Part shown: positions 1 to 64,000 of the stretch, one piece after another
Layout: each line of letters begins with the position of its first letter
Numbering within the stretch: position 1 is the stretch's first letter
NCBI RefSeq assembly: GCF_040938485.1
Contig: NW_027270917.1
Location: 6,820,001 to 6,884,000 of the forward strand
Source: Diadema antillarum
Lineage: Eukaryota
Direction of reading: 5' to 3'
DNA: 64,000 nucleotides
Program-made: the position numbers and the translations under genes
The notes under the pieces: generated by a model
The model's database searches: none
Seen by the model: only the letters and a program-made list of their open reading frames with translations
What the model was told of the DNA's origin: nothing

Positions 1-209
1 AAAAAAGGGCAAGAAAGAAGAAATGATGGTGGCTATTGATAGTATTCTTCCTGTTGTCTTTAAACACAGATTGGAAGCATCTTATAGGAATAAAGTTATG
101 TACAAAATGTAGCAATATTTGGGACCCTGGTATATCTGACAAGCAAAACTTTTATCATGTTGTGCTTGAATAGATCATTGACGACTGAGTTTTTCCTGTG
201 ATGCTTTAT

Positions 210-248
210 TGTGTGTGTGTGTGTGTGTGTGCATGTGTGTGTGTGTGT
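210..248. repeat. (GT)n microsatellite, interrupted once
   Basis: Directly visible. Confidence 0.95.
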
Positions 249-535
249 CAGGCATAGTGACTCAAATTATGAAGGTCCTGATGTTGAGGGAATTTATGCA
301 GCATGCTAATACACCAAGCTAAGGTTAAAACAGTAACATGCTTGTAAAAAGAAAGATGCTGCTGCCTGACAATCAGACCAAGCTATTGTGCAAGACATGT
401 AAAAAAATATATGTCGCCATATCTGTCGTGAAATTCATTTTCAACATCGGAGTAGTGCCAATTTCCTTTACTAGTTAACAAGCTACACACTAATACCTCA
501 TTCACTGTATCATCTTCCCTTGATAATAATGGAAG

Positions 536-727
536 GTTCTGGCAGAGATCCAAGCAGGGAAGGTCCAAGTTCTGCTGGTCTCCCCCGAGGCGGTGGTGGG
601 AGGGGGCGCAAACTGCCTGCCACACCCTTCCAAGATGCCCCCCATTGCTTTCGCCTGCGTGGACGAGGCCCACTGCATCTCCGAGTGGAGCCACAACTTC
701 CGGCCTTCCTACCTCATGCTGTGCAAG
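536..727 (+). CDS. RECQL4: RECQL4 coding exon (first in window): [23 protein letters not shown]...[26 protein letters not shown]; contains helicase motif II (DEAH) and the RecQ aromatic loop
   Basis: Translation matches the RecQ4 signature DEAHCxSxWSHNFRP. AAG acceptor at 533-535 (in-frame TAA at 527-529 bounds it); AAG|GTGTGT donor; phase 0. The gene's 5' exons lie upstream of the window. Confidence 0.93.
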
Positions 728-1624
728 GTGTGTTTCCTGCTGACTTCTGAATGTCAAATAATAAAGATAAAAAGCTTGTGGTTTCTGCACAGGAAGATTA
801 TGTAATATCAATTTGCATATTGTTGACGACAGAATGGGTCTTATATTTCATACTCCATACACATTGCAAAATGGAACTTATTATATATTTGATACTCCAT
901 ATATGTTGCAAAATGGGACTTGAGAAATAATTTTGGGAGTTTTTGAGATCAAGAACCAAATTGACATAATGAGACAGAAATATCACTTTAGAACTGAAAA
1001 AGTAGTGATTTCACACCTTGGGTACATCATACAAAGCATTTGTTTTACAGAAGGCAATATTTTCATTAGTTCTTGTTTTCAAAAATATTAGTCAACTTGT
1101 GAAAGTCGTGAAAATAGAAACACCGCAAAATACACTGAACATACAGTAAGCACCACAAAATGCAACGGACATAAGGAAATCTATGCAGTTGTACCTTTTG
1201 GAGAGGACTGTTGTGTAATTTTCTAAAAACCTCTGTGTAGATTTTTTTGTGTGTGCAATATTGATGGATTAAAAAGATTGGTATGCTGGGAATCTAAAAG
1301 GTTGAGTAATAACACTTGATTAAGCATTAGAAATAAACCAGACATTTAAGGTTTGTTTCGGTTTTGTTTTGTTTTTTGTTGTTGTTGTTTTTTTTTCAAC
1401 ATGCTAAGGATGCAGTTCCCAGGGCATAGACTATCAAAATACAAAAAGTGCTTTATAACGTGGCATTTAGACCATCACTTTGTAGTTTAGGAACATTTGT
1501 CATTGTGGTTTTCATGTCAAAGAAAATATTGCTCACTATGCAATAATTATACATTTTGGGACAGGGTACTTACAAGGTAGACTCCACACCACTTTTTCTA
1601 TCTTTGGGAATACTTTGAGTGCAG

Positions 1625-1807
1625 GTAGTGAAGGAAAGACTAGGTGTCCGATGTATATTAGCCCTGACCGCTACAGCAACCAGGACCACTTCGGACAGTG
1701 TGGCCCATCATCTGGGCATTGCTGACCAGCCTGGGGCGGTCATACGGGGATGCTCAGTGCCTAGCAACCTCCATTTGTCCGTCTCCAAGGACTTAGACCG
1801 AGAGAGG
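1625..1807 (+). CDS. RECQL4: RECQL4 coding exon: VVKERLGVRCILALTATAT...NLHLSVSKDLDRER (motif III)
   Basis: CAG acceptor 1622-1624, AGG|GTGAGG donor, 183 nt phase 0/0. LTATAT and NLHLSVS match RecQ4. Confidence 0.95.
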
Positions 1808-2183
1808 GTGAGGAAGCAGAGGATATACGTTTCATGATTTTCCATACAACATCATACAACATCATGACACACGCGTCATGATGACCTGTGTGATTAGCAT
1901 TGTACAGCACGATCAGTCGTGACTTTATGTCTACCGAAAATGATAAAGAAATGACATTTAGATATGAAGTTATGATCGATCAAATGACATTGTCTGAAAA
2001 TCACAAAATGGCGCCGAGATGACGGCATAGATATAAAGTTATTGTCATGAAAATTTTATCGTCATTAGATATTGTTTATAAGATATGTTGACTGAAAATG
2101 TCATGTTATTCCGTTATGTCATTGTTGAGATATACAGTCCACAAAATATGGCAGAATGAAAGAAAGATTTTGACAAACATAAT

Positions 2184-2212
2184 AGGTGATACGCTGATAG
2201 CGTATCACCTAA
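2184..2212. other. Perfect 13-bp hairpin TAGGTGATACGCT-gat-AGCGTATCACCTA in a RECQL4 intron
   Basis: Exact reverse complement with a 3-nt loop. Confidence 0.85.
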
Positions 2213-2264
2213 TTACCCATGGTAGTAACTTTTGACATGTACGGTTTGTTCTCCCATCTGGCAG

Positions 2265-2532
2265 GCATTGATTGAGCTGCTTAAGGGGGAGCGGTTCAGG
2301 CGGCTGAGGTCCATCATCATCTACTGTATCAGGCGGGAGGAGACAGAGAGAGTGTCATCCCTCATCCGAACCTGTCTCCAGAGCGACCCAACCCAGTATC
2401 CGGAAGAAGAGGATGAGGCCAATGGGGCAGCTCTGGATGAGGCAGGAAAGCAGGAGGAGAAAGAGACCAGTCAAAAGGCCAAAAAGAAGACTTATCGGAA
2501 GAGATCTAGAGCCAAGAAGTCTACCGCATCTG
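2265..2532 (+). CDS. RECQL4: RECQL4 coding exon: [11 protein letters not shown]...[23 protein letters not shown] plus acidic/basic insertion (motif IV)
   Basis: CAG acceptor 2262-2264, TG|GTAAGT donor, phase 0/1. SIIIYC.RRE.TER matches RecQ4. Confidence 0.95.
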
Positions 2533-3119
2533 GTAAGTTTATTTTGTGTTTGTTATCAAACCCTTTAAGCCCCCCCCCCCCCCCCATTCCTTTTTTTTTT
2601 TTTAATCATTATCGGTCATTACTACAGATGTAGATTCTGAAAGCTGGTTGTTGGTACAATAATATTATGTATATCCTCAGAACCCACACTGTAATGACAG
2701 TTTATGGCCATATATTGTGATAGACATCACACTGGGTTATAGAGGCAGGCAGACATATGAAGAGAGATTTGGATGTGGTTGATTCTTTTGAAGAAATGCT
2801 GCAGTGAGATTATTTTGTTGATATGCTGTCTATGATAACAGCTGCAAAAAAAACAACAATTTCTTCTCAGCTCAACACTATGTTTATGAGAAAGAACGAT
2901 TTCATGAAAGTCTTATGTTTTCTCTGCCTAGGTCTAGACACCCTTTTGCACAGGCTTTTTAGGATTTTCTTGTCAAGAGAAACAAATATGAGAGGAAAAT
3001 ACGTTTAGTGGGGGGTCATCAGTTAGGTCATGAATGGAATGCCAAATGACAGTGAGTGATGGTGATTGCTTACTTCAGAAAACAATCATGATCATTATTA
3101 TTTTGTGCCTGTTTGCCAG

Positions 3120-3382
3120 CCAAGGTTGAGGCCAACAGCTGTGAGGCGTACCACGCTGGCATGTCGGCAGCAGAGCGGAGGAGAGTACAGAACGGGTTCA
3201 TGTCGGGCTCACTGCGCATTGTGGTTGCCACGGTAGCCTTCGGGATGGGACTGGACAAGGCGGATGTGAGAGCGGTTATCCACTTCAACCTCCCACGAAA
3301 CTTTGAGAGCTTCGTGCAGGAGATAGGGCGGGCCGGCAGGGACGGCCTACCAGCCCACTGTCACATCTTTCTGGACGGAACG
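3120..3382 (+). CDS. RECQL4: RECQL4 coding exon: EAYHAGMS...[21 protein letters not shown]...[22 protein letters not shown] (motifs IVa, V, VI)
   Basis: CAG acceptor 3117-3119, ACG|GTCAGT donor, phase 1/0. Canonical RecQ motifs. Confidence 0.97.
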
Positions 3383-3523
3383 GTCAGTTAACAGAAAGCG
3401 TGATGTAATCAAGTGTTTAGATGTTAAAACCTCCTATTGTATCCTTCACCAATCAAAGAATTGTTTGAGACACGTCACTCATATTCTCAGGCTTATTAAG
3501 TTGTAGGTTTAGTAATAAATAAG

Positions 3524-3890
3524 TTAAAGGCATAATTTACCATTTGCAGGTGAAACAAAAAACCAGCATTAGTGCTTCAAAATAGTTCAAAAATTTGAGT
3601 TAGGGCTAGAAACAACCAATGTAAAAATTTTAATCAGTATATTCGATTTTAAGTATTGTTAAACATACAAAATGTGAACAATAGTTATAATAAGAATGTT
3701 TCCAGACTAAACCGTCTGCAATTATGATTTATCGGGAAAAATAGTGATATCTCCTTATATTTTAGGCTTTATTGCAAAAATTTTATATGGCAGGATGTTT
3801 CGTGATACAACTAACCTACACTTATGCATCAAATGTGATATCTTGAACATTTTTAAAATCACTGCTCCCTAAGGTAAACAGGACCTTTAA
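3524..3890 (+). mobile_element. Family A non-autonomous TTAA-flanked element (Kolobok-like; TTAA|AGG...CCT|TTAA), copy 1
   Basis: TTAA at both ends, short imperfect TIR (AGG.....TTTACC), three further copies in the window. TTAA TSD with purine-purine 5' termini is the Kolobok pattern. Confidence 0.8.
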
Positions 3891-4014
3891 ATCATAAGTG
3901 TACTCTCTGTCGTAAGCTATCAAAAGAAATGTCAATTAGACTACTGTCTAAGCATTTACTTTTGCTGCAAGACAATGCTTTGAACATACATCTGATTGGT
4001 CCTTGTGTTGCCAG

Positions 4015-4140
4015 GGGAGTGACATTTGGGAGCTGCGAAGACACACCCATGGCAACTCCGTGGACCGCTACACCATCAAGAAGCTAGTCAAGAGGATCTT
4101 CAGACCCTGCAAGTGTGATCAGATTCGAAGGCTTGGCGAG
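4015..4140 (+). CDS. RECQL4: RECQL4 coding exon: GSDIWELRRHTHGNSVDRYTIKKLVKRIFRPCKCDQIRRLGE (start of RecQ4 Zn-binding domain)
   Basis: CAG acceptor 4012-4014, GAG|GTAAGT donor, phase 0/0. ELRRH...CxC matches RecQ4. Confidence 0.94.
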
Positions 4141-4685
4141 GTAAGTGAGAGGGCTTTGTTTCATCTCCATGGAGACCACACAGATACTAAGTATCATCAC
4201 AATGTTATCTTCCTGGTGTATTACCTTGTCCTTCAGTGAATATGCATAGTATATAGAGCTAGATTGCCACCCTGACATATATACTTAATCATCGGCAATT
4301 TTATTGGCAAATAACACTTTTAACACTCTGACAGACATCCAGTTTTAGTTTCCTGGTAGTGTCTGTTTCTTGATGGAGCAACAATAATGAAAGTCATCTC
4401 TGGATTTTCTTGTCAGTTTTACCACGTTTCTTCCAGATGAATCTTTAGATGCTTCATTAGTCTATTGCCTTCTGAGCAAATTTTGAACTCAGTTGCAAGC
4501 ATGCTTGCAAAATCATTTATGGTTACAAGGGTCTAAAGTCACAAAGGTAGATTAAATCCAATCAATGGTTTGACTTAAAACCATGGACTAAAAACAAGTG
4601 TGAAATAGATGTACCTTGGACACACGCATGTTACCTTAGAGTGCATTTATTATCGGATGTGTGTTGGTGTATGTGCTGTGTCAAG

Positions 4686-4749
4686 GGACCACCAGCCTCA
4701 GATCCTATGGACATTGCATTTAAACATGTAACCGACAGGACTGGCAGAG
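4686..4749 (+). CDS. RECQL4: Possible cassette exon of RECQL4 (GPPASDPMDIAFKHVTDRTGR)
   Basis: Strong donor GAG|GTAAGC at 4749/4750 but weak AAG acceptor. Only one frame is open, and it needs the TAG acceptor at 5068-5070 downstream. Confidence 0.3.
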
Positions 4750-5057
4750 GTAAGCCAGTTTGATGCCCCATTTATACTAGGAGTTTAAGTCTGCAATGAT
4801 GCTTCTGAAGCACTCTTCCTGCCAGTGTGAAAGGTGGAGAAGGCAAACAAGTCTTATCATTCATAAAAATGCATTTCTCTTGGAGATGACTTATCATAAG
4901 TATTCTGGTTTAAAGATTGACACAATAAAGTGTAACATATTTTGGAACCAATCTTGCTAGATGTGGTGACATATACTTAATTGTTTACTGTGGCTTCCGG
5001 TCATTGCTTTGCGACATATTTTACTTACAATGGTCCATTGGTTCATCTCCTTGTCAG

Positions 5058-5163
5058 GCTGATCACCTAGACCAAGAAGATGAGAGACAAGGGGCGTGTC
5101 CAGGCCACGCCATCGCGATTCCAGTGGACGCCACCGTACAGGAACTGGACATCAAGGAGGAAG
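5058..5163 (+). CDS. RECQL4: RECQL4 coding exon: ADHLDQEDERQGACPGHAIAIPVDATVQELDIKEE
   Basis: CAG acceptor 5055-5057, AAG|GTATGG donor, phase 0/1. CxGH and TVQ.LD..EE match RecQ4. Confidence 0.92.
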
Positions 5164-5380
5164 GTATGGTCAACATGATTGCCGATTTCCAACTCATCGT
5201 CAGTCTTGTATATCTCACAAATGGATGGATATGCAAGTGCTTCCAACATTATAAACAGCATCTTGACCAATGTGTAATAGCATCACCAAGTTTTGGTCCG
5301 GGTTTGTCCCTGATGAACGGGAATGGCAAGATTTACCTCTCTCTAACAGCAACCGCTCTCAGACCTCCTTGACGGGTTTA

Positions 5381-5536
5381 GGGCAATTACCCCAGCCTTC
5401 CCCTTACCCTAACCCTAATCCTAATCTTGAACCTAATTTTAACCCTAACCAAAACTCTCACCCTAAACATAACCCTAACCCTAATCTTTACTCTAACCTT
5501 ATCACTAACCAGTATCTAGCTGGATAGTAATTACCC
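5381..5536. repeat. Degenerate (CCCTAA)n telomere-like tract bracketed by short inverted ends GGGCAATTAC...GTAATTACCC
   Basis: CCCTAA/CCTAAT/AACCCT variants at ~5400-5510; 9/10 matching inverted termini. Confidence 0.7.
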
Positions 5537-5749
5537 TTGCTTCTTCTTGGCATCTCGCCTCATTTCGGGCATCCTCCTGTCTCAAGTCAACTTTCCAGAG
5601 CTCTTCCTCTACCAGTCTCTTCCACATCTTCCTTGTCGGTCGTCCTCCCTTTCTTGGTTCATTCACTATGAACTCTAGCAATTTCCTCATAACATTAACA
5701 GTATGGATGGCAATCCAGTTCCTTCAGAAGGAACTGGATATACTGTACA

Positions 5750-5842
5750 TTAACCCATTGAGGACAAGTCCCAAGTATTCTCAGGCAGGGGTCTATAGGA
5801 AATGCTTGTTGTAGCAATATCAGCCCGTCCTCAACGAGTGAA
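5750..5842 (+). mobile_element. Family G ~95-bp piggyBac-like MITE (TTAA|CCCATTGAGG...), copy 1 with decayed right end
   Basis: Homologous to copies at 40816-40910 and 41770-41869. Confidence 0.7.
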
Positions 5843-6044
5843 AAGATTTGGGAATTAGTATATCTTAGAGATGACAGGTCAGAGGTATAGAACTTGAGGG
5901 TGTGATAGGAACACTGCTGATGATTTGTAGAATAACTGACTACCAGGAGTAGCAAGTCCTTTTAATGTTGACCTCTAATCCATGTGCAGGTTGACATTAA
6001 CTTGAAGAATAAAAATCAAACAAATGGATTCAATAAAAGCTTCA

Positions 6045-6906
6045 CTAAACTGGGACATGAAATAAGAAAGTTATGGAATTTTAGGATTTCATGTGTCTGC
6101 CTGAAACGGTGATGCCCAGGCATCATTGCTCTGTTATTAACACTGCAATATTTTGATGTCAAGAATAGAGTTCATTGAGTTTTATTTCAATACTAGAAAG
6201 GAAATGCAGTGAAGATTACTTAAAGGGTCAGATGGAGACTTATGAGTTGATATCTTTGCGAGCACGCAAGTTGTTGCGTGGAGCGAGTTCCTGGTTGTCT
6301 GATCAGACAATCTTCTGCCAAATCGCCTAGCAAATCTGTCTCGCAGACTTCTCTCGGATAGCCTTTGTTCCTTAATGCAGACAGTGTGATATACCGTTCT
6401 TCTTGCGGGGTTGTTTTGGGGGGACGTCTACTCCTTGGTCTGTTTGTAACTTCCCTGATTTCAAGAAATTTCACCCACAGTCTTGATGTGGTGCTTGCGC
6501 TCACCCCAAACCAGGTGGCAACATCCTTTTGGGGTACACCTGCTTGTAGTTGCTTGGGCCTTTAGGAGATTTGATAAGCATGGCATTTTTTTAAAATCTC
6601 ACAAACGACCACTCAGTAAACTGCAGCACTGGCACACATTCATGCAAGACATGCACTGTCATCTGGGCACTTTTCAAAACACATTGCATCTTCACAAGAT
6701 GCTTTTTACAACATTTCAATGCAGACTCTGCCCTATATTCAAGAGTACTGCACATGCCATGATTACATAATCACAGCAGATGGCACATCATTGTAAAGAG
6801 GAATAATCAAGCTTTCTAATGATACCACATTTACGTATGATCATGAAGCAACAAGAGATATATTACCCCACAAACTTGAATTGCAGAACTTTTTTTGAGG
6901 AGTTTA
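6045..6906 (-). mobile_element. Internally deleted Tc1/mariner element hosting the transposase relic
   Basis: The right end reads TA|AACTCCTCAAAAAAAGTT on the minus strand, resembling Tc1 TIRs. The left boundary is only tentatively matched. Confidence 0.5.
6240..6586 (-). pseudogene. Tc1-like transposase N-terminal (paired-like HTH) relic, frameshifted
   Basis: Minus-strand pieces MPCLSN / LQAGVPQKDVATWFGVSASTTSRLW...RPRSRRPPKTTPQEERYITLSALRN / RRLSDQTTRNSLH / NLRARK follow the Tc1 pattern RPRSGRP..TT..xDR.I...SLRNR...S.QTVRNRL...GLRARRP. The DDE domain is absent. Confidence 0.8.
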
Positions 6907-7081
6907 TCTTTCTTCATATGTGACATCACAAACTTATGAATGCATTGTCTAATTTTCCTTAAACTTTAACCAATGTGTTCTGCTAATATTGCTGCATTCA
7001 CTACATCCGCACATATATCAGGGAGAGCTTGTTTTTTAATCTTTCCACTGTTATGATGATCTTTAAATGCGTTTCAATCAG

Positions 7082-7396
7082 GTATTGCCACTCTGATGTG
7101 TTATCTTGAGCTACATCCGGCTGGCTGGTTGGTCACTTCGCCCCACACCTATGCCACGTGCACCCTCAACTTCTACGGGGGTCCACGTCAGCTGCGGGAA
7201 ACCGCCCTCAAGAGCCCCGCAGTGGCGGCGGCGTTGGCCAGGGAGCGCATCAACGGCAAGAGGAAGGCCGACAAGGACGATGGCCGGACTTCGCTGACCT
7301 TCGATGTGGTGGATCTGGCCAGTGCCATGGGCTGGGACGTCCAGCCGGTCAAGCGAGAACTCAGGCAGCTCCAATGGAAGCATGACAAGTTAAGAG
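7082..7396 (+). CDS. RECQL4: RECQL4 coding exon: GIATLMCYLELHPAGW...TFDVVDLASAMGWDVQPVKRELRQLQW
   Basis: CAG acceptor 7079-7081, GAG|GTAAAG donor, phase 1/1. TLxCYLELH and MGW...L.QLQW match RecQ4. Confidence 0.95.
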
Positions 7397-7444
7397 GTAA
7401 AGCAGTCGTGTAAACTATATAGTCAGGCTTTCAACGGTGTCAAG

Positions 7445-7610
7445 TACTGTAAAACCAGAAATTTTCGCATGCATGAAACTTTCATGAATTTCGCGAGGAG
7501 CTGAGATTGGCAAAAGTAAAATGCTAAAGGATTTTTTTTTACACAGTGGATTGAATGCCACTGGCAATTTATGGAAGTTTAATGCTGCAAAAATTTATGT
7601 TTTTACAATT
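7445..7610. mobile_element. Family H MITE (TA|CTGTAAA...TTTACAG/A) ~170-230 bp
   Basis: Inverted CTGTAAAA ends. Related copies at 33299-33527 and 53056-53258, plus fragments near 1090-1150 and 11290-11392. Confidence 0.6.
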
Positions 7611-8133
7611 ATTAATATTGCCAACAATATGCAGGGAGTTTCAAGAAAGGACACCATTTTGACTTTAATATTTTGTCAATTAGCTTTCAAGACAAATCTT
7701 TGTTACTTAATGGTGCCGGTAGCAGTGCCACATACACTAGTCTGTCTATGATTTTATGTTTTTTTATATGTGTGCGTGTATGTGTTTTTTATTATATTGT
7801 ATTGATTGATTGTTTTTCATTTGATTAGTCATTGTTGATTGAATATGGTTGCATACATTCAAGATGAATGTTTTGTTATGTAAATTTATAGAAATCAAAT
7901 AAAGATTACTGAAAAACAAAGCCTAAAAAAAAATTGCACACATGGTCTCCAGAGGAAAGAAGAAATTTGCCTTATCCATTGTTCAAAACAAACTTTGCCA
8001 ACTTTCACCCTCAAATATGTTTTGTTCAAAATTATACAAGAGTTATATGCCACCTCCTGCAGTACTTGAGGGAGAGATAAATTCAAACAACTGTATTCAG
8101 TTTTCGTTCTCTCCACGTATTCGTCGCCATCAG

Positions 8134-8311
8134 GATGGGTGAAGACCGGGGTGATGGTGGAGTTCTCCGACTTGGCCTTCTCCTTCCGTTGCCAAGGCAA
8201 CCTGACCGATGTCCAGCTGGATGGAGTGGTTGACTTCCTCCATGGCAGGGTGGAGGACCTCGAGAGGCGAGAGTTGGGTCAGCTTGATGCTATATATTCC
8301 ACACTCAAGAG
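8134..8311 (+). CDS. RECQL4: RECQL4 coding exon: GWVKTGVMVEFSDLAFSFRCQGNLT...DFLHGRV...STLK
   Basis: CAG acceptor 8131-8133, AG|GTGAGT donor, phase 1/2. TGV.VEFS.LAF matches RecQ4. This exon is absent from the + strand ORF track. Confidence 0.94.
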
Positions 8312-8384
8312 GTGAGTTTAGTTTAAAAAACAAAACAAAACAAAATAAACTTGTAGATGAATGATACCCCAAAAATAAATGTGG

Positions 8385-8700
8385 ATTGAGTGAATGCAGC
8401 AATATTAGTAGAACATATTAATGAAGTTTGTGGAAAATTAAGCAATCTGTTCAAAAGTTATGTTGGTGCCACCATTATTGGATGAGAAGACTACAACAGT
8501 TCTTGATGTCAATGCAGGACAAATATATAAACAAGATATAAAGAGATCTCAACATATTCTCATTATTCTAGCATAATGAAAGAGCGCTTGACTGACCTCT
8601 GTCAGAAAGCAGAAGGAATGATATTACCCTTAATATATGTCAGTAACAGGTCGTGGGAATGTGTATTCTTCATAGAAAATGAAACTGTATAAAAATGTCG
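8385..8700 (+). mobile_element. Truncated copy of family D
   Basis: Shares GAATGCAGCAATATTAGTAGAACA...GGATGAGAAGACTAC...ATATTACCCTTAA with the 11431 and 51356 copies. Confidence 0.75.
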
Positions 8701-9137
8701 AAAAAAAAAGAAGATCAAAAAGTAGTATCTGCTGATGTACTTTAAAATCACATGGTATAGTGGTCTATAGGGACCACCAGATGAAATCAAAGCCATGGAA
8801 CAGAACATTCACCTTTACACCTGTCACCACTCTACAATGTGAATTCTCCAAAGGAGTATGCTCACTATGCCCACCATATGAAACCTTACTCTATTTTCTT
8901 CTTCCAGTTTCTGAGTTGAGATTAGCAAGGAGGCACTAGAGGGTTTCAGTACTGCCCCATACACCAACCATTTTTGTTAGTTTGCCCAATCAGATGTACA
9001 TCAATTTTGAGAGAAAACTCATTTCTGTAATTTTAGCATGAGAGTTTAGAGATGCAATACCCAGTGAACATGACCTTTGCAAATGTCAGTGTAGCCTCAT
9101 TCCGTCTTGCTGCCTCACACTGCTTCTCCTCCTCCAG

Positions 9138-9273
9138 TGTATCCAAGGAGACCTACATGGAGTGCTGCGATGAAGTGGATGCCGAGCTGAGTGACCATCT
9201 TAGGGGTCAGCTGGTCAAGTACTTTGTGGACGAGCTGGACGTGACCAAGGCCAAGAACCCTCGGGTGGAGAAG
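9138..9273 (+). CDS. RECQL4: RECQL4 coding exon: SVSKETYMECCDEVDAELSDHLRGQLVKYFVDELDVTKAKNPRVEK
   Basis: Pyrimidine tract plus CAG 9135-9137, AAG|GTGAGG donor, phase 2/0. L...YF pattern as in the RecQ4 C-terminal domain. Confidence 0.9.
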
Positions 9274-9298
9274 GTGAGGAATATTCTATCAAGTGCCG

Positions 9299-9391
9299 TT
9301 AACCCTTTATGTACTTTGAGTGCAAATTCTCACAGAAGAACTCCATAACATTGTTCACACTGTCCAAAGTCCCTAGTACCGAAAGGGTTAA
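9299..9391. mobile_element. 93-bp piggyBac-like MITE, TTAA|CCCTTTATGTACT...AGTACCGAAAGGG|TTAA
   Basis: TTAA TSD, 13-bp TIR with 2 mismatches, CCC termini. Confidence 0.75.
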
Positions 9392-10152
9392 CCCTGTGTT
9401 GATGCATTTCAGCGGCAGTCCAGCACTGTTTAAAGTGAAAGCAGTTGCAGGTGATTTTCCACTTTAGAGCATTGTGGTACATTCATTTGGGAAGTGTCCC
9501 CAAACATTCACAAAAAATAACAGAAATTAAAAGTATTCTAGATCTCCAAAATAGAAAGCTTTTCTCCCAGCTTCTGTGCTAGGGAATTTCTTATGTATTT
9601 CATTGTTTTCGACTCTTTTCTAAATCTTTTTTATGGAAATCATTGGCGACACTATTCCAATCATAAAGAACATGAAATTAATTGATTTTAATCAGGAAAA
9701 GTAAAGATAATGATACATGTATGAATTTTGGCTAGAAACAGAATTTGGATTGGATTCGTACATGAAATCACATTATTGAGCAATTTTGGGTCTGACATGC
9801 ACTTACAAAATATTGCGTGAATTCGGAGCCGCGTACCCTTGCGTCGCGAATTTGGTCTCAAAAGTTGTGCAAAACTTAAAAGAAAGAAGTCATGAAACGT
9901 TGCGCCCCGAGATTTTTACATTACAGATTTATTATGAAAAATGTCGAAGGGGGGAGGCTCAATCTGCCCCCCCCCCAGTCTTTTTAGGTTTAAGCCACTT
10001 GTCAACTAGGCTCAGTTCAAGCCAGAACTTTACATACACCCTGACTACCAAACAGTTTGAAAGGGGTACAAGAGTTAATGGTACTTGTTGTGGTGCTAGT
10101 CTTGACTTTCCAGTCTCTCATCTGTCAGCCCTGTTTCTTGTTCTCTCAACAG

Positions 10153-10385
10153 GATGGTGTTGCCGATGAAAGCCGCGTCCGCATGACCATTCGGCAGTTC
10201 ATCAGCCTGAACCACGACCGGACGTTCAGCGGCCGCGCAGTGGCCCGCATTCTCCAGGGCATTCCGAGCCCGTGCTACCCGGCCCAGGTGTGGGACGGGA
10301 TCGTCGTTTCTGGAGGAGCCACATTGAGATCGATTTCAGAACCCTGGTCAAGATTGCCAATGAAGAGGTGCTTCGGATGAGATGA
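10153..10385 (+). CDS. RECQL4: RECQL4 terminal coding exon with apparent 1-nt deletion at 10292-10294; restored tail [32 protein letters not shown]
   Basis: CAG acceptor 10150-10152. IRQF...[23 protein letters not shown] is in frame, then RDRRFWR continues in a shifted frame to TGA 10383-10385. As written the ORF stops at 10378-10380. Confidence 0.92.
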
Positions 10386-11430
10386 CGGACGTTCGCTAAC
10401 ATCTGAGACACTGGTGCTGTGATTGCATTGATAATAATGCCTGGTACATAGCTAACCTTGAGTAATCAAAAACTGTTGGACTGTAAGGCATGGCTGGGAT
10501 ACATGTGATGATTGATTCACAACTGACTTTGAAATATTCTCAGGGCTTCCATGTGAAATTGAGTTACAAGAGGCTGTCTGTGATGATTCATTTTTTCATT
10601 TCAGATTTTGAATGTCCTCCAACTCTTGTAAAGTAACATCCTGCTTCAGTCAGATAGTCTGTCAGTCAATCAATCATCATTTGATTATTGATGGATTCAT
10701 TCATTGATATTTTCTGTCATTTCTCCACACAATCATGAATTAAATGATCCTTGTTACAGAAGTCATTACTCATTGAAGTTTTCCAACTACATAAGCAGTC
10801 TCAAAGAAGGGAATAAGTAAAGAACATGTTGGAAAACAGTGGCTTCATGACTAAGACATAATTTAGGGACAAACAGTATAATACAGGGTGATGGAAAGGA
10901 AAAGAAATTGTCAAATATTTACTGATGTATTTTCAAAGTGAACAGTACTCCTTTTTCCTTCAAGTATGGAATTTTCTGAACCATATGAGGGCAGTATGAA
11001 TTATAGCAACCAGTGACTGAACACAGTTAAAATACATCACAATACAGACTACGACTTCCGGTAATATCTATAAGTATGATATGTTTGAAATGACCAGAAT
11101 TCTGTAATAAGGTGAGGTAGTGATTTTCTTTTTGTTTGATCCCACTTGTGCCACAACCGATTTCTCTTCCGATTTTAACGCAACTGATCAACAGGCATCA
11201 AAACAAATTCCCTCTGATACTCTCATATTCATTTAATAAAATCCCCCAAACACTGAGTACTTGTATTCACATTTTTATTATTATTATTTTTTCTTAGTGG
11301 TCGGCAATTCTCAAAAGTTTCATGTCAATGAAAAAGCTGTTGGCTCTAATTCGCAAAAGTTTCATGGCACAAATATATCTAGTTTTGCAGTAAATGGTAG
11401 GGGATACATACCTGTTTTTGATTTTCATCA

Positions 11431-12503
11431 TTAAAGGACAAGTTCACCTTCATGGACATGTAGGTTCAGTGAATGCAGCAATATAAGTAGAACACATCAG
11501 TGAGAGTTTGAGGAAAATTGGACAATCCGTTCAAAAGTTATGAATTTTTGAAGTTTCTGCTCAGCCACGGCTGGATGAAAAGACTACGATAACTTGTGAT
11601 GTCACATGTGTACAACGGTATAATGAAAGAATAAAGAAAATTCAACATATTCCCATTTTTCTCGCATAGCACAAGAACACTCAACTTCTCTCTTTCAGAA
11701 GACAGGGGGAATAATATTACCCTTAACTCTTTATGTGCCGTAGTGGAAACCCCCTGTGTGCCACGTTATTCTGGGACACGAAGGTAGACATACTTTGAGA
11801 AAGAATTCTGTTTTTCCAATTTGTATAACTTCTACAAATTTCTGTTAAGCTGGACATAATAGTGAGCAAAGTTTAGAGGAATGCCAAACTTTGCTTCGAT
11901 ATAAATTGTATGACAAATCTATTTTCAATTTTTCTTTTGAATGACCAGTTTGCTACATTACTGTAAAGGCATGACTTTTGCTTATAAAACCGTGAGAGAA
12001 ACTTAGAATGTACATGCAGATCTGGTTAGGAACACCGCTTGATAGTCAATCACCACATAGAATGCAAGCCGTATGTGAGAGGAACAAAAGCGCGTGAAAC
12101 GCTTTGATTGTACCGCAGGATTAGCGATTTATCAATTCGGTTTTGGCGGCTTTATTTGTTGAGCAGAATATGCGAAGTTGGCACGCCGTCGACTGAGTCG
12201 GACGTGCGAACGTGGCACATAAAGAGTTAACATACTTCAGTAACAAGTTGAAGAAATTTGCACTTTATTCAAAAAGTTAAATTTTGTGAAATTCTCTTTG
12301 TTATTTTCCTTATATCGTTGTACGCATGTGACATCATACACTGTAGTAGTCTTCTCATCCAGCAGTGACTGCGCAGATACTTAAAGAATTTAATAACTTT
12401 TGAACGGATTGTCTGATTGTCCTCAAACTTTCACTGATGTGTTCTACTGATATTGCTGCATTCTCTCAATCCTTATGTACATGAAGGTGGACTTGTCCTT
12501 TAA
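11431..12503 (+). mobile_element. Family D long-TIR (foldback-like) Kolobok-like element, TTAA|AGGACAAGTTCACCTTCAT...ATGAAGGTGGACTTGTCCT|TTAA, interrupted by a nested element
   Basis: TTAA at both ends; imperfect inverted arms over 200 bp; an uninterrupted copy at 51356-51920. Confidence 0.85.
11723..12230. mobile_element. Family F piggyBac-like non-autonomous element nested in family D
   Basis: TTAA 11723-11726 and 12227-12230; perfect 13-bp TIR CTCTTTATGTGCC. Confidence 0.85.
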
Positions 12504-12617
12504 GTGTTAACCAACTGTCTTTCTCTCCCAATATTGTCACAAGTTTTAACACCTAGGTTATAAGTTCTTGAGTATTCGAGAGAATTTGAATTTTATATAT
12601 GAATATCTTTATTTGCA

Positions 12618-12623
12618 AATAAA
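12618..12623 (+). promoter_or_regulatory. Candidate polyadenylation signal (AATAAA) for RECQL4; alternative at 11235-11240
   Basis: Hexamer downstream of the stop codon. AATAAA is common in AT-rich DNA, so support is weak. Confidence 0.2.
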
Positions 12624-14314
12624 AAGATTAACAATGCATTTGCATACACTACAGTATGTAATCCTGACTTCAGTTTTGAGTAATGGCATGCTCAGCAGTG
12701 CAAACATTTCGATTCAAGATGATTGAGATAGGATTGTTTGCTCTCGCTGTTATAATGCCCCCTCCACCTTTGTCCATACTTTTAGTGGATGAATCCACGT
12801 GTTGTCTGCTTCAATACATTGAAATGTGCATCATTGGAAGGAGGGATGGACTGAGGGGGTCTAAATAAACCAGTGTATGCCCCGTAGTTGACATAAATCA
12901 CCACCTTCTCATATTGTGTTGTCTTATTTCTTAATCAAGACCAAAGTTGAAATGTGTAGAGTTATACATGCACATGAAGTCTGTTCACAGGCTATTCAGT
13001 AATGTAGTCTTGCCACGGTAGGGTTGTAAGTTAAATATACAAAATACAATATCACACGCACACACATGCAGACACACATGCAGAGCAGTACCCTCAATGA
13101 TCTGTGGGGTAAAACTTTGTTTGTTCTCATTGTTCGGTGTATCCTAATAGTTGGTTTGGGTTCTTTCTTTTTTTTTTTGACCCTGTTTGATGTAGTAAAG
13201 CCATCCACTGTAATGTATATTCCTCCCATTGTCTACAAGGTAGCCTTCATAAGCACACAAACACACACACACACACACACATGCACGCATTTACATCTAT
13301 TAGCAATGTTACTGTTTTCTCAGTCGTGTAGTGCCTAAAGAAAAACGCCTCAATGTCATGTTTTAATTTCATTTCATATTTTTTACAGGATACTTCATGA
13401 GGTGATCCATTAATTATTTTACTTCAAATTAAGAAACATGACCAAAAGAAGTAAAAGTGTTTCTGGAAAATCTCACAATTTTCGATATGTTGGGAGATTT
13501 CTTGCTCACAACGGCTAGATTCAGGACATTCAGCTATGTCTACTGGTCCACAAACTTTGAAGGTCACGAAAGGCTTCATGCACACCGGGAGATTTTATCT
13601 TCATTTCTGTTTGCTTTGGTTATGGTGTATGTTGAAATGATAGCAGTAAAAAGCACTCCAGTTAAAGCCTGCCTTGTATCAGCTGATAAGCTTGCTCATT
13701 CTTGGTATCAGGGTAAATAACTTCGGGGTATGTGCTGGCATCTTTTGAAATAAAGGAATCCATAGAGCACGATGGGTATGCATTGTTATTTGGACGTGAG
13801 TCACAGGGGGTAAATAAGTGGAGACAAATTACACCCAGATATATTTAACTCTCTTGTCTTATTAAGATCAAGTGATTTATTTGCTGCTCTGAAGAATGAG
13901 TTCAAATAGGAAGATATTTCCTCAAAATATTTTGTGTTGCTCCATGGGAACATGTTTATGGTGCAGATAGAGAACAGTGAATGCAATAAAGACTTCCAAC
14001 AGTTCTCGCGTGCTACTTCTGACGAAAATGAAGCTGATCTTTTCTGCATTGTTGCTGATTTGAGGCATTCATACACTTCAAATGATTCTTGGCATACCTT
14101 ATTATTTATTGACGACATCATCTGTAAGCATGCTGCCCTAAGAAAAATAGGCCAATTTTTACCCTCGATCACAGTCAAATGCATATTCTGAGATTTACCG
14201 AGGCTCACATGGATTTTGCATGACCTGGTAGCCTACGTCAATTTATGCAAATGTTAGCATGGTGTAGTTATCATTTGTTTAAAAGGAAGTGATACTTAAA
14301 TATCAGTTATCATT

Positions 14315-14640
14315 TGGACTGAGTGAATGTAGAGATGTTAGCAGAACACATCAGTGAAGGTTGAGGAAAACTGGACATTCTGTTCCAAAGTTATGAATTT
14401 TTAAAGTTTCAGTACCACCGCCAATAGATAAGATGACCACAACTATTTGTGATGTCACACTATGACAATGTTGTAAAAGAAATTATAAAGAGTTTTGACG
14501 TAGTTTAATTTATCCAGCATATAAAAGAGCGCTTGGCTCACCTGTTTCAGTGGGCAGGGGGAATGAATACAGCATATTATGATAGTGACAGTTATCGAAT
14601 TTTCTTTTAATATACATATATATTTGGATTTCTTTGCCCT
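14315..14640 (+). mobile_element. Truncated, diverged copy of family D
   Basis: GAACACATCAGTGAAGGTTGAGGAAAACTGGACA...AAAGTTATGAATTTTT shared with other D copies. Confidence 0.7.
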
Positions 14641-14880
14641 TTATGATATTGAATATGTTGATCTTTTAAAACAATGTGGTACAAGCTTGAAGAACAACCC
14701 AAAAACTGCTTCATCAGAAGCCTGTTGTCATTGAGAATACAAATGGCTCAGCTTTTAAAGAAACTCAGCTTTTAAAGAAAGCAGTCGTCTCAAAGGGTTA
14801 CCAGGGTCAGTTTGCTCTGAAGGCAATGCTTCTGACGGACCATCATCAAACCACAAACCACAAAGAATAGAGTCAAACCA

Positions 14881-15290
14881 TAATAGGCCCGTTCACACAC
14901 AACGGAAATCGAAATTACAATCGCGATCCAAATTTCGATTTTTTTTTTCGACCGTTCATACACAGGGTAAAATCGCACTTCGCAGCAAGGAAAGAATGAT
15001 CAGTGGCCAAATCGCGCATGCGCGAAACTCGCATGACCGAAGACTCACCCCGCAGTCCCAATAGCGTTTCGTGCGCGCGCGATTCAAAGAGACTCGATTT
15101 TGTAAACAAGCAAAATAATCGCGATTATTCTGAAAAATCGCACTAATAGTGCGAGTTGGATCGCGATAAGGATCGCGGTAATTAGTGAGATTTTTCTGTC
15201 CACACACGAAAAAATTTCGAAAATTTGATCGCGATAAGAAAATCGATTTTTAAATCGCACTTTTTCCCTTGTGTGTGAACGGGCCTATTA
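14881..15290. mobile_element. CpG-rich palindromic MITE with TIR GGCCCGTTCACACACAA, TA-flanked (Tc1/mariner versus PIF/Harbinger unresolved)
   Basis: Perfect terminal inverted repeat TAATAGGCCCGTTCACACACAA / TTGTGTGTGAACGGGCCTATTA; internal AAATCGCA/TGCGATTT repeats. Confidence 0.85.
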
Positions 15291-16639
15291 TCTTCATTTC
15301 TGGACTATTAAATGCTTATTTCACACAAAGGTATATTGTTTCAACTCTTCGTGGTACTGTGTTATTCAGTGAATATCAAGAGATTTTTTTTCTTTTTGGT
15401 GGGTTTATTGTGTGATTTTTGCCTCACATGTTTTGGTCAAGATGCTTCAGTTGTATTATCAAATGTCAAGAACCAATAATTCTATGATTGGTATTTTGCT
15501 GCTGCTGTTGTTGGAAATTACTTCTCTAAGTTTTTTTTTTTAAAGAATATCAATTAGACAGAAATGAACAAACATTTAATTTGGAAAGCACCCAGCTGAG
15601 ATAATCTTGTGAAATACAGAATGAGCTGGAGAAATGCAAGAAGAAGATGAGCTTCGTTGGAACTCAGCTTTTGCTCCTTCTGGCTTCTGAGGTGACATGA
15701 TAGCGTGCAGAGTGTGTTGACACAGACCTAGGCCTAATCTCAGCAAAGAGATAGAGCAAAGATAAAATATCCAGGAGGTCTCTATGTGTGTTTGCGGGGT
15801 ACATCGTAAACCCTCCGATACGTGTATTTGCAGAACCATTACCTGCCTTTTTTTTTTTCTTTCTTCTTTTTTTGCTGTGCCATGGTGCATCATTAGCCCC
15901 GATGTGGACGAGTCTTCTTTGGGATAATATAGCCCGGAATTGAAATGTTCAGTTGTCTTATCCAGTGCCTATGTTAAGGTTAAGTTGTGTGCAACCTTTG
16001 GTTGTGGATTCAGACAGTTTGGAGATGTATGATTATGTATTAACTCTGACTTGCTGTGTATGTCAATCAGTGGAATCAAATACTCTGAGCTGACTTTTAC
16101 AAACTCCTTGTAAAGCGATTTATCTATTATTGGTTCTTCAGAGAATTAAGCTCTTGGGGATGATGATTATAAACCATACTTCCAAATCAAAGTACATGTG
16201 ACTCCGTAAGAAACCATGCGAAGGAAATCTGGAGTGTATGTACCCTATCATCCACAGAATTCTGCCTGGCGTGCAGGGAATTTTACACTTTCCTAGCATT
16301 CCATATGCTTATCTGAAAAATGCTAACATCTACCTTCCTCAGTTTGTTTCACTTTGTTGGAATGTGACAATTTGAAAACGAGTTGGCTTGGAGGTGGTTA
16401 AGCATGGTTGATTTTTAAGTGGGGGAAAACGAAATGACATCATTAATTCAAACTGAAAAGAGGAGTTTTCCAGGAGCAAAAATTCATCTTCGCCTGATTG
16501 TATCATGATTTTGAATTAATTTGAAAGGTTGCTTTCGTTTTAGCATCAAAAGGATTTTTTCGGTTACCAAGAAGCCAGACCATGTTGTGCAAGCAAACTT
16601 ATGAAATGAAACGGGAAGTCGGGCTTCTTGAATGTGACC

Positions 16640-16735
16640 TACAGAATGGATACATCACGCAGATTCTGAGCGTACGTATAACAGATGCATGACGTCTCGG
16701 ATCATCGCACTTAGGGGTGATGTATCCATACTGTA
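16640..16735. mobile_element. 96-bp TA|CAG...CTG|TA MITE (Tc1/mariner superfamily type)
   Basis: TACAGAATGGATACATCAC versus GTGATGTATCCATACTGTA, 1 mismatch in 19. Confidence 0.75.
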
Positions 16736-17927
16736 GACCATTTTCGGGAACCAAGGGGTTAAGCAGTGCTCACTGGTGGCTGGTGATAAATCAACAGCCA
16801 TTATCATAACACTGTTTGCACTGCAACCGTCTTAGGTACCCCTTCAAAAATGGGCAAAAACTGCAGTATGTTTGCACTTGAGATATTAGTCTGTTTAATG
16901 ATTAATTGGTGCCTCGGCGAGGAAGGTTAATATTTCAAATGACTGATGGCGGGTGATGGAAAATATTACTTTGATATTCAAGAATTAATTTTTGTGGAGC
17001 GAATACCTGGTGTAACAAGCAATTCAATTCAAAGATGGTCTTTTATGGACTGTTGGTGCGTCACTTATGAGAGGAGAGAGAGAGTGAAGTGGTAATCTTG
17101 CTTGAGTATATCAGGATATAATATACACTGTACAGAATATGGACACCATTTAACATTACCCCTGTAAAGTGGATTTTTGAAGAAATCCCATAATTTCAAC
17201 AAGATGGACCAACCCAAAGTGTTTTCGATGGAAATCGCTTGCAGAAACTGGCACACAGTGTCGCAAGACAGAAGTTACATCTAAAATGAGAAATATGCCA
17301 GAAGAAACCCATGCTTATTAATGTACTTTCCCATGCCTCAGACGGCATGAGCCTCATCAAACTCCAATTTCTCCGTAATGTTCATAATGGTCTTACAACA
17401 GTGAATGTATTGATATGAATTGAACTGAATTAAATTGTGCATATATTATTCACATGGAAATTTGGCTCCTCTCCTGTTTATCTTTTCTTTTCTTTTCTTT
17501 TTTACAAGGCCTCGAAAATAATACATTAGTAAATGGCAGGTAATCATTATAATGTACAAAAATACACACACATGTTCATGAAAATGTGTGACATACTTCT
17601 ATATAATGTTCTGAAGGTACACATATAAATGTGTTAATTGTGAAGCAACGTCGATCAGCAGTCAATGAGATAATGAACGCCCTGTAGATCAGAAAACAGA
17701 CCTTTGATTATTAAATTGTAAGTTATCATGTGTGTTCAAAAAGGGGAATGGTAACTGTTTCTGTGATTTGAGGTTGCTTGATGATTGACTGTGCTTGTGT
17801 TTGATTGATGGAAAAACCTTCATATTTCTCATTCCTCATGTGCAGGATGAAATTTAACCCTTTTGTCCTGAACATCCAACAGCCATTCCTTTTGATTCAC
17901 CAAACCACTTGCAACCATTAATAAATG

Positions 17928-17929
<2 letters not shown>

Positions 17930-17981
<52 letters not shown>
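17930..17981. repeat. (GT)n microsatellite
   Basis: Directly visible. Confidence 0.97.
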
Positions 17982-17982
<1 letters not shown>

Positions 17983-18026
17983 AAATAGGTTGGATTTAGA
18001 TATAATGTACAGGAGGGTATGGATAG

Positions 18027-19115
18027 TTTTTGTCCCCGCCGAACGAGTTCGAGCAGGGGACTATGAAACGGGCTCCGTACGTGTGTGTGTCCGTGTGTCC
18101 GTCCGTCCGTCCGTGTGTGCGTCCGTGTGTGATCAAAATGTTCAAAATGCTACTCCTTCGCCATTTCTAACCCGATTTTGATTTTGTTTGCTTTATATGA
18201 TAGCACTACATGGGAGCTTTGAAACGTCTATACAGAATTTCAGTCGTGACCTTTGACCTTGACCTTTGACCTATATTGTACATTTTGCTTCAAAATGCTA
18301 CTCCTTCGCCATTTCTTACCCGATTTTGATTCCGTTTGCTTTATATGATGGCACTAGGTGAGGGCTTCAAAACTTCTACACAGAATTTTGACCTTTGACT
18401 TCTTTGACCTTTGACCTTGATTTTGACCTATATTGTACATTGCCTACAAACATTTCTAACCCGATTTTGATTCCGTTTGCTTTATGTGATGGCACTAGGT
18501 GAGGGCTTCAAAACTTCTACACAGAATTTTGACCTTTGACTTCTTTGACCTTTGACCTTGATTTTTGACCTATATTGTACATTTTGCTACAAAATGCTAC
18601 TCCTTCGCCATTTGTAACCCGATTTCAATTCCGTTTGCTTGAAGTGATGGCACTAGGTGAGGGCTTCAAAACTTCTACACAGAATTTTGACCTTTGACTT
18701 CTTTGACCTTTGACCTTGATTTTTGACCTGTATTGTACATTTTGCTACCAAATGCTACTCCTTCGCCATTCTAACCCGATTTTGATTCCGTTTGCTTTAT
18801 GTGGTGGCACTAGGTGAGGGCTTCAAAACTTCTACACAGAATTTTGACCTTTGACTTCTTTGACCTTTGACCTTGATTTTTTTACCTATATTGTACATTG
18901 GCTACAAAATGCTACTCCTTCGCCATTTCTAACCCGATTTCGATTCCGTTTGCTTTATGTGATGGCACTAGGTGAGGGCTTCAAAACTTCTACATAGAAT
19001 TTTGACCTTTGACTTCTTTGACCTTTGACCTTCATCTTTTTACCTATATTGTACATTTTGCTACTAAATGCTACTTCCGGCGGGGACATATATTACGCAC
19101 CGCGTAATTTCTACT
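18027..19115 (+). mobile_element. Helentron-associated non-autonomous element (HINE / DINE-1 / pearl-like) carrying a tandem array
   Basis: 5' subTIR TGTCCCCGCCG (18031-18041) followed by a partial IR; (GTCC/GT)n microsatellite; 3' subTIR CGGCGGGGACA (19078-19088); hairpin ATTACGC-acc-GCGTAAT (19092-19108); T-rich flanks. Confidence 0.85.
18143..19077 (+). repeat. Tandem array, about 6 units of 140-159 bp (mostly ~157 bp)
   Basis: The TACTCC of AAATGCTACTCCTTCGCC recurs at 18151, 18299, 18598, 18756, 18913 and partially 19072; one unit has a deletion. Confidence 0.92.
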
Positions 19116-20884
19116 TTTCCTTGTTTTCTATTTGTTTTACCTAATTGGTTTTGCAAAATTAGGTGTTCACTTTGTTTGATTTTACATCATTACCTGATCA
19201 TGGTATTATGGTATTAACATCATGAAACGTTTTTTTAACAAGTTGATAAGCACAAAAAAAAAGTCCAGAGTTGATTCGTGTATTTTGTTAATACATTCAA
19301 AGCAACTGTATAAGATTAATTTTTAAAGCAATTTCGTGAATTTCATTTTGATCATATGGAATCAGAAAACAAAAATTACTGAGAAGAAAAAAAAAATATA
19401 TGTGTGTGTGCATGCATGTAATTACGTTTGCGTCCATGTCTGTGTTTATGTCTTTGCCTGGTTTCAGATTGTCTCTACGTCAATCTAATCTGGGAAATTA
19501 ATTTCAATCCATTTGTCTAAAATAATCCATTAAAAATTCAGGGAAAATTAATTCTACTGCTGCATTCTGTGAGGAGAGGTTGACAGTGCAAGAAACCTCA
19601 ATGTGCTAATGGGATGATCCCTCACAGACTATGTGAGTTAGTTGTCAGTTTGCATCATAAGTACATGCACATGTAAATGCAATATGCAATATGCAATAGG
19701 TTTGAATATGTCTCATTATCGCAATTCAGCCGGTCAGGTTGTGAAAACGAATAAACTTTTGAATTGAACTGAAGTAAACTATATGTGTGCTTTTATTTAT
19801 TATATTAAGTTGTTTATTTTATCATCTGTTTCATGAATACTACAACAGAATTTGACATTACTGAAAAGGGATATAACATCTAAAAAGTAAAACAATTATA
19901 GCAGAAAATATTGTTCAAGCTTTGTTTTCTATCATTGTATGTAACAAAGTCATAAATATATCGAAGGTTTTTTTTTTTGAAAGCCAATACATTATGAAAA
20001 TATCTAATTGGTCTTGTTGGTGGTATCCAGGCTGTTCTTATTTGTTGTTAAGTATTGCCATGTGTGAAAGTGAAGAGTGAATGGTACCTCAGCCTATTCC
20101 ACTAGAAAAGTATTTGATGTACTTTGCTGGTAGTTTATGTCAATTTCTGGCAAATATATTCAGCATATGGCTGAAAATGTATAAAATACATGTATTCTGC
20201 AAATAGAAAGAAGGAGTTTTTGATGGACACTTCATCTTTCAGCAGTTATATTTGATAATAATTACAATTGTGTGTTTCCCATGAACCCATATGATTTTAT
20301 TACAGCGTATTGATAATTTTATGATAGTGTTTTTGGAGAGTTTGTAGGACATAGAAAACTGCCTAGACAGATGAACTACCAGTTGGTTGTGAGAACATAC
20401 TTTCTTTATATGGGTTTCATAATTGACAATGCAGAACTTGAGCTCTACAAAGACTCAGAAGAGATGTGGAAATAGTGTGTATGGAGCAAAGTTGCTTCTA
20501 AGCCAGACCAGCTGTTAGTCATATATTGAACATTGTCACTTCTCTGTTAGTTGTCTGGTTTCACTTTCATGCTCTACATATCCTTTCATCAGTGACATGA
20601 AAAGTTTGGTCTGCAAATCTTGCATCCCATCATTTCAGAGTGTACTGAAATCAAACAAGCATCAAAACAAATCACAAGGTTGATTGAACTTTAATATCTT
20701 CATTTGTTTCCATAAAAGACCTATTAAAAAGTGACATAGCACAGGAGGTTGAAGTTGGGGTTTAAACAGAGCAGAATCAAACAAACAAACAAAACAGTCA
20801 TAATTTCAATAAAAGCAGAAAAAAGGTAGATAGTTTTAACAAGTTTAAAATCTCACTGTTTTTTTGAAAATTGATAACCATCAC

Positions 20885-21270
20885 AGTCATGATTATGCAA
20901 ATTAGGTGAAGTAATGTTGTCATGACTTCTCAAGTCTCCTATTGGCTGTCACACATGATTTGCATTAAATTCTCTTTGTATTTGATTTGATTGAAATAGG
21001 TAAAAACAGCATCAATCCCGATGTAGACTTGTAACAGTCTAGCATTGTTGATATATATGAGGGAAAAGAGCCATTTGCTGAACTATTGACAGAAGAATGA
21101 TAATAATTATGCAAATTAGGCAAAGTAATAATGTCACGACCTTTCAAGTCTCCTATTGGCTGACACACTTTGCACTAAATTCTCTTAGTTACATGATTTA
21201 CTTTAAACAAAAAATAGAAAAACAGCATCAATCCTGTTCTAGAGTTGTAACAATTAGCAACGATGACTAT
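20885..21270 (+). repeat. Diverged direct duplication, period ~214 bp, each unit with ATGCAAAT and ATTGG
   Basis: ATGCAAAT at 20895 and 21109; CAAGTCTCCTATTGGCTG in both units. Confidence 0.8.
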
Positions 21271-21421
21271 GTAAAGAGGAGAAAAGTTATGTACTTGCTA
21301 AATCATTGATAGAAAGCATATTTTATATTCATCACATTTTTGTGTACAAACCAGTGTGAGAGTTGTGAGGTGATAACGTAATCACCATTGCTTGCCTTCA
21401 ATGTCATGTGACTGTTACTGG

Positions 21422-21611
21422 TACAGTGGACTCTCGTTATAACATAGTCCTCGAAAAAGACAGTTTTCTTTCAGTATATCAGGAATTCTTTATAACCGAA
21501 CAGTAAGGTATAGAAAGAAATATACATTTTAATTTCTGGACCTGAATTTTTCCTCTGTTGTAACAAGAATTTTCGTTATAAATGTATTCGTAACATAGGA
21601 AGTACACTGTA
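21422..21611. mobile_element. pogo/Tigger-like MITE, TA|CAGTGGACTCTCGTTATAAC...GTACACTG|TA
   Basis: TA flanks, CAGTG termini, CGTTATAAC subterminal motifs. Confidence 0.65.
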
Positions 21612-22954
21612 TCACAAGAACCATATTAAATCATAAGAATTCCATAATCTTCTCGCCTTTTTTTCAATCCTAGTGAAGACAATCAACTTTTTGTCTGTTT
21701 GTCTTTAATCTTATTGAAGTCCACTTTGACAAAGAGTCGAGTTCCCAGAAAGGTCATAGGAATCAAAAGCACTTGAGTATAAAGAAAGCACTTGTTAATA
21801 AATTTCTGCCATGTGCAAGGTGTCTATTCTTTTTTTTTAACACGTGTCCTATGTAGCTACTCAGCTAAATTTAGAACCAACATTCAAATCAGCTTTGGGT
21901 GTATTTACAGATGATAATGTGGGGAATTCTGAGACAAATTTCTCTGAATTTGTGTCTTTGTTGACCAATACTTGGGTTAAAGTACACATTGATGGAGGAG
22001 ATAAAGGTTTTGAGTCCCCACCATGCACATGTGCAAAGATCAATTGTTTTAGCAAAGTGAAACTAATGCATAGAGGATTTCAGAATATAGTTTGCTCTGA
22101 CTTCAAGCCAAACAGCTTTTAGAAGGGCTAAAAATTCTTGTTCCACCATTTGGAATTAGCTTCCAATATGTACATTGTAGGAGACTACTAAAAAAAAAAA
22201 GCCTGGCTGATGTTATCTGCCAGGCATAGGCGCCGGAAGTGGGGGGGGGGGGGGGGGGGCAGCCGCCCCCAATCCAAAAAGTGCGCATTTTGCCCCCCCC
22301 CAAAAAAAAAAAAGCCCCCCCCAAAAAAAAAAAAATGATAATAAATGATAATAAAAATAAATGAATAAACAAAGAAAATAAAATAAATATGTAAATATAT
22401 GAATAAAAGGGAAAAAATATGGCTACAAACAGCAGCTTTTGGACTGTAAAATGTCAAATTTTCAAGCTCCCTTGCTTCGCTCGCTTGCATCCAGCAGTTG
22501 AGCCCGGTGCGCCTCCCCCTTAATTTCTAAAGCGAAAAACATAGCTACGACGGCAGTTGTTGGACTCTAGAATGTCAAAATGTTCAAGCTCGCTCGCTTC
22601 GCTCGCTCGCATTGAATCGTTATGCCATTTGATTTGATTTGATTTGATTTATTCATTCTCTGTATGCCATTTTTTTTTCAAATACATCAACTTTCTGCAA
22701 TTTCATTAACAAAGTACAAAATACCGGTAGTATACTTTATACAATTTTCATCATTTTCATCAATTATGCAATACATCTGTAGTATAATTACATGAGTAAC
22801 ATGTTAATAATCTGCATACAGAACGATTGCCAATAATAAGCACAACGCTTGACTGTTTGGCAACCGATAACAAATAACATTATCATGATTATAGTGAAGA
22901 AAAACAAGAGGGTCCAACATGATGTTCGTGGAATAAGGGTTAGGGAGAGAGAGT

Positions 22955-23640
22955 CCATTCTCCTAATGTTGCTGACAGTAATTGCCAGTAGTTGCGTCCG
23001 ATGCCCCCACCCTTACTTTCCAAAGCGAAAGGTAAATATAGCTGCAAACGAGAGTTTTGGGACTGTAAAATGTCAAAATTTTCAAGCTCGCTCGCATTGA
23101 ATCATTATGCCACCCTCCTAATGTTGCTGCCAGTAATTGCCAGCAGTTGCGTCCGATACCCCCCCCCCCCTTAATTTCCAAAGCGAAAGATAAAGCTAAA
23201 AAACGGGAGTTTTGGGACTGTAAAATGTCAAAATTCTCAAGCTCGCTCGCTTTGCTCGCTCGCATTGAATCGTTATGCCATTCTCCTAATGTTGCTGCCA
23301 GTAATTGCCAGCAGTTGCGCCCGATGCGCCCCTCCATTAATTTCCAAAGTGAAAGATGTAGCTACAATTAAAACCCCAGTTTTGGAACTGTAGAATGTCA
23401 AAATTTTCAAGCTTGCTCGCTTCGCTCGCTCGCATTGAATCGTTATGCCATTCTCCTAGTGTTGCTGCCAATAATTATTGCCAGCAGTTGCGCCCGATGC
23501 GCCCCCATTTATTTCAAAGCGAAATATGTAGCTACAATTAAAACTCCAGTTTTGGAACTGTAGAATATCAAAATTTTCAAGCTCGCTCGCTTTGCTCGCT
23601 CGCATTTTATTGTTATGCCATTCACCTTATGTTGCTGACA
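22955..23640 (+). repeat. Tandem array of ~4 units of 155-171 bp with GCTCGCTCGCTTCGCTCGC motif, inside the hAT-like element; partial units at 22435-22626
   Basis: TCCTAATGTTGCTG-like motif at 22961, 23116, 23284, 23454 and ~23625. Confidence 0.9.
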
Positions 23641-23834
23641 GTATATAATTTGTCGATCGTTTCACACCGTCATTCCATAATCCATGTAAGGAAAACTTAC
23701 AATGTTCCTCAATGACTGCGTTGTTGAATGTATCACATTCCGTAATGTATTGTAGTCCCATTATTGCTCACGCACACACGCACAAGCATACAGACCGTCA
23801 AAATTACTTGATGGTTCCCCCTATGTTTCGACCC

Positions 23835-24017
23835 NNNNNNNNNNNNNNNNNNNNNNNNNNNNNNNNNNNNNNNNNNNNNNNNNNNNNNNNNNNNNNNNNN
23901 NNNNNNNNNNNNNNNNNNNNNNNNNNNNNNNNNNNNNNNNNNNNNNNNNNNNNNNNNNNNNNNNNNNNNNNNNNNNNNNNNNNNNNNNNNNNNNNNNNNN
24001 NNNNNNNNNNNNNNNNN
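23835..24017. other. Assembly gap (183 N)
   Basis: Run of N. Confidence 0.99.
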
Positions 24018-24999
24018 GTCTAATCTTGAGCCCCTCCAATGTTTGCCCCCCAATCCAAAACTGCTTCCGGCGCGCCTGCTGCCAGGATATTGAGTTGTTT
24101 TGGAATCCATGGAGATCAAAGTGTAGAATATTGTAGTTTCAATCATAGTACACAACATTTATTCCTGAAGTGCTCTTCCAAGTCAGTGGTAGGTAGGTAG
24201 AACATTTTACGCGATGAGTCGATCGTGCCCTAGCAATCATATTTTCCAACAAGTTGCATGCGATTCGCTGTAGCACTGAGGATTGGTGGATACTAATGTA
24301 GCTCGATTTGTCTCTTATCAATGATTGAGAACAAAAATAAATGTAGTAGCCACAATATTGGGTAAGCTCTGAGATTGTATTACTTCCAGCAAACCCTTTG
24401 GGCCAATATTTAACATTTTCATTATTACCCCAATTGAAAAATTGTGTTACAAATGTATAGATTACGGTATTATTTCACACATTTCTCATGCACATGAGTA
24501 CATTTAAGAGCAAAATTGACAGTTGTGAAGGCATGAAAAAAATATGTTTTCACTTTAATGCACTGGCACAGAGCGAGATCTTTGGGAAACGTCAACAACT
24601 TGGACCTTCAGAGCTTTAGACTCATTTGCACCAGTCTTTTCAAGTGTATGTGACACTTTACTTTTGAGATGTTTGTAGCTACTTACACCTGTCTTTTTTC
24701 AAACCATTTCTTTTCTTTTTCTTTTTTCTCTCATCAACCCAACTTCTCTGTCTAAACTCAATTACATTTTTCTTGGTTTATATGCTAAGTGCCAAAATAA
24801 CTTTTAATCTTTTCATGCAGTAACAAATTAGTAATGTATGATGTAGATCTAACAAGAGACTTTCAATATTGTCTATTCTGCATAAAATGTTGTAAACATC
24901 TTTGTTGGAAAATGTATTAGTTTGTCATATTTTGTTTGTTTATGTCTGGTGCTAAATCTTTCATTGGCACCATTCACATACTATCTTTGCCTATTCTTT

Positions 25000-25753
25000 T
25001 TAAAGGTCAGTTTACCTTTGGGAACAGTCATTTGAAAAATGTTCAAGATATCGCCTCTCATGCATATGTGTAGGTCTGTTGTACCACAAAACACCCTCCC
25101 ATATAAAAGTTTTGCAATAAAGCCTAAGATATACGGAGATGCTAGTATTTTTCTCAATAAACTGTAACGGTATACGGTTTAGTCTGGAAACATTTTTATT
25201 ATAACTATTGTTCACATTTTCAATATTTGACAATACTTAGCATCGATTTTACTGATTCAAATTTTCATAGTGGTTGTTTCTCTCCCTAACTCACATTTTA
25301 GAACTGTTTTAAAGGGTGTGTACAGTTCTGATCGAGGTGAGGATTTAGCTTTTAACATTTGCGAGATATTCAGAAACCACTCTATGAGATGTCAAAGAGC
25401 ATGCAATTCTAAGGAGTATCAAAAGTTTATGTAGATGAAAATCGGTTTTGGAATGGCTGAGATATCCAAAAACAAGGTAAAACAAAGAGATCCTGATAAA
25501 AGGGATGGCCTGTCGCCTTTTATTATTATCACTTTTTGGGATATCTCAGCCATTTGAAAACCAATTTTCATCAAATAAATGTTGAATCCTTCTTGAAACA
25601 ACATGCTCTTTCATATTTCATAAGAGGTTTCTCATTATCTCACTTATGAATGTTCAAAACATGAATCCCAGCCTCAACCAGTACTGCACAGTCCCTTTAA
25701 AGCACTAATGCTTGGGTTTTGTTTCATCTGCAAATTGTAAATTATGCCTTTAA
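25000..25753 (-). mobile_element. Family A copy 2, split by nested family B
   Basis: TTAA at 25000 and 25750; halves are collinear with the intact copy at 32065-32420. Confidence 0.85.
25309..25700. mobile_element. Family B Kolobok-like element (TTAA|AGGG...CCCT|TTAA) nested in family A
   Basis: TTAA TSD, imperfect 18-bp TIR, second copy at 52233-52621. Confidence 0.85.
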
Positions 25754-26039
25754 GATCGTTTGAACAATTCATAAGTTGAATGACATTTTTTGTGTCATAC
25801 AACATGTCTGATCTAAACCCATCTCAGTGATATGAATGTTCAATCACTTCAGATTGCAGTAGCTATATCATTAACTAATTTTGATACTCATGCCACCCAA
25901 AATGAAAATGAAATCGCTGAGGAAAATCTAAAACTGTTGTGATGGCAGTATACCTGATATGTGTTGAAAGAAAGATCCATTTTGATCGTTCGGCATTTAC
26001 AACTGCTTCGATTACGTAATGACGTATCTCAGCAGCTCG

Positions 26040-26400
26040 AAAAAAAAAAGTCGATGCTCCAGGACGCGTAGTGAAAGTTGATTGGTCAAAACTCTCGTAG
26101 GTAGCGCGAAACTTAAGCCGACTACTCGACTTTCAAATAGGGGGCGGGCAACATCAGTGACGAGGATATCTGTGGGGGATTTCCAATGCGGAAGTACGAT
26201 CGCAGAAAAAAAGAGAAGAGGTAAAATAAAAACGAAAGGTGTCCCTACACATCTATGTGTACGCACACACACACATCACTCAAGTGGAGTGTGTGCGTGC
26301 AACGCGATGAATGCTCAGCTAGCTGAGCTGAGGTCATACATCGAGTCATGTGAACGACATTCTGCGGACGGTCCTATAAATTTAATTGCTCATATATTGA
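26040..26400 (+). promoter_or_regulatory. CpG-rich candidate promoter P1 of an unidentified + strand gene
   Basis: ATTGG near 26081, GGGGCGGG near 26141, CCAAT near 26183, GTCATGTGA 26345-26353, TATAAA 26375-26380; CpG enrichment not explained by a recognisable repeat. Confidence 0.55.
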
Positions 26401-26739
26401 CTTTTTAGATCAACGTCCGATATAGAATTGCACAGCGTGACCATGCACAACGTGAAGCGATAATCTACGAACGCAAGACTTGCAACATGACCGGTGAGAG
26501 CTCCTACTACCAACGTTTTTAGTAGACGAACACGAGACACGACTGGAGAACATAATTCCCCGCGCATCGATCGAAGTCCAGATTCAGCTACGACACGACG
26601 GTAGCCAAACGGCATCTCCTCCGCGCCGAAGTCCACTCTAAAGTCCAAAGATTCGTGCCATCTTTGACCCCAGCAGTTCATCTGCCAGGACAAGAGTTGC
26701 TTATTACTTCAATCCAGAGTGCATGAGGAAGTCGTCGGC

Positions 26740-26770
26740 ATGAGTATGAATAAGAGTGAACCTCCAGAAG
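26740..26770 (+). CDS. Candidate first coding exon 1a (MSMNKSEPPE-G) of an unidentified gene
   Basis: ATG with purine at -3 at the end of a CpG-rich leader; AAG|GTATTC phase-1 donor. No homology recognisable. Confidence 0.4.
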
Positions 26771-27822
26771 GTATTCTATCATTTCAAGACATTTTGGTGA
26801 ATTGGTCGTTTTCTCTAGTCTGCCATTTTCGGGTGTAATAACTGGTAGAGAATAGCCAGAGCTACCAGGGCGAAGCGCTAAAGAGCATGCTATATCGTAC
26901 GTAAAACACACACAGACACACAAGAGCAGCACACATTATGGGAACGGTACGATCCGGGGGCGGATCCGCAGTATTTTTGGTATCTCACTTTGCTATTCCT
27001 CAGGTGGCCAGCCAGCGCCAGTTTGGCTATCGGACACGACTATTTGAAGTGCCATGTGTCAAATACTAACAATAGTCAATGGACACAGTTGAATGTTCAA
27101 TGTATGGAGAACATAAGTTATATTTTGGTTTGCTCGTGAGGTTGTGGGGTGTTATTTATCCACACCTTTTAGTTTACAGTGTATTTCAATACCAGGCCCT
27201 ATGCTGAATTTTGAATAACATATTAATACCTTGTATCATAGTCGTGCAAGAATGGTTCTCAACAGCTTACAAGTGCACCAATAACCCTAGACAGATTCAA
27301 AGTCTGCTAATGTGTATATTGCTGTGATTTATTTCATCTAATTCTTGGTGGAGTCGGCTCCATGGCTTCAATTGTACACCAAAGAAGGAAATGAGAATTA
27401 GATTAGGGGAATATGATTTGAGTCATAATATTTAGATACATCACAGATTATTAATGAATGAAGTTGCAGCACAATTTGGAACAGAATACATGGGAGTGGT
27501 ATAGGTAAAATTTAATTGGGTACCAGAGGGGCATATACTGTTTTTGCTAGCATAATATTTCATTTAATAAAGGGAGCATTCATACCAAAGTGGAATAAAA
27601 ACATCTGACATAGTGTTACTTTTACATAATTTTGCATTAGGAACCTTTAAATTGGAATTTGTGAAGTAATCGGGGACTTTTTTCCTCGAATTCTCAGTAC
27701 CTTTTTTTTTTCCTTTAATATTGTTGACTGTAGTGGTTAGTCCTTCATATTTGACTTCAGAATCATATTTTTAAAGATTTATAATTGATTACTCGTGGCA
27801 TACTGGTAGTAAAATAAGTAGT

Positions 27823-27991
27823 CAATGCTGCACTGCACACTGGCAGTGATTGACGGTCCAGGACCAGTAAAAATCACTGTCGGACCAGTAACTTTTTCAG
27901 GAATGGACCGGTATAAAAGGGAAAAATTAGGTACCTACTAGTCTGACAGACAGGTAGACCAGTAGTAAAAATGGGTAAGTGTGCAGCCCTG
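27823..27991. mobile_element. Short hAT-like MITE (...GTGCAGCCCTG) flanked by AAGTAGT duplication
   Basis: AAGTAGT at 27816-27822 and 27992-27998; the left terminus is decayed. Confidence 0.5.
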
Positions 27992-28804
27992 AAGTAGTAA
28001 TAGTAGCCGTAGCAAAAGTACAAATTTTAGTACAATAGTTGTGACAATAATAACGATTCGATGCAACACGTGTCTGAAATTCAAAGGAATATCATCATTT
28101 TCATTGTTACATTATTATGTCAACTATGAATATATGAACTTTCACTTCAGCAAGTTAGATTTTTATGATTATTGGTATTATAATCAAATATTAGGAATAC
28201 AGTCAAACTCGGATACCTCGAAGTCGTCGGGACTGAAGAAATTGGTTCGAGGTACGCGAATTTCGAGGTACGCGTACGTCGAATTTTCTTCGACTTATCC
28301 GATTTTGTCGATGTTCAACATGGTATCTGTTACAGTGCCTACCGATTGTTTGTATGCTTGTCAATTGGATTTGAATCGACTTTAATATGAATGAATTGAA
28401 TGAAAATCGATGTTCTTCTTTCATCAGTGTTTTCTGGTGAACAAAGGAAATGACTTATCACCATAAAAACAAAAAGAAAATACCGGTAGTTATACGTAAT
28501 CGAGTGCAAGACAGGGTTGCAGAACATGCGTGCTGAATGTACATTGTCGTGTCGGCGTAGGTACCCCCTCGATCACTATTCGTTTTTCCTCCTTTTCTCT
28601 CTCTAAGTCATCATCTCTTACACAATATCCAACACAAGAATCAGTCTTAGCTTTGCAAACTATTAAAATTTCGCACAACTATGGGTGTACATGTAGCTCA
28701 CCAAGACTGTTTAGAGCTACAGGGAGCGACGGCAAAGTCGCACCGCTACGCACCGGTCTTCCATGTGTCTACCAGCGGCACTCACAGTCAGCAGACGATA
28801 CCGT

Positions 28805-29820
28805 TTATCATTTCCAAATGTAAAAGCAACAATCAGTTATTTATTTTAGTATCATACGGAGCAGAATATTACTGTTATTCATTTCTAAATTTCCAAGCAA
28901 ACATCCGACATTCGTTTTACTACCATACGGAGCCCAATATTACTGCTGTCCACTTCCAAAAGTGAAATGAATTATCTGACAATCATTTTATCATCGAATG
29001 GAGCTGAATGTTACTGTTATTAATTTCGAAATGTATAATAGCAAATATCCGACATTTATTTTAGCATCGTATGGAGCAGAATGTTACTGCTATTCACTTC
29101 CAAATGTAAAAGCAATCATGACTGTGATATTTATTTTGGAATCTTCCGGAGCCGAATGTTCTTGCTATTTACTTTCGAAAGTAAAAGCAAACATCCGACA
29201 TTTATTTAATCATCGTACGGAGTTGAATGTTATTGTTATTCATTTCCGAACATAAAAGGGATCATTCGACATTCATTTTAGCCTATTCCGGAGCTCAATG
29301 TTATCGCTATGTTCTTTTGAACGTAAAAGCAAACATCCGGCATTCATATTATCATCGTACGGAGTTGAATATTATTATTTATTTCCGAACGTCAAAGCAA
29401 ACATTCGAAATTTATTTTAGCATCTTCCGGAGCCGAATGTTATTGCTATTTACTTTCGAATATAAAAGCAAACATCATACGGAGTTGACTACTATTGTTA
29501 TTCATTTCCGAACGTCTAAGGGATCGTTCGGCATTTATTTTTTTATCTTTCGGAGTCGAATGTTATCCTTGTTTATTTCCAAACGCAAAATCAAATATCT
29601 GACATTAATTTAAGCACCGTACAGAGCTGAATCTTACCGTTATTCATTTCCAAAAGTATAAGCAAACATCCGACATTTATTTTAGTATCGTATGGAGTCA
29701 AATATTACTGTTATTCATTTCCAAAATCAAAAGCAATCATCCGACATTCATTGTAGCAACTTTCGGGGCCGATTGTTACCGCTGTTCATCTCCAAAAGTA
29801 AAGGCAAACATCCGACTTTT
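28805..29820 (+). repeat. Diverged tandem array, ~14 units of ~71 bp, with alternating variants (~142-bp dimer)
   Basis: The (CGTAC/CTTCC)GGAG motif recurs at mostly 71-bp spacing from 28853 to ~29760. Confidence 0.9.
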
Positions 29821-30582
29821 GTTGGTGGCCCGACGTGCGTTTTGGTGGCCTCGGGCCACTGTAAGTGTCGAGCCCTGAATAAGTGCAGCACAGTACATTA
29901 AGGATGGGCTACTTGAGAAGTGAGTAATATCGCAAGATCAGATTCCGGCTATGGCTTCTGAGGACAGTGCTATTGCTGTAATCATAAACATTTATCGAAG
30001 AGGATTGTCCGCATTAAAAAAAAAAAAAAGCGAAACAATCTTAGGGGGCCTTGACGATTGTGCTAGAAAAGAAAAGAAAAAAAGTACCGAAAACTCAAAA
30101 AAGATTCAAGTCAAAACAGGGGTAAAATACATGATGATTTCTTTCTTTTTTTTGGTCTGAAAATCGTAAAGCGTATTATTCCGTTACTTCGAAATTTATC
30201 AGAATAAATTGTTGTTAAATCATATCTATACTATTCTTTATTATGCTAGGCCTATACTTCCAGATCATATACCACACTATGCTTCATAGTCGCATTGCTG
30301 GAAAAAAAAATATTCAGAGCTTGCGTTCTCGGGGAGAATTAATGAAACAAACTTCGTGAAAGGAAAAAAGTAAAAAAAAAACACTAGCGGGAGATTGATG
30401 TTTGGACAGTGGACCTTGATTAATGCCAAAGATATAACTGTCAACACCTAAGCAGGTGCGCCACGACGGTTAAGAAATGTACGCGCACGGCATGACTATC
30501 ACGATCGCAAATCAAAACAGAGTGGTCAAAGAAAGATGATGGGCAGAGCGTAGTGCTATTGTAAGCACTCCATTTGCACGGC

Positions 30583-30681
30583 TGCTATATGCATAAACCG
30601 TGTACGTGTGTAGGTACAGTAGGTGTTGGGGATGCTATATGCATACCGTGTACGTGTTTAGGTACAGTAGGTGTTGGGGAT
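30583..30681 (+). repeat. Two-copy ~50-bp direct repeat
   Basis: TGCTATATGCATA..CCGTGTACGTGT.TAGGTACAGTAGGTGTTGGGGA occurs twice. Confidence 0.9.
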
Positions 30682-32064
30682 TTTCCTTGTCAGCTGTGTA
30701 CCGGGTATTTCTTTGAGCGCGCGATCGTTCAGGGGCTCAGAATATTTACAATCGAGTGTGAAAAGATTTGTGACATGTCTTCGCTGTCCACGCGCGCTTC
30801 ATCGGAAATGCTGAGTGATGTTTGCAATTTCAATTCGAGCAACATGCTGGGAAAAACAATAAGTTAATTAAGATCGGGACATGAGATTTCCCTTCGAGGT
30901 AACCGAATTTCGAGTTATTTTTTTCGAGCTACGCGAATTTTAACACACGAAAACTCCATAGGAACAATCGGGACTTTCATTTTGCACCCGAGGTAAGTGA
31001 TATTCGGCTTATCCGAGTTCGAGGTATCCGAGGTTGACTGTAGTTTCAATTATGCATGTGGGTTATTTTTTTCCGTAATGAACCAATGAATTTTAGGGTG
31101 AAATAGCAATTCAATTCATGTGTTGCTGAAAACTGAAATGATATGATAATATAAAAAAATACGAGTTTTATTAGAATTGGAGATATTGTAAGGAAGTCTT
31201 TGGGTGAACTACCAATTCAAATTCACATTTGCTGAAAACTAAAATAATGATGATATCAAACAAAAGTAGGAGTTTTATTGAAATTGGATGTATTGTAAGG
31301 AAGCCCTGACTCTTGTATGTAATATTGAAATGAACATCTTCGCAAACACATTAATATTTATGGGAATCACATGATTCCTTAGGTTGCTGGTGTCATGGCT
31401 GCAAAAATTCCTTCTTGGTTCATACATGGTGCATAAAAGATTGTTAAATAAGGATTTTTGGCAGTAATTCATGACCACTATATAATGCTAATCCAATCAG
31501 AAATGTAATTGCCAAGATATTGAACTTTTTACAAATTATTTCATTTGGTCAATATTATATAGTTATGGTAAATTTGATTTCGAGAAGCCAGAAAAAAAAT
31601 GATGATAATTTTCATATATCTACTGTATATCACACAATAGTGATTGTTACTAATTCTGAGAAAAAGATGAAACCTAAGTTCTGTAAGTTTAATTCATATT
31701 TGATACTGGTTAGACATGGGATTACTATTGTGTTTATTTGATTCTAATATTTTTGTGAAAGTCAGCCTATAAAATTGTCATATCTACTGCATTTCACTTT
31801 TGTCATATCTAATGCATTTCACTTTGAGATATATGTATAGGGAGTAGATGGATCCATGATATGTTCGTGACCGGTTTGATACATGTATAATATGGTAATT
31901 CTTCTTAGTACAATGTTCTGCCTTTCTCTAATCTCCACCGATCCGCATACTACCTAGATGGCATTGACACACTTTCTCATGCAATGAAACCTCTAAGTAG
32001 GAAGGAAGAGGGAGAAATGATTGCTCTAGGGTAACAGGATTTGGGTTCACGCTTCTAATAAACT

Positions 32065-32420
32065 TTAAAGGTCCTGTTTACCCTTGGGAACAGTGATTTG
32101 AAAATGTTCAAGATATCACATTTGTGTAGGTCTGTTGTATCACAAAACATCCTACCATATAAAATGTTTGCAATAAAGCCTAAAATAAAGGGAGATATCA
32201 GTATTTTTCTCATTGAACCATATAAGCTGTAGACGGTTTAGTCTGGCAACATTTTTATTATAACTATTGTTCACATTTTGTGTATTTAACAATAACATTG
32301 ATTATTCGAATTCAAATTTTTACAGTGATTGTTTCTATCCCAAACTCACATTTTGGAACTATTTTAAAGCACTAATGCTGGGTTTTTGTTTCATCTGCAA
32401 TTGGTAGATTATGCCTTTAA
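32065..32420 (-). mobile_element. Family A copy 3 (intact; shows the empty TTAA site)
   Basis: TTAA at both ends; internal GAACTATTTTAAAGCACTAATG. Confidence 0.85.
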
Positions 32421-33819
32421 AGGGCCCATGGGACAGGGTAACCATCTGAACAGAAGATCTAAAATATGTAGGCAAAGGTCAGGTTCCAATCAAGTTTCAC
32501 AGAATTTTGAATTGCCTAAAAATAGGCTTAGGCTTGTACATATATTATGATGTGGTGACTATTGCACCAAATGCCAATGTGACCCTGAGAACTACGCATA
32601 AATAGAGCACAGTTTAAAGGCACACTTAAACGACTTTTTCCAGTCTGAAAAATCTTAGCTGCATACTCCTATTTTGCTACCAGAGTCCTTGTTGTAGAAA
32701 CAAACTCTGTGAAAAAAAGAAAATAAAGGAAATTAAGGCTGGAAATAAAGTAAAGCCCTGATGCTTGAAAGGGGGGGGGGGGGGAGGAAAAAATGTAAAA
32801 AAAATCTGCTGAAAACTGTTATCTAATGGTAGCGAGCCAAAGCAGCTGAGTAAAACGGAGTCTAAAGGGGCTTAGCTTTGAAAAAAAGGGTAATAATTAA
32901 CAAATATAATGTAACAAAATAATGGTATATTGGCATGGTAATATTTGTTGCTAGATCCCTTCGTAGTGACAGCATAATTCTCAAAACTTTTGTATGTACT
33001 GGAGGTTTGTTTTTATTTTATGCATTTAAAAGCACAGGCAGTATTAGTATTATACATGTAGATTGAGTGACTGTAGTGTTCACCAGTGCATGTTGCAGTC
33101 TTTGTCTGAAGGAATGAAAGAAATATGATCCAGTGGATTGTTCATCAGCCTCAGTTCGAGGTCCAGAGTGAGCTGTGGTCAGGAGGGGGAATTCCCTGCG
33201 GTGACCATATGTTTTGTCCACCTGCACTATACAGTACAAACAACTGACACTGACCATGGGAATCTTACTATCATTGTTTTAGTAAAGTGAATGTGAGCTA
33301 CTGTAAAAGTGGATATTTTCACGCAAGTAATTTTTCGCGCCCGGCCGGGGTAAATGAATTTCACATGTTCTTAATTCTGCGGGATCAAGACATTTATTAC
33401 AGGAACGTATGGCATGCAAAAATATTTGCCTGCTTTTATTTTCACGTTAGCTTCTGGTTGCACAAAATAAGGAAAAATTTCTACACTGGCCCCACGAAAA
33501 TGTCCACTCTCCTTAGTTCTAACAGTATTTGAAAGGCCCTCATGTCTGATTTCAAGCTCAATTCACAGTATGAATAAAGTACAGTCAGACAAACAGGGTT
33601 GTAAGGTTTCATGAGAATAAGACCTAAAGTGAGAAAGTTTTTTGGAATCTTAAATTTTCCCACAATTTCCATAATTAGTAGTATTAGCCAACGTGTCACG
33701 CTCAAATCGGCAGAGGTGATGTTGTTGCATCATAAATTCCTATTAAAAAATGTACACTCATTTCTTTAGATTTCTTTCTTCGACAGGAAATCAACAAGAA
33801 TAACATGTATCCTCTGCAT

Positions 33820-33860
<41 letters not shown>

Positions 33861-48540: not shown

Positions 48541-48900
48541 TTAAAGTTCCTGTTTACCTTTGGGAGCAGTGATTTAAAAAATGTTCGAGATATTACATTT
48601 GATGCATATGTATAGGTCAGTAGTATCACAAAACATTCTACCATACAAAATTTTTGCAATAAAGCCTAAAATATAATGAGCTATCACTTTTTCTCATTAA
48701 GCCATAACTGTAGATAGTTTAATCTGGAAAGATTTTTATTATAACTATTGTTCACATTTTGTGTAATTAACAATAATTAATATTGATTATACTGGTTCAA
48801 ATTTTTACATTGGTTGTTTCTATCCCTCACATTTAAGAACTATTTTGAAGCACTAATGCCGTTTGTTTTTTTATCTGCAAATGGTAAATTATGCCTTTAA
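48541..48900 (-). mobile_element. Family A copy 4
   Basis: TTAA at both ends; collinear with the other copies. Confidence 0.85.
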
Positions 48901-49353
48901 AGGGGCATTCCGGACGATTTTCATAATTTCACATCATGTAGTACATAAATCGACAGTTCCATGTATAGATTCGTGGAATTTATTGTGGTCCTTGAGCAGA
49001 GAAATCCATAAAATGAAAATCTTAAACAAATTACACTGAACAGTGTTGACAACATCAGAGCCTCACATATTTCGGAAATGTAGCAGTGTGATTCCATTAC
49101 AATATCGCTTGCTCAACAAGTTCACCTGTGAAGAATCAATGCATTCCTTCTTCTTTTGTTCTGCTTCCTTGAGCCCCAACTCATGCATTCTTATGGTGAG
49201 GCTGCCATGTCATCATGCAATTTGTTATAAATTTTGAAAACATTCTCATTCCTCATCCCAATCACTGTATATTCTGAAACTCTGTACTCAGTTTAACTAA
49301 TTTATAGTTGTTCAAATGTAAAAGTCTGAAAATCATCCGGAGGTCCCCTTTAA
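48897..49353. mobile_element. Family C Kolobok-like element (TTAA|AGGGG...CCCCT|TTAA) abutting family A copy 4
   Basis: 23-bp TIR AGGGGCATTCCGGACGATTTTCA versus AGGGGACCTCCGGATGATTTTCA (19/23); shares TTAA 48897-48900. Confidence 0.8.
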
Positions 49354-51355
49354 GGTGAACTTGATCTTTAAAGCTGTCGGTCCCGTGCTTCCTTAACGAC
49401 AGTGTAAAACAAATCGTTGCAATTCAGTTTTGTTGCTCTCTATTAAATCGGCTTTAGCATCATTTTTTGAACCGGTGCAGTATTGTTTTATACTAGGTTC
49501 CACATCCTCGGTGAGATTGGAAACCCTCACTGATGTCTCCTGGTTGAAGTCCACATACTGTACATTCTTCCCAGCTTTGTCAAATTCCAGAGTCCATGAA
49601 CACAAAACAAAACAAAAAACTCTGGGTGTGATGATCAGACGAGAGAATAAGCCCATATGGAGATTCATACAAACACTGTGTTTTGTTCTGTTTTACTTAA
49701 GTGTCTGCCCTCATTGTGTGTATGTATGCCTTTTGGATTTCATGCATCAGCTGTGGTCGCTCAGAGAGCACCTTTCCGGTTGAAGTCCGGAACGTGGAGC
49801 TCCCGTCTTTGGAAGAGCGTTTCAGTTCCCTCTGACACTATCATATAGCTAACCCCACAGGTGTCATAGTCCAATTTTTGACAGGAAAACCAAAAACCAC
49901 CGAAGGAATGAACCTATCAACTGACAGAATATTTGTTGTTGTGGAAGGGGGGGGGGGGGGGGGGGGGGGACAGTGTCGGAATGATGATACTCATCTGAAT
50001 TAGCATCACCAGAAATTACTGTTGTTTGCCTTATTCTCGGCATATCCAGGAATTGTTAAGGTGTCTAATTGTCACCCAACAGGCTGATTTCCCCCGGTGA
50101 AAGTCCAATGTGACTGCCAGAAGTCCATGTGGTGTACGTAGGGAGCACTGGAGCATTTGCAGTGTGCTTTTCATTGACGCCCCACATTCACAGGTCTATG
50201 CCTCTCATTAGGCCCAATATGAATCTGCTTTGCGGGGGGAAAATAGTGAATTACTGAAAAGAAACCACATGGAAGATGGCCCTATAACTTCATAAGCCAG
50301 TTTGCAGTTCCACTTTGAGCTTGAGCAGGAAAAAAGGGTCATTCATACCAACAGGCATGTTAGTTTTTTAAATTCACTGGGATGAGCATCTGTGATGTAT
50401 AATGATTATTGATGTAATCATTATAAATGCTGCTTGCCAGGACATCCACCTGACTGCAAAAGTGTTACTTGGCAATATCAATAGAAAAAGATTGTTAATA
50501 CATTCATTGCAAAATAATGAAATGCATACTTTCCCAAGTGTTAATGAACAGATCATTCTAGTCGTCTGGTCTATACAAGTTCATTCTTTGTTTGAACAGG
50601 ATTGATGAATCCCATAAATTGTTACGTAAAGCTTGTGCATTGTGTCGTTTGGAAAATGAGTGAAGTGCCCCTAACCAACTGAGAAAAAAGAAAGTTCATT
50701 CAGACCAATGTGCCCATGAGCCAAATCCGAGCTGGCTTATTCTGCGCCTCCCTCCAAATGCAAATATAACTGGCTTTTCCTTTTCATTTTTGTCATTTTT
50801 GCATACCAGATTTGCAAAGATTCTGAATGCTGTAAACTATTGTCAATGACACGTATAATGGTGCTAACATTTCTGACTGCCTGTGAGAAATCAAAGTTAA
50901 AGTGTAAATCAATTTTAAGGGTCCTGTTTACTACATTATGTCATAATGGCCATCTAAAGAGCATCCCTAACTATGTTAGATGCTTTGGGCAATGTACACT
51001 TTGAGGGTTCTTTTTTCAATGTTTGTCACTTGTGTTTTCAAGTCATAGAATGGATGGAGTGGCAAGTGTATATCTCATTTTGATCATGGGGACGTGCAGA
51101 AATGAAGCAAAATGACCACGACTGATGGTTTTTTTCATTCGAAGCAAATCACACAAATACGGGTTGGTGACATTTGAAATGATATGTGCAATTAATCAGT
51201 TGTACCCAAAAAATTATCACCTAGTGAGGGATCATCATAATTTTGTTAATGTATTTTGAGGGGGAACCACTTGTGCACAGGAACATGTGTATTCTAATGT
51301 TCTCTGAAACACTGTCATTTTGTACAAATGTCACAAATTTTTCCTCTTTGGTTTC

Positions 51356-51920
51356 TTAAAGGACAAGTTCACCTTCATAAACATAAGGATTGAGAGAATG
51401 CAGCAATATTAGTAGAACACATCAGTGAAAGTTTGAGGAAAATTGGACAATCGATGCAAAAGTTATGAATTTTTAAAATTTTTGTGTTGGAACTGCTGGA
51501 CGAGGAGACTACTACAGCTTGTGATGTCATATGAGTACAACAGTATAAAAAAAATGTAAAGAAAATTCAACAAATTTTCATTTTTTTCACATAACAAAAG
51601 AGCATTTGACTTGCCTCTTTCTAAAGGCAGGGGGAATAATATTACCCATAACGTACAGTAACGAGTCAAGGGAATGTGTACTTTTTTCAAAAGATGAAAT
51701 TTTGTGAAATTCTCTTTATATTTTCCTTATATTGTTGTACGCATGTGACATCGTACACTGCAGTAGTCTTCTCATCCAGCGGTTACTGCACAAAAACTTC
51801 AAAAAATCATAACTTTTGAACGGATTGTCCGATTTTCCTCAAACTTTCACTGATGTGTTCTAGTAATATTGCTACATTTTCTCAATCCTTATGTTTATGA
51901 AAGGTGAACTTGTCCTTTAA
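51356..51920 (+). mobile_element. Family D complete, uninterrupted copy
   Basis: TTAA|AGGACAAGTTCACCTTCAT...GAAAGGTGAACTTGTCCT|TTAA with long inverted arms. Confidence 0.88.
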
Positions 51921-52232
51921 AAGTATACTGGAGCCTGAAGAATATGAATTACCTTTAGAATGTCAGTTTGCTATTTTGGCAATATTTTTCATCATTGTTG
52001 ATCTATATTGTTTGCCCATTGATACAGATTTTGTTGTTGTTGTTAATAAGTTATCATGTGTGTATGATACCTGCGCAGTATGCACAAGCAAGAGCAATGT
52101 CTGAAGTAGAATGGGATATTTTCAACCTCTGCCACTGTGACCTACTTGTAGATCCATGCAAAACGTCATTAAAAATAGAACTCTAGTGTGAACTCTTACT
52201 TGCATTGTCTGCTTCCATCAAATTTTGTGCAG

Positions 52233-52621
52233 TTAAAGGGATAGTACAGTATTGGTGGAGATGAGAATTGGGCTTTTAACTTTTTGCGAGATACCTAGAA
52301 AACACTTTTGAAATAGTACAGAGCACACCATTTTAAGAGGAATTCACAGTTTATTTGATGAAAATCGGGTTTGGAATTACTGAAACATCCAAAAACAAAG
52401 TAAAACAAAACAATCATAATAAAGTATGGGTCCCACACTTATTAGAATCGCTCTGTTTTGGATATCTCATCCATTTCAAAACCAATTTTCATCAAATAAA
52501 CGTTGAATTCCTCATGGAATTACATGCTCTTTCATATTTCATAAGAGGTTTCTCATTATTTCATCAAAAAATGTTAGAAACCTGAAATAAGGTCTCAACC
52601 AAAACTATACGATCCCTTTAA
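52233..52621. mobile_element. Family B copy 2
   Basis: TTAA|AGGGAT...ATCCCT|TTAA; internally homologous to 25309-25700. Confidence 0.85.
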
Positions 52622-53055
52622 CATGATTTTTTTTTTTGCCCATTAACTTCCCTGAAGACTTTTTTTTTTTACATTATGCATTGTATTTTTTCCATCCGTA
52701 CGTCTTGATTGATTATGTTGGGAATTTGTCCTTACTTAGTTTAGTCATCTGACTTACTGAGGATTTATAAACAAGCCCGACCTTTAAAGATTTAAGTAGT
52801 CATAACATTGAACATGAGGACATTTGTAAAGAAAGCACTCATCACTTCTGAAGTAGGCCTTGGAGCAGGACGGGGCAAAATAGCGTGTGTTTTACTTTTT
52901 GCGTATTATTGAGAGCACAGTTTCTGAAAATCATGTGAGGAAATCATTCAGCTGCAGCCTCTTAATCGCAGGCTTCAGAAGTTTCTATTGCATTTCTCTT
53001 TTAGTCTTAGTTTTAGAGCTGCCTGTGTTTGTCAGTGTATAAAGTATATCTGACA

Positions 53056-53258
53056 TACTGTAAAGCAAGGATTGGTCACATTCATTGTGATTTTACGAGA
53101 GCCAAGATTCGCGAAATTAAAATGCATGTGAAAGTTCTTGTCTGCACAATATGCATTGAATGCCAGTGACAATTTTGCGAAAATTTCTTGCCAGGAAAAG
53201 GGCTGTTGACTCCAGTTCACGAAAATTTCATGCCGCGTTAATATCTTGATTTACAGGA
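53056..53258. mobile_element. Family H MITE copy
   Basis: TA|CTGTAAA...TTTACAG; shares GCATTGAATGCCAGTGACAATT-type core with 7445-7610. Confidence 0.6.
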
Positions 53259-54993
53259 TGTAAAATTGTGTACCTGTTACCACCTGTGATAATATTGCAT
53301 TGTAGGTTTAACACCCCTCAGTCTATAGGATTGTTTTTCATTTATTACTTACATCAATTTCATGTGTTGGTTGTATATGGAGGCAAATTAGGGTTGAAAG
53401 GAGCAAAAGCTGTAATATCATATGAAACAAGTTGAAAGATGTAGGCTTCGTCCTTGCGGTTTTACTCTTTGTAATGTAAATCTTCTCGCAGTCAAAGGAT
53501 GTATGAAAAAAAAAAAATGCCCCCATAGAAATAGTATGGTATTCTCCGAGGAAGGATTCTAGTATATGAGTCTTTTTTTTCCCCCTTCTGTTGAACTGGA
53601 GAGATTGATGTATAGCTGAATGCATTCGAGTCATGTTTATTCAGTCTGTCATGCTCTGTTTGGTTGTGCATTGATTCTCAGTCCCACATCTATGTATAAC
53701 CTCCTCATCGCTTGCTTTACTGTCAGAGGCAGTAGAGTAGAACCATAAGTGTGGAACAGGTTTTGATGAGTCTATCATAATATCATCAGCAAAAGGCCCC
53801 TCAAAAAATATATACATACGTGTATGTATTACAATATAACAAAATATATTAAAATATTATATTAGTAAGTATTACTATATATGTAGATCTTTGATCTTTA
53901 GGAGGACTGAGAAAGACGTATTGTACCTGAAGTTTTAATAGCATACATGTATGATGTCATTTTATAACATTTGGCCATAAAGACAGATGTCTCTGGTATT
54001 ATTTTTTGTAGAAGCCTTCCTGGTTTAATCTGGAATCCAAACAATAGTGGACTGCCACTATTTCATTTTTTGTATGAGATTTGTGGTGCATTATAGTGTA
54101 ATATATGATATTTGATCCGTTCTCACTTAAACTTGATTTGCTGCCGGAAATATTGATAACCTCAGAGGCTTTTTTTTTTTTTAGAATTGTAAATGGACAG
54201 CCATTTCATCTTACAGCAGTTTCTGTAGAGAAACTGTTTCCACAAAGTGTGACTTCAAAATTTCCCTTTACTCTTTAATGTCTTGTCATTTCGTAATGAA
54301 TAGGTTATTGTTCTATTGTGACATTACCAACATGTCTTCATGGTTTCAAAAGAAAGCGTTATCATGTGCTTTACTTAATATGTTGTGATAGTCGTTCCTC
54401 TTTCAAATTAAGTGTCAATATATCTTATAGGGAAAACTCTTTACTAGATTGCAAGTTCTATAAAAAAATAATTGTAGAAATAACTAGGAGATCCAAAGGA
54501 AGTGGCCTGCATTTAAAAAAAAAAAAAAATCCCTTCATAAAGACACTGAATGGAGTCGTATTGTACTGACACATGTTTGTGTGTGTAGATGTGCTTCCAT
54601 GTGGAACTCTACACATGCAACTTGCTGTATTGCTTTCACATACTAGTCTTGGTCCCAGACTTTTTCTTGAGTTGCTACAGTATCTTGCGAGAAAGATTCA
54701 ATGGGAGTGCTTACAAAAATCCACGTTCATGCACACACGCATACTACCTCTCTTTTCTCTCTGAAATAAAGTCCCAAATTCTGTCTAGATGCAGCTCAGC
54801 AAGACATGAGAGATGTTCACAAGGTAGTTTGATTATCAATACAGTGAGAAAGCAGCATTGTAATGTGGATTTCGAAAAAAAAGAAAGAAAAGTAGAATGT
54901 CCAGGCTCCAAGTCCAAGCTAATATTTCCAGTGCTTCAATTTTTGTACCTTGTGCTTCCCAAATTCAGAGTTTAGATGTACATAGTCGTGTAT

Positions 54994-55249
54994 CAGGGCT
55001 CAACATTAGGGGTGGCTAGGGAGCTCGGTGGCTTGGTGGCCCAGGGCCACTTATATCGACGTTGGGCCACCAAACTTTCAAAAAGCATATCTTTTGGTGG
55101 CCTGGTCTGGTAACTGAGATTCAAAAATAGATTACTATGTTTCCTTTTGGATTGCCACAACACTTCTTTTTTGAGAGTCCAACATTTCAGATTCAGTGAT
55201 TTTAGTGGCCAGAATGGGCCACTAGAGAAAATAAAGATATCGAGTCCTG
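54994..55249. mobile_element. MITE with CAGGGCTC...GAGTCCTG termini; a related terminus at 29820-29877
   Basis: Imperfect TIR and GGTGGCCC/GGGCCACC subterminal motifs. No 8-bp TSD is seen (TAT on both sides), so the superfamily is unresolved. Confidence 0.6.
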
Positions 55250-58200
55250 TATTTATGCTCTATGACATTATTGTCATTCACAGTAACAGCGCTACTACAC
55301 ACAACGTTATGGCCATGTTTGTCTAACTAAAGGAGGTATAGCAGCATAAAACATATATGCATAAGTGATATGATTTTACAAGAAATCTATGTTTTATCTG
55401 TAATATTGCTGGGTAAATCATTTATCTCATGATATAATGTTAATTTTGACAAATAAGAAAACGTCTTTGTCAATGTAGATTTGCAGAGGGGGGGGGGGAG
55501 GGGAAATGAAAGTTGAAATTTTGAAAAGTTGACATGCTCATTGAGCTTGGAATAAATTAAAACAAATTTTAATCACTTCCCTCCCCCTTCTCCATGGCAA
55601 CAGTGAGTGTCCCCAGCCTCGCAGGAGATGCCCGGTATTGGTTTGCGACCATGACGTGGAGTAAAGATGAAAAGGCGGGAAATAGAAGTATGATTGATGA
55701 ATGGCTTTTATGTGAAGAAGAGGGGCGTAGGCAGTGTTTACTCAGCGTCTGTTTGACCCGATATTATGCCTTCAGCTACGAAATCTTAACCCTTTTTTCA
55801 CCAAGCAATGTTGACTATTCAAGTCACTGGATGTACAGTGAACCGGAAGATAGTGTAAAGTAGTACAATTGTGATTATGTATCATAGCAATCATGTGGTA
55901 GCTATGTAGAGATTTTGTATTTGTGAAGCAAACCCTCATCACTTTCAGTTTCAGTTTCTTTATTTCACCAAAGCAAGAAACATTTTTACATAGTGGTGTA
56001 ATAAGCATTCATGAACACATACAATTGCAAACATATCAGGCAAACAGGAAAAAACAGACCATTATTTCCTTTGCAAAGTCAGATAACTGCAAGATGAATG
56101 CTTTAAAGGTTAAGGAAGCCCATTTGTTCACCCGGCTCTAATTGCAGCATCTAACCCTGTGAATACCATTCAGCAACCGGTCTGCATGTAATGTGAATGG
56201 TGCTATGAGGTAGTGGGTGTGAGAGGGGTAATGAGGCATGAGCCAATTAAAGCTGTGTTGGCAACAGGTGACTCAGCAGCCCCCATATTGCCATGATTGA
56301 CTTTAAGCACACATTGTAAAATGTACATTACAACCCAGGAAAAGGGAGGGGGAGGGGAGGTGGAGAGGAGAAGTGATGCAGTGACTTTAAGGCGGAAGGA
56401 GGTCAGTGAACCTTAAATAACTATCATGTAAAAATACTGATAAATACTCCATAAAATGATATACAGTGTACTTCTCTGGTATCACAGCTATTCCTGTGCC
56501 ATCCCTAGATTTTACATTCTAATGCAGTACGTGCAGTATCTCTGTTTGTGTGATTCCTCCTTTGCAAGTCTGTCAGTTCGATTTCCTATGAGGAAAGCTT
56601 GTCGGTGCACATAGCTGCACGATGTGAATAATGAAGAATATATGTCATGTCATGTCACGTCATGTGATTAATTTGTATGCTCAGAGCCCCTATCTCTACC
56701 AAGGGCCTGTAGCGCTGCCAATTCTTCAAGGGGACGAAACGAAAGCGGCATGCTGGCAGGAGATGATATGAGTTCATGCTAATGCCAGCTAATTGCCCTG
56801 ATAAATTGTGGGGGAATATTCAATCATTTACAGAAGCACAAACAGATTTTCAGACATGTCTCCGGGCATCATTTCTAGTTTCCCCTGGCGTTATTATAAC
56901 GTGCTGTGGTAGTTAAGCACCGGGCGTAGATTACCTAGCAGTGCATGATCTTCAAGCTAAGGCAGAACTATACCTGCCTGGAATGTTCTTTGTGAAAAAA
57001 CACTCTTACCTGTAAAAAAAGAAAAAGAAAAAAGAAAAAGGAAGAGCACTTTTGGGAGAAAAGTTATGGACATCTTTAAGAACATATCAAGCACCAGAAA
57101 TATCCCCCGTAGTAACATTAGGAACATCTGAATTTGTGTCTTGTGTTTTCTGCTAGTCAACTTTTAATAGATTTTCATTATTCATTTCATAATATGGTTA
57201 ATTTATACATAATATTCTGTGACTTTTTTTAATGTGATACTTTTGGCCAATTTATTTTCTACCATGACATACTAATATTTGTTCCATACATACCAGGTAC
57301 TAGAGGCTGTTGACATCTTATTTAGCAGATGACAGTGGACTCACTGCATGTCATCAACTATTGAATATGTAGAATATAGTGCACTGCTTGTTGGGCGATA
57401 TATGTGCCCTGTCATGTGTTGGCTCTCAGCCAATCATATGGCTGTTAAGATCCGTGTCTTCATATTGTCAGATTGCACTAATATAATGTAATGCAAGTAC
57501 AAAAGCGGTCTTCACCATCATCTGCACTTGTATTGACTGGAAGAGGCACACATTCTTTCACGGTGTGCCACAAAACGTGTTTGTCAGTGGATTTGAGCAG
57601 TGGTGCCCGTTCCACAAAAAGATATTTTCCTCATGATCCTCGGACGGGTTGTGCATGTGTCATTCGTGGATTACACTTGCGCACAATACATGACGAGATT
57701 GAATGAGGGTTGATGGAGCAAAACATGCGAGGGGAAGATTGAAAAGACAATTGCATCATGGGTAATTTAGGTGGGTAGGATGTTTCAGAGGGAATTACAC
57801 AAAAGAGGAATTCTTGTCAATATTTTGCTGCTTGCACAATGTGTAAAGTGATACCACTTTCAGATGCAGTTTTACTCTATGTTCAAGTCTCCAAATGACA
57901 CAGTGCAAATCTTCACAAAACTTATCATTTGTGTCAATTTTTTTTTTTTCAACCTAATCCAGTTCTTAGTGTAAAACTTCTCCTCAGGAAGGTCATGCAT
58001 ACAGCAAGTCATTACAAGAATGTATAAATGGTAATTGTAGCAAGAGTTCATCTGTTTTACCTGCCAAAAGTTGAGTTCCCCATAGGACAGGCAGGGAAGT
58101 GAGTTTGAAGCACCCTGCCAGGACGATCTCACCCCCACTGTTGTCAGGGGCAAACTTTTCTTTCTTTCTTTCTTTTTTTTTAAAAATCTGTGGGAGTCTC

Positions 58201-61200
58201 TTGGGAATACCAGGTAATGAGGATTACATGTAGGTGTTACCTGGGATGCCAGGGTTTAGCGGTTTCAGTGGTTGCTTGATGTACATAGGAAGGTCAAGGG
58301 TTCAAACCTACATATGAAACTGATGTTATTCCCTCCCCCCCCCCCCCCCCCCCCCCCCAATACATCTTGATTGATTGCTCGTGAGAACAGATGTGGCTTT
58401 AGGTACTGTAGATTTGTAAGCTCATGGCCCTCCAGTAGGGAGAATGTTCAGTATAGGTCCACTGCTGCCCCAGGAAGAATATCAGAGGACAAGATACCCA
58501 TTTTGACCTAATGTGACCCCAAAGGCTTTAATAGAGAGCAAATGGTATGAAATGGGTGCTGAGTGCCAAGACAAGAGCACCGATGTATACAAATTTAGAT
58601 GAGCTGGAAGCGATACTTGACTGCCCTTTAGTAAGATTGGCGCTCTTGAAGTAAAAATTAATCTAAGAGTATTACAGCTGGTGAGGATCTGTTACACACT
58701 TGTAATATCTCATTAGCTTGGAACAAGCCAAAATGAAAGTTAAGCTGTTTCCTTTAGCAAACAGGAAAATGGTGGCCATTGTTTTGGGGGTGATCAGGTT
58801 GATAGCGGATGGGGAAACGAAAGCTAGAGCGCTTGGCATGGGCTGATTGCTGCAAGATTTATGTTTCACAGGCTCGTCTTTATGTCAGGTTAATATCGAT
58901 TAAAGGAACAATGGCAATCCTCTGGTTTGAGGAGGTGGTGGGAGGTGTTTTTGTGTAACACAAGACAGCCAGCAGTCAGTCAGAGAAGCTTAGAATATTT
59001 TATGAGTCAGTGCATTAAAAGAAAATGGTTATTTCAGTCCCAGTGATAAAGAAGAATCTTGAAAGCACACTATGCTTACAGCTGTTTTATGCCCAGAGAG
59101 GCTGAAATATCCTGCAATTTATCTCATTCCCATCATGTGACTTCCTCCATACAATGTTCTCATTTTATATGAAACTATGGTAGGTTGTAAACAGGATTGT
59201 GATGAGAGTTATCCTTTTCTTTAAAGGATCCCTTTAGTCTTTTTGCCAAATTAGCATTTTTGGTTTGGCAACAAAATGTTTTCCCATACCTTTTTTTTTT
59301 TGTTGCACATAGCCCCAGTTTATGTTATTATTTGCAACATTTTTGATAAGTATCTCATAATTTTTAACAAATGTTTTGTACGCATCACAAACTGTGGAGA
59401 GTAGTGTCTTTTCTCTACCAGTGTCTAGCAGATTTCGTACATAAGTTGCCAATCATTAGACCTACATTTATCAAAATTTACACTCAATGTTTATTTAATG
59501 CTTTCTTTTCAAAATCGGATGTGATTAGAATTTAATCCAGTTGTATTTGTTGGTCATTCAGCTTTAAATGATTACTGTCAATCTTTTATCAGCTGTTAAC
59601 TTTTCTCACTACTGCTGTGAAAGATGTCAACCATTCCTATGGAGAAAACAGCAACAAACAAACAAACAAAACTGAATTAATGTGACGTAATCAGGACTTA
59701 CGAACTTTGACCCTGCATTCATGCAATGTTTTTAAATGTTTCATTTCATTGTCCTTGCTTTCTATGTATGTGGTTCCTGACAGTATAAACTTGTTTCATA
59801 ACATAAAATGCATTCAAGTTATTTTTTAACAGTTTTTATTAAATATTTGCAATGCACCACTTTTCAAATGTGAGTTGAAAAAAAAAAACACTGAACATCA
59901 TGCATCATATATTCAGATGTTCATGTGTATGTGGAGAAACACACCAAATATAATTTATTATTGAAATGCCCCAACACAATCTTGACAAACTGGTTACTAA
60001 AGCATTTACCCAGTTATGATAAAAAAAATATTGTTTAATTTTCCCCCAACATACAGTATGTAATTTTGACATTATTAAGCTTTTGCTCTACAAAAGTTGA
60101 GAGGGGCTAGGATTTCGTGTGTGAAATAGCTCATGATAAACTTTGATGGCGATATTTGCCGCTGAACTGCAATGCTTGTGGAAGCATAAATTGTAGCATT
60201 TGCAAAACTTTTGTGCTATGAAATACCAATGACTCATCAATTATCACAACCACTGAATTTACAAAACTCTATTCACACCTCAGGAAGTCCAGTACCTTAA
60301 TGGTACTTTAATTGGACGCACGAGAATTCATAACCCAGCTTTGATAGAAATGAAGCAAGTCCGGTATAGCCATCGAAGCCATCCCGATCATATCTCTGGC
60401 ATGTCATTACTAGGTCCTCAATGCTTGCATTGAAACTACTGGGACTGATTGCACGAGATGTATAGAATACCTTGAATCCAAGTAGGTCACCATTTGCGTG
60501 ATTTGTCACCCTGCAATATTTTTCCTCTTTCTCTTCCCTCACTTGATATTTTTGTTCCGCTAAGTTTAGGAAAAAAAAAAAATGATATTCTGATACGACT
60601 GTTATTACTGCAAGTATGATGTCTATTGTTCGCGAACGTCGAATGAATGACTGCGTACGATGTTTGTCCGTATACGAAGCTCTCCCGGTTTCTTTTACCT
60701 CAGAGTTTCCTCCCGGTTGCAGAATTTCCCCGTACTTTCATGGAGCCTTGGCCCCGAATGAATATGTGGCAATGCAGCCCTATCTGGTATAAAGGCAAAA
60801 GAAAAGACTGTCTGGCTCCCATAGCTGTCTCATGCACGTATGGGTAACACTGGTGATGACAATGACGATCCTGCAGCCTTCGGGCATTTGGTTCACATGA
60901 GGGTACAATGGAGGGATCTTGTCGGGATGTATACGGCAGACAAGCCGCAAGTCTTCCCCTGCGGTTTCTGAGGTCGCAGCGCCATCAGAAAGTCTTCACA
61001 GAGAGGCCATTTTTGTATGTGTCTGTGTGTATGTGCGAATGTTTGTTTGTTTGTTGTTGTTGTTTTTTCCTCAGAGGGCAGGGCTAATAATAAGGGTAGC
61101 ATGCAAAAAAAAAAGCAAATAAACTTTAATAAGATCTTAACGAATGACCAAAGTAGATTTATCTTCCTATTCCAATCATCTTTTGTTTAGAATGATGAAT

Positions 61201-61597
61201 AATCAAATACGTCATTGAAATCCTCTGAATCTGCAGCAAAAGGAGGTAAAGTGCTACCTAAAAAAAAAAAAAATGTTGTGTACTTTACCACAGACTACCT
61301 GTGATGAAATATATACACACACACCTTGAACATACGCATATTTATGTGTGGCTGGCGATATGACTACCATCCATTTCTACCAATCATATTTCATATTAAT
61401 TTGATTTTTTTTGGTAAAAATTCTTTACTCTTTTTTTTTAGTGTGAAATAGTCATGTATGAAAAGGAAATCCATATATGTTAATAATTTTTGTAAGAATT
61501 TTCCATTGCTTAGTTTTTTTGAGGTTCTGAAAGTACTCTGAATTTATCTCCACAAAGTCGACCTAATTTTCTTGAATGCCCCCCCCCCCCCCCCCAT

Positions 61598-61628
<31 letters not shown>

Positions 61629-64000
61629 ACACTTTCCCAATCTGTATGCACAGTCCGGTGAAAAGAAGACATGACAAACAGTGGTAGCCTGATCCAGGAA
61701 CAGCGACCTAACTCGATTGACACGACCTGATGACTTGCCCTCCTTTCCCCTCTGTGAAAACAATGCCTGCATACTTAGAAATCAAATAGCGCAGTTGTAT
61801 TTCGGAACAGAATGCACTGGCATAGATCTCCCAAAATCTGCTTTGCTCGAGCCTTGGAATGGAGTCATTCATTTGGCACAGAATGGTATCAGGACTGCGA
61901 CCCGTTTCAGGTCATTGCTCAGAGACCAAAACGATGTGATGGCGTGGCGGGAAGTTGTCGCTACATTAGACAATATCAATGACATAGCATATTGTATGCC
62001 TTTCTTGATGGTGCACAGTTATGGATTGAAGATTTCTGTAATGTATTCAGTTATTTTGCCTTGTGGATGTGAAATGCTGGGGAGGGGTCGGAGTAGATAT
62101 AGGCCTACTGCATGGTGGGCTCTACATGGACGTTCTTATGCTTGTAGCTTTATAGTATCCTTTGCTAAGAGTATTATTGTTGAAGTAGCAAAGCAAGATT
62201 TGAGAAGTCTGCCGGATTTTCCTACGGCAAACCCAAGGCTTCAGAGACATATGACATCATACACTGATATATATATTGCATACTCTTTTCAAATCCTGTG
62301 TAATCATAGGGATGGAAGGAAAAATCTCATTTCACTTTGGTCTTGGGAGATAAAAGTATTATTTTGCGTGTGAGGGCAAACAGTGAGCAAGATTTGGTTT
62401 GGGTTGAGTAAATTTAGCTAGCTGTGTTTACTCTCCTTACTCTAAGCTCAGCCATTCTCTCCCTGTATCGCCGTTGATCAAGCCAGACAGGGGCAATGGG
62501 AATCATTCACTGAAGTAAAAATAACCAGTACCTCAAGAGGAGGAGTTGAGGGGTCTTTGATAGGGACAGGTCAGTGTTTGGATTTGCGGTTTGCATATCA
62601 CTTGTTCCTGCTCCTCCGAAATTCATTCCCATCCAACAGCTCAACAAGTTCATTTAACATTTCCTATTACCCCCCCCCCCCCCTTTTTTTTTCTTTGCAG
62701 GTACATCGTGCAGCTATGTATAGTGATTTACCTTTTCCTTTCTTTCATTTTTGACCCCAGCAGCTTAAACCAGGGTCAGAGTATTATAGAGGCAGTAGTC
62801 ACCATCAGTTTTACAGATGACGATTACACCAACTTGTACAGGAGGCTACTGTAAATATGAATATTCCCCGCTGCTCAAGTAGGTCACCAGGTGTGTTAGA
62901 CTCCAATGCAGTCTTGCTCAAAACAGCTAGGGTAATATGATCCGATGCAGATGGTTGCAAACATGATTGAAATCATGCATATTTTTGATCTGCACATCAC
63001 TTTTGTTATTAATCCGGGTATACATGCAGTCAGGAAGGTAAACAAATAGTGTTTGCTGCCATTTCTTGTTCCCATTTTTTGAGAATATAGAAGCAATTTT
63101 CTTCCATGCAGAGCTGGAGCAACATTTACAGAAAAGATTTGGATAAAGGGTATTCATAATCATATATTTAGAGGGGCATCTCACATACAAAAAGGATTCA
63201 TATATCAAATCCTTTCAGAACACACTTCACTTGAGTTAATTTCGTAATTCTTAAAGCAAACTTGAATTTTGATTCTCTCCGAAATGACTCTCCGATGACA
63301 TCTACCCAGTCATGGTCTGGTTGTATTTTCCAATTGAGTTTTGCTTTAGAAATTCTGAGCCTGTGTATGTAGTCTGATTGGTTTCACACCTAAGAGAAGG
63401 TGGAGCTTAGCTAAACAACATACATTCACACCCTCATATTCTGTGTGTACATATGAAGAGTTGCATGTGATTGAAAGATGGTGGAGTTTGTGAGCTGCTG
63501 TTATGTTGAAAGTCCGTAGGAGTTGACAAAGAGTCTCATTCCAGTGTCTCTACATTCCGCAACATGTTTAGAGCCATGTTCCAGATACGGGGATTACATA
63601 CAATGACTTGTTACAGTCTGAAACACCTCCTATGGTTTAACGACTATAAGGTTTCTTACTCGCCGTTGCCAGGAAAACCTGAGGATTGGAAATACCCTGT
63701 AGGGGCCACTATTTGCAGAGATTAATTCCTCGCAAATATGCCCCCAACCTCTGACTTATGTCTTTCTCATTGGATAGTCAACAGTCATCGTGTTGACTGT
63801 CATGAACATTCTGTCGTCTGCTTCGTGTTCAAAGATGTTGAACATGGAGACATGAGGGAGACAACAAATTTGATTTCAATATGCACCTGATTTTGAACCC
63901 TGCATCAAGTTTTTTGAAAGGAGACCTGCCTTCAATATTGAATTGTCACCGGGAGAAAATCTAGATGAGATATTTTCCATTTGAAGGTACAAATTATTAT

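Follow-up and report, generated by a model that had tools for sequence, protein, structure and literature searches.

We find that the RecQ4-type helicase gene of Diadema antillarum, which appears to be frameshifted in its last coding exon, very probably owes this appearance to a homopolymer consensus error of the assembly, in which four G were written as three (GGG at 10292-10294). The window, by which we mean the whole 64,000-nucleotide stretch of DNA analyzed here, has a GC content of 38%, contains two runs of N (23835-24017 and 48027-48166) and opens inside the helicase gene, which lies on the + strand, as do all exons, reading frames and homopolymer runs described below. The original prediction had named a homopolymer consensus error as the most likely cause of the frameshift. 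Three lines of evidence now support it: contigs derived from sequencing reads of the same organism, the DNA of the sister species Diadema setosum, and the C-terminal tails of RecQ4 orthologues. If the assembly is at fault, the RecQ4 orthologue is intact and ordinary, and the frameshift is without biological significance.

Results

Residues 757-1378 of the closest orthologue that we found (P0001; XP_072169107.1, 1378 amino acids, named by NCBI "ATP-dependent DNA helicase Q4-like [Diadema setosum]") align with the window in eleven exon-sized tblastn matches between 533 and 10382. The portion of the gene inside the window therefore begins at approximately orthologue residue 757, and the exon order over residues 757-1378 is the same in both species. 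The window does not reach the N-terminal, Sld2-like half of the gene; for the D. setosum product, only a faint Drc1-Sld2 match is on record. The upstream exons (533-8309) each read in one frame, with approximate tblastn ranges of 533-730, 1589-1810, 2262-2396, 3092-3388, 4015-4191, 5058-5168, 7063-7398 and 8133-8309. They are followed by the penultimate coding exon at 9139-9273 (acceptor ...tccag/TGT, donor GAGAAG/gtgagg), where residues 1259-1301 of P0001 align at 9145-9273.

The domain content of these exons, each searched individually, is that of a RecQ4 helicase. Both lobes of the SF2 helicase core of the RecQ4 subfamily, DEAD/ATPase and Helicase_C, are present: the exon at 3092-3388 encodes the Helicase_C domain (Pfam, E = 1.6e-17), the exon at 530-802 gives a weak DEAD match (Pfam, E = 0.14), and the D. 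setosum orthologue has both DEAD and Helicase_C. Downstream of the core, where RecQ4 proteins carry a specific zinc-binding/winged-helix region (R4ZBD) in place of the RQC domain, the exon at 7063-7398 matches a single entry among all PDB sequences, the human RecQ4 structure 5LST (chain residues 494-593, E = 7.7e-21). Because of the Helicase_C match and the 5LST match, the RecQ4 identity is supported independently of the name given to P0001. The name RECQL4 used in the original prediction is thus right in pointing to a RecQ4 orthologue but not in its vertebrate form, as this is the gene of a diadematid sea urchin and not vertebrate RECQL4. Both the GC content of 38% and the near-identity to D. 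setosum agree with D. antillarum as the species.

The last coding exon (10152-10385, with an acceptor AG at 10150-10151, delimited by tblastn with P0001) is the only one of the 11 exon matches to change frame internally. Its counterpart in human RecQ4 is the last part of the C-terminal domain (CTD), and as written the exon is broken by a 1-nt gap in a run of G. The letters at 10280-10320 include CCCAGGTGTGGGACGGGATCGTCGTTTCTGGAGG. P0001 residues 1300-1348 align at 10147-10293 in frame 1, and residues 1341-1378 align at 10269-10382 in frame 3. The frame as written (frame A) extends over 10153-10380 and encodes 47 residues ending in ...SPCYPAQVW, followed by a 28-residue tail, DGIVVSGG...CFG. 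Its conserved first part (DGVADESRV...SPCYPAQVW, 10153-10293) has 98% identity to P0001 residues 1302-1349, and we regard the tail as artefactual and the stop that ends it (10378-10380) as spurious. What we take to be the true C-terminal tail comprises 30 residues in frame B (10293-10385, stop at 10383-10385), which is offset by one base from the frame of the first part. Starting at 10293, it reads GRDRRFWR...DF..L.K.A.EE.L..R. The agreement of frame B with the orthologue tails, described below, is far beyond chance. A frameshift directly after CYPAQVW and two stops falling within 5 nt of each other (10378-10380 and 10383-10385), as originally claimed, are both present in the sequence as written.

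Comparison with D. setosum indicates which of the two frames has been maintained. At the corresponding locus of this species (L001, taken from GCA_964275005.2), the DNA of the last exon is 92% identical to that of the window, and the sole indel in its coding part is the G run itself: D. setosum reads GTGTGGGGAC (GGGG) where the window has GTGTGGGAC (GGG). Upstream of the run, every substitution is synonymous when read in frame A (6/6), and the first 47 residues of the last exon are identical. Downstream, the substitutions read in frame B are five synonymous changes and two conservative Ile/Val exchanges; read in frame A, they are two synonymous and six non-synonymous changes. This pattern indicates that, beyond the G run, frame B has remained under selection for as long as the two species have been diverging. 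The introns are far more diverged than the exons, with approximately 76% identity in the piece compared. A look at the sister species, one of the checks that had been suggested for this site, thus returned a run of four G.

Orthologues from a much larger set of proteins point to the same frame. We searched the as-written exon with phmmer against 1.84 billion representative proteins, handling the two frames as separate pieces. The search gave 76 matches, and every RecQ4-type match stopped at query residue 47-50, at the W that precedes the G run; none of the 76 was a RecQ4-type match that extended into the frame-A tail. Among the orthologue tails that we read, 27 of 27 continue in frame B, as (G)RDRR[FY]WR...DF..L...A..E.L, and 0 of 27 continue as DGIVVSGG. 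The motif is common to the orthologues read (for example, P0009 and P0073). The frame-B tail is identical to that of P0001 at 28 of 30 residues, the two differences being Ile/Val exchanges. In an alignment of 15 orthologues, the invariant columns are G1, R5, W7, R8 and F15, all of which frame B carries, and the frame-A tail matches nothing in the same alignment. The conserved C-terminal pattern, ...SPCYPAQV[WY]-G[RK]DRR[FY]WR...DF..L...A.EE.L, has its tail in frame B only and is split between two frames as written; it becomes continuous once the G shown by the read-derived contigs is added. Aligning both translations with RecQ4 orthologues therefore gives a consistent answer (frame B in 27 of 27, frame A in none), and the loss of a G does shift a conserved tail into another frame, as had been proposed.

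One protein among the phmmer matches, P0002, was the second-best match and the only one to reach the frame-A tail. It is an unrelated repeat protein of 398 residues that matches the short motif PAQ..WDGI six times, and we rejected it as a chance match.

Domain and structure searches add little to this comparison. Pfam, which has no model of the tail, returned no family for the last-exon translation in either frame. A search of the orthologue tail against PDB sequences gave chance-level matches to uL22m only, and the tail is in no solved structure.

The read evidence comes from Logan contigs of public runs, not from raw reads. Note that such contigs can show that a variant is present but not that it is absent, and that minor variants are lost from them. 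We compared four sets (X1, X2, X4 and X12) with 9000-11500 of the window. The best-matching runs, X1 (0.83 of words, study P1) and X2 (0.76, study P2), come from two studies of the same organism. One long contig per run crosses the site (X1 record 8, 9861-11450; X2 record 23, 9948-11042), and both insert a G behind 10291, giving GGGG, at depths of 18/18 in X1 and 4.7/4.7 in X2. The X2 contig that crosses the site has zero further differences from the window. Mapping reads over the run had been suggested as a check, with a uniform GGGG named as the outcome that would remove the biological interest; contigs of both runs do have GGGG, at the level of assembled contigs and not of per-read counts. 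The claim that one G is missing at 10292-10294 is upheld by these two contig sets and by the GGGG of D. setosum alike.

The same contig sets reveal a second homopolymer undercall approximately 750 bases upstream of the G run, in the last intron. The window has CC at 9546-9547, where both sets have CCC, with a C inserted behind 9545 (16.5/16.5 in X1 and 5.64/5.64 in X2). The intron is too diverged in D. setosum for a comparison at 9545 to give polarity. Across the unique sequence at 9000-9600 and 10008-11240 (~1.83 kb), there are 0 substitutions between the window and either X1 or X2; all positions at which contigs carry another letter lie within repeats or beyond 11246.

No matched run is on record as RNA. 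One set regarded as possible RNA, X12, covers 9160-9334 only, ending 61 bases into the intron (donor at 9273). Since it runs past this donor, the X12 contig is unspliced or genomic.

Several features of the flanking sequence were recorded alongside these comparisons. Within the last RecQ4 intron, two segments (9336-9419 and 9588-10007) are high-copy repeats of the genome, their contig depths summing to 10^3-10^4 versus ~17 in the flanks; neither has a second copy inside the window. Just downstream of the gene lies an element of ~1.07 kb (11431-12503) with terminal inverted repeats of ~200 nt, whose arms (11431-11628 and 12305-12503) are 81-87% complementary. A shorter copy of ~565 bp with the same arms occurs at 51356-51920, and arm fragments occur at 6931-7002, 8379-8462, 14322-14459 and 38122-38184. 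The arm ends reach a k-mer depth of up to ~7e5 in the DNA contig sets, and the element probably belongs to a MITE or foldback-type transposon family of very high abundance. Between the gene and this element, an A/T-rich low-complexity stretch (~11240-11330) shows three C>A differences in one X1 contig (11246-11251) and one omitted base in another (11328), which may be allelic variation or more consensus noise. Among the X4 contigs, which come from a coral metagenome, two of 151 bases are identical to the RecQ4 3' flank (10454-10604 and 10683-10833), and the site itself is not covered. Their identity to the 3' flank indicates that urchin DNA is present in this reef metagenome sample.

Discussion

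We conclude that the three-base G run is, with high probability, an undercall in the assembled consensus. At the contig level, reads of the organism disagree with the assembly. The disagreement is limited to homopolymer length (GGG/GGGG and CC/CCC, with no substitutions over ~1.83 kb). The uncorrected state is missing from relatives, both in D. setosum and among the orthologue tails, and the substitutions show that it runs against the selected frame. The DNA of the animal would thus carry GGGG, and the gene would be an ordinary intact RecQ4 with a normal conserved tail.

The identity of the background sequence is informative about the origin of the discrepancy. According to the published D. 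antillarum assembly papers, heterozygosity is 2.52%. At this level, unrelated haplotypes would be expected to differ at ~46 sites in 1.83 kb, and the probability of no difference is ~1e-20. The 0 substitutions that we observed therefore argue that the contigs represent the window's own haplotype and that the discrepancy is technical. X1 and X2 are probably reads of the assembled animal itself and hence not independent individuals. Reads from the same animal are, however, the right comparison for diagnosing a consensus error. An identical background, together with read sets that are both longer than the assembly at both runs, is the signature of such an error.

The assembly papers also describe how the genome was built: hifiasm on HiFi reads, RagTag patching with Nanopore reads (R9/R10, from two other animals) and Racon with ~9x Illumina coverage. 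Provided that the window is from the published assembly, a pipeline of this kind could leave locally poor stretches, which would fit an error at this site. The same papers report a QV of 44.5 genome-wide, or ~1 error per 28 kb, against which two errors in 1.83 kb have a Poisson probability of ~0.002. The excess suggests that quality is poor in this particular stretch, as would follow from patching or polishing. The error would most likely stem from long-read patching or low-coverage short-read polishing.

The strongest competitor is a true allele with a 1-nt deletion, either heterozygous in the sequenced animal or rare in the population, in which 28 unrelated residues would take the place of the last 30 of the CTD. 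With the change in the last exon, transcripts of this allele would be spared nonsense-mediated decay. The sequenced animal is highly heterozygous and both of its haplotypes are reportedly kept in the assembly, and contigs could hide a minor or even a 50% variant, such that a GGG/GGGG site between otherwise identical haplotypes could collapse to GGGG. However, if both sites were truly heterozygous, the choice of GGGG and of CCC by both contig sets would be a 1-in-16 outcome. Real haplotype differences are mostly SNPs, at ~2.5%, whereas the ~1.83 kb of unique flank holds 0 substitutions, and both differences that it does hold are one-base homopolymer undercalls, a typical technical signature. 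The tail is, moreover, under purifying selection in frame B and conserved across animals. We therefore consider a deletion allele unlikely. Decidedly unlikely, too, is the more specific case in which the sequenced male carries the deletion on one haplotype, scrambling the last 30 CTD residues in an NMD-escaping, tail-only RecQ4 allele transmitted through sperm. If true, such a tail-only allele would be a natural test of the function of the conserved GRDRRFWR tail. Without an allele of this kind, the point about NMD escape loses its relevance.

The frame as written could instead be genuine, in which case DGIVVSGG...CFG would be a new, species-specific C-terminus. Frame A is indeed open, and its stop lies just 5 nt before that of frame B. 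Yet 0 of the 76 phmmer matches is of RecQ4 type and extends beyond query residue 50 (P0002 being unrelated), the organism's own contigs read GGGG, and the substitutions downstream of the run are 2 synonymous and 6 non-synonymous in this frame; we judge a new C-terminus very improbable. Less likely still is a gene whose DNA truly reads GGG and whose frame is restored by programmed ribosomal frameshifting or by transcript slippage at this run. All that speaks for recoding is that the shift falls in a short homopolymer, and the fourth G is already there in DNA-derived contigs and in D. setosum, so that no recoding is needed. To our knowledge, a run of three G is not a known slippery site. Such recoding is extremely improbable here.

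With a consensus error as the preferred explanation, the practical use of the finding is as a flag for the assembly and for gene models built on this locus. Taken literally, a gene model here would end in 28 wrong residues at a normal-looking length, an error that is easily missed. Two undercalls within 750 bases show that the assembly has locally poor stretches, and other frameshifts in this genome should thus be checked against reads. The alignment itself documents the strong conservation of the last 30 residues of RecQ4 across the orthologues found.

This conservation can be set beside what is known of the human protein. The CTD of human RecQ4 (residues 1117-1208, the last 92) raises single-stranded DNA affinity approximately fourfold and helicase activity more than fivefold (PMC5490261). 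The last exon described here encodes the equivalent of its final part, and the R4ZBD exon at 7063-7398 is the one that matches 5LST (E = 7.7e-21). By analogy, a true frameshift at this position would plausibly weaken DNA binding; we see no sign of such an allele.

The site can also be compared with the homopolymer-length errors of patched or polished long-read assemblies. A run of four bases is short for an error of this class. Otherwise the site resembles its members in its one-base undercall, in the second undercall nearby, in the Nanopore patching and low-coverage polishing reported for D. antillarum, and in flanks that are identical to the read-derived contigs.
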